Below are positions 1 through 64,000 of a stretch of DNA of 64,000 bases, one piece after another. The notes beneath the pieces are model-generated. The model ran no database searches, was not told the DNA's origin, and saw only the letters and a program-made list of their open reading frames with translations. The translations under genes were made by a program, and so were the position numbers. Source of the stretch: Octopus sinensis (taxonomy: Eukaryota); contig NC_043001.1 of NCBI RefSeq assembly GCF_006345805.1, positions 40,734,001 to 40,798,000 of the forward strand, given 5' to 3'. The number at the start of each line of letters is the position of its first letter. Within the stretch, counting starts at the first letter, position 1.

Positions 1-1769
1 TATATCACACTATACCTGAATAAAAGATAAGCTGTTCATGGAGGTAAAGCCTTTGATTATTGGTTGTCTTGGTCATTCATTGTCTTAATCAGGACTGACC
101 TACGGCTAAAGAACAACAATAATAACAACTTAATTTAACCAATATCAAATCTGTTGACACAATGTGACTTTTCATTGTAATCCATGATTATGAAACTTGA
201 ACTTCTATATCAAATGTTATTGCTACTACTATACTTCTGAGTTATACCAATAATACAGTATTGATTCTTTACTTAGCTATTTCCTATCCACTGAACAGGA
301 AATCTATCTATTAATGTTAACTGGTCAATTAACTTTAAAAACAGTGCTGAGATCTGTTCTATTCACCATTTCTCTTGATTACTTCATCCTTTTTACTTTG
401 GACAGTAGCTGTGTGACTCGACCACTTCATGCAGATTATAGTAAAGTGGACACAGACATACTTGATGTAGTATGCCAATAAATTTTAAATCACACCCTTT
501 GTGTAATTTTAATTAATTAGTGATGAGAACAAATCTTTTCCTGACTAATTTTGGTAAGCAAAAAAAAAAAAAAAAAGAAAAAGCAAGGGATGACAACTCC
601 AAAATTTGATTAATTAAATGCAATGAGGAGTGTGTCTGATGTTTAGCAGTAAAATGATAGCCACAGACATGTTAGTCCTATTAGATGTAACAGTGGCTTC
701 TAGATCTGAGAATGACTCTTGTCCTTGACCAAGTTCATCTGATTTCCTGTTTTTTGATTGATTAAATTGAGCTCTCAATAAATTTAGTACATACAAAAAA
801 AAACCCCAAAAAAAACTAAGGACAGAGTAAAGGAAAAGAAAGGCATTCTATCCATAAAAGTGACGTTGAAATCCAAAATCAGAATTTTCCTCCTATCCCT
901 ATTCACGATTTGTAATAATTAAAATATTTATTCACTTTATTTGAAACATTTACAATATTTACTTAATATTTTTCTTTAGGACAACATAACCTCTGTTACT
1001 TCATAAGCTGTTGCTAGTGAAGTATAGAGCTTTATACCAAGAGGCAAATTAATATTTCTGAACAGCATGCTGACGCAAAAGCTTTTAGCAGAGTGTATCA
1101 GGCACCACAGTTGGTGATGTTGTTGATGGTGACGATAATATTGGAAATATGCAATACACAATAAAAGATTGGTTAAATATTTCTAAATTTAAAGTCTATT
1201 ATGCAGATGTAGTCTGCTTCAACATACAAAAAAAAAAAAAAAAGAACTTCAAGGTAAATGAAACCCCCTTTTTTAACTAACCAGATGAAATTCATGTGAT
1301 AAATTTCAAGAAAAATATAACAGATCTGTTTCTCCCATAAATTAAATTTTTAATGAATTTAAAAAAAAAAAGACAAATAAGAATTGATTGAACTTTTCTA
1401 ACTGTGACAATTGGAATTGTTAACTTATACCACTATGGGCATGAGAATGAACATTTTCTACTGTTAGAATTCGTACATTAATAAACTCATCTCATGCATT
1501 GATGAGAATTTAGAAAATGAGTTATATAATTCAGTTTCAACATTCCAATCTAATTTTCTGAAACTTGTCAAAGAACAAGTATGACAAAGATCTTATTAAA
1601 TTTTTATGAAATCTTTACACATTTTTAAAGTTATAAAGGACAAACTGTAAAAGAACAAATTACAAAAACAAAGCTTATATATATATATATATATATGAGT
1701 TTTTCTAAGGTCAAGTCTTGCTAGTGAAACAAAATTTCTTATGAGTATGAAAAAAGTCACTCTTTTACT

Positions 1770-1995
1770 CTCTTTTTACTCTTTTACTTGTTTCAGTCAT
1801 TTGACTGTGACCATACAGGAGCACCGCCTTTAGTCAAGCAAATTGACCCCAGAACTTATTCTTTGTAAGCCTAGTACTTATTCTATCGGTCTCTTTTGTT
1901 GAACCGCTAAGTTACAGGGACGTAAACACACCAGCATCAGTTGTCAAGCGATGTTGGGGGGACAAACACAGACACACAAACGTAGACACACAAAC

Positions 1996-2028
<33 letters not shown>

Positions 2029-2193
2029 CATATATACGACAGGCTTCTTTCAGTTTCCGTCTACCAAATCCACTCAGAAGGTCAGCCCAAGGCTATAGTA
2101 GAAGACACTTGCCCAAGGTGCCACGTAGTGGGACTGAACCCGGAACCATGTGGTTTGTAAGCAACCTACTTACCACGCAGCCACTCCTACGCC
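1770..2193 (-). mobile_element. tRNA-derived octopus SINE (family A), near full length
   Basis: tRNA-like head GGCGTAGGAGTGGCTGCGTGGTAAGTAG..GGTTCAGTCCCAC, core CACCTTGGGCAAGT, internal TA/CA microsatellite and (AAAAGAGT)n tail. The family recurs more than 15 times in the window. Confidence 0.85.
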
Positions 2194-2202
2194 TTAAAAA
2201 AT

Positions 2203-2322
2203 ATGCTTACAGCACCTAGGTTTCCCAAGCGGTCACCCATCTAAGTACTAACTAGGGTCGATGTTGCTTAACTTCGGTAATCGGACAAGAACCGGTGTTT
2301 TCAACTTGATATGGCCGTAAGC
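2203..2322 (-). pseudogene. 5S rRNA orphon/pseudogene, full length (120 nt), followed by TTTTTT
   Basis: Minus strand GCTTACGGCCATATCAAGTTGAAAACACCGGTTCTTGTCCGATTACCGAAGTTAAGCAAC...GATGGGTGACCGCTTGGGAAACCTAGGTGCTGTAAGCAT is recognisable 5S. Helix I pairs, helix II has mismatches, and the copy is isolated. Confidence 0.9.
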
Positions 2323-2629
2323 ACTGTAGAATTATATAAACTATAGTTGATCCCCCCAACCCCAAAAAAAAATCATTATAAAGATTATTATGTAATGATA
2401 AAGTAATGGTATGTTGTCAACTTAATGTGACAGTCCCACAAAAGGGAAGAATGCTACTGCTATTTAGCCCCAGGAAACACCATTTCCAGTTGGCCATGAC
2501 ACATTTTCTGTGTCCTTATGTTTTCAAAGGGAGAGATAAGCACCTCCACCCAGCAAAGCCAGCACTCAGAGACTAGTTTAAGACTCATTGCTCATCATCA
2601 GTCTGGAGTAGCATGGTTTGCTAGGTGAA

Positions 2630-3061
2630 TTTTTTATTAAGAAAATAAATGTCACACATACATGGTACAGCACAAAACAACACATACAAAAAAGTTAATA
2701 GGAGTTCAAATGATCCTCATTTAAAAATTTTAATGATTAATTTTAATTTATAGTCTTTTTCCTTTTGGGGAGGGGATTATACCTGGTTGCTAAAAAGGTC
2801 CAGTGACTACCCCTTTCCTTTTTTTTCCAGTGCAGATTAAGTAAGGTTACTTGCACCCACCTTTCTTAAAACAGCCTTCCATCTTTCCTCAAACACACTT
2901 TGCAACAGGATCCTTCTCTCCAGCTCTATCTTGCTCTTCAGATGATAACTGAAGAATTGTAGCAAACCAGAGCTAGAGAGGAAGGATCCCATCATGAGTC
3001 CTTGCATTCTAGTCTTCCACATATATTCTTTCAGCACAGCAACTGTACAGAAAAAACACAC
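2630..3061 (-). mobile_element. Tx1/L1-like LINE 3' fragment (ORF2 C-terminus plus 3' UTR)
   Basis: ORF 2837-3061 (KEYMWKTRMQGL..FFSYHLKSKIELERRIL..FEERWKAV) resembles Tx1-type ORF2 ends. It is followed by a T-rich UTR and AATAAAAAA. Family assignment is from memory. Confidence 0.55.
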
Positions 3062-3195
3062 CTCACCTTCCTTCTTTTAAATAAGGTTCATTTGAACTCA
3101 CATTAACTTCATTTGTATGTGTTGTTTTGTGCTGTACCATGTATGTGTGACATTTATTTTCTTAATAAAAAATTCAGCTAACAAGCCATGCTACT

Positions 3196-3236
3196 CCAGA
3201 CTGATGATGAGCAATGACTCTGAAACTAGTCTCTGG
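3196..3236 (+). ncRNA. Minimal type I hammerhead-ribozyme-like motif (Penelope type)
   Basis: CCAGA-CTGATGA-tGAGcaatgaCTCt-GAAACTAGTC-TCTGG. It has a 5-bp stem I, intact core, palindromic ACTAGT stem III and a GUC site. Stem II is weak (3 bp). Confidence 0.6.
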
Positions 3237-3592
3237 TTGCTGGCTTTGCTGGGTGGGGGTGCTTATATCCCCCTTTGAAAATATAAGGACAGAGAAAATG
3301 TGTCATGGCCAATAGGAAATGGTGTTTCCTGGTGCTAAATAGCAGTAGCATTCTTCCCTTTCATGGGACTGTCACATTAAGTTGACAACATACCATCACT
3401 TTATCATGCTGCTACTGTATAGATAGATATCTCTGGGAGGTTTAGAAATGTAATATTTCTATTTATGTAATGATATTTTTCTACAATTAAATCAGTATGG
3501 ACTAGAACTCTGGTATCTTACAACAAATGAATTGATTGCTTCATCACAAGTACAGATACATGAAAAATTTATCACTGTCTTTAATGACTTAC

Positions 3593-3653
3593 CAACAGGG
3601 TCAATGTGAGAAAGATGGTCAATAAAATCCCGTTTGCCGAGGTACGCTGTGAT
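3593..3653 (-). CDS. ARRB1: Beta-arrestin coding exon 3 (61 nt): ITAYLGKRDFIDHLSHIDPV(D)
   Basis: Minus strand reads ttttctcttattcttcag|ATCACAGCGTACCTCGGCAAACGGGATTTTATTGACCATCTTTCTCACATTGACCCTGTTG|gtaagt. It contains the arrestin signature YLGKRDFxDH, is in frame with exon 2, and has phase 0/1. Confidence 0.96.
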
Positions 3654-3876
3654 CTGAAGAATAAGAGAAAATAAAAAGCAATAATAAATTAGATGTTCTT
3701 CAAGATATAAGAGTTGTAAAGATATAACGGTTAAAATATAGTAAGGTGATGTATTAAGCTACAGTATTGAACTACACAGGTAACCTACAATAAGAGATGC
3801 TTAGGATATGAAATGCAAAATTACACTAGCTACTTATATTTTGTAAATATTGATCTATGAATCTTTTCAGGCAATA

Positions 3877-4210
3877 TTGGGGCACCACTCTAAATTTTTA
3901 GTTGAATGAATCAATCAACTCCAGTACTTCTTTTTTTTAAGCCTGGCATTTATTCTATTGGTTTCTTTTAGCTGAACTGCTAAGTTACATGGATGTAAAC
4001 ACACCAACACCAGTTGTCAAGCAGTGGTGGAGGGACAAACAGACACAAAGACACAGATAGATATATATACATGTATATATACTATAGACTTCTTTCAGTT
4101 TCCATCTACCAAATCTACTCACAAGGCTTTTGTTGGCTTGAGACCATAGTAGAAGTCACTTGCCCAAGGTGCCACACAGTGGGACTGAATTTGGAACCAT
4201 GTGGTTGGTA
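3877..4210 (-). mobile_element. Family A SINE, degenerate
   Basis: Colinear with 1770-2193. Confidence 0.75.
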
Positions 4211-4461
4211 AATTTTCATATAAGATTTAAATTTTTCTTTTTTAATTTGTTATCAATGGGTAAGTTTACTTTTGAGGTAAAGAAAGGATTTCTTTGAACC
4301 AGACAAGATAAAAAAGGCTAATTTTTATTAAAAAAAAAAACAATGAATTAATTCCAATTTTATTACTGCTTTCATTTTATCAATTGTGAATAAAAAAAAT
4401 GAATTAGATTTGAATTTGCAACTGAAAGGATTAAATCTAAAAACTGCAATGTGCAAGTGTG

Positions 4462-4745
4462 GCAGTGTAGTACAAAGTTTGCTTCCCAATGACATGGTTC
4501 TGAGTTCAATTCCAGTGCACCTTGGAGTGGGAGGCAGTAAATAACAGAAACCTGTTGTATATATTCATATATATATATGTGCATGTGTATGTGTGTGTGT
4601 GTCCTCAACCACTGTTTAACAACTGGTGTCAGTTTGCTTACATCCCTATAACTTAGAACAGTTTGACATTAGTGACCGATAGGATAAGTATCAAACTCAA
4701 AAAAATAAATCCTGAGGTTGATTCATTCAAGGCAGTGTCTCAGCA
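4462..4745 (+). mobile_element. Family A SINE, degenerate, opposite orientation
   Basis: Head remnant catggttctgagttcaattcc..caccttgg and body gatagGATAAGTATCA. Confidence 0.6.
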
Positions 4746-7700
4746 AGTAAAAAATTAAATACTGAAACAGGTGAAAAATGAAATACTTTTTAGTAGATGT
4801 TCTTCCCTCTTGGCCAGCTCCGCTTCCCTTATCAGATAAATATATAATGAGGAACAGTTTGGTTATCAAAATAATGTGTGAATATAAAACGAGTATTCTC
4901 ATAGGAATTTCCTAGAAATACTAAGTTATTAATTAATTTGAAATCCTCTAATGTAATTCAGTAGCAACAGAATTTATCTTGGAAATAAACTAGTCACATA
5001 CTAGTTGCTATGATATTTCCTCCAATGTACTTCAAGTACAGCTTTATATGGTGTGTGTGTGTGTGTGTGTGTATGAAAAAACTCTCTTAAATCAGTAGTG
5101 CGCAATTGCACTTACAAGTAAATATGTGGGCAGTCATGCAATTTTCATGACTTTCAATATCTTCATTTACAGGAAGATAAAAAGTTATAAACCCAATAAA
5201 GGAAAAAAAAAAAAAATTCTTAGAAAGAAAATGAAGAATGAGGAACATTGAAAGTACACAGAACAGTGAATGTACACACGTATAGACACATATCTGTGCA
5301 AGCACAAACAAATATTGTTAATATTTATATAGTACCTTATAAAATTGTTAGTGATTATGTCAAGCATAAATATCAATAGAATCTTGGTAAAATAATACCA
5401 CTAAAAACAACAATTAGTACTTATTATGACCTTGAGGGAGTCTTGAAAATAAGAAAGTAGTTTGTTCATCACAGTAAAAAAAAATGTACTTTGCAATTCA
5501 ATATTATATAAACAATATATCTAATGGATGCTTTAAAAGGTAGAGTAGATGTTTGGATAGACAGATAAAAAACAAACAAACAAAAACCTTCAGCATCATA
5601 TGTGTACCAATCAAGCCAAACAATTTATATGGTTGCTCAAGCTGCTAGAAACAGCAGTCAAATTTCACTTAAATTACATTAGAATCTACATTAAAACTGA
5701 TGACATGTAAGACAACACTGGTTAATGTAGCATCAGGAACATGATGACTGAAACTAAAATGATGGGATGCAAAAGGATGGAATACATTTGATTATAGATC
5801 TTCACAATTAAAACTAATCCAGAGTTAAAAAAAAAAGATAATTAACAGCAGCATGTCAGTTTCTCAAGTAACACCAGTGAACATTCAGTGTGGAAACTTT
5901 GGCTTATAAATAAGTATTGAAACTAACAGAATCAGATGTATTAAATTACTATTCTATCAGGGATGCACTGTATGTACACAAGGCAAAGAGTATGGGCTTC
6001 AAATGACCTCAGTGTTGTGGCTTTGTTTAAATAGAGTTAGGTGAAAGTAGTTTTAACAATAACAAATAATGGAGAAAATCTGCAGCCTAGGGGTGAATTA
6101 GTTCTACAGGAAGAACAGAAATTCATAGAACTGTTACAATAGACTGCCTCATTTTAAACACACACACGTGCACAAGCATGCACTCACACACACACATACA
6201 CACACAATCCTCAGCAAACATACATGCACAGGTGCACATTCATGTCCATGTACAGACACAGTCATACACACAATATACTTATAAGAAATGATTTGGATGA
6301 AAGGAGATGAAAAAACATGCAAGGTAATTGTGAAATATCAATTATGATGTAATTAAGAAATATATTTAAAAATATAAAATATTAATATTTTTTTCTTAAG
6401 CAAAAGAAAACTAACCATGGTCTGCCTATATATCTGCCAGTATTACAAAATAAATAAATAAATAAAATAAAAACAGTAAGAAAGAAAAGATTTTAAAAAT
6501 TGATGACTTCTTAATTATGCATGATATACTGTAGTTAAGAAGGAGCAGGTGCAAAACCTCTGGCATGGAATCTTAGAATATGAGGACAATTTAATTAGGC
6601 ATGAAACCTTAAGCTAACAGAGTTGAATGTCTTGAGTTTATTGCAATGCTTATAAACTCAATGTTTGGCTCTTATACATATCAGAGAAATAATAATGATA
6701 ATGATCTTAAATAAATCATAATTTCCCAAAGTATAGCAATGCTGCAATCTGAATAAGTCCTCATAGTTTGGGAATAATAAAATTGCTGTGCTGAGAGGTC
6801 TCTATGTGGTCCTCAAGCTGCTAAAAAAAAGCAACCAAATCTCTCCTTCAAATCGCAGTACCTCATGGAGATTCAATCATTGCTATTGTTATTATAGTAT
6901 AAAGTTATTTACATTCTTCTTTAAACCCAATATGAAACTGCATGCATACAATATCATCAAAATGATACTTCAAAATTCCAATATTTTTTAGTGTTAGCAT
7001 ATAATGCAAAATATTCAAATGAACGGTGTCTTTGAACAGGTCTTTGATGGGAGTAGAACAACACAGATTAAAGTCAGTAGACGGTTCATTGTTTTGTGTA
7101 TTTGTAGTTATGTTGGTGTTCACCCAATTGAACTAGTTCCAATCAATGAATCCACAGTATTGCAAACAGAAGCCAACTATGCTCAGTGATCACAAAATGT
7201 CTGATACAGTGAATGTCAATTAGTCATGATTTTAATGGAGAATAGCATGTATGCAAGGATATCAATTTAACATCAGACTTAAGCATACTAAACCACATTT
7301 TCAACTACTTCACTTGCTGTTTATGCTGTCCCAAAAGGCACTTTGGTATGGCTACATCATAGATGAATTTGCTCTGTGGATAACAGTGAATGATCACACC
7401 AGCAAAGGTATTTTTTAAACAAGAGCTGCAAAGACAATCAATATGGCCATAATAATCTTCAAAATTTGACAAAATCCAAAGCAAGAACATGAAGGATTTG
7501 GCAAGAGTAAAACTGGTCAAATACTTCCAGCTTATGTATGTTTGCCACTCTCATAGTCTTGCTTCACAAGACTAGCATGGTGCAAAATCATGCTCAACAC
7601 ATGCAAAATTTTGTGTCTACATGAATGTGTCCTGGTCTAAAGCTGGCTGTTGATAATGAAAGAGTGCAACAACAAAGCACTTGAATTGATCAAATGCATT

Positions 7701-8859
7701 CAGAATCTCACCAATGAGTATGATGAGGCCCTTTAAGAAGGTGAGCTACCAGTGAGTACAAATTTTGTCTTAGCAGCATTGATTTTCATGCCAGCATACG
7801 ATGCATACACACAGATGCATTGAATGACTAATTGGATACCCACATACCTGTTGCCAGTTATTGCAAAGTTGTCAGCTTAGTTGAGGTTTATTAGTTTATA
7901 GTGTTTGATTGGGTTACTATTATAGAACTCTATCGGAAACCAAGGTTGACAAGTCAAGGCAATTTTCAGAAATATTGATTCTCTCAGTTTCAGAACTTTC
8001 ATCATACCTAACTGTAGCCTTAACTGAAGTTAGGTCTGATGATATATCTCATTATAAACTTAAAAATTAACATTTCTATGACTGAAACTAAAATACTTTA
8101 ACTGAAACAAAAGCCATCTATTTTGGAAGTGCTGAATAATTTCTTTATTAGAATGCAACACAACATAATGGTACAGAGTATATATGCTGATTGTACTAAA
8201 TAACTTGTAGGAAAGCATTGTGTTAACTAAGTTGACTAAGTTGGGCTACAAATAAGTGTCTAAGTAGGTAAATTTATTAACTATTACTGACAGCAAGATA
8301 TACTGTGCTCATCAGGTTGAGTTACTGGGTTCCTTAAAGTCTCAGAGTATTCCATTCACTTCCACTAAAATATACATCAGATCAGATAATTTAAATTTGA
8401 GATTTCATAATTACAGTTTTAAAATCAATCTGATGAGAGATGGCATGATTTTCTACCTGAAGAGTAAAGTCATAAGTCAGAGAATCTTTCAGGGTTATTT
8501 CCAAAAAAAAAAATGATCCTGATGTATAGCTGAAGTTAAAGCTAGTGCTTTGTTTTCTCCATTTTGATCTATATATAGGAAGAAGAGATTCCAATTATGA
8601 ATAAATTATAAAAATATTTGGTTTCTTTATGTGTCAGCTGTAAAGCTTTTAAAGTTACAGTCTAAGCTGAGTTTCTGATGAGATCTCATGCATTCATCAT
8701 CAGACTACACTATTAATTGCTTACATGTGTCAAGATTGTATCACCTTATGTCTTCATTAGCCAGTGAATGAAAGCAGAAATAATTTCAAAATATTCTGCG
8801 GAAACAGAGTTTGTCAAGAGTATCAAATAAGTTTCTTCAAATTTATTTTTTATTTATGT

Positions 8860-9148
8860 GCTCTTTTCAAGCCTAGCCAGGCTCATGGGCTTGGTTTCCC
8901 GGTTTCTGTGGCATACGTGTTTCCCCCAGTTGGACGGGAATCCAGTCTATCGAAGCATTACTCAAGAAACAGGAAGAGAGAGTGAGAGAAAGTTGGGGCG
9001 AAAAAGTACAACAGGGGTTGCCACCACCTCCTGCCGGAGCCTTGTGGAGCTTTAGGTGTTTTCGCTCAATGAACACACACAACGCCCGGTCTGGGAATTG
9101 AAACTGCGATCCCCTGACCGCAAGTCCGCTGCCTTAACCACTGGTTAC
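8860..9148 (-). mobile_element. tRNA-derived SINE (family D)
   Basis: Minus strand head CAGTGGTTAAGGCAGCGGACTTGCGGTCAGGGGATCGCAGTTTCAATTCCC with A/B-box-like motifs, followed by a non-tRNA body. CpG-rich. Confidence 0.75.
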
Positions 9149-9205
9149 CTTTACACTACCTTTATACTATATAAACTTGCAAGTGTAACCGTGTGTATTG
9201 GTACA

Positions 9206-9680
9206 GGCATAGCTGTGTGGTTGAGAAGTTTGCTTTCTAACAACATGGTTTCAGGCTCAGTCTCATTGTCTGGCACCTTGGGTGTCTTCTACTATAGTTC
9301 TAAGCTAATCAAAGCCTTGTGAGTGGGTTTGGTAGATGGAGACTGAAAGAAGCCCATCATGTATGCATGTATACATATATGTGTGTATGTATGTATGTAT
9401 TTATGTACATATGTGTGTGTGTATGTGTGTGTGAGTCTGAGAGAGTGAATGTTTGTGTCTCTTCGTCTACACATCACATGATAGTTGTAAATGAGTATCA
9501 CTGCCATACAAGCAGTGTCATTCATTTCCAATAGTCTGAAACATCGAGTCTGGGAAATATTACCTTGGAAACGGGTGAAGGTTGGCAACAAAAAAAAATA
9601 TCTGGCCATAGAAAATCTGCTTCAATAAACTCTGTTTGACCTGTGCAAGCATGGAAAAGTGAATGTTATGATGATGATGA
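9206..9680 (+). mobile_element. Family A-related SINE with (GAT)n tail
   Basis: Head gctgtgtggttgagaag, core caccttggg, tail gcaagcatggaaaagtg followed by (gat)n. Confidence 0.75.
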
Positions 9681-10218
9681 TGAGGATAATGATGACTATG
9701 ATGATAACAATTATGATGAAAGACAGTTAATTCTCAAAGGTACATACATGAAGCGCCAGAAGATGATGGCGTAACAGTGAGATTTCCTGGTCATAATGTA
9801 CATTGCTTAACAACAGTCTCATCTTTAGTAAATTAAATAGAAATGACAATTTAAATCAGGCCATGATTTACTAAAAATTCCACTGACATCTGCAGACAGA
9901 CTGTAAAGAGTAGCAGCAGTTAACAAGCAACACCAACATTTCATGGAGATTCAACAATTTCTATTGTTACTACTTTAAAAATTATTACAGATATACTGCT
10001 GCATAAATTCAAACTAACCAAAACAATTTTATCTGGCAAACACGTCAGATTTCTAGCATACTTTTCAGTATCTTAGCCATTATCAATAAAGATGCTATTA
10101 TTTAGCATAGGTCAGATTTGATCAAACAAACCTATGAATTAAGATGTTCCAGACATTTTTATTCAATCTTTTATAGACATCAGGTATTCAATACTAATGT
10201 GACCTTCCTTTTTCTTAA

Positions 10219-10438
10219 CCCTTTAGCATTCAGATTTCTTTGTCAAATGTGATGCTTATTTATATACATCGTTTTGAATTAATCATGCATTACCTCGTAG
10301 CTTCAAGATTTTAATGGTATGTTTGTATATTTTTAGAATAACATTGTAGGGTAGGGGTGAGAGGCTGGATGAGGTCAGTTTTAACATAAACCAGGTAAAA
10401 CATTTAGATCAGACATGGCCAGATTAAATGCTAAAGGT
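10219..10438. mobile_element. piggyBac-like MITE
   Basis: TTAA|CCCTTTAGCATT ... AATGCTAAAGGT|TTAA, giving a terminal inverted repeat and a TTAA target duplication. Confidence 0.75.
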
Positions 10439-10877
10439 TTAAAGATGATAGAGTGTTCTTTCAGAGAAATTTAGCTGGTATTTCTAGCAGGCTGAGTGAT
10501 AGCTCTAGTAGGTTTTGGAGGTATTTGGTTCTAACTTTAATTCCTCTCGCAGACAAAACTATTTTTGTTGATCTTAACAACACTGGTATTATATTCATCC
10601 TCTTTAGTGATGACTTCAGTTTTTTTAGACAATTGTTTTTTGTTTGTAAATTTATAACAAATCATTTTATTATCTCTGAACAGCATTTTCTGGATATTTT
10701 ATCATCTTAAAATTGCAGTATTGTGGGTTTTAGATTATTATTTAATTGATTAAAATTGTTGTGGAAGATAGCTTAGACTAAAATAATTGTTTTTTCAATC
10801 ACCTAACTTAAATTTTTCAGTTTCCTGCATACAGTGGTTTACATTTCCTACTTTTGTTTTTGTTCTGTCAATTACCA

Positions 10878-10917
<40 letters not shown>

Positions 10918-10931
10918 ACACACACACACAA

Positions 10932-11340
10932 AGGCATAGATGTGGCTTTATGGTTAAGAAGCTTGTTTCTGAACCATGTGATTTTGGATTCTTCCATTGT
11001 GTGGTTCTTGGGCAAATATCTTATACTATAGCCCTTGACCAACCAAACTTGTGAGTAGATTTATTAGATGGAAACTGAAAAATGCTGGTCATACATATGT
11101 GTATATATGTGTTTGTGTGTACCCTTGTCTAGGCTTCACATAATGGTTGTAAATAAGCATTATCATTGTACAAGCAAAGCTGTTTGTTTTCAGTCTTCTT
11201 TGTAAAAAATGTTTAGCTATGGGAAAAAATGAGGGTTGGCAACTAGAAAGCCATCCAGCTGCAGAAAATCTGCCTCAACAAATTCTCTCTGATCCCTGCG
11301 AGCATGGAAATCAGGACATTAAATGATGATGATGATGATG
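10932..11340 (+). mobile_element. Family A-related SINE
   Basis: Same head, core and tail as 9206-9680. Confidence 0.7.
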
Positions 11341-11984
11341 ATTGCTTTAGTAACAAACCATAAGTACTACTTCAAGCATAGAACCCACTATGGTGAAACA
11401 CTGGCTATGATGATCAGAGCATGTGGTTAGAATGAAAGAAGAGAGGTTCTTCTGCCAGATTTTCTCTAGTGAATTAACCATCGGAAACGGACCACAAGGT
11501 TGTCCTCTCTGCTATTACAAACACAAGCTACAGTTAATCCTCAAAATGGTTGAAATTGAGACAAAAACATGGTAAAGAAGCTCGGAAGTGTTTCAAATGT
11601 GTCACTCTATCACCATCTGGAATGACCCTTTTAAAGTTGCCACAACCATGACTTCTGTCAACAACTCTTCTTTGCTATTTTTATTCTAGCCTCTTTTGTG
11701 TAAGGATTGTCCTTGTCAGTCATTAAAACTATCAACATGGAGTACCCACTTAATTGAGAGGAAACTTGACATTCATGGACATGGGAAGCAACTAGTAATG
11801 TATGTATGCACATGTGCTTTAACAAGTAATCATAGATATGTACTTATACCAACAAAACATTGTTATCTTATACCCCACTTAAACATGAATAGCATGCATG
11901 TAGCTGGAGCTCTCACAATCATTCCAAATGCTGGGTCTCACTATCAAGGAGAATTTTTCCTAACAAAAACAAATATTTAACATA

Positions 11985-12320
11985 AGTAGGAGTGTATACC
12001 AACAACTAACCCTTCTGTTAATGGTCAGAAGACTCTTCATCCCTCAAAAGCTATTCACTTTCTACAAAGCTCAAAGAGGTCCAGAAGCGAATCTTCCTTT
12101 CAAATCTGGGAGGGTGCTGCTGCATACAGGTACTCTAGACCATATATAGAAAAGGGCCATCTGACTGCTTGGTATAAATTCCCTCACAGACATGCTCTGG
12201 CTTCTGGTTCACTGCTTTGCTGTTACCTCTCTTCTATAATGTCACCTCTGCTTCTATAATGGCCTCTGCTCTTAGGGGCTCTTCTTTCCTAGGTTGTTGG
12301 CTACCTGGAACTCCCTCCCT
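11985..12320 (+). mobile_element. Highly degenerate Jockey/CR1-like LINE RT 3' fragment
   Basis: Residual LFTFYKAQ motif and a typical downstream UTR. Frameshifted. Confidence 0.4.
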
Positions 12321-12354
12321 ACTTATGTTTTATATATTTTAATTTTTTATATTA

Positions 12355-12785
12355 CTCTTTTATTTTGTTTCAGTCATTTAACTGCAGCCATGCTGGATCA
12401 CTGCCTTTAGTTGAACAAATCGACCCCAAGACTTATTCTTTGTAAGCTTAGTACTTATTCCATTGGTCTCTTTTGCCGAACCGCTAAGTTATGGGGACAT
12501 AAACACACCAACATCGGTTGTCAAGCAATAGTGGGGGGACAAACACAGATGCACAAACACACACATATATATATGACGGACTTCTTTCAGTTTCCATCTA
12601 CTAAATCCACTCACAAGGCTTTGGTCAGCCTGAGGTTATAGCAGAAGACACTTGTGCAAGGTGCCACGCAGTGGGACTGAACCCGGAACCATGTGGTTGG
12701 TAAGCAAGCTACTTACCACACCGCCACTCCTGCGCCTACAGCCACTTACCACACAGCCATTCCTACACCTATTAGCTACTTACCA
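12355..12785 (-). mobile_element. Family A SINE with short duplicated head fragments
   Basis: Colinear with 1770-2193. The segment cttaccac..agccactcc occurs three times at 12710-12800. Confidence 0.8.
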
Positions 12786-13400
12786 ATCAGCCACTCCTGT
12801 GCCTATATATGTATTTATCTATATCATCATCATTATCATTAAACATTTGCTCACTGGCATGGGCTGGATGACTTGACAGGATTTGATGAGTCAGACGACT
12901 ACATCATAGACTAATGTCTGTTTTGGCATAGTTTCAATGGCTGCATGCTCTTCCTAAATGCAAACCCATTTACAGAGTGTACTGAGTGTTTTTTTTCATG
13001 GCACTAGCTCTAGTGAGGTTGCTTTGAATCTTGTAAGACTAAAGAGCTTACAACTTGAAGAGAATAGGAGAGAGAATGAGAGAAAGAGTTAGGGAGGGAG
13101 AGAGAAAGAAAGGGAAGAGTGAAGATTTGAAGCAAGGTGGTGAGAGAAACAGAGTAGATACTATTGGGGGTGGGGGTACTGAAATAACAGGAGAAAAGGA
13201 AAGGATTAGGGTCAGGTGTTACTTAGAAAGGGACAGTAATGAGGGTGATGAGTAATGAAGGGACAGAGGAATGGGGTGCATTATGTAGATGGGGACCAGA
13301 GCTATCCCACATTATAAGGGCAAGTATGGATGGAAGGTGTAGGGGAAGAGAACAAGAAAGAAAGAAAATAGATGAGGGTGGCAGGGTCCCAGAAAGAGAA

Positions 13401-13405
13401 AGAGA

Positions 13406-13458
<53 letters not shown>
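13401..13458. repeat. (GA)n microsatellite
   Basis: Directly visible. Confidence 0.95.
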
Positions 13459-13461
<3 letters not shown>

Positions 13462-13932
13462 ATGAAAGAGAGGTGTAGAGGTCATGAGGAATAAGCCAGA
13501 GAGATGAAAGCATGTTCAGATTCAGATGATGGTCAATCTGCATGGGGTGAATAGTGAAAGAAAAAGAAGCAGAGAGGGAGTGATGGATGGCAGCTGGCAA
13601 GCAAGCATTACAAGTGGTGAGACAAGAGATATGATTGATAGGGTGATGTTTGAGGAGAGAGAGAAAATAACTAGTATGGTTTCTTATTCATAGATCTAGT
13701 AAAAGAGGGGTGTGTATAGAGTGATGGGGGCAGTATTCAGGGCAATTAATTGTTCATAGCTTGCAAGCTTCATAGGTAATGATAGAAGATGGATGGGTAT
13801 GACTAGTTGAAAGATGAGGCAACTGAAATGAACAGGGATTTGATCTGGAACATTTCACTATGAAGCTGAAATGGAAACTATAGTGTCAACCAGACAAACT
13901 GAAGCACAGTATTCTGGCTATGGTAAGATTAA

Positions 13933-14151
13933 CCCTTTAGTAATTTAGATTGCTTTTTCAAATGTAATATTTATTTATTCACATTGTTTTGAATTAATCA
14001 TGCATTATCTCACAGCTTCAAGATTTCAATGATGATTCTTTATTTTTTAAATGATTTTGTAGGGTGGGTGTGAGAAACTGGATTTGACAGGTTTGAACAT
14101 AAAACAGGTAGAGTATCAGGGCTGGGTATGGTTGGTTTAAATGCTAAAGGT
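13933..14151. mobile_element. piggyBac-like MITE, copy 2
   Basis: TTAA|CCCTTTAG ... AATGCTAAAGGT|TTAA, with a body colinear to 10219-10438. Confidence 0.75.
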
Positions 14152-15014
14152 TTAAACTCATTTTCATTAAGCATCTACAAAAATCATAGTCCTTTATATT
14201 AGTTATGATAATGATGTTAACAGTGACTTCTTTCTTTCTAGTTCAAGGTCACAAGTTTGCACAAATAATTGGGTTATTTTCCCCAGTGTACATTGGACTG
14301 TGGTCATGCTGGAACATCACCTTGAGGGGTTCAACTGAATAAATTGACCCCAGGACTTCTTTCCTTTTTTTTTTGAAGTCTGGTATTTTTTTCTATTGGT
14401 CTGTATTGCTGAACCACTAAAATATGGGTCTATAAACAAACAAACACTGATTTTAAGGGAGGAGGAATTGGATGGAGGCAAACACACCTAGTGCTTATTT
14501 TACAAATACTGGAGAAACGAAAAGCAAAGTCAATCACAATTGGATGTGAACTCAGAAAATAGAAGGATCAGACTAAAGATGACAAGAACTGCAATTGTTA
14601 GTAATAGCTGTAGCCTGATTAGATGTGTATATTATTGTGCTTTCGATAGCTTAAAAATAAATCAATCTAGCATTTTGATCAATATGATAATAAATAAATA
14701 ACTTGCAAAAGTAAAAAGATGGTAGTGAAGTGGGATGGGTGTTAATAAATAATGTAAGAATGAAATAAGAGAAATTTCATGAAGAAGGGAATAAATTTTG
14801 ATTAAGGAGTGTGAATTGTGAGAGCCATTAAGTTGCTTAATATGGCTGGATATAAAATGCTAATGAGCAAAATAGATTAAATTAACTATTTATCTCTTTA
14901 AATCGATGTTTCAACAAGAATTGTAGCAGAAAAGCTTGCAGCAGTTGCAGTAGTGGTTATATCCAGTAAACTTTCAGCTGAGAAAAGTGACCCAAATATA
15001 TATATGTATATATT

Positions 15015-15352
15015 CTGTTATTCTTTTACTTGTTTCAGTCATTTCACTGCAGCCATGCTGGAACATCATCTTGAAGGATTTTAGTTGAACAAATTGACCC
15101 CAGGATTTATTTTTTAAGCCTAGTATTTATTCTATTGGTCTCTTTTATTGAACTGCTAAGTTACAGAGGATGTAAACACACCAACACTGGTTGTCAAATG
15201 GTGATGGGGGTGACAAATACACACACACACACGATAAGCTTCTTTCAGATTCTGTCTATCAAATCTACTCACAAGTCTTTGGTCAGCCTGAGGCTACAGT
15301 AGAAGACACTTGCCCAAGTTACCATGCAATGGGACTGAACCTGGAACCATGA
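15015..15352 (-). mobile_element. Family A SINE
   Basis: Colinear with 1770-2193. Confidence 0.8.
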
Positions 15353-15560
15353 GATATATGTATAGATTGTTTGAAGTAATGTACAAATTTTGTGTAGTAA
15401 GAAAAAGAAGGTGGTCAGAATTTTGGACAATTCTTTATTAGCACTTTTGGTCATTGATGGGCACCCTTCAGACAAGTTTTACAGAAAAATTTTAGTGTAA
15501 AACTTATCTGAAGATAAAGAATTATCTAAAATTTTGACCACCCCACTTTTATATATATAT

Positions 15561-15942
15561 ATATACAGGTATGGAAATATTTTACTCTCAAACGCATAAT
15601 AATAATGCTGAATGGCATAAATAGGATAGAACATCCTTATGTTGCAGAAAAATTTGTTAGCAGTCAGTCATGAGACTCAAACTCACATCCCTGTGATTAC
15701 CATTCATAGTGCTTTACCTCTAAGCTAAACTGCCTACTAACAAATTCCTTTGCAATTTTTGAACTTATAAATATAGCTTTTATAGATGCTATTTGTGAAA
15801 TTACGATGTATGTTGAAATATACAGATATGGAAATATTTTATTCTCAAACACATAATAGTAATGCTGAATGGCATAAATAGGATAGAACATCCTTATATT
15901 GCAGAAAAATTTGTTAGCAGCCAGCCATGAGACTCAAACTCA
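15561..15942. repeat. Local direct duplication, ~125 bp (15561-15685 and 15818-15942)
   Basis: Offset 257. About 7 differences, all transitions. Confidence 0.9.
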
Positions 15943-15999
15943 TTTTAACTTTTTAAAATATATCAGTAAAAAGAGGAGGGGGCAGTGCTCAAGGCTTTT

Positions 16000-16400
16000 A
16001 TAGAGTATCTCAGCCTGGTGAGACTGATATAGTTGATGCTTATCTGAAACTTCTATAGATCAATGACCACAAATAAAATGTGGATAGAAAGGGTATTTCA
16101 GGGAGTTTCTATTCCAAGGAGAAATGCTTGGGCAAAGTGTTTCATATAAGATTTGGGTGGAGGTGTAACAAAGTACGAAGAATAACAGGCAAAAAAGTGG
16201 GTTTAAATGAAGTTGGTATACGATTTGCTATTCAGAGGAATGGAGATATAGTAGCAGAAGAAAACAGATGCTGAGACATTAGTTGTGCATGTTGTAGTAA
16301 AGGAGGTAGTGTAGACATTTAGCTAAATGTGTTGCAAGAAGGAGAGATTTGGCTGCTACTTCTAGGAGGTTGAATGAGAATGGAGAGGCTGCCTCATTAT
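16000..16400 (-). mobile_element. Degenerate Jockey/CR1-like LINE 3' fragment
   Basis: Minus strand HFAQAFL..WNRNSL remnant resembles the LINE C-terminal F..SF.P.T..LWNSLP motif. Confidence 0.35.
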
Positions 16401-18719
16401 CTCAGTTTGCTTATTGGCTCATGTGAGATGGCTGTAACTTATGAGTGTGTGATTTAGGAAGATAGACCTTTTGAGAGGCAATGCTGAAGGTTTTGGTGTT
16501 GTTGAGGGCAACAACATTACTTTTGCAGCAATTTTCAGTAGCAGATTACTACTGGTTTATGACATAGTGGGGGAGGGAGGGAGAGAGAAAGAAAGAAAGA
16601 AAGAAGGTGGTTGTTGTTGTTGTTATTATTATTACTGTTTCCAAAACTGTTGAGACATTAGAAGTGAGGACAATAGGATGATTGATAATTCAGAGTCAGA
16701 AATCTTGTTCTTGGAAATGAGATAAATAGGTTGGTTTTGTATTTACTGGAACAGTTCCCTGTAGAGAGAAAGATTTAAGAGTTTGGTGAGGACAGGAGCT
16801 AGCTATGACATATATTTGTTGAGTGTAATGGAAGAGATAATGTCAAGGTATATCACTTGTGTACCGGAATCAATAGCAAATTTTAAAAATTTAGTGACAG
16901 AATGTATAAGATAGTGAGACCAGTGGATTAAAGGCAGTAAGTTAAGGAAGTGCTTTGTTGTGTGCATGTGTGTGCGTGTGTATGTATGTGTGTGTGTGTG
17001 CATATGTGTGTTTGTGTGGTGCATGCACATGTGTAGTCAAACACAAAATGTAATATATTTATAAGATGTGTTGCTTAGGAAGCTATGCTGGTTGAGGCTT
17101 GGTAGATGGCTGATTCTGCAAAGTTTATGGAGACCCTATTGGCAAGAGAGCAGAAGATCCAGCTACAATTTGGGATGAAAAAAAAATTACTTGGCTGTGT
17201 GCTGCACAAAATCACATTTTACTTTCCTGGTGATTATTTTGCAAGTATTACAGTATTACAGTGGTAGGCAAATGCTCTTAAATTTGATGTAGTAGGTGGT
17301 TGACTTCTTTCAGCTGATGTAAACTATCCTTCATTTGTACCACCAAGAAGTTAAGATCTTGGTTTCCTGGTTATACAGCAATGAATTCAAAACTTATTTA
17401 GCATAGATCCCTGCTTGTTTCAGTCTCAATAACTGTCAACAAGTTTTACTTTTACATAACAGCTGTGAGATTAGGAGCAGGGAAAGGATTATGTTGCAAA
17501 AATACACTTGCTTCAGTGATATAGAAACGTTCAAAATTAGACAGAAAAAAAAAAGACATAAGTTACCACAATAAAACAAGCGAAAAACAAACAGAAAACA
17601 AAATCACAATGAGACATTAAAAGAAGAATTATTTAAAATGAAATCAAAGTTAGAAATATTTTTAATGAGGTGTTAAAAGGTACAATTATATTGATTTTTG
17701 AAATAAGATTATATGTAGTAATATGGATTCAGTAAATACTGGATTGATATTCATGTTAATCATACATTTACTGAGTTTATACATAGCTACCATAATGTGT
17801 ATATGTGTGTGAGTGAGACAAATAGTCAAGAGTGAAAGTAGATATGGAATAAAATGCGTATATACGTAGATGTATGTATCAGAGAGTGAGACATAAGTTA
17901 CCACAATAAAATACAGGGAATGAATGTAAGATCAAGAAAGAATAAGAGAGAATGAATGAAGCAATGAATGAATATGAATGTAAGAGTGGGTATGTGTGTG
18001 TGTGTGCATATAAAAATACTACACAGACAAAGATTGAAAATTTATATTATAAACAACAGGAGATTGTAGTTTAAAGAATTGACATACGAGACAACATACA
18101 GCTGACGACCATATGCGGAAATAGATAGCAACGTGAGAGTAGACAAGTTTACATGTATTCTTGTCTTTTGAATAGAACGAAAGGAAGTTGATGAAGCAGT
18201 TCAGTGAAAGCCGATGTTTGAATCAAACTGCTGAACTTTCAGAAAAGCATTATTTTTTTCTACAGCACCTGGATAAATGAATACAATCCATTTTCAGAAA
18301 AGTTATATTCCTAAACCAACAGATGAATCTCATTATGATCTCTCTAGCAACAAGTGATAACAGCCAGGTCTCTCTCAAATCATATTCTATCACCTTGGAA
18401 AATTAGATAAAAAAATGAGGTGGTCATAGATGAATTGACTTTGAGTATAGGTTTGCTTGATCAGGCTTGAACTAAGGTTAAACAACAATAACAAGAGTTA
18501 TAGTCTATATGTATTGTTATTATATTAAAATCATGGATGGTCAACTAGTAGAGTTAGAAAATTGCTTGATAAAATACCTGGTGGTATCACTTCACATTTT
18601 GAGTTCAGATCCACCAGGATCACTTTTACTCCGTCTCTTTCCAGGAGGGATGGGTCTTAAAATAAGAAGCAATCAAGTACTGGGGTCAATAAGCTTACTT
18701 TCCAACCTTGTGGTCTTGA

Positions 18720-19228
18720 GTTCATTCCCATTGTTTGGCACTTTGGACAAGTGTTTTCTACTATAGCCCTGGGCCAACCAAAGCCTTGTGAGTGGATGTA
18801 GTAGATGGAAACTGTAAGAAGCTTATCATATATACATATATAGGTGCAGGAGTGGCTGTGTGGTAAGTAGCTTGCTTACCAACCACATGGTTCCGGGTTC
18901 AGTCCCACTGCATGGCACCTTGGGCAAGTGTCTTCTACTATAGCCTCGGGCCAACCAAAGCCTTGTGAGTGGATTTGGTACACAGAAACTGAAAGAAGCC
19001 TGTCGTATATATGTATATATATATATGTGTGTGTGTGTGTGTTTGTCCCATTAGCATTGCTTGACAACCGATGCTGGTGTGTTTATGTCCCCGTCACTTA
19101 GCGGTTCAGCAAAAGAGACCGATAGAATAAGTACTGGGCTTACAAAGAATAAGTCCCGGGGTCGAATTGCTCGATTAAAAGGCAGTGCTCCAGCATGGCA
19201 GCAGTCAAATGACTGAAACAAGTAATAG
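18720..19228 (+). mobile_element. Family A SINE (young copy 18843-19228) preceded by a partial copy
   Basis: GGTGCAGGAGTGGCTGTGTGGTAAGTAGCTTGC head, complete body and (agagtaaag)n tail. Confidence 0.88.
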
Positions 19229-20055
19229 AGTAAAGAGAGAGTAAAGAGAATATATAACAAGATGAGATAACAAAGTAATAAACAATTGTCTTATGAACTT
19301 CATTAACTTACAGATGTTTCTGCCATAAGATGCAGTGGACTTATAGTTGAGTGCCTGAGTAACACCTTATAGCTTCATCAGAGCCTCAAATATGAAGTGC
19401 AATTTATTTGGGAAATGAATTACATTTATGCATACACACACACACACATATAGGAAAAAGCATTATTAGTGAGAAAGCAAACACATACATGGGGAATGAA
19501 AATCAAGAGCTCCTCCATTGAGGTTTGTAAGTAAGCATCACTGTCAAACAAGCAACATTGTTAGTTTCCAGTCTTCTATGAAAATCAAGTCTGGCCATGG
19601 AGAAACATTATCTTGCTTGGAAACAGGTGAAAGTTGAGGACAAGGTCAATCAACCATAAAAATATCCACCTCAACAAATTCTGTCTGATCTATGCAAGCA
19701 TGGAAATGTGGTCATTAAAACAATGATGAAGATGATGATGATGATGCTTTACACTTCTCCATAATTTGTTGCTTTGAGCCTACATAGAAAAATCACTATA
19801 TCGTACTCATGAATATGAAAGAGATATTAGTTTCATTGTTTTAACATCCAATTTTTCAAGATAGTATGAGACAGTATATAACATCTTATCTTGTTTTTGC
19901 TATTACATCAAGACCATGCTAGAGCATTATTTCAGTGGTTGCCTGATCTAAATTTATCATTGTTCTAACTATAAACTGGAGAGTTTCCATTGTCTACTCA
20001 TTGTATTTCTATAACTAATATTAACTGACATTAAATTCAACATAATTATCTCTGT

Positions 20056-20059
<4 letters not shown>

Positions 20060-20127
<68 letters not shown>

Positions 20128-20131
20128 TATA
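20060..20131. repeat. (TA)n microsatellite
   Basis: Directly visible. Confidence 0.95.
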
Positions 20132-21558
20132 AAACACTGATTTTGCAAATAGATATATAAAGCAGACAGTTTTCAATTAATTTCTTTCCAAGCATTGCAG
20201 ATCTTACTGCATAACATCTCAGGTGCCTTCAACCATGGTTCAACCATGGCCCCTGATTCACCAAAGACATGTAAGGGAAATTTGGTAGATAGTAAGTATG
20301 TAGAAGCTTATCACAGGGACTGTTTCTATTCTTAGATGGGTGATATAATTCACTGCAACATTTACCATCACTATCTGATCTAAGGGTGTTACATGCAGAA
20401 TCCACTTAGTAGTAGGTATTCATATCAGGTGTCTGGTCAGGGGATAAATTCCTCCCACTAACCTCAAAGGCCCTAAACAGAGTCGCAGAAGTTACATAAG
20501 CCAGTAAAAATAAATAAATAAATAAAAACCTCTTTATAATCATTGCATGTATCTTTCCAGTAAAAAGAAATTATAAAATTGTACAGCTCACAATCAAATA
20601 GTTCATGCCAGTATATATAAAGCATTTAAAACATTTTAAAAACAAAACAGTGAATTTCAAACATTCAGCTGTTGTGAATTGTCCATCTGTAAGTCTATAC
20701 TGATTAAACACAGTAATACAGAAGCTTGTTTAGATTTGATTGTGTAATCATAATGCTTTGAAAAAAAAAAACATTTTACATTTCAGCATAGCTTACTTCC
20801 TTAAAGGAAACACAGAAGGGAAAATAACTACTCAATAACATATCAGTCCTATTTTTACAAGTATTTTAGAATAATTTTTCATTTCTTTTGCTATAATGTA
20901 CTATAAAACATAGCTTTTATCTTTTTTTTTTTTTATTTGTTTCAATCTTTAGACTGTGGCCACGCTGGGGTACCACCTTGAAAAGAATTGGTAGTTGAAC
21001 AAATCGACCCCATTACTTTTTTTATAACCTTAGTACTTATTCTATTGGTCGCTTTTGCTGAAATTTGAAGTTAAAGGGATTTAAACACACCAACACCAGT
21101 TGTCAAGTGGTGGTGGGCGACAGTAGCAGCACAATGGGGTGAGAGGATGGGGCTGGAGGGAAGGCCATACTGCTGCTAAAAACTATGACACACACACAAG
21201 CATACACAGATACACACATACACACACAGCATACACAGATACACACATACACACACACACACACACACATGCACATAAGAGTACACATCTTAGAAGAACA
21301 GAATGGAGTAAATGGAGCAAGAACACACATGAAAACGAAAAGTGTCACTAAAGAGGTCACAGATGTGTGACAAAAGATTTTCGGACAATAGATATGAGTT
21401 AAAATAATAAAATAAGAACAGTAATAAATGAGTGAAGAACAAATATATAGTGCATGTATTTATTTGGCAAAGAATAAAAAAAATAACCATCCCAAAATAC
21501 AACAATACCTGTTTTAACACACAATTTCACATCAGAAATCTTACAAAATGAATTAATA

Positions 21559-21594
<36 letters not shown>

Positions 21595-21699
21595 TATATA
21601 TATTAATAAATTTTAGGGTAGCAAAAAATTCTCAAAAAATTCTCTGCTACCAGCGGTCAAGTGAGAAAGAAAAATTAGTCAATAGACTATATAATATAC

Positions 21700-21963
21700 A
21701 TTCAAACATATAAGGGATGGCCATAATAGGACATCCGACTCAGCCAAACTCCAAACCACTAATAGTTGTAATTCTGAAATGGAAAGAGAAATAAAAACGT
21801 TTACCCTTTCCTTTCTGGACTATGCATAGTTTCGGCAATCAGAAAGGAAAGGGTAAACGTTTTTATTTCTCTTTCCATTTCAGAATTACAACTATTAGTG
21901 GTTTGGAGTTTGGCGGCTCTTTCTAGTGAGTCGGATGTCCTATTATGGCCATCCCTTATATGT

Positions 21964-21969
<6 letters not shown>
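21700..21969. repeat. Fold-back palindrome: 118-bp arm 21700-21817, 22-nt loop, arm 21840-21969
   Basis: Arms are perfect reverse complements apart from one 12-nt indel (ctagaaagagcc). Confidence 0.95.
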
Positions 21970-21999
<30 letters not shown>

Positions 22000-22334
22000 T
22001 CAGTGACAGCGTAACCTTCACGCAACGCCAAAATAAAGAACTTTATTTCATCAAAAAATTTAGACCAAGTTTGAACACCCTGGGCCAGGAATATTAAAAC
22101 AAAACATTGGTCCTCTGAAAAAGAGAAACGAAATTCTACCACAACCACTACGACTGCCCCAACTCGCACTACTACTACAACCACCGTGGTCACTGTTGCT
22201 ACGGCCACAGTGAGAGAATTATAATAATGGAAGTGGGGCGAATTACAATTTCTCAGATCCTTAAACAGTCACTCACACTGACAGAGATATGTCTTAGGGA
22301 AGGAAAAATTTATAAAAAGATCTCTACGAGCAGA

Positions 22335-22880
22335 TCTAATCCTGATTCGTCAAAAAACTGATGACGTATTACCTCAGTGGTCAAGCTATTGTCACCCTGC
22401 TTGGTCAGTTTCCCCACACGATACAGCTATGGGTCAGACCCGATTCTGATTGGTCAAAACATTGATGACGTCTCGTTCTGCTGGACTAGCCACCTAACAG
22501 GATGATTGGTCAAAACATTGATGACGTCTCGTTCCGCTGGACTAGCCACCTAACAGGATACAGTCATGGGTCAGATCTAATACAGCTATGGGTCAGACCC
22601 GATTCTGATTGGTCAAATCATTGATGACGTCTCGTTCTGCTGGACTAGCCACCTAACAGGATGATTGGTCAAAACATTGGATGACGTCTCGTTCTGCTGG
22701 ACTAGCCACCTAACAGGATGATTGGTCAAAACTTGATGACGTCTCATTTCTGCTGGACTAGCCACCTAACAGGATTGTCAAAAACACTGATGACGTCTCG
22801 TTCTGCTGGATCTAGCCACTAACAGGATACAGTCATGGGTCAGATCTATTTCGATTCGTCAAAAAAATGATGACGTATTT
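22335..22880 (+). repeat. 56-bp tandem array (6 core units plus 2 degenerate flanking units)
   Basis: Unit GATTGGTCAAAACATTGATGACGTCTCGTTCTGCTGGACTAGCCACCTAACAGGAT starts at 22448, 22504, 22607, 22663, 22720 and ~22773. Confidence 0.95.
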
Positions 22881-23030
22881 CTTCCTATGGCCAAACTGTC
22901 ATTCCGCTTGGTTGGTTTCCTAACAGGATATATTCGTTGAGACTGGGTTTTGATTGGTGTTGGAACTATATGATGTCAGTGAAAAGTGCAAGTGACCACA
23001 GCTAAGCTGAGCCTGATATAAACCCAACAA
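22355..23030 (+). promoter_or_regulatory. Homotypic CRE-like/CCAAT cluster with a downstream TATA-like box
   Basis: ATGACGT x8 (22361, 22465, 22521, 22624, 22681, 22736, 22790, 22870), ATTGG x6, and GATATAAA near 23016. Regulatory function is inferred only. Confidence 0.45.
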
Positions 23031-23518
23031 TCACAAAATTCACCAAAATTAAACGAACAGACACCAACCAAAAATCATTACGTTGCTCCCATTGGAACAC
23101 AAGGTAAAATCTAAAATGAACTCCTCGCTTTTCAAGAACATGAATTTTTTATATTGACTCTATTGAATATATGTCACGATTATGAACTATTCATCATACT
23201 CTTTAAACATATAGCATGAACTCTCTTATTATATATAATTTTTTTTGATAAGGTTTCGTCATTTCAAGAACCAAAACATGTTAAAAATTAAAATTTGTCT
23301 AATATAGCAGCATTTTCAAACTTCATTTTTTACAAATATAATATATATATTAATATATATATATATTATATATATATATATATATATATGGAGATATATT
23401 GTAGTTTGCTGAAGCATTGTGTATTGTTTGTAAAGAATAAAATGTTTTAAATGACACAACAATGCACTATAGTAAAAACAATGGACTGTAATAACTGTTG
23501 TAATTTAATCATCCATGT

Positions 23519-24595
23519 AGTAAAAAAAGAGAGAGCTAGATGGTGGCAAGTGCCAGAGCATACCCTTGAGGTACAGAGGTCATAATATAAGTGGCAGGGC
23601 ATTGCCAAAGAAGTGTGAGTAGTGAGTGGCGGAGTGGAATGTAGTGAGTGGTGAAAACCTGGGTATATAGAGTGGGGGCTACTGGATGATATTTCGGAAT
23701 AAAAATTCCTTCTTCAGATATCACTAGGAAACAAACAAACAAACAGAAAAGTAATTGGAAAACCAATTATAGCTCAGAGGCCTACGTAAAGTTGCAGAAG
23801 TGTATGGAGAGGAGTGTATAAGCTGCACACAAGTGTACAAGAGGTTCAGACTTTCCAAGATGGCCAAAAAGAGGTCGATATTGATGAACATTCTGGGAGA
23901 TCCACAACCAGCAGAACTGAGAAAAACATTGCAGATGTGCATGCAGCTGTGAGGGGAATTTGTCGAATCACCATCTATGAATTATCAGAGGAATTATCAC
24001 TGAAGATTTGGATAGGAGACACATGTCTGCCAAGTTTGTGCCAAAACTACTTTCAACTGACCAAAAAGACACTTGGGTTCCAGTTGCACAAGATCTTCTT
24101 GAGTGGGTTGAGATCAATGAAAACATTTTGCAAACTTTGTGTAGGCCTCTGAGCAGGTATTGCCAAGCTTTTGGCAAAATTTGATGCAGATTCTCTGCTC
24201 AACTTTCTCTGTCATGGTCAATGTGACAATCACATGCTACATACTTTCCTTCGAAGCAATGCTGTAAGCAGCGGAAGTGAGCTAGAATGTTAAAACTTAG
24301 TGCACATGCACAGCAGAGTTCAAGGTCAATCTGTGCCAAGCGGCTTCACTCTGCGTGCTTTAGCTTTTTTACTTATTGATCAGACCACGTACTCACAAGG
24401 AGCAGGGATCAGAAATAGGATGGTCGAGTAAAAAATGAGAGAGCTAGATGGTGGCAAGTGCCAGAGCATACCCTTGAGGTACAGAGGTCATAATATAAGT
24501 GGCAGGGCATTGCCAAAGAAGTGTGAGTAGTGAGTGGCGGAGTGGAATGTAGTGAGTGGTGAAAACCTGGGTATATAGAGTGGGGGCTACTGGAT
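23519..24595. repeat. 169-bp direct repeat (23519-23687 and 24427-24595), one mismatch
   Basis: Base-by-base comparison at offset 908. Confidence 0.95.
23765..24391 (+). mobile_element. Mariner (Tc1/mariner) deletion derivative lacking its left arm
   Basis: Transposase remnant YKLHTSVQEVQTFQDGQKEVDIDEHSGRSTTSRTEKNIADVHAAVRGICRITIYELSEEL. The right long TIR ends ttattgatcagaccacgTA. Homologous to 41402-42170. Confidence 0.85.
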
Positions 24596-25815
24596 AGCAA
24601 TGATACAGTGCATAGGGCTATGAGGACAGGATTGGGGAGTGAGAGATAAGCATAGTGCATGAAAGAGGAGATGTGAGGTGGAGAAGAGATGTAGTTTGGT
24701 TTATTGGAGTAGGGTGTGTGAAAAGTTTTCTTATTACATGTGGGTGGAACACAGAGCTTCTAGAATTCAGTTTTGCTTACATGGGTGGGTCTTCTCTAGA
24801 ACTTCATATTGCCAGATATCTTGGTCCATTGTCATTTCCTCCGTGAGGCCCAACATCCTGAGATTGATCCTTATCACTTCATCCCATATCTTCCTGGGTC
24901 TCCCTCTGCCATGAGTACCCTCCACTTTCAGTGACCAGCACTTCTCTGTACAGTTGTCTTCATTCACATGCATCACATGCTCAAACCAACGTAGTCTTCT
25001 CTCTTGCATGCTGCATTTGATTCTTCTTATGTCTAACTTTTCCCTCAACACATTTGCACTTTGTCATACATGTACACTGATGTTGCACATCCAGCAGAGC
25101 ATACTACATTTGTTTCTCTCCAGTCTATGCATGTCTTCTGCATTCAGAGCCCATGTCTCAGTACCATGGAGTATAGCCATTCCAACACAAGCCTTGTACA
25201 GTCTACCTTTCACTCTGAGAGAGAGTCCTTTTGTTACCAACGGAGATAATAGCTCTCTGAACACTCTCCATCCTATTCTTATTCTAGAAACAATACTTTT
25301 AGAGCAACCTTCACCATTGCTAATTTGGTCACCTAGATAACAGAGACTATCTACAACCTTAAGAGAGCCTTCTGGGTATTTGAGAGAATCTAAGTCCCAT
25401 ATGCTTTCAGTGCTTATTATTCCTGCACATCTGCCACATATGAAGACGACTTTGTCTGTTAATCCACTTGTAATTCCACTGCACCTCTTATGTGTCTATA
25501 GCTTACACTGGGTACAGTGAAAATGGAATTACTTCCAACTCCTTTCCTACATATTGAGCAGGGCCATTTACCTGACAGAAAGAGAGTCTTATCTTCTTTC
25601 TTGCTAACAACAACTTTGGTCTTTACCAGGTTAACTTTAAGGCCCTTTGATTTCAGGTTTTGCTTCCATACCTGGAATTCCTTCTCCAATTCTGCTACAG
25701 ATTCTGCAGTAAGAGTGAGGTCATCAGCTTAAAGTAGTTCCCATGGGAATCCAGTTTTGAATTCCTCTGTTATGCTCTGGAGGACTATAATGAATAAGAG
25801 TTGGCTGAGAGCTGA
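24392..25815 (-). mobile_element. 5'-truncated RTE-clade LINE (RT C-terminus and probable long 3' UTR), with stops and frameshifts
   Basis: FIIVLQSITEEFKTGFPWELL*ADDL (decayed YADD), GLKVNLVKTKV, RLYKACV..LHGTETW, RRLRWFEHV, GRGRPRKIW. Confidence 0.9.
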
Positions 25816-26569
25816 AGTGGATTGAGAACTGTAGTCTTTTTTATTGATATCCAGAAAGATGAGGCATGGAGAATGAAACCTTCATATGCATAGATACCTC
25901 CTTTCAGATTGACACTTATGAGTACAGATAGTAGCCTGGATAGAAGAGAAGGACTATAAGTGACAAGAGATTTTAGTCTTGGAGAGTAATGGAATATATG
26001 GTTTTCATGTTAGTAAGAGGTAATACGTGGATTCTAGGTTGGAACAGAATCCACAGATGTCAGGGTATATGAGGGAGAATTTTCCAGTGGATTCAGTTTT
26101 AGTTTTTGGCATCTAATGTAGAGGGCGTTGGTGTATCATGAGACCAAGATAACCCAATATCTAACCCTAAGCTGGGAGCCAGGCTGGAAAATTTGTAAGA
26201 GGGTAAAGAGACCCACAGACTAGGTTTTATATTAAACCAGGTAACAGAATGTATTGCCTCCCCAAAAAGGAGGTGGCAGCCACCACCCCACCACCAACAA
26301 CAACAACACCACCACCACCATCAAATAGTATTTTCTTGTGACACTGAAGCAATTTTTATTTCTAAAAATTTTTTAAAGGAAGTGAGTATTTTAACTTGCA
26401 AAGTTAATTGCAAGGACATTCAGGATTTTTAAAAATTTTGTATCAAGGACATTTATTGAAGTAAAACCAAGAGAATCAACAACAAAAAGAAAAACAAAAA
26501 TGAATTTTAAGCACAAGATGAGTTTAAAATTCAGTTCAAAGCAGAGTTGTTCTGATGTAGCATAATTGG

Positions 26570-26600
<31 letters not shown>

Positions 26601-26744
26601 ATTGATAAAACTCAGCTGAGCTGATAAAATGAACTCTGGTGAATCAAACTGATTTTTGTCAGTTTGTTTTTATATAGGTTATAATTCATTGAGAGATATG
26701 TTTATGCCTTGTAATTTCTGTTGAAAATGACACCAAAAAAATCC

Positions 26745-27002
26745 ATGGCTGTGAGGTTAAGAAGCACATTTTGAAGCTATATGATCTAGGGTTCAGTCCT
26801 GAAACTTGTTCAAGGTGTCACACATCTTGGGCAAGTGTTCTACTATATTCCTAGGCTGACCAATACTTTGTGAGTGAATTTGGTAGATGGATACTGTGAT
26901 GAAACCCATCATATATGCATGTATGTGTGTGTGTGTGTGTGTGCATGCATGCGTGTGTGTGTGTGTGGTGTGTGTGTGTGCCAAGTAATAATAATAATAA
27001 TG

Positions 27003-27038
<36 letters not shown>

Positions 27039-27245
27039 GTGATGATTTCAAATTTTGGCACAAGACCAGTAATTTCAAAGGAGGGGTTATGTCAATTACA
27101 TTGCTCCCAATACTCAACTGATACTTATTATAAGGATGAAAGGCAAAGTCAACTTAGGCGGAATTTGAACCCAGAACATAAAAATGGCCAAATGCTACTA
27201 AGCATTTCAACCAGTGTGCTAACAATTCTACCAGCTAGCCATCTT
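26745..27245. mobile_element. Family A SINE head (+), (AAT)n, and family B SINE (-)
   Basis: Similarity to other copies in the window. Confidence 0.7.
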
Positions 27246-28009
27246 GATGATGATGATAATGATAAGAAGAAGCAGCAGACTGAAGTGAGGAGGTAAAGCC
27301 CAGGGAGTATTGAACTAATGAGGTCTTCTATGTGGATGTTCAATCAGCTAGAAATAGCAACCAAATCTCTCCAAAATCACATCCTACCATCATAAAAAAT
27401 AAGGAAATTACACAATGTCTGAAATGAGGGTAGGGTGTTCATAGCTGGACACTGCTCAATCAGAACTAACTCTAGCTTATATAACAAAGAGCATTTTTTC
27501 ACTAACTCTTTCCAACAGAATTTAAACTTAATACTGAGAGAGATGAAACTAAAGACTGCAATGAATCAAGAAGACTTCTTTTGTATCCAATCTGTTTTAG
27601 TCTAATATATAATACTGTTCTTCTGTGCCCTGTGTATGGTTTTCTTCTTCTAAACTTACTGGATTTGAAGGAAGGGGCAGTCCCTATGATCTTACAAACC
27701 CTTCTAGACTGGTGGGATTGACGCCATTAATGTTCCACTTTTCCTAAGGGGAAAAACATGAACAGAGAAGGTTGATGTTTTGTGAAGGGACTGGCAATAG
27801 TGATTAATGTGGAGCCCAGGGGTGTTGGACACAACCAAGGTTAATATTTAATTATGGGACAAAACTGAAGACATAATCTATCATATACATAGCATTTGTA
27901 TTATCAAGACTAATGACTTATAACCTATGGAATGAAGTTGAAGATATAATCTGTTATGGACATAACATTTATATTGTTTATATTATTCATTAGACTACTT
28001 ATTAAGACC

Positions 28010-28710
28010 GCCTGACTGGCACTCGTGCCAGTGGAATGTCAAAAGCACATCTGAGCATGAGCGTTGCCAGGGCCACTGATTGGATCCTGTGCTGGTGGCA
28101 TGTAAAAAGTAGCATTCGAGTGTGATCATTGCCAGCATCGCCTTACCAGCACATGAAAAACAGCATTTGAGTGTGGTCGTTGCCAGTGCCGCCAGACTGG
28201 CTTCCATGCAGGTAATACGTAAAAAACACCTTTTGAGCGTGGTCGTTGCCAGAACCGCCTGACTGGCCCTCAGGCTGGTGGCATGTAAAAGCACCCACTA
28301 CACTCTCAGAGTGGTTGGTGTTAGGAAAGGCATCCAGCTGTAGAAACTTTGCCAGATCAGGTTGAGCCTTCTGGCTCATCAGTCCACAGTCAAACAGTCT
28401 AACCCATGCCAGCATGGAAAGTGGACATTAAACGATAATGATGATGACGATGATGATGTGCTTGAGAAGACCCATCAAGCCATGTGAAATCATAGTTGTG
28501 ACAAATATTGATGTCATGAAAATTGACATCTGTGTCAGTGACACGTAAAAGCACCCATTACATTCTTGGTTGGCATTAGGAAGGGCATCCAGCTGAGAAA
28601 ACCATGCCAAATCAGACAAGAGTCTGGTGCAGCCCCTCAGCTTACCAGCCCTGGTCAAATCGTTCAACCCATGCCAGCATGGACAATGGATTAAATGATG
28701 ATGCGGATGA
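28010..28710 (-). mobile_element. Family C non-autonomous retroelements (catcatcgtttaatgtccac..ctggatgcccttcctaacaccaaccac type), two copies
   Basis: Reverse complement of 32395-32720, with internal ~58-bp sub-repeats. Confidence 0.75.
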
Positions 28711-28732
28711 CATGCATACACACACACACATA

Positions 28733-28780
<48 letters not shown>

Positions 28781-30169
28781 CAGTTGACTACTAGAAACAT
28801 CAGCCAAAGAATGTAGAAAGGATGACAATAATGGTTTGAACATGTTCTGGGTGAAAAATGCCATGTGGATGATACTTGTAAAGAGGGACAATAAGGAAGA
28901 ACCAGGAAGGAGGGGTGAAATGAAACTTCAGAATGTTGAGTTTTCCAGAAGAGATGCCAAAGCACTGAAATTATTGACCAAATACTTTGTAGTAGACATA
29001 TCCAATATAAACCAGCATGGAAAACAGATGTTAAAATGATGAAGTTGCTAGGTAGATGCTTAACGCAACTTTCCTTGAAAAAAGATCTCATGTCTAATTA
29101 ACTAACCATATATGTTGGCAGTAAAATTCTCTAGCACCTCAACATTTTATCTCGTAAATTATATTTTTACTGAACTTTACTTTTGCTTATTATTACTTTC
29201 TTCTTTTATCTTAGATATTAAAAAATGTTTTCAAAGATTTGTAGTTTCAATAAATTTTATTTCTAAAACTATATAATTATAATTAAAAGTATAGCATATA
29301 TCTCAAGAACATGCCCGAAGGTGAAACAGTATTTAAAAAAAAAATTGTTTTTGTTTTTACTTAATACTGTTAGCAACAAGAATCATACTAAGATAGATGC
29401 TCTTGTATCGAATTTACAACAAACATTCATGTTACAGATTCATGAAATTCAATACAGAAATATGATGCTTAATGAGATAAGCAAAACAAATGCAGTCTCA
29501 ATATATCATTAAAAACTATATAGGACTGATGGACAAACAAGACAAGTTTACAGCATAGTAGCTGAAGTATTTGGTTAAATTAGCTCACTCAAATTCAGAC
29601 TTATAGTAATGGACTCTTTAAGAAATATTGTTAAAGCTTAGCCAAAGAAGAGACCCAAATAGAGCACACAGGCTACTTGCCTATGAGGCAGGAAGTAACT
29701 AAGACCTGATAGAGGATACAGAGGACTGTAGACAGACTTCATAGTGTTGGTTGGCATGATAAAATGATAAAATTATATCAGGTCATAGAAACCATCCCAA
29801 AAATAGAACATGCAAATGAAACATGGCCTGTGGAAAGCATATCACGAACTACTCATCTTGGAGAGCCATAGTTCCAATAAAGAACTAACACGATGTAGAA
29901 AGTCTTTTTAGTTCTGTTGCAGATAACCTCTTTAGCATGATAAAATGTCCCCAGTAACATGCTTTAAAGTAGTTGGTGATAGTAAGCTCATCTAGCTGTA
30001 TGTAGAAATATGTCACAAATGGAATGTACAAATATGATACTGACTCCACAAGCTGTATCAAAGGCTACCTAACTATGAGCCTAACTCAAAGAACCAAGCC
30101 AGTCTTTTCACAGATAACTTCTCTAGTGCTGGTAGTAACCCAGTCTACACAATACAACATACACAATGA

Positions 30170-30600
30170 TAAAGTTGGCTATATTCTTCTATTGCTGGGT
30201 GTGCCAAATGACGTTCTGAGTTCAAATTCCACCAAGGTCAACTTTGACTTTCATGCTTTTGGAGTTGATAAATTAAGTACCAGTAAAACACTGCAGTCTA
30301 CATAATCAGCTAGTCCCCTCCCACAAAATGTCAGGCCTTCTGCCTTCAGTAGAAAGGATTATTATTATTAGTAGTAGTAAGGTGGTGAGCTGGCAGAATT
30401 ATTAGCACGCTGGACAAAATGCTCAGTGGTATTTTACCTGTCGCTTTGTTCTGAGTTCAAATTCTGCTGAGGTCGAATTTTCCTTTTATCCTTTTGTGAT
30501 CAATAGATTAAGTACCAGTGAAACACTAGGGTCGATGTATTCTATTAGTCACCTTCCCACAAATTTCTGGCCTTAAGCCTTCAGTAGAAAGGGTTATTAT
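30170..30600 (+). mobile_element. Two tandem family B SINEs (ggtgagctggcagaa..gagttcaaattc..aagtaccag)
   Basis: Colinear with 52165-52378. Confidence 0.78.
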
Positions 30601-30649
30601 TATTATTATGTTCATTTCACTTCTCAGAGCTCTTGATTTCACAAGCTCC

Positions 30650-30945
30650 AGCAGTATGGCCTAGTGGTTAGGGTGTTGTACTCATGATTGCAAGATCATG
30701 GTTTCAGTTCCTAGACCAGGTGGTGCATGGTGTTCTTGAGCAAAGCACTTCATCTCATGTTGCTCTGCAATCACTTTGACTCCTGATGCATGATAGACTG
30801 TGCACCTGTTCAGGCAACATCAATTTGATGGAGAGAGTGAGCTAATGTATAACACATACATTTGATTACTATAAACAAATCATTTGTACAGGCCATTCAA
30901 CAAAAGCTGAACACTCATATGTTGTCTTTCACAGGAGAGAATCCA
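30650..30945 (+). mobile_element. tRNA-derived SINE (family E)
   Basis: Head tggcctagtggttagggtgttg..ggtttcagttcc followed by ttgagcaaagcact. Confidence 0.65.
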
Positions 30946-31077
30946 TTAGCATCATCATCATTATTATTATTATTATTATTATTATTAGTAGTAGTAGTAG
31001 GTCATTTGGCAAACAGCTGAACACTCACATTGTCTCTGACAGGTGAGTCCATCATCATCGTCATTATTATTATTATT

Positions 31078-31260
31078 AAGGTGGCGAGCTGGCAGAATCT
31101 TTAGCGTGCTGGACGAAATGCTTCGCGGTATTTTGCCCGTCACTCTAATTTCAAATTCCACTGAGGTTGACTTTGCCTTTCATCCTTACAGGGTCAATGA
31201 AATAAGTACCAGTTATGCACTGGGGTTGACATAATCGATTAGACCCTTCCCCCAAAGCTT
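31078..31260 (+). mobile_element. Family B SINE
   Basis: aaggtggcgagctggcagaatc..aaataagtaccag. Confidence 0.78.
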
Positions 31261-31443
31261 CCGAAATATAACAATATTATTATTATTATTATTATATTAT
31301 TATTATTATCATCATCATTAGCTGCAGCAGTAGTAGTAGTACAACAACAAGGAATAGTTTGCTTCCTTCTAGAACTGAAAATCCATCGTTCATAATGTAA
31401 CGAGTGACAAAAAGTACAAAGTGTTTAATACATAAATACATAC

Positions 31444-31474
31444 CTGTCCATTGGGACTGCTTTTCTTAAAAACC
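31444..31474 (-). CDS. ARRB1: Beta-arrestin coding exon 2 (31 nt): (R)VFKKSSPNGQ
   Basis: Minus strand reads cttttctttttctttttag|GGTTTTTAAGAAAAGCAGTCCCAATGGACAG|gtatgt. Canonical AG/GT sites and a polypyrimidine tract are present. The peptide matches the arrestin N-terminal VFKK-SPNG motif. Length and phase 2/0 agree with vertebrate ARRB1 exon 2 as I recall it. The symbol means non-visual beta-arrestin orthologue. Confidence 0.93.
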
Positions 31475-32075
31475 CTAAAAAGAAAAAGAAAAGAAGCATG
31501 TAAGTTAAATTTGAAAGCTGATGATAGAAAATATATTGAGTATATAATTAAAAAGTAATTTTGTAGATTTCAAACATTTTTCCAATCTTTTATTGTTAAT
31601 ACAGTGTTACTCTAAATATTTTCATAATTTAAGGAAGAAAAATGAGAAATGGAAAGATGACTAAAGATTTCTGTTTCTGAAAAAAATTACATTAAATGTG
31701 CGTGTTGGCTACACATGCACTGTGGAGTGAAGTTTCAGTAAATTTGGATAACTAGCGAAACAGTTGCAGCAGTATGGATGGGCTTGTAGTAACTTTTATT
31801 TTTATACAATTTTTGATTAAATAATGTAAATAATTTACTAATGTATTTAGATTTGTGATTTAAAAAAAAATTTGGAAAAGTCATTGAAAGTAATTTTATT
31901 TTATTTTATTTTTTTTTTGTTTAGTCAGGAGGAAGGAGCTGTGCCTAAAGCATTAGCAACCCCTCTGGGACCAGAAATGACAAGTAATTGAAAAGACACA
32001 CATGATTGAAATGCTTTTATATCACCACATCCTAATTTGCAATGGTGGGGTGGGAACAGGTAGGTTACAGTTTAA

Positions 32076-32291
32076 CCCTTTAGCCATCACATTATTTTCT
32101 CAAATGTAATGTTTATTTATTCACACTGTTTTGAATTAATCATGTGTTACCTTGTAGCTAAGAAATTTTCATGATATGATTGCTTAGTTTTAGAAAGATA
32201 TTGTAGGATAGGCATGGGAGGCCAGATCTGCCCAGTTTTAACATAAAACTGGTTGAATATTTAGGCCGGATATGGTTGGTTTAAATGCTAA
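32076..32291. mobile_element. piggyBac-like MITE, copy 3 (right end truncated)
   Basis: TTAA|CCCTTTAGC start, colinear body, ends aatgctaa. Confidence 0.7.
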
Positions 32292-32394
32292 GCTCCTGAA
32301 ACCAACATGCATTTAAATTTTTTATGAAAACTGAAGATTTTTGGACATGCCAGTTCTCTTACTTCAGCAATTCATTTATTATATATATATATCA

Positions 32395-33105
32395 TCATCA
32401 TTATCATCGTTTAACATCCGTTTTCCATGCTAGCATGGGTTAGATGGTTTGACCGGAGTCTGGGAAGCCAGGAGGCTGCACCAGGCTCCATTCTGATCTG
32501 GCAGTGTTTCTACAGCTGGATGCCCTTCCTAACACCAACCACTCTGTGAGTGTAGTGGGTGCTTTTTACATGCCACCAGCACAGGTGCCAGGGGAGGCTA
32601 GCAACAGCCACAATCGGTTGGTGCTTTTTATGTGTCACAGGCATGGAAGCCAGTCAAGGCGGCGCTGGCATCAGCAGCATTCAGATGGTGCTTTTTACGT
32701 GCCACCGGCACGGGTATCACAACTACAATTTCCATTTAATTTTTATTTTGATGTTGATGTACTTGACTCAATAGGTCTCTTCAAGCACAGCAGGTTGCCC
32801 TATGATCCAAGGTAAGCACAGCAGGCCATCCTGCAATCCAAGGTGCTTTGGATGGGCTGGGGCTGCTATGTAAAGCTGGTGCAGGAAACAGCCATGAATT
32901 CACATTATTTGTCAGGTCTTCGCAGTCACAGCATATCTCCAGAGGTCTCAGTCTTTTGTCATTGCCTTTCAGTTTCCATCTATCAAATCCACATCACAGT
33001 TTGGATCAAGCCAGGGCTATAGTAGAAGACACTTGTCCAATGCAATGAGACTTAACCTGGAACCATGTGGTTAGGAAGCAAATTTCTTACCACATGGCCA
33101 TGCCT
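32395..33105. mobile_element. Family C element (+) followed by a family A SINE head (-)
   Basis: Similarity to other copies in the window. Confidence 0.72.
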
Positions 33106-33960
33106 GCACTTATATTGTTTATTAACAGTAGATTTATGTGAGATCCTGTGAGTTTCATGTACAAGCATGGCTGCTATTCAATACAAAATGTGGATGAAAT
33201 GACTTTGATAGGTGACAACTAATTTCTCAAGTGCGAAGTACATCAGTAGTTAGATACCAGCACCTTGGAATTGTGGTTACAACAAACTACAGTAGCAAGT
33301 TGTACTTTCCCATGCTACTTATTTACAGCAGTAGTCCCTGTATACTACTAAGTGAATAGGGTCATTAAAACTTAAGGGTCTATGTCACAGAGATAGCTGT
33401 GTTGCTAGGATATGATGGGATGTTCCTTCAAACTGTAGCTAGATACACAACAAACTTGGTTAGCTGCAATTCTCTTTCTTCAGTGTGACATTATTTACAA
33501 AATTCCTTATTCAAGAACACTAAAAACTGGATATTTAAGAAAGGTGCTATATTTTTTGAACAATGTTATCAATAATGGAAAGAAAGAAAATAATAATACT
33601 CGCAAACAAAAACACATGAAATACAATTAAAACTGTATGTAAAAATATCTATATATTCTGGAAACTTAGCCATTACCCAAGATTTATTATAACAAACCAG
33701 TGAGGCAGCATTAACAACAAAATAATCAAATAAGTAAGGCATGTAAAATATTCCAAAGCACAAACTGCAAATAAATCATTTTAAGTGTTGAATAAGTATT
33801 CCATGAGAGAAGATTAAGTTAGGTGTTTTAAAGAATGCTATAAACACTTTGAATTTGACTTAGCACTGAAAAGTAAATGGAATATCTTTTAAGATATATT
33901 CTAGTAAACTTCAAAATAATTTTTAAGAAACTGAAACAAAAAGAAAGAAAAAGAAAAAAA

Positions 33961-34028
33961 AACATTTTAATCACTATCTCAAGCCTGTATTTATAAAAAT
34001 TCAGGCTAGAGATAGTGATTAAAATGTT
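33961..34028. repeat. 68-nt hairpin (27-bp stem with 1 mismatch, 14-nt loop)
   Basis: AACATTTTAATCACTATCTCAAGCCTG-tatttataaaaatt-CAGGCTAGAGATAGTGATTAAAATGTT. Confidence 0.9.
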
Positions 34029-34881
34029 GCATATGTTATGTTTACAGTTATTGCTGACACTGGTAAAATTTGTAAGATATCACTGATTCCTTGTTTATTT
34101 GGCAAAGCTTTCACGTGTCTGTAGGAACTAAAAGTAGGCCTTTATTTTAGACTTACTGAATTCACTGCTAGTGTTTGTTACACAGCTTTCACAAGAGAGC
34201 TGCAGCAGCCAAAGTGTGCAAAGAATTTTGTATAACTTGTATCTTGTTGTCGCTTAGATCCAAGTTGGTCCAGATCAAGCAGACCTATAATAAAACAATA
34301 TTCAAACCATAGTCACACAGGCATGGTTATAGATGGAGGTATAGCCATGTAATTAAATAGTCCATCTTGCAACCACATGATTTTAGGTTCAGTTCCACAG
34401 AGCAGCAACTTGGATGTCTTCTACTAATAGTTCTCAGATGACCAATGCCATGTTAAGGAATTTTGTTGACAGAAACAGCAGGAACTTTGTTTTGTATATG
34501 TGTATGTGTATGCATGCATGTGTGCATTTGTGCATGCAAATGTGCACCAGTGTCTATAAGTTCCATGCTTGTCATCACTTGGGTGAAATAGTGTTGATGA
34601 TGACATTTGTTACTGACATTATGACTGGTTGCTGTGTACTTTTGAAGACCTATAGAATAAAGATATCCCTCAATTGAAAAATATGTATGGGTTGGTGACA
34701 AGAATAGAATCCATCCGTAAAATTCTGCCCCAAATAAATCTCTGCTAGGCATGTGACCTCTATAATTTAAGACTTTAATCTTTTTGTTACTGTATTCCTG
34801 TTGAAATATGTTGCTTTTGTTTCAATTAATTTTGAAAATGATGAAGAATTTAGTAAAATTTCATTATTGAGCTTATGTATG

Positions 34882-35158
34882 TGTAGCGGCACAAGCAGCT
34901 AGTGCCATATTGGATGAGATCTCGCAGAAGCCATTGCCATCTCTGAAACTATAGCGAGACCTCACCTGCATCCATTTGCCATGTGTGATTTAGATCAATG
35001 CGTCCACACTAATGGAGCTACTACACAACGCACACAGCTTAGAAGGTAGCTGAGAGCAGCACACTTCACCTATCCTGTGAATCCTGTAAATAAACCAGTT
35101 GTAAATAGCATTTGTATTTGAAGACTTCTCTCTTCGTCTGCCGAAAGCCTGAACTACA
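34882..35158 (+). mobile_element. Probable solo LTR
   Basis: 277 bp with TGTAG..CTACA inverted termini, internal AATAAA and retained CpG. No clear target duplication. Confidence 0.55.
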
Positions 35159-35604
35159 TGAAGAACAAAAAGACGATGGAAGAAGACAATATTCTTCCAA
35201 TATCGTAAACCTTGCCTTCCATTATATATGGAACATAAGTTGATGGAAGGGTTTAATTTAGGATCACTTTAAAACAGGAAGTTTGCACCACAGGACCAAT
35301 GGGTACAAATTAAAACTGAAAGAATATATAATCATTTGAGAAAAGGAATGTAAGTTTTGGCATCCCCCACCTCCAACATATTGTAGGTATAACCAAGTTG
35401 AGATGATTTTGACTGGAAATTAAAACAGCCACAATAAGCATAGTCTGTTGAGAGAACCACAATGATGATACCAAAACATAGTTCATGAAGGACTTAATGC
35501 TGTTGTTGGTGTTGATGTTTAGCTCTTAGTCAGCTATGATCAAGTAGATCTATGAGCAAGATATTCCAGCCATGACCACTTCATCTCTTCTTCAGATTTA
35601 GTGT

Positions 35605-36090
35605 ATCTATCTTTTATCTTTTACTTGTTTCAGTCATTAGACTGGGGCTATGCTGAGGCACCACCTTGAAGGATTTAGTTGAACAAATCGATCACAGTAC
35701 TTATTTTTTAAAACCTGGTGTTTATTTTATCAGTCTCTTTTTGCCCAACCCCTAAGTTATGGAAATGTAAACAAATCAACACCAGTTGTCAAGTGATAGT
35801 GGGGGACAAACACAACACATACACACACACACACACACAAATACACACACACACACATGCACACACACACACACACAAATACACACACACACATGCACAC
35901 ACACACATGCACACACGCACACACACAATGGGCTTATTTCAGTTTCTGTCTACCAAATCCACTCACAAGGCTTTGGTCAACCTGGGGATATAGAAGACAC
36001 ATGACCAAGGTGCCACACATTGAGGGTGAATGAACCCAGAATCATATGGTTGGGAAGCAAACTTCTTACCACACAGCCACATCTGCACCT
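35605..36090 (-). mobile_element. Family A SINE with expanded CA tract
   Basis: Colinear with 1770-2193. Confidence 0.8.
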
Positions 36091-36191
36091 GTGGTTACAT
36101 TCACTAATGTGTATGACCTTTTATAAGGCAGTAAAGTATAGGTCAAGTGAGATTTGGGTCTATTTAATACAGGTTGAGAGATTATGTAGAA

Positions 36192-36441
36192 CAGTGGTTC
36201 CTAACCTGGGGTCTGCAGACCCCTGGTGGTATGCAAAGGTAGTACTGGGAGTCTGTGAACTAAATTCAAAATTTCATATATAAAACAACAGTAACATCAT
36301 TCTATATAAGACTACCACATTCTGTTGGCATATAAACATTACTATCCGGTACTGTTAATGTATATCTCTCACTCAGAGATTTAAAACAAGTTGTTTCTCT
36401 TCTCTCTCTCTCTCTCTCCGTCTCTCTCTCTCTCTCTATCC

Positions 36442-36509
<68 letters not shown>

Positions 36510-37002
36510 TTAATAATAAAATATTAGGGAATAAATCCAAACTTACAGGGAAAAATCAGATTTAGGATTAAATCCAATTTTATAGTATAAATATATTATA
36601 TTATATTAAATTAGAGATAAAACCACTATTAGGCAAATCAAACAATATATATATATATATATATATACACGTGCCGGTTTTTATGTGCCAGTGGCATGTA
36701 AAAAGCACCCACTACACTCACGGAGTGGTTGGCGTTAGGAAGGGCATCCAGCTGTAGAAACACTGTGCCAGATCAGACTGGAGCCTGGTGCAGCCTCCTG
36801 GCTTCCCAGACCCCGGTCGAACCATCCAACCCATGCTAGCACGGAAAATGGACGTTAAACGATGATGATGATGATGATGATATACATACATACATACATA
36901 TACATAAGGATAAGCATATTAAGGGGTCCATAAGAAAACACATTTAAATAAAAGGGTTGGGAACCACTGTTGGTACCAGTGTGAAAAGGTCGGAAACCAC
37001 TG
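36192..37002. mobile_element. hAT-like MITE expanded by nested insertions
   Basis: Left TIR CAGTGGTTCCTAACC and right TIR GGTCGGAAACCACTG, with an extra TIR-like copy at 36955-36969. The 8-bp target duplication is ATGTAGAA/GTGTAGAA. Confidence 0.72.
36668..36882 (-). mobile_element. Family C element nested in the hAT MITE
   Basis: Reverse complement of 32395-32580, CpG-rich. Confidence 0.8.
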
Positions 37003-38029
37003 GTGTAGAAGCTTCCTCATTCTATTACCAGCAACAGTTACAGTAGAAGTAAAATTAACAGTAGTAGTAGTGGTAGCAGAAGCAGCAGTAGCATTAATAT
37101 TAACCACACTTGCAGTGGTTTTCTAGGCACATGATTTTTCTAGTTTAGATTTCCTTTCATGTCTGTATATTCAAAACATATTAATCATGATGATACAGAG
37201 GAATTGGGTCAATGACTAGTTCAAAGTTGCAAGACAAACCATTATAGTATACAATGCAATCACGAAATGATATACAAGTGAATACAACAACACGTGCGTG
37301 TTTTAAATGTCTACCACAACTTTTCTATAATGTAATAGTTTCAGTCTCAACACATGATCTCAGATCAAGTCACTTGCCAAACAAGTACAGCTTCAAAATC
37401 TTACTTTTGCATTATGCATTAAAAATACATTTAAGCAGATGTATTATACAACTATTTTTTGTGTAAAATACAGTCTTACTAACAAATATTCTCCCTATCA
37501 CTCTCTTTAATAATTTTTACATCTAAACTACTCTACTGGCAAAAACTGAGAAAACCATTTGTATCAGTTGTGGTTGATTGTTGATGTCTAATCTCAGATC
37601 ATCGTAATCCAACAAATCTATGATGAAAGGCATTCAACTATAACCAACCTGTCTTTTTTCTATGTGAAAATAACTAAGAATCACATCATCTAATATGACT
37701 TTTTCTTTAAAATGGTAAGGTGTAATTTGAGTGGAATTTAGCTGTTACTGCTAGTAGGTCAAGGCTCCATCACTGACTTGTCAATCTTTATTCTATCCAT
37801 AACAAGTTAATAATTCATATTAACTTTTATTAATCTTGATTAATCAGCAACATAGAAATGATTTTCCTGTCTTTTTTTTTGTGTCAAGATAAATTGGCAA
37901 GCTTTTTTTACTTTTCTTTTGTAAGTTTCCACTGCCTAATGTTTGAATAATGTTTTCTAATTACTTTTTTAAAAAAATTTATTTTTGCACCAGCCAGGAA
38001 TTTTGAGGGTAGGGTTAGGGTTATATTGA

Positions 38030-38670
38030 TTTCAAATTTTGGCAGAAGGTTAACAATTTTGAGGGGAAGTCAATTACATACACCCTAATCAATACTTAAT
38101 TAGTATTTGTTTTTCAGTCCCGATAGGATGAGAGGTAAAGTCAACCCCAGCAGAATTTGAACTCAGACTAAAGGCAGATGAAATACCATTAAGCATTTCA
38201 CTTGAAGCGCTAACAATTCTGCCACCTAGCTGCCTTAAAAGTTGATTATATTGATGCCAGTACTTGACTGGTATTTATTTGTATTGACCCTGCCACCCAG
38301 TACTTGCTTGGTACTTAATTTTATTGATCCCCAAAAAGATGAACAGCAAAATTGACCTGATCAGGATTTAAACTCAGAACATAAAGCGCCAGAAGAAATT
38401 TGGTTGAGCCTTTTATTCAATGTGCTAATAATTCTGCCAGCTCGCCTAATATTGGTTTCAGATTTTGGCACGAGGCCACCATTTTCAGTGAAGGAGAGAA
38501 GTTGATTATGTTGACTCCAGTGCTCGACTGGTATTTATTTTATCTACCCTGAAAGGATGAGTGGCAAACTCAATCTCACTGGCATTTGAACTCAGAACAT
38601 AAAGATGGATGAAATTTCCACTAAGCATTTAACTCGGTGCAGATTGCAGTAACGATTCTGCCAGCTTGCC
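38030..38670 (-). mobile_element. Cluster of about three family B SINE remnants
   Basis: Repeated cagtacttgactggtatttatt / atttgaactcagaac / ttctgccagct motifs. Confidence 0.7.
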
Positions 38671-39288
38671 AAATATCAATACACTATTAATTGCAGGTGA
38701 GTCTGTTCTGTTTTTCGTTCATATCATGCAACAGTTAAATTCTTTAATCCATCATAAAAATAAATACCAAACAAGTACAATATTATGAACAATATTATTA
38801 ACTATATACTCTTGAAGTCAGTGCCCCAGCAGGGTTGAGATTCAATGATTGAAAGCTGTAAGGTAATAAAAGAATATTGAAATGAGGGAAATGTATTTGG
38901 AAATTACTGTGACAACATTACCACATGTACCAGCACCATCACCACAAACATCAGCACCATTACCACCATCATTATAGTGTGATGTATCTTAACATTATGA
39001 ATTTTCAAACACTTTCGTCATCATGATCATTATCATGATGATGATGATCATCACTATTTTAACATCCACTTTTCCATGCATGCATGGGTTGGAATGAATT
39101 TGCCAAGGCAAATTTTTTATAGCATAATACCCTTTTTGTTGCTGACCCTCACTTGTTTCCAAGTAAGATATTTCTTCATGTCCAGACATGTTTTTACAGA
39201 TGTTTGGAAGGAATGGACATCACTTGTACATCAGTGACACTAGTTTACAACAATCATGCAATGTCAAGACAAAGTGACATCATGATCA

Positions 39289-39324
<36 letters not shown>

Positions 39325-40090
39325 CACACATACACATGATAGGCTTCTTTTAATTGCATTTACCTAATCTGCTTGCAAGGTAAAGCTTAACATCTTTTTA
39401 ATTGCTCCATCTGGTGTACCGGTTGTCAAGCAGTGGTAGTGGACAAACACACACACACACACACAACATATTTGAAGGCTTCTTTTGGCTTCTGTCAACC
39501 AAATCTACTCACAAGGCTTTGGTCAGCCTGAGGAAGAAACTTACCCAAGGTGTTACAAAGTGGGACTGAACTTGGAACCAAGTGGCTGGGAAGCAAGCTT
39601 CTTTCCACACAGCTACGTCTCTTGTGACATTTTCTTCCACTGAAGTGAGCAGGGAATTTTGTTGATATTTCTCACAGATTGTGTAGCTACATAAAGGTGT
39701 TCTTGTTTGTTCATTTTATCTGGTTAACCAGCGATTAATAACAAGGACCCTTAAAGAGAGTTGCATTTAACTAATGGCTGCTCTGTCTTCTCAAATCATC
39801 CAAGACTGTTATCTCAGTACAACATTCTGCTGCCATAAAAAAAAAGCTGAAATGAGACACACAGACAAACACAAACACCTTGCATCACATAAAAATAAAA
39901 GATACGAATACAAAATCTATAAACACATTTTCCATACCTAAAAATGCACACACACATGCACGCTATCAATTATTAAATGAAAAGCATTTCTCCTTTAATC
40001 ATCATTCAAAGTTGGTTTTTCTTAACTATCAACCTGATTTTAACTATACTCTATTAGATAATTTGATTGACTGCAAAATAAATAAATAAA

Positions 40091-40500
<410 letters not shown>

Positions 40501-40908
40501 TGCATGGATTTATACATTTATCCATTGTATATTGGTGATAGGAAGGACACAGCCTTAAAACACAATTTCTAACACTTCTGCCCAGCCCTTCACAACTTGG
40601 AAGTAGACAAAAAGCAAAGATAATGATGATGGTGGTGGTGAGTATGTGTGTGTGAGTGCATGCACATGCATGTGCACAGTAATGTTCTGGTAAATAGAGT
40701 CCATAGTTCCAGCAGTGGATGTTTTACATCCTCTACTGGTGTCTTTGGAAACAGCATGAAAACTACAACCTGAAATCTCTTTCCTCACCAGACAAATGAG
40801 TCTCATTGCTTATTACTGTATTAATGACTGTCTCTGGTCCTGAAAGGTCAAGTAATTGGTGATATATTCAGATGGCAATTGGGATAAATATTTATCTTCT
40901 CTCTCTCC

Positions 40909-40975
<67 letters not shown>

Positions 40976-41401
40976 GCAACCATAAACTTTGATACGCTTT
41001 GTACACCAAAGACACTGGTTAATGCTGTCTCAATAATTCATTTGTTATTTTATGTTTGCTTCATAAATAAACCTAGCTTGTAAACTCTCTGCATTGTCAT
41101 TCACTCCAGTTAACATACGTGTAAGCATGGCTGTGTGGTTAAGAAGTTCATGTTATAATCACATGGCTCAAAGTTCAATGCCATTGGACATGACTATGAC
41201 GACAGGCAGGTGTTTTCTACCATAGCCCTCAGGTAGATTCAATATCTTGTCTGTTGAATTTAATAGAAACAAACTGTCTGTCTCTCTGAATGAATGAATG
41301 AATGTGTGTGTGTGTGTGTATGTGTCTGTGTGTGTGAAACCCAGGGTAATCCCATAAATCGACCATATCTAACTATCTATACATATATGTATGTATATAT
41401 G

Positions 41402-42170
41402 TACAAAGTCTGGTCAATAATTATCCGGACTGTTGCCATAGTAATGAAGCTAAAGCACACAGAATAAAACCACAAGGCCACAGATTGACCTTGAACTGTG
41501 CTATGCATGCACACTAAGTTTTAACGTTCTAGCTTACTTCTGTTGTTTGTTGTTTACAGCAGTGCTTGGAAAAAAGGTGTGTGGCGTGTGTTCATCGCAT
41601 CGACCATGACAGAGTAAGTTGTCATGGCAATACCTGCTCAGAGGGCTATGCAACGTTGCAGAAAGTGCATGGAGAGGAGTATATAAACCGCACACAAGTG
41701 TACAAGTGGTTCAGACGTTTCCAAGATGGTTGAAAAAATGTCGATATTGACAAATGTTCTGGGAGACCCGCAACCAGCAGAACTGAGAAAAACATCACAG
41801 ATGTGCATGCAGCAGTCAGAAGAAATTGTCAAATCACCATCTGTGAGTTATCAGAGGTTGTGCAGATTAGTGATGGTTCAGTTCCATCTATTATCACTGA
41901 AGATTTGGGTAGGAGACACGTGCCTGCCAAGTTTGTACCAAAACTGCTTTCAGTTGATCAAATAGACACTCAGGTTTCAGTTGTACAAGATCTTCTTGAT
42001 CATGTTGAGAAAAATGAAAACATTTTAAAAACATTGCACAGGATTCTGAGCAGGTATCACCAATTTATTGGCAAAATTTGATGCAGATGATCTGCTCAAC
42101 TTTCTCTGACGTGGTTAGTGCAACAATCACATGCTACACACCTTCCAAGCACAGCTGTAAACAGCACACG
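41402..42170 (+). mobile_element. Mariner deletion derivative with long (~240 bp) TIR; right arm truncated
   Basis: Starts TAcaaagtctggtcaataa. Transposase remnant HAAVRRNCQITICELSEVVQISDGSVPSIITEDLGRRHVPAKFVPKLLSVDQ has an HTH region and a xVPxxL motif. 41560-41640 is inverted to 42040-42165. Confidence 0.87.
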
Positions 42171-42374
42171 CGAACAAGGGGATCAGTTAAGTTAGATCAA
42201 GGCAATCAACAATGAAAGCACACTACATGTTTTGGCTAAGTAGTTTATTCCAAATATTCCAGGTAATTAACCTTTCAAATCAGTGGTCAATGTAGAGTTG
42301 TAAAGGTAGTTCATTGGTATCTGGTATCCAGCAAATCCAAGTATGTATCAAAGATGTAACTGGTACACTGGCTC

Positions 42375-42414
<40 letters not shown>

Positions 42415-42814
42415 TGTATTGTAATAGAAATTACATGAGACAAGGAGAGAAAATACAAAGTAGAGTGAAGAAATGGTAAAGTCATCAATCAGTGTTTCAC
42501 CATTTTAGGATGCTGAACGTCAGAAATGAGACAACAAAGAAATACAGCATGTAGCAAGACACCATGTGGAGGGGAGAATTATCCAGCTCATGTAAGCACG
42601 GAAAAGTGGACATAAAAATGATGATCATGATGATCAAGATGACAATGATGATGGTGGTGGTGGTGGTGGTGGTGATCGAGATGCATAAATTAATGTTTAG
42701 TACTAGGGTTGCCAAGTGACAAATAATAAACATTTACTGAAAGGACTGAATACCAATAATACGATTAAAGTTGTGTGTGTCTCTCCTTCTCACTCTCTCT
42801 CTTTCACAGATATA

Positions 42815-43035
42815 TCTTTTACTTGTCTCAGTCATTAGACAGCAGGATAAACACACATGCACACACATGCACATGATGAGCTTCTTGCACTTTCCATCTA
42901 CCAAATCCATTCACAAGGCTTTGGTCAGCCCAAAGCTATAAGAAAAGACACCTGCCCAAGGTGCTATGCAGTGGGAATGAACCCAGAACCATGTGGTTGG
43001 AAAGCAAACTTCTTATTGCACAGCCAAGCTTGCGC
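42815..43035 (-). mobile_element. Family A SINE, partial
   Basis: Similarity to other copies. Confidence 0.7.
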
Positions 43036-44639
43036 CTATATATTTGTAGAGGATATAAATCAGCAAGAAAAGACACCCTCCCACCTCATAGAAACACTCA
43101 TATGTTACTCTCACAGTCAGAATGAAAGCACTGGAAACCTCTCGCTAGTGACACTGTTCTTCGCAAATTGCAATATAAAATAAATCAAATAAACAAACAT
43201 CATTAACACAACCATCATTCATGTGAATTCACTCAATATTAAATTAACTCAATGATCTCAACACTTAAAAGGTTTGTCCCTTCTAGAAGGGCTGTAGACG
43301 AAACACCATGATAAATGCTGCCTTATTTATTCAAGTTAATACATTTCTTACATAAGTATAAGTGCACAGATTTATAAGGGAAGGGGAAGGCTGTGTTGTG
43401 GTCGTGATTCAAGCTTTTCTCAAGGACATATCTGACATAAGTGAATGAAACTTAACAAGAGTAAGCCAATGAACAAACAATTGACATTGTTTACAATTAA
43501 AAAAAAACAAAACAAAACAAAACCAAAAACAAAAATAATGAAATAAAAGCAAGAGACAGTATAAATAAATCACACCCAAATATTTATCTAACATTCAGAA
43601 AACTATCTGCAACTATTATTTAGAACACGCATATATGCACACACACCTAGATATGGAAATAAACATGTCTGGATGTGACAAAAAAAAAAAAAAAAAGCCT
43701 GAAAGTAAATATAAGAATGAATACATTACAACTAGAGTAATTCAAAGTTGTTAGAAAGCAAATCTACAGCTCTTGCTTTTAAAGCAAATCTCATTCCTTT
43801 CACTGTCTTTTGTATTAATCCATAACTCTAATGAATGGTTCTGGCAAAAGCGATTCTGATTGACCTCTATTGTCTATTTGCACCTATGTAAAATCTATCA
43901 GTAGGAGTGAGAAGTTTCTCAGGCATCACCAGTCCTTCAGCACAAGTGAATCTTATTAGTTGATATTTTTAATTGCTATACTTTCACTTATATTAAAAAA
44001 AGAAATCGGCAACAATGATTTTTGTTCAATTAAATATGAAAGTAAATGTAAATAAAGAAATATTGCATTAAAATTATATTATTGTTAATTACGATCAATT
44101 AGTAGTAATAATTATTTGTAATTTGAGAAGTAGATCAATATTTTCTCTCATTTCACAAAGAATGAGTTGTTTCTGTTGTGTGTTTTCAGCATCATCATCA
44201 TCATCATCATTATTATTATTATTACTAGCAAATCTACCCATCTATGATGGAGGCATAAAATAAGAGAGGAAAGTCATAACTGCAGCAGTATGCATTGAGA
44301 AAAGTGTAAATGGACCTGACAGATTACTGGATGATGTCTTAGAGAAATCACATTATTGTTGGTGATACAGCATTCTATTGAAGCTATGTAACATGTGTTT
44401 GCGACTAAGTGACATGTGACGACGATTCCCTCCCAAACTGAAATAGGCAATAGGCTCCCAGTCTCTGTGTCATGAATGGTTATGTTTTCCACTCCAAACG
44501 AAAGCCAAAGCTTCCTTTGATCACTATATAAAAGGTATTAAGAAAAAAATGTTATTTAGATATACTTTTATTTTAGTTGTTTACTCTATTTTATGCTTGC
44601 ATATATTCTTATACATTCAAAGTACACAAATTTTCTTAT

Positions 44640-45070
44640 GTAAATTACGAATCATATCAAAAGGAAGTCTTGCCCTGTTCTATGTGAATAATGTCTGGAT
44701 GTTTTGGTAGAATCACCAATAGAAGAGAATATAACTAAGAATTGCGTGTACTCCATCCCATGCAGCTGTGGTAGGTTATACAAAGGCGAAAGGGTAGAGG
44801 AACATCGCAGAGCTGTGACATGGGGAGATATTGATAAATTGGGTATAGCTGATCATGTATGGAAAAATGGAGACCACCTCCTCCAGTGGGATGAAGTTAA
44901 AATAATAGACACAGAACACCACTGGAAAATATGAAAACTAAAAGAAGCAGTACATATGCTAGGACAACAACAACCTCCTAAGCAAACCGAGTGCAGATAT
45001 GAACAGCATATCGGGACCAGTATTAAGGAAGGATAAGAGAATATTAGAATTATAAGCCCTAAAATTCACT
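44640..45070 (+). mobile_element. Penelope-like element GIY-YIG endonuclease fragment (pseudogenised)
   Basis: KNCVYSIPCSCGRLYKGE..RVEEHRRAV..GIADHVWKNGDH..WDEVKII..HWKI*KLKEAVHM, a typical Penelope EN with the CxC YxG and EH/H motifs. Confidence 0.88.
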
Positions 45071-45084
45071 CCATAATTACCCAC

Positions 45085-45155
45085 AAGCATATGACGTAGT
45101 GGTTAAGAATGCGAGATACTAATCCCAAGATTCCAAGTTTGATTCCAGGCAGTGA

Positions 45156-45202
<47 letters not shown>

Positions 45203-45415
45203 TAATAATAATAACAACAACATTGAAAAATACCTTAGGAATGAGAACCCAGGTTCAAAATTTTTCCAAGACACCTGATGAAGGCTGGAGGGTATATCAG
45301 CCGAAATGTTGTGTTAACAACAAACAAGATGAGGGCAAATATCCGTCAACTATAAGTAACGTAAATAATGTACATAATTCCTCATCTCTTAAATATAGAA
45401 CTGGAAAATAAATCT
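45085..45415 (+). mobile_element. tRNA-headed element with (AAT)n and a hammerhead-bearing tail
   Basis: Head gacgtagtggttaagaatgcgag..ccaagtttgattcc (A/B-box-like), then (AAT)n, then the ribozyme motif. Confidence 0.7.
45270..45315 (+). ncRNA. Minimal type I hammerhead ribozyme
   Basis: GACAC-CTGATGA-a-GGCTG(gagggtatat)CAGCC-GAAA-TGTT-GTGTT. Stem I GACAC/GTGTT, 5-bp stem II, intact core, GUU site. Stem III AATGTT is probably CpG-decayed AACGTT. Confidence 0.75.
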
Positions 45416-48400
45416 AGTTTAATTTGTTTCATATCTAAAGTCTCTATAAGTCAATACTGACCATATATTTGCACTTGTATTATGGCACAAGCCTGGACCA
45501 TGTTCTTTTGTGAAAGATTTAACAATTGCTCATATATTCAAGTCTCTTCTCTGCACATTGCTGATATTTTCAAGGGAATGGCAAGTTTGATACAGCATAC
45601 CATCAATATTGTCACAAGAATTGCTATCAAAACTCAGAAAGCCTAAACAAAAACTGCAAAGCATCCTGCCTGATGCTCTAGCAAATTCTACCTGGTCACC
45701 GTCCTGGATTGGTACATTTTTTGTATTGACCCCAAAAGGATGAAAGACAAAGTTGATCTGGGAAGAATTCCAACTCAGAACACAGAGAAATGAAACAAAT
45801 ACCACAAAACATTGTGTCCAGTGCAGTGAAGGGCAAACTGCAGCTCATGGGACTTTCTGAACGACACACCTAACAAAAAATTATCATGAATTTTTTATTA
45901 TTATTTTATTTATTATTATATATTTTAGTAGTGTAGCCTACCTGATAATGAGCCATGTTGCATGCAGCCTGGTTCTTGAAAAAGATTGCCCAAGCCTGTT
46001 CTAGTATGTCTACTAATTCATCACTTTAATTCATTTCATAAATGTATATATATAATTTGTTTGTCTGTGTGTGTTCACTTTTAATTCACTTTTATTTTTA
46101 TTTTGCATTTTTTTTTAAGAAAATCATTTTCTTAACAGAGTGTATTTATAATAGTTGATTAGAATTATCTCTGTTAACTCTGGTCAGAGGAGATTTATGA
46201 CATGAAGGGGAATAAGCCAAAACCATTTCTCCTGATTGGGCAAAATGCCAATGTTTCCAGTTGCAGGAAGCATAATAGATTTAATTCTCTAGTACATAGC
46301 TGGTATTTATTTTTATCAACTCAGGGAAAGGCAACAGTAGCTGTGGAATGATGTGAATTTAGAATGCAATGGAACAAGATTAATTATTCAAATGTATTTG
46401 TATCAATTCATTGTTTTGTCACATATTAAGTTGACTCTATTGGCATTCTAACCAAACTTTCTTTGTTCTTGACCAAAAGAAAATATTCTTAGCAATTGCT
46501 GAAACATTCTGACTTTTGTTCCTTCATTGTAAATGTGAAAGTATTTAAAATTGTTAGTGCCTCATAGAATGTTAATCATGATAATTGTTCTTAGAGCCAT
46601 TATTTGCACTGAGTAAAGTAAAATGTTTTTATAGCAATCAATGCTTAAGTAAACCACCCACACTGAGAGGATAATAGGAGAAAATGTAGTTTGCATAGCA
46701 AATGAAAAGTGCTGTAAACTCATTGTTATCGAGTTATTTAAAACCTGAGCAGAAGTCAGATAATGATCATTGAAACCTACATCAATATTGCTTTGCTATA
46801 GTTTAACATGTCCGGTAATTGTTTGTCACTAACATTTCTATATACTTTTCCCTTTGGAGCTTTTACCTTTATAGTTGTTCAAATATACAAACAAAATTAT
46901 GCATAAGCACATGCATGCATGTGCACACGCACAATACATAAAAATTCCTCATGCAAATCTTGAGATGAGATGCATCATCACCATTGTTTTTTTATGTCTA
47001 CTTTTTTCCATAATGTCCTGGGTTGTGCCAGACTTTTTGAAAAAGTTTTCCACAGCTGAACACTCTTCCTTACACAAGCCTTTACTCGTTTTTAAGGTCC
47101 TTGCATGTTGAACTGCCAAGCTGCATGACATAAACAAACATCACTGCTGCCCAGGTGGTGTCAATATGAAGAAACATAGAGACATACACATGCATACAAA
47201 CGTATGTACATTCTTCAAAATGATTGGCATCAGGAAAGGCATCAAGATATAGAAACCATTCCAAAACAAACACTGGAGCTTGATGCAGCCTCTCACCCTT
47301 CAGACCCTGTTGTGGTGTCTAACCCATGTTGCGCAGAGATAACATGTTACATGATAATGATATGATGATGATGATGATGATGATGAAACACACACACACA
47401 TACATACACAAACATGAGCACACACATGTGCACGCGTTGTTGTAGAGCTTCCACCAACCAAATTTCACTTACCAGGCATTGGTTGACAAAGGTTGTATGA
47501 GAAGACACTTGCCCAAAGTGCCATACAGTCATATGAAACCATATGATTGCAAGGCAATCTTCTTAACCACACAGCCATGCCTGAACACACACACACATAC
47601 ACACTTTTTATATGCATACATACACATGTTCATACTCATATACACAAGAACAGGGACTTTCTAACTTTTTCTTCCAGCATACCAGTTTGTCCTGTCTGGC
47701 CGTGTTAGCACACTCTTTGTGAAGAATATATTGTAAAATGGTTGCACATCATAAAACGGGCAATGTATAACTTGCTATTAATTATATTTGCAAGTCAAGA
47801 CTTCTAAGCAAAATATTTGACAAAGTGTTTATTTTACAAAAACAAGTTAGTAAATCTGAGGATGCACCATTGAAAAGTAGTTGTTTGTGATTACTTCAGA
47901 ATTCAAGTGTTTTACAAATTACAAGGGTGAAAGCTTACATACACACATGTACAAAAACACATACACATGTACTAAGATATGCAAATATGTCTAAGAATGT
48001 CTTGGTTGAAACATGAAGATTTGTTACTTTGTGAGAAGCCAGCTAACTTTAAATAAATTTCAACACACACACATCACTTAAATTGGTATCTTGACATTAC
48101 TGCTCATTGCTCTTTTACTAAACACATTATCATACCTGCAGAAAAATATGTGGTCATTCAACCTGGTAGAAACAGCAGCCATATATCCTTCATATCACAC
48201 CCTACCGTCTTTGTGTGTCAATCATGAATTTTGATCCAGTGTGGTGGCCACAGCTCTCAGTTACTGAATGATTTCTACTGATTTCTTATAAGGAAGGGAA
48301 AGCTTCCAGTTATTTGGGCATTGTTCTGCTTGGTGAGAGCATGAAGAGCTTGAAATGCATATAGTGGTCCATAGGAGGTGCTCTGAAATGACTTTGGTGT

Positions 48401-50099
48401 TTTGCATCTTTTGCCTGAAGTGAGGATTTTTCTCCATAGCAAACCACAGTGAAAAAAGCCTTTTTACAGGTTATATGTCCCAAATATATTTGAACTGATC
48501 TAAAATTTTGTTTATTTCAAAACACTGCTTTGTGTGCCAATGATGTATAATGCTTATACAGTGGTAAAAATGCATACAGAGAATAAAATTGTTCAATATG
48601 ATGAACAGTTTTAGGAAGAGAAGGGGAAGCAGAGAATAAATGAAACGTGTATAACTATTATACCTCCCAGTATACAACAAGGATATTGCTCACTGTACTT
48701 TGGTAGTGCCTATCTGAACTCAAAATTTTGCCTTTTAAAGTGAACATCATAACAATTCACTTCAATTATAATGCTCTTAATTGAAGTACATTAATTGCTG
48801 AAAAATAACTAATTCTAATAAGTTGATACAAGAAAGCAGAAGAAGCATGCTAAACAATGGTTCCTTCAATTCATTCAATTATTTTAACTTTCACTTCTAT
48901 GTTAGCATGTAAAAGGCTGAAATTTAATAAAAACAAAAATAAAAAAAAATAAAAGAAAAAAATTGAAGTAGTAGGTCTGATTTCAAGTGGATAGCTTATA
49001 AGACTATAACTGGAAAAAAAGGATTAAAAGAAAGAAACAAAAGAAAAACAAATTCACACCTTGATATAGAAATGTAATGGATAGAACTTGTTAACAGCTT
49101 TGGTTTAGGGTTAGTTGATCCCATGCTGAGCAGGAGCAAACTTAAATGCTGCATTGTATATTCCTGAAACTAATTGTTGTAATTGCAATGGCGTACAACA
49201 TTTCCATGCATTTATGGCAAAGATCAGCTTAAGAAGTTTGCAATGAAAGAAACTACAATTACAGAGATTTAAGAAAATTTGCAATACACATACATAAACA
49301 TAGATGTATGTAGTAAATCTATTAATTTTCAATCTATTTACTATATTTAGTATGCTGAGGGTTCACTTAGTAAAGTTCCTAGACTTAACTCGGAGAATTG
49401 ATTGAAAGGGTATTAATATTAAATTTGAAAGGGCAGGAGATGTAGTTATATACAAGAGAACAGGCCTAGATGCTCTGCTGTATTGTGTCATGGGTCACAC
49501 TAACCAGATTTCAGGGTTCAATAAACTTCATAATAGTAATATACATGGGTGAATTCAGTTTGTGGTTTTTCTCCCTGGCAAAAACTGTTCTTGTTTCTAA
49601 GAAAGTAACCACTATTTGAAAGTCCAGCCATATCTTCTCAGACAAATTAGTTTTTAAAGTGAAATAGGTTAAAATATGTTATTTTGAAAAATCTGATTCA
49701 ATATTGACTAAATTTTATAGAAATGGTTCCTAACTCAGGCAATAGAACCACATATTTTACGTGACACAGTATAGTTAATTATACCAAATTCCAGTTCTAT
49801 GACCATTACTTATTTCATTGATCCTAGAAGGATGGAAGCAATGGCATCTTCAATAGGATTTGAAATCAGAATGCCAAGTAATGTAACAGAATACACTCAA
49901 TAATTCACACACACACAGACACACATGATGATTGCCATCTATGAAAGAAGGTCATCTCTTCAATAAGTAAATGCTGTCATGAGGTCACAAATGGTTAGCA
50001 AGCCCAGCTCTGGAGAAATAGACCCAACTGCAGATTTTACAAACATTTTCAGGTAGAAAAGTGTCTGGGATTGAAGTGGAGTCCTGTCTACAAAGTGCT

Positions 50100-50325
50100 C
50101 ATTTCAGGATGGAGCATTTGATTCTCTGCATTTTGAAATGCTTAACAACCATTGTAGACCACTTCTTTCCAAACTGATTGATTTTTCTGTCATCTTCTCC
50201 CAATCTTCAACATCCACGCAAAAAGCCTTAAGGTTATTTTTGTCAGCATCCCTAAAATGTTTCTTAGGTTCATGTCTGCCTTTTACCATGTTGCGACCCC
50301 CTCATAAAACAACTGCTTAGGCAAC
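50100..50325 (-). mobile_element. RTE LINE C-terminal fragment
   Basis: GRHEPKKHFRDADKNNLKAFCVDVEDWEKMTE resembles the RTE G.R....PKKRFKD.LK..LK......W motif. Confidence 0.7.
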
Positions 50326-52164
50326 CAACCACCCTGCATCCTAGTAAGGTACCTAGCTCAATACATCTGACTGTGTATAAGGAGCAAAGTATCACTGATG
50401 GTTCAAATATTATAGTAAGCCAACAAAGAAATCACTACATGGTCAATAGATCTGTTAGAAACAATGTTTTCCAATTTAGGCTAGCCATGTACACAACCAA
50501 ACTTTTGCATAGTTGTGGATCTGCCAGATATCTGGACATGTTATCTTCTAGCTACAGGCTTGTTGCTATGCATACAGTATAACTAACACACCATACATAC
50601 CTATTAGTATTGATTAATACAAATACACATGTGTATAAAAACATGTGAAACAGGAATGTGTACAGCATGATGTATTCTTTAATGAAACATGAATAATAAA
50701 AGAAAACACCTCATAATAGATGTGTGTTACTATGTTTACAAAAAAATAATGTGTCTTTGTTCTTTTAAGTGTTTATGAAGAATATGAATGAAATGGAATG
50801 AGATATGCAAGATGAACAAATCTAGTGAGAGAGTGGATGAGGATAGAAATAATATCATTGAACAGCTGTGACATAGAACAGCAAATAACACCCACAACAT
50901 TGGTTTATTAGCAGGCAACAGCTCAAAGAAAAGAAAGGATGAGAAAAAGAGAGAGAAAGAGCAAGAGAAAGTGAGTGAGTGAATTCATATTGGTAAGAAG
51001 AACCAATATCAATAGTAATAAGAGACAGATGATAATGGTTGTTGTTGTTGGTGGTGGTGGTGGTATTACATTGATGAAGACACAACAGCTGGTGACATAT
51101 ATTGTCATTGCAGCAAGGAATAGAAAAGAGTTACTTTTATTTTGGAATATAGTAAAAATGATCTAGTAAATATTTTTTATAATTTAGAACTATTTTCAGC
51201 TGATATATTATAGCTGACATGTTCTTCTGAACTTTATGGTATAACTTTATAGTGTTATAGAATAGAAAACAAGAAATAATCGTCCAGAAAGCGAAAGTTC
51301 TTAAACTGGTTTCCATGGTTGTAGTTTCTAATAATTTCACTTATTTCATGTCATTCATATAACAACATCCTTGAAAAAAATACGAATGTCAGACCTTGTA
51401 TTTCTCAGCACTAACAAAACTTCAAGCTACCCACTTAGAGAAGATAATGAAGAAAACTTTCCAATGTATCCTCACTAGAGACAAGATGACAAATTCATAG
51501 GAAGTCATGTCAGGATATAAACATATCTGCTTTCAGTAATAAATGTAAAGTTGCTGATGATGTTGCAGTTTTGTATGTGCAACATTTTGCTGTTATTGGT
51601 GCGATGTTATATGGTTCATGTAGTTTATGGTGTGAATATAAGGTTTTGAAAATTGTTAGGTATGTAAAGCTTACTTCTCAATTCAGTGTGAAACAAAGAG
51701 AAAAATGTAACAATTTTTCTCATGCAGACTTTTATAGAGGAATTTCAATAAATAGAATGTTAGTTTTTTTTAAAGTGAAATACTCAATGAAATTCTTTAT
51801 TTAAATTCTATTAGATATATAAGCTAATGAGTGAGTTTCAATGTCATTGCTTAATCTGCAAGAAATAACAGCCAAATCTCCTTTATATCACACCCAACTA
51901 TTTTAAGAAAAGGAAAGGAGACATTGCATCATGAAATCTTTGATAAAAAGAAAAGAAAAGAAAAAAAAAAGGAATGGTTACATTTGGAATGCATTTGATC
52001 AAAGTTCTACTGACTCTGGGCTCTGGGACTAAATGACAATTATTAGATGCATTTTGTTTTACACATACACATCAGAAGTGCACTGAAGCTAAAGTTGCAA
52101 AGATGATCAAGACAGTATAGTTCAACATTAAATACACAATATTTTAACATACAAAAAGGGGGGG

Positions 52165-52378
52165 GGGCGAGCTGGCAGAAACGTTAGCACGCTGGGTGAA
52201 ATGCTTAGTGGTATTTCATCTGTTTTTAACGTTCTGAGTTTAAATTCTGCTGAAATCGACTTTGCCTTTCATCCTTTCGTGGTCAATAAATTAAGTACCA
52301 GTTGCATACTGGGGTTGATCTAATTGACTGGCCCCATCCCCCAAAATTTCAGGCCTTGTGCCTAGAGTAGAAAAGAAT
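52165..52378 (+). mobile_element. Family B SINE, near full length
   Basis: ggcgagctggcagaaacgttagcacg ... cttgtgcctagagtagaaaagaat. Confidence 0.82.
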
Positions 52379-52642
52379 ATTTTGACATACAAAATCAAAA
52401 TCCTGCATGGACAAATGTAATCAACTAGATTGATCTAAGTTATTACAACCTTTCCTCCAGAAAAATACAACATACTCCTGCCACACACACACAATCATGT
52501 CTATTGTGTGGTTAAAAATTTACTTTGTGAACAAGTGATCTATGGTTCAGTCCCACTATGTGGCTCCTTGGATAAGTGTCCTCTACTACAACTCCAGACA
52601 GATAAATGCCTTCTGAGTGAATTGCAGAAAAAAACTATAAGA

Positions 52643-52643
<1 letters not shown>

Positions 52644-52726
<83 letters not shown>
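52644..52726. repeat. (GA)n microsatellite
   Basis: Directly visible. Confidence 0.95.
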
Positions 52727-52728
<2 letters not shown>

Positions 52729-55143
52729 TGTGTGAGTATATGTTTGTGTCTTTTCCTTGTAGTTAAATAGGCTGATTGTAAACAAAGACACCATTCATAT
52801 AACTGGTATCATTTGTTTACAATTTTCCATGAAACCAGGCTTGGTCATTGAGTTGTTCTTTGTTCAAACAACAAGTGGAGTGAGGGTTGGCAACATGTAG
52901 AGTACCAGGTTGTAGAAAATTTGCCTCACCAAGTTTTGTCTGACCCATGTAAGGAGAGAAAAGTGGATGTTAAAACAATAATGATGATAAACACTTATAC
53001 CATAAGCTATTTAATGTACAGCATTGAAGTGAGTTAACCCTGCCTCGACAATACCACTTCTAGCATCAAACACTGCAGTTGAAAACATACATCCACAGTC
53101 CACATCCAGAATTTACCTGCAACTGACAATATCAAGCCACCTTTCTACTGAGGAAATTCTGTCTTTCCATAGCAGTGGTATGTAGAATGACAATCATCAT
53201 ATTTAATAGTATCCAAGAAATTATATGGGGCTTAACATTTGCATCTTTTAGGATGTAGAAACAGAATAAACTTCACTACTCTGTCTGGCTTTATTTGGAA
53301 GCTTAGATACAAGAAGAAAAAAACTCACTATATAACAGAGCAAGGAAAAATAAGCAAATAAATAAAAAAAAAAAAAAAAATTTGTCAACATTTGTAGAGT
53401 TAATATAAAATTTGAAACAAAATTTGGAATATCATAAAAAAAGTAATCCCATACTCTAATGGCTCATGTAGCTGCAGTCTCTGTTTGTCAGAAAACAGAA
53501 TGTAAGGGGTCATAAAATAATAATCTTAAGTAATTTGTTTACTGTTCCACCAATCATGCCAAATACCAATGATATTCTGATTACCAATAAAAGTTGTTAC
53601 AACAGATTCAATTGACTTTTCCAATCACTCACACTTCCCAAAATATGGTCCGCCTATTTATGTAGCAAATAAACATTAGGAGTAGCATTTTTGATGTATG
53701 CAGTAGAATGAAGAAAGTATTTATTCATTTATTCACGTTATTCATTTACTCACTTCTGTATGAGTTAAATAAATATCCATCAAGTGAAATTTGATGGGCA
53801 AGTCAGGAAATTGGCTAACATAGAACAAATTAAGTATATCAGTAACATAACAAAAATTTTATAATAGAAAAAAAAATTCACTGTATAACAGAGAAAGGAA
53901 AAATAAGCAAATAAATAAATAAGAAATTTGTCCACATTTGTAGAGCTAATATAAAATTTAAAACCAAAAAAGAATTAAAAAAACACAGAAAAGAGAACCT
54001 GCAAATCTGTTACAATTTAATATCAATTTCAATTCAGAACAGAAAGAATGAATACACTTTCGTACTTTTGAAGCTTAACAGAATAGACTGGATGTGTGGT
54101 ATACGTGTAGAGCCATTTTATATATACTCACACACACATGTCTATGCATGGCTACTTTCACTGTCTATCTACACACACACACATCAGTACATGTATGTTT
54201 GTACCCACGCACACACACACTTTTATAGTTACTGATGTACTGAATGTGTGACGAATTACCATAAAAATCTGGGGCCTGATTTTTCTGCTATGTTAAATTT
54301 CCATATCAGAGTATAATGCTGTCAATGGAGTATCAATATGAATTTGGGCTATCGTATGGTAACAAGAACTAAATTTAGTGAAGAAAAACAAAGAACAAAA
54401 CAAATCATTGATACTTCAGATACTTCATTACATATGCTTTCAGTAATTACTTCTCACATCTTCAGATAACATATCACAATATATTTTAATATATCACAAC
54501 CTAGTTATCAAAACATTATATTTTGATAGATACTGAAATATATTTTGATATGTCATGTAAAGAAGTGATAGGTAATTGATTATATTATTATTATTGAAAT
54601 GTCAAAAATTTTTCTGCTTTTTCTTTTAGACTACATACATATAAATATAAATATATGTTCAATAAGATCCAGTCAATCATGGTCAATGGCTTGTTAACAT
54701 CTAGCACCTTGTATAGGATACTCGAAGGAACAAATAATCAATCAATAAAATTCATTAATCAATGTATCAGATACAGTTGGTTTCATATCAAAATTAATGG
54801 AGTAATCCTGATAAGATGACAAATATACATATAACCTGCTTCTATGTTTGTTGTGTAGACTATGAAGAAGGCACACTATTGGCTATTTGCTAAAACTGAA
54901 TATCTCAATGTGTTTTTTTTTCTTCTTCTTTCTCATAACAATTTGATGATCATTGTGGCATAAAGTTTGATACCTAACAGTTTGCACCTGAAAACAAGGC
55001 AAATTACAGCTTATATTATGATGTATTTTATAATCATAATATGAATTTTTTTCTACTTTGAAAACACTCAGAATACTTAACTGCACTTATCCATTCCTCT
55101 CTTTGATATATCTATATACATAAATGGCAATTTCTATCTGTTG

Positions 55144-55965
55144 GTGAATTTGTTACTTTAACTCCTCCAAGACTATCCAACCAATCTTGATGAAACTTGA
55201 CATGTATGTGGGGCTTATGCCTATGCGATCACTTACGCACTTGGAATTTCAAAAAATCGATAATTTTTATCAACATCGATTTTTCAAAAATCAGTAGGAT
55301 ATTTCAATGTAAATTCTCATATGAATGTTATAATCTACCATAACTTTTTAAGTTTTTAACCAATTTTCTTGAAATTTTATACACAGATGGAATATGCACT
55401 AAGGATGGGTTGAGACATATAAAAATATTTATACACATACACAAAAATGACGACAAAATGGGTTCGCTACCAGACTCTGGTCATTTTTCATCAAATTGGT
55501 CCTAACCATTAATATAGATTCCAATTTGACGAAAAATGCTGAAATTCAACAAAGAATGTTTCAGGGGGTATAAACAGACATCTTATTAATGGTAATCTTA
55601 TTAGCATTTGCTAATTCTGCATTTCAATACGAATTGTTTTCATTTGCTAAAATTTATTATTTCAATTCGTTGATTTAATTCCCCAGTGTTCTAGGTTTTA
55701 AATAGGTAAGTGCATTTTATTTCTCAAGCATTTCATGCATAACCATAGATATACTGACAATCAAACAACATTTATACAAACTACTACCTATATGCAAGGT
55801 TTGACTTATCAGTATACCCCCTCTTAACTTGCAAATACTTTTGGAGTTCAGATTTGCATGAAGTTACTTACATGAACCTTAACTCTTATAGAAGGTCTTT
55901 TAAGACAAGGGATATTCTCATGTGGGCCTCAACTTACTTAAGAAAGCCAGGACTGCTTATCCACC

Positions 55966-56038
<73 letters not shown>

Positions 56039-56312
56039 GAATTTGTTACTTTGACTCCTCCAGGACTATCCAACCAATCTTGATGAAACTTGAAACGTGT
56101 ATCAGGCTTATGCTCATGCAGTCACTTTTGGACTTGATATTTCAAAAAAATTGATAATTTTTAATCAGCATCGATTTTTCAAAAATCAGTAGGACATTTC
56201 AATGAAAATTCTCATATGAATGTAATTTTCTGCCATGACTTTTAAAGTTTTCAACTGATTTTCTTGAAATTTTATACACACATGGAATATATGCTAAGGA
56301 TGGGTTGAGACA
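55144..56312. repeat. ~275-bp direct repeat (55144-55417 and 56037-56312), probably internal to a Helitron-like non-autonomous element
   Basis: Offset 893. Motifs atcttgatgaaacttg and ttttcttgaaattttatacaca are typical of invertebrate rolling-circle-like repeats. The classification is inference. Confidence 0.7.
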
Positions 56313-56922
56313 AATTTTTACCTAGGCCACTCAAGCAAAGCACAAGGTGATTTTTGATTAACGAAATTTGGCCTAAATTGTTGTGGGGTTAAAATGTTCA
56401 ATTATTTCAGCATTTTCAGGTTGCTGTAATAGGAATTTTTTAACACCTGCATTCTAAACATTGCAGCATTGTATGCTAAAACATGGAACATGTATTTTCT
56501 TAACACCTGCATTTAAAATTGTTGGCTCTAACCGTTGCAATCAATATTTGATTCTCACGATCAGTGAAACTATACCCATGAAACACAGTCATCAAATTAA
56601 GTGCCTTTTCTCCAAATAATTTTTTCTTTACTTTTCAAACTTTTATGTTCTTTTTTTTCATAGCACTCCTTTACAGTTCCCTTCTTGGTGTTTCCATTGA
56701 TTATATATTTGCAGCTTTCCACTCATCTGACCAAACAATTGTCATTTTCCAATTCCATATATATTTATTTGTATTATTGTTTCATGAATGAATTTGCTTA
56801 CGCCTTCTATTATCTGTCCTATGTATTTATTTCATTTTACGTTTGAGAGAAATTAGGCATTGTAATGGGTACTGGGAATATCCCTGCTCTCAAGTATTAC
56901 TGGGTACTTCAGCTAGTATATT

Positions 56923-57032
56923 TATACACACACAAGCATACACAATCTGATGAAGGCAAGCCAGTTGAAACTTTGAAGTCTGTCAATATTTTCCTTGTAA
57001 AATTAATAAATATTCATACACACACATGCCTA

Positions 57033-57068
<36 letters not shown>

Positions 57069-57070
57069 TA

Positions 57071-57106
<36 letters not shown>

Positions 57107-57204
57107 TAGGCATGTGTGCGTATGAATATTTATTAATTTTACAAGGAAAATATTGATAGACTTCAAAGTTTCAACTGGCTTGCCTTCATCAGATTGTGTA
57201 TGCT

Positions 57205-57216
<12 letters not shown>
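56923..57216. repeat. Near-perfect palindrome (arms 56923-57033 and 57106-57216) centred on (TA)n
   Basis: Two mismatches between the 111-bp arms. Confidence 0.95.
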
Positions 57217-57237
<21 letters not shown>

Positions 57238-58299
57238 ATATATATGCAGAGTATTCAGCTAAACTTGATGACTGTGTATGTCTCTTATATTTTTTTTCAG
57301 GAACAGCTTGATGAATTGGTGAACAGCCAACGGCATCGGAGAGCATAAAGATTAAATTTGTAGTTGAGAAAAAGTTAGCTGACATGGAAGGTTAGAAGTC
57401 ACCTGGATATTGGAAAAGTGTTACCATTATCATGATGATTCACACCTGGTACCAAAATGCTGGAGACATTACTAATTTACTTATGGTGTGGTAGGATAGG
57501 CAATTTAGACAAAAATTGGCACTGTATGTTAATGAAACTAACATTGGTATTAACTTCAAAATCAAAGTCAAGAGCAAAATATGTACATTTTCATCCTGCT
57601 GACAGTGTGTACTATACAACACACAACAAATTCCATCCAAGAGATTATAAAATGTCACTGCTAAATACTCCTCTAGGCACCATAAGAGAGTTTAACCAGC
57701 AACAGAGCTATTCTATACTCTATAATCATTAATATAAAATTCATGGCAAAGTCATTAGTAATTGGTTAAAACTTTGCTATGTTGGTAAAAAAGAAAAAAG
57801 AAAAATTAGAAGATAAATATTTTAAGTCAATGATCTATAAGTGTAACAATGACACAAGTAAAAATGGTTACAAAACATGTGCCACAAATCCATATATAAA
57901 CAGAAATAAAAAAAATAAAGTACACCATATAGGGTGCCAAGAAAGATCATGCACAAACCTATGTGAAACTTACATAAGAGAGACAGCTGAAGAATAGTGG
58001 TTAAAATTTCAGTAAGCATTGGAAATGCTATATCAAAAAGAAGTACACTTTCATTTTTCCTAACATGTGTAAAATAAATACAATGGTTTAGTCAATGGAA
58101 TCAACATGGATATCCTATCTTCACATCTCTGATCCAAATGCTAAGACAAGTAACTGAATAAGGTTGCATACAAGAATACAAACCCAATCTCAGTATAAAT
58201 ACGAGAGACAACAATGAACCACACAAAAGAAGTGCATGTCTTTGTTTCCTTCTCCACTTAGATAAATTTTATAGGCAGTTATGAGTGTGTGCATATATA

Positions 58300-58645
58300 A
58301 TAATAATGTTCGTCCTTCGGGTTCGAAGATGACCACTGACATCATCTGGTGGAACTGCCGCCATGAGACCGGAAGTGGCTGGTGAGACCAATCCGGGGAA
58401 GGAAGCCCCTCCCACAGGTGGGGCAGAAGTGGGTAGGGGCCGTGCTACTGGTGCAGGCGGCTCTGGCTTTCCGCATCTGGCGTTTCTGCTCTGCTGACCG
58501 AATCCGTCCCACCTCGGCTGTCCCTGCTCCTGTGGTGATTGCGCTGCGCCAGGATGAGCTGTCGGCAGCAAGTGTCTCCCAGGTCTCTGTGCCGATGGAG
58601 AAGTCTTTGAGAGAGACCTTGAGACTGTCCTTGAAGCGCTTCTTC
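58300..58645 (-). mobile_element. Young 5'-truncated RTE LINE with 10-bp target duplication
   Basis: Uninterrupted QKKRFKDSLKVSLKDF..WETLAADSSSWRSAI..CPTCGRGFLPRIGLTSHFRSH. The 3' end is tggtcatcttcgaacccgaaggacgaac(att)n. TGCATATATA occurs at 58290-58299 and 58646-58655. Confidence 0.92.
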
Positions 58646-58669
58646 TGCATATATATACATATTTACATA

Positions 58670-59045
58670 GACATAGTGTGGTAAGAAGTTTGCTTCCTGA
58701 CCACATGGTTCCAGGTTTAGTCCCACAGTGTGTGGAACTTTTTGCAAGTGTCTTCTAGTACAACCTTGGGTTGACCAAGGTTGTACTTATGAGGGGATTT
58801 GGAAGAGGGAAACTGAAAGATGCCCATCAAAATGCGTGTGTGTGCATGATTTGGTACCCCACAACTGCTTGACAACTTATGTTGGAGTGTTTACATCCCT
58901 GTAACTTAACAGTTCAGCAGAGAGACCAATAGAATAAGTACCAGGCTTAAAAAAAAATAACAAGTACTGGATTAACTTGTTCAGGTTACATATTGCAAGG
59001 CTATGTCCCAACATAGTCTAATTACTGAAACAAGTAAAAGATGAA
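58670..59045 (+). mobile_element. Family A SINE
   Basis: Head gtgtggtaagaagtttgc and body gagaccaatagaataagtacc. Confidence 0.75.
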
Positions 59046-59069
59046 AGATACATACATACATGGTGGTTG

Positions 59070-59310
59070 TCTACTCCTTATGCAGAGTCTAACCACCTCT
59101 TGTACTTACACCTTAGATTTTTCATGGCATCTGATGTGGCCTTTTAAACCAGAGAATGTTCTGGAAAGATACCTACATAGATTGCATATCTGATTTGGGC
59201 CACCAAGAGCTACAGTTAAGTTCTGATCTTTGTGGATCTTAAAATGTCTTTTAAGGCCTCTCTTAGATTTGTAGACCTTATGGCATACACAGCATTGACA
59301 TACATACACA
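59070..59310 (-). mobile_element. LINE (RTE-like) 3' end encoding two C2H2-like fingers
   Basis: CCVCHKVYKSKRGLKRHFKIH and CNLCRYLSRTFSGLKGHIRCH, with no TGEKP linker. The stop is followed by a short UTR. The 5' side is truncated into microsatellite. Confidence 0.55.
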
Positions 59311-60149
59311 CTTATACACATATATACATTTATACAAAGACACATACACATATGTAAAAAGCAACCAGTACACTGTAAAGCGGTTAGCATTAGGAAGGGC
59401 ATTCACCCATAGAAACCAAGCCAAAACAGACTATTGAGCCTGGTGTGGCCCCTGGCCTGCCAGTTCTTGTCAAGATATAGACAGTTCCTGTCTATGCCAG
59501 CATGGAAAATGGATATTAAATATTGATGATGATGATGATATTTTACACAGACACACATATATATACAAACATACGTTTGTCTTTTCTCCATTTTATATTC
59601 ATTTTTCCATGCTAACATGAACTGTATGAATACATATTGAGCCAATTGTTTTACAGTCTGATGTCCTTCCTGTTTCTAGCCCTTCCATGTTTTTCAAGTA
59701 AAGGAATTTTTTTTTTTATTCATTACACACATTTCTCAAAGTGAAAAGCCAAAGAGTAATTTTGTTGAGAGGGAATGTCAATAAACAGCACTGATTTTAG
59801 TTAAATGCTTTTCATAGAATACCCAGACTATAAATATTACTACAACTACATGCATGCACACACACACACACACATGCACACACACACACAAATACACACA
59901 TAATCAACAGGTATACACATGTGACTGGTGTGTTTATATGTGTACATTGAAATGAAGTTTATACAGATAAACACATATATATGGTTTTTCATTGATATTG
60001 TTTCTATATCTGCACATATCTCTTGGCATCATTCCCATCTATATATTTTTAAAACCACAAGGCTAAAATTAAATTTAATCAACATAGCAAAAACTTAATT
60101 TCTCTGGACAAGAACGTCACCAAAAATACATTAATACTGAGATACAGAC

Positions 60150-60610
60150 ATGCCTGTGTGGTTAAGAAGTTTACTTTTCAACTATATAGATCCAGGTTCA
60201 GTCCCATTGTGTGGCACCTTGGGTGAGCGTCTTCAACTATAGCCTCATGCTAATTAAAACCTTATGAGTGGATATGGCAGGTGGAACCTGAAAGAAACCT
60301 GTCATATATATACATTTATACATACATGCATACACAAGACACACACACACACACACACACACATACATGTATATGTGTGTGAATATATATATTTTTTTTT
60401 CTTCTTTTATTTATTTCAGTCATTTGACTGCGGCCATGCTGGAGCACCGCCTTTAGTCGAACAAATCGGCCCCAGGGCTTATTCTTTGTAAGTCTGGTAC
60501 TTATTCTATCGGTCTGTTTTGCCGAACCGCTAACTTACGGGGACGTGAACACACCAACATCGGTTGTCAAGCAATGGTGGGGTGAGGGACAAACACAGAC
60601 ACAAACATAC
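60150..60610. mobile_element. Family A SINE head (+) abutting a young family A body (-)
   Basis: Similarity to 1770-2193. Confidence 0.78.
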
Positions 60611-61205
60611 AGGCTAGCAACAGGAAGGGCATCTAGCCATAGAAAATTTGCTTAAATGAATTCTGTCTGACCCATGCAAGTATGGAAAACTGCACATTAG
60701 AATGGTGATGACAACGATGATGATGATGATGATAACAATGAAGAAGAAGGAATTGAAAGCAAACCATTAAGACAAGTGAAGGACATAAGAATAAAAAGAA
60801 AGAAAAAAAATGATGCATATATGTTAAATTGTAAACAAACAAGAGGATAGAACTTTTACATGACTTTGATCAAACCAGACCTATGATCAAACCATTCCTG
60901 CTATGACTATCTCATCTTATTTTCACTAAATCCAACCCATGCCAGCATGTAAATGGGCATCAAATAATGAATGATGTATTCAAGACCAACTTATCAAATG
61001 AATCATGTTATTTTGAATGATAAAGCATGATTTGAGGGCAATACGACTACTACCTCTAGCAGATTGAATGTCCACATGATGTCCTAGTTGGTTCAAGGTA
61101 AAATTGGAAAGGATGAAGTTGTTAGATCCAGCAAGCTACATTACCTCTAGTTTTGTTTAAACCCAGATTAGCCCAGACCAAGCAGGTCTATGAACATAAG
61201 CAATC

Positions 61206-61312
61206 TTTTGAGGGTAATTTGGTTGTTATTTTTACCAGTTCTTATAACCACATAGATGATCTCTCTTTGGCTTGGGGACAAATATAAAATACTTATTTTC
61301 ACTCCAAGGTGA

Positions 61313-61346
<34 letters not shown>

Positions 61347-61471
61347 ATAAGACTTAATATGTCATTGCTTTTATTAAAATAAGAATTGTTTTGAGGGTAA
61401 TTTGGCTGTTATTTTTACCAGTTCTTATAACCACATGGATGATCTCTCTTTGGCTTGGGGACAAATATAAA
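61206..61471. repeat. 83-bp direct duplication (61206-61288 and 61389-61471)
   Basis: Offset 183, two mismatches. Confidence 0.9.
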
Positions 61472-62234
61472 GTAATCATTAGTGTTGCATTTCAAATTAA
61501 TCCAAATACTAATATAGCTTTTGACAGCTTTTAAATACATACAATAGATTTTTATGGTGCTGTCTTCTGATTAGCTGAATGTTCAGCAGTCTGCTACTGC
61601 ATTATATGTGCAGTGCTATATCTTGTGCTAGAGATTTGCAGTTAATATGCTACACACAAACACCCCAGGGATTTCAAGCTATTAAAATGATGATTTTTAC
61701 ATAAATGTGTAAGTCTAAGGAAAAGAATGTGCAATTTGTCACGTGCTGAGAGAGTATTCAAATACATAGTTTAGTTGTTGATGTGGTTTAATCCACAGAT
61801 AAGTCCTAATCAAACAACCTTATGGCTGAGAGTGTTCTAACCACGAGCATTCTACCTTATTTTCAGATAATATGTCTAGAACTACATTATTCAGACACAG
61901 AAATCTGGTGCAGTCTTCTGCCTAGCCAGTTCTTGTCAAATCATCCAACCCATGCAAGCATGGAAGGCAGATGTTAAACAATGATGATGAAGATAAAAAT
62001 AAAATATGTATGGAAGTGAATGGGCCTATGAATCATTCATACTTTACAGAAGAGAATTGATTTCAATCAGAAGTTACTAAAGCCAAGTTAAGACATGGCT
62101 ACGAGATTATTTAACCTATATAAGTAATCTTAAAATTATTCCCTCAATTTCTGCTTATTTTTGTAACAGCAGTTTAAATTAATGCAGTTAGATATATGTC
62201 CTATTTCTAAACTAATTTGTTATCTTTTATCTTT

Positions 62235-62426
62235 TGTTTGTTTCAGTTGTTGTACTGTGGGTATGCAGGGTTTAGTCGAACAAGTCAACCCTGGTTCTTA
62301 TTTTTTGAACTCTGATACTTGTTCTGTTTGGTCCATTTTGCTGAAACTGCAAAGTTAATAGGACATAAACAAACCACCACCAGTTCTCAAGCAGCTGGGC
62401 TGGGACAAACACAAAGACATGCACGC

Positions 62427-62457
<31 letters not shown>

Positions 62458-62495
62458 ACAGCTTTTTACAGTTTCTGTCCACCAAATTCACTCAC
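62235..62495 (-). mobile_element. Family A SINE, partial
   Basis: Similarity to other copies. Confidence 0.65.
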
Positions 62496-62789
62496 AAGGC
62501 ATTGTTAAAAATGTATAAATAAAATTAGAAATTTCCAGCCAGCCAAACATTTAAGTAGTTTTTGGTTATGACCTTATCGAGGTGTTTTTTTTTTTTATTA
62601 CTATACAATTCTTGGCAATTTTTTTTCCCTCCATCTTCCTTTTCTCTTGGACTTTCCTCTGTCCTGTTTCCGAAGAAGAGCTTTGCCTGTAAAACAACCT
62701 TTTTTTCCTTCCCTGGGCATCTGTTAATACTTTGCATGTACCATGTCCTCGCATTGTTGCTTTTTTCTTCATTTTTTTGGATTAATTTC

Positions 62790-62820
<31 letters not shown>

Positions 62821-63398
62821 TACATACACACATACGTATATACATTGGTGGAATGTACCAGTGAAGACCTCAATAAAATGTAAGCACAACATACCTGATA
62901 TAATGATTTGGGATAGAGAAAACAAACAGTGCACATTTGTGGAAATTAGCTGCCCAGCAGATGTTAAGATCAGTGGAAAAGAGAACTATTAAGAAATCTG
63001 CAGTTACTCTATCCAGATTACAAGTTCAGGTTTATACCTGTACTTATTGAGGCCCTGAGATATGTAACACACTGCCTAAATACCAATCTTGAGAAATTAG
63101 GCTTCTCAAAATCAGAACGGAGAAAACTAGTTTGAAGACTACAGTTCCAATCCATCACTGGAACAGTAAAAATCTGTAAAACTTTCCAGAAGTTTATCAT
63201 TTAAATATATGTGAGCATGTCTATATATGTAACTATATGCATTAGAATACATACATAAAACATACATACATACAAACAAAAATACCCTGTTCTTGATGTT
63301 GAAATTCCAATGAAGGAACCTTGGATCTAGGTTAGAAACCAGTTCTTTCTCTATTGGCAAGAAATCTTGAAATAAACTGAATAATGACTGACTGACTG

Positions 63399-63452
<54 letters not shown>

Positions 63453-64000
63453 GAGGTTGCAAAGAACAAACACAAGTGAAACTATATAACTATATAATCA
63501 AATGGTATAAATAAAATAAAACACTTCTGGATTTATGAAAATGTAAAAGATGGGGTGGGGGAAAGTTATGTGAAAAATGACTATTTTAAAAGCATGAAAT
63601 TGAAGATTACATTGAAATTTCCTTGTTTTAAATCATACAATTCCATTAACAGTTGAAATGTGAGCAGAAGGATTTAGGAATAAACTGAACAAAGTATGCT
63701 TAATAGTCAACCTTGTGATATTTACAAGATCTGTGATGTTAAATACTGCTAATGATCAAATAACAAAGCCTATAATCTTTTATTCTCTAATGTTGCAAAT
63801 TTCCTTTTTAGAATTGAATGCATAATAGCCAGTGTCATCAGAGGAAATGGTCAGTTATTGAACAGAATTAAATTGTTACTAATTTTTTATGTATGGTACA
63901 TGTTGAAATTTTCTTGTATATAATACATGTCCATATAATTGTATTGTTGAAACATTATTTAACTATAGTACTACTGACATTATCTGGTATGGTTACAACA

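Follow-up and report, generated by a model that had tools for sequence, protein, structure and literature searches.

A 64-kb window of the Octopus sinensis genome, meaning the whole stretch of 64,000 nucleotides of contig NC_043001.1 that was analyzed, contains a 1,339-bp block (positions 21997–23335) that lies between two (TA)n runs, keeps its CpG dinucleotides, and carries a tandem array of CRE-like and CCAAT motifs. What kind of DNA is this block, and how did it come to lie there? An earlier note had read it as the promoter fragment of an undescribed large DNA element or endogenous virus; the observations behind that reading are largely correct, but the interpretation goes too far. The block is non-coding DNA of an ordinary kind, promoter-like and bearing repeats. 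For its origin we favor, at a probability of roughly 0.4, young non-coding, promoter-bearing DNA inserted into a (TA)n microsatellite, either as a fragment of a mobile element or as a DNA-level copy of a promoter.

Boundaries, CpG composition, and coding capacity

On its left the block is bounded by a perfect (AT)14 microsatellite (21968–21996; TRF and sequence) and on its right by an imperfect (AT)~28 microsatellite (23336–23389; TRF). Its CpG observed/expected ratio is 0.71 versus 0.22 for the 64-kb window, the highest among all 1.3-kb windows of the 64 kb, with no other near it, so that the ~1.3-kb CpG-retaining block between (TA)n runs described previously is borne out, edges included. Sub-block ratios were 0.77 in the left unique part (21997–22330, + strand; delimited by sequence, open reading frames, and CpG counts), which has a degenerate (ACN)n stretch inside it, 0.68 in the array, 0.45 at 22931–23110, and 0.96 at 23111–23335 (24% GC). 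The last of these values reflects 3 CpGs in the AT-rich right part (23110–23335, + strand; GC 0.24). DNA directly outside the block has ratios of 0.17 and 0.21. The first CpG of the block stands at 22010, 13 bp past the left (TA)n run, and the last at 23257, 78 bp short of the right one.

Ordinary host repeats flank the block, with a MITE to its left and mariner-like and LINE fragments to its right, and the neighborhood as a whole is a patchwork of young insertions. A palindromic MITE-like element immediately precedes the left (AT)14, and the foldback MITE at 21694–21975, whose 75-nt arms are 100% complementary, is clearly young. With a CpG ratio of 0.65, it is the only nearby CpG-retaining piece other than the block. 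Older transposon fragments within the window have lost their CpGs, the LINE fragment at 24770–25730 having a ratio of 0.10. The best protein relative of the neighboring LINE ORF comes from Octopus bimaculoides (63% identity), in keeping with cephalopod DNA. The foldback itself gave weak hairpin-type Rfam matches only.

Methylation patterns described for Octopus bimaculoides offer a frame for this composition: Methylated CpGs cluster in the gene bodies, introns and exons alike, of a subset of genes, transposons combine low methylation with high CpG density, and promoters show low methylation (PMC9476566). Many octopus genes have a methylated body and an unmethylated start site (PMC9476566). The composition of the 64-kb window resembles that of a gene body methylated in the germline, where CpGs have been lost from resident sequence, including old transposons; the block is then either a newcomer or else protected from methylation. 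Under the octopus pattern (PMC9476566), DNA newly arrived in a methylated gene body would be expected to have the appearance of this block.

The claim that the block lies inside a β-arrestin intron found no counterpart in the data, as Pfam and protein searches of the 64-kb ORFs returned no arrestin exon. No arrestin or other coding exon was found in the 64 kb by Pfam, by protein search, or by inspecting CpG clusters by eye. Pfam applied to non-repeat ORFs of at least 27 aa on both strands of the 64 kb yielded only RVT_1 (a LINE reverse-transcriptase fragment), and 109 joined ORFs of at least 24 aa had no match among 5.8 billion proteins, a search that exons in shorter ORFs could escape. The 40 kb to the right of the block likewise yielded no downstream exon or protein-coding sequence. 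Placement of the block within an intron stays plausible because of the CpG depletion around it and because very short exons may escape the search.

The block encodes nothing. No ORF longer than 80 codons occurs in it or its flanks, the joined six-frame translation of 22216–23322 (array plus right part) has no relatives among 5.8 billion proteins, and Rfam gave no match in the block at gathering or permissive thresholds. An open frame at 22075–22221 is Thr-rich and ends in two stops, as had been reported; it consists of 49 codons of degenerate (ACN)n and has no start codon, and it is therefore not evidence of a gene. The reported 22-codon ORF from 23116 shrinks on inspection, since the ATG there opens 13 codons. 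A hammerhead or retrozyme idea, raised by the word CTGATGA, was dropped because the block has no Rfam match.

The tandem array, its composite motif, and the downstream layout

The center of the block is a hierarchical tandem array (22331–22945). Outer unit 1 (22331–22437, + strand) is old, degenerate, and ~104 bp long; it keeps the core GATTCGTCAAAAAACTGATGACGT and lacks CCAAT. Next comes the young inner array of six 54–57-bp units (22438–22839, + strand; TRF, self-alignment, and motif counts), followed by outer unit 8 (22840–22945, + strand), old and degenerate as well, which has ATTCG instead of ATTGG and the same conserved core as unit 1. This refines the earlier description of a ~56-bp unit repeated six times plus two degenerate units, the latter being the two outer units of ~104 bp.

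Inner units are 90–100% identical to each other, and TRF resolves near-identical units as two at 22447–22559 and four at 22606–22828. A higher-order repeat is more alike still: 22421–22520 and 22580–22679 differ at 1 of 100 positions (99% identical). With higher-order copies at 99% and units at 90–100%, the array is young. The two outer units (around 22361 and 22870) share 77% identity, a contrast with the inner units that argues for recent amplification after an old duplication. A ~104-bp old unit duplicated once to give the two outer units, now 77% alike; a shortened ~56-bp derivative was then amplified recently to six copies. The array center is thus a minisatellite grown via stepwise tandem duplication. 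Self-comparison found no second copy of the block within the 64 kb.

Motif counts follow this history. ATGACGT occurs 10 times in the 64-kb window versus 1.97 expected from shuffles, and 8 of those 10 lie in the block; in five of these an ATTGG stands upstream, separated by 11 nt (three cases), 12 nt (one), or 10 nt (one). Both figures agree with those given before (eight ATGACGT motifs, five with an ATTGG about 11 bp upstream). The spaced pair ATTGG-N11-ATGACGT alone occurs 3 times versus 0.01 expected. The eight ATGACGT words are one motif multiplied by tandem duplication, not eight independent events. The inverted CCAAT GATTGGTCA occurs five times in the window, all inside the block and in the five young units that carry it, and the CRE-like TGATGACGTCT is present in 6/6 young units. 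Set against the palindromic CRE TGACGTCA, the word TGACGTCT matches at 7/8 positions and is found in six units; TGACGTAT is found in two. On the minus strand, TGACCAATCA recurs in five units and fits the NF-Y consensus RRCCAATSR.

The sole stretch conserved in 8/8 units, both old ones included, is GATT(C/G)GTCAAAA..TGATGACGT. Although the two old units have diverged from each other by 23%, both core CpGs are intact in each, which speaks for a lasting lack of methylation or for selection. Both old outer units read ATTCG, from which the CCAAT box follows by a single C-to-G change, so that the box arose recently, in inner units. Each copy contains one composite site, in which a CRE-like bZIP motif (TGACGTC) is joined, in the five youngest, by an inverted CCAAT (TGACCAATCA on the minus strand), the two motif centers lying ~19 bp apart. 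From the motifs we infer that such a site may bind NF-Y and CREB/ATF-type factors and drive transcription.

A proximal promoter-like stretch (22946–23044, + strand) follows the array. It holds the three motifs that had been noted past the array, each of them present on the + strand: ATTGG (22953–22957), the CRE/AP-1-like TGATGTCA (22971–22978), and the TATA box GATATAAA (23015–23022). A start is predicted near 23045, ~25–30 nt after the TATA box, with transcription running rightwards on the + strand. From there a ~60-nt non-coding exon would lead to the 5′ splice site AAG/GTAAAA, which lies ~80 nt past GATATAAA with its GT at 23104–23105. The putative short non-coding first exon (23045–23109, + strand), proposed from sequence only, contains ATTAAA (23047–23052) and ...CCCA-T-TGG (23088–23095). 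Read along the + strand, the order is multimerized composite, inverted CCAAT, CRE/AP-1-like site, TATA box, predicted start, predicted exon, and donor—an arrangement that, as judged from these words and their spacing, has the layout of a TATA-type polymerase II promoter with a multiplied upstream element.

The left unique part also has words on its minus strand, TATAAA at 22314–22309 and AATAAA at 22047–22042. A minus-strand mini-gene composed of a TATA box, a GTGAGT donor, a polypyrimidine-CAG acceptor, and AATAAA was considered and dropped because the donor stands ~35 nt past the TATA box and leaves no exon.

Related sequence in viral, metagenome, and protein collections was limited to one short match. 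Among metagenome contigs, the exact unit pattern had 0 matches and a degenerate core pattern had 2 (L001 and L002). The match in L001 sits at the start of a bacterial gene and is due to chance. The other contig, JAAUYA010110332.1 (L002; 6.8 kb, GC 0.34), encodes a C1q-domain protein (Pfam E = 4.7e-16) and is therefore animal DNA; C1q-domain genes are common in bivalves, and our guess on that ground is that the contig is molluscan. Its positions 3141–3168 are identical to window positions 22445–22472 at 27/28 sites, and 6/7 of the positions left unspecified by the pattern match too.

This 28-nt core is a GATTGGTCAAAAC-N3-TGATGACGTC-type composite. In L002 it lies beside a TATA box, its CRE is the full TGACGTCA, and CCAAT and a ATATAAAG box follow within 70 nt. 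Outside the 28 nt, L002 and the block have no similarity, which suggests that the two have a composite promoter site in common and not that the block as a whole shares its ancestry with L002. The contig was found with a pattern derived from the block, and about one chance match is expected in the collection by our own estimate, so that the lead is suggestive and not proof.

Comparison with mobile-element and viral classes

No terminal inverted or direct repeats of the block were found; as a test for TIRs or a MITE, local alignment of the two block ends scored 18 versus a shuffle mean of 17.1. Subterminally, the best inverted pairing joins 22067 with 23313 over 11 nt with one mismatch; its left copy lies 70 nt in from the block edge, and it is at chance level, its score being equal to the shuffle mean. 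There is no clear 3′ palindrome, as the fold of 23260–23335 reaches −2.0 kcal/mol with AT pairs only, and a 4-bp stem forms at the left end. With (TA)n on either side, a target-site duplication is unreadable, and no common flank was found among the other (TA)n runs of the window.

The closest overall resemblance is to Helitron/Helentron-type non-autonomous (HINE-like) elements, rolling-circle elements of a class common in molluscs. Cg_HINE of the Pacific oyster has, in order, a left flank with a degenerate microsatellite-like stretch at its end, a variable spacer, a short satellite-like array of up to a few ~160-bp units, and a right flank of ~60 bp, without target-site duplication (PMC7492417). 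Like the Crassostrea gigas element, the block is non-coding, belongs to a mollusc host, has no readable target-site duplication, and has a central array: (ACN)n at ~22130–22215, array at 22331–22945, and right flank at 22946–23335, a layout of microsatellite-bearing flank, array, and flank like that in the oyster (PMC7492417). The differences are that its unit is 56 bp rather than ~160 bp, its right flank 405 bp rather than ~60 bp, and its location a (TA)n run rather than a T-rich or TT site. Moreover, its ends do not fit TC...CTRR, and it lacks convincing 11–12-bp subterminal inverted repeats at its two ends and a clear 3′ palindrome; with the subterminal match at chance level and the 3′ hairpin absent, the features that define a Helentron-type HINE are missing. 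We regard membership in this class as improbable.

Signals of U3-R-U5 type occur in LTR order at 23015–23095. The likeness to an LTR U3 region consists of CRE-like direct repeats before a TATA box and ATTAAA (23047–23052) past the predicted start; CA at 23090–23091 is followed by T and then by TGG, the start of a would-be primer-binding site. That site does not match the only tRNA-like gene in the window. The block differs from an LTR in that a matching partner is missing and that none of the TG...CA pairs tried shows a target-site duplication: The 4–5-mers flanking TG at 22005 and CA at 23332–23333 on the + strand differ, as do those flanking the minus-strand TGT... start. Neither a second LTR nor a gag/pol internal region was found in the 64 kb; 244 bp past the LTR-like signals the block gives way to (TA)n, so that no gag/pol follows them.

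A non-LTR retroposon would carry a 3′ tail, either poly(A) or a family-specific repeat, between target-site duplications; the block has no poly(A), both ends abut (TA)n, a possible target or tail, and AATAAA (minus strand) and ATTAAA (+ strand) each lie ~45 nt from a block end. Promoter-modulating arrays with variable unit number are familiar from the 5′ UTR monomer arrays of mouse L1 and from SVA-type VNTR composite retroposons. The block shares with these a tandem array inside non-coding sequence, with a promoter-type role that is putative here, and differs from them in having no LINE ORF after the array, no poly(A) or recognizable 3′ tail, and no readable target-site duplication.

Some DNA viruses and large elements have tandem enhancer arrays that include CRE-like sites, and the block keeps CpGs and is unlike its surroundings in composition; both points could favor its being a piece of intergenic or promoter DNA from an endogenous large DNA virus or Polinton-type element. 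The promoter- or enhancer-like part of that earlier proposal fits the layout described above. The viral part is unsupported, since the block has no coding capacity, terminal repeats, or viral-contig matches: No ORF exceeds 80 codons, the joined six-frame query has no relative among 5.8 billion proteins, both flanks are ordinary host repeats, terminal inverted repeats are absent, and no Polinton- or virus-type protein gene appeared among the block ORFs, in the six-frame search of 22216–23322, or in the Pfam analysis of the window. Two exact-pattern scans of 2.9 million viral contigs, one with the unit and one with the degenerate core, gave 0 matches, a result that distant relatives would escape. 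We consider a viral or Polinton origin very unlikely, and the findings carry nothing on viruses.

Inserted, resident, or inert

We rank insertion first, with a native intragenic promoter as its main rival. That the block was inserted we infer from several properties taken together. The CpG-retaining state begins and ends near the (TA)n runs and holds in every sub-block, older transposon fragments of the window have lost their CpGs while the CpG-retaining foldback MITE is young, the array is young with its motif enriched and its core kept in 8/8 units, and the block is non-coding, with a 27/28 core match beside CCAAT and the ATATAAAG box in L002. Against insertion stands that no target-site duplication can be read between (TA)n flanks and that terminal repeats, a second copy in the 64 kb, and related sequence in the viral, metagenome, and protein collections were all not found. 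CpG retention, moreover, fits a native unmethylated promoter equally well. In such a case the block would be resident, kept unmethylated in the germline as an active start site for an alternative first exon or a non-coding RNA; the array would be a promoter VNTR expanded in place, and the flanking (TA)n runs would be incidental. The possibility draws on the inverted CCAAT ~90 nt, the CRE/AP-1-like site ~70 nt, and the TATA box ~30 nt upstream of the predicted start, on the 60-nt predicted exon ending in AAG/GTAAAA, and on CpG-island behavior within a window whose ratio is 0.22, in octopus, where many genes have methylated bodies and unmethylated start sites (PMC9476566). It gains further from core CpGs intact in two old units that differ by 23%, from the lack of any transposon-class hallmark in the block, and from the near-identical core beside a TATA box in L002. 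The same CpG profile speaks against it, however: Retention stops exactly at the two microsatellites and spans a 225-bp stretch of 24% GC, more like a discrete piece of DNA than a start-site gradient. No exon was found in the 40 kb to the right, and the neighborhood is a patchwork of young insertions. We hold a native promoter to be somewhat less probable than insertion. A narrower form of this reading is unlikely: an internal promoter native to a heavily methylated gene body and itself hypomethylated, in which the copy number of a rapidly evolving NF-Y/CREB array would set promoter strength and the composite would be shared nearly to the base with a probably molluscan promoter.

The block could also be an inert minisatellite, non-functional DNA whose CRE and CCAAT words were multiplied via slippage or unequal exchange and have no regulatory role. 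Eight ATGACGT copies do descend from one ancestral copy, the CCAAT box is absent from the old units and has a single C-to-G origin, and TGACGTCT matches the palindromic CRE at only 7/8 positions; TATA-like words are common at 35% GC, as the additional one on the minus strand at 22314–22309 illustrates. Yet no other stretch is as well conserved among the diverged units as the core, and array, CCAAT, CRE-like site, TATA box, and donor are coherently ordered and spaced on one strand. CpG retention would have to be accounted for separately, by youth, and the 27/28 match in L002 has promoter-like surroundings. We judge inert DNA to have a small share of the probability, below that of a native promoter and above that of a HINE-like element.

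The readings differ in what they would mean. Should the DNA prove to be a recent insertion, it would be one more ready-made promoter placed in a gene by mobile or duplicated DNA, a common event of local interest. Were the block instead a native promoter with a functional array, it would represent a lineage-specific, signal-responsive alternative start site made by minisatellite expansion. A working internal promoter would illustrate that, in a cephalopod, duplicating one composite site in tandem can produce a strong regulatory module in little evolutionary time, and it would provide a clear unmethylated island inside a methylated invertebrate gene body. Cellular composite modules of CRE and CCAAT have an example in the fibronectin promoter. 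The block differs from fibronectin-type modules in that its module was multimerized 5–6× very recently, its old units lack CCAAT, and no gene is attached; it resembles them in spacing its CRE-type site and CCAAT box by about two turns of the helix and in having both upstream of a TATA box.

CpG depletion and coding content

Across the whole 64-kb window, CpG dinucleotides occur at an observed/expected ratio of 0.22 versus 1.04 for GpC, a combination consistent with a gene body that has long been methylated in the germline. Despite this gene-body-like CpG depletion, no protein-coding exons were recognisable anywhere in the 64-kb window.

Mobile-element sequences in the window

A palindromic, MITE-like foldback (21694–21975) lies immediately to the left of the perfect (AT)14 microsatellite that forms the left boundary of the CpG-retaining, promoter-like block. 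Its inner arms (21743–21817 and 21840–21914) are 75 nt long and 100% complementary, and its 49-nt outer arms are 98% complementary. A CpG observed/expected ratio of 0.65 marks the foldback as young. Its sole Rfam matches were weak ones to miRNA precursors, with scores far under the Rfam gathering level.

To the right of the block lies a 169-bp direct repeat, whose copies (23519–23687 and 24427–24595) are 99.4% identical. Between them sits a mariner-like transposase fragment (23772–24373) that is ~79% identical to 41636–42165, and the right copy continues into a minus-strand LINE reverse-transcriptase fragment (24770–25728). The repeat pair may represent the same LINE 3′ end inserted twice or one large duplication.

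Two further transposon ORF fragments, at 44692–44931 (plus strand) and 58272–58754 (minus strand), had no Pfam matches at the threshold applied. One shows, on inspection by eye, an apparent GIY-YIG-type motif and may be Penelope-like. The other, rich in GC, represents the C-terminal ORF of a LINE and has a tail resembling a zinc finger.

RNA-gene-like matches

Two minus-strand features lie within repeat-rich DNA: at 2204–2322, a full-length match to 5S rRNA that scores 101 bits, and at 15660–15735, a gene resembling tRNA-Thr(GGT) that scores 36 bits. Both may be SINE heads or pseudogenes.

A second core copy in the metagenome contig

The C1q-encoding metagenome contig JAAUYA010110332.1, which is animal DNA and matches the block's CCAAT/CRE core, holds a second, diverged core copy, inverted and 230 nt downstream of the first. 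The two copies (3145–3175 and 3406–3436) are 71% complementary over 31 nt and bracket the contig's TATA box region.
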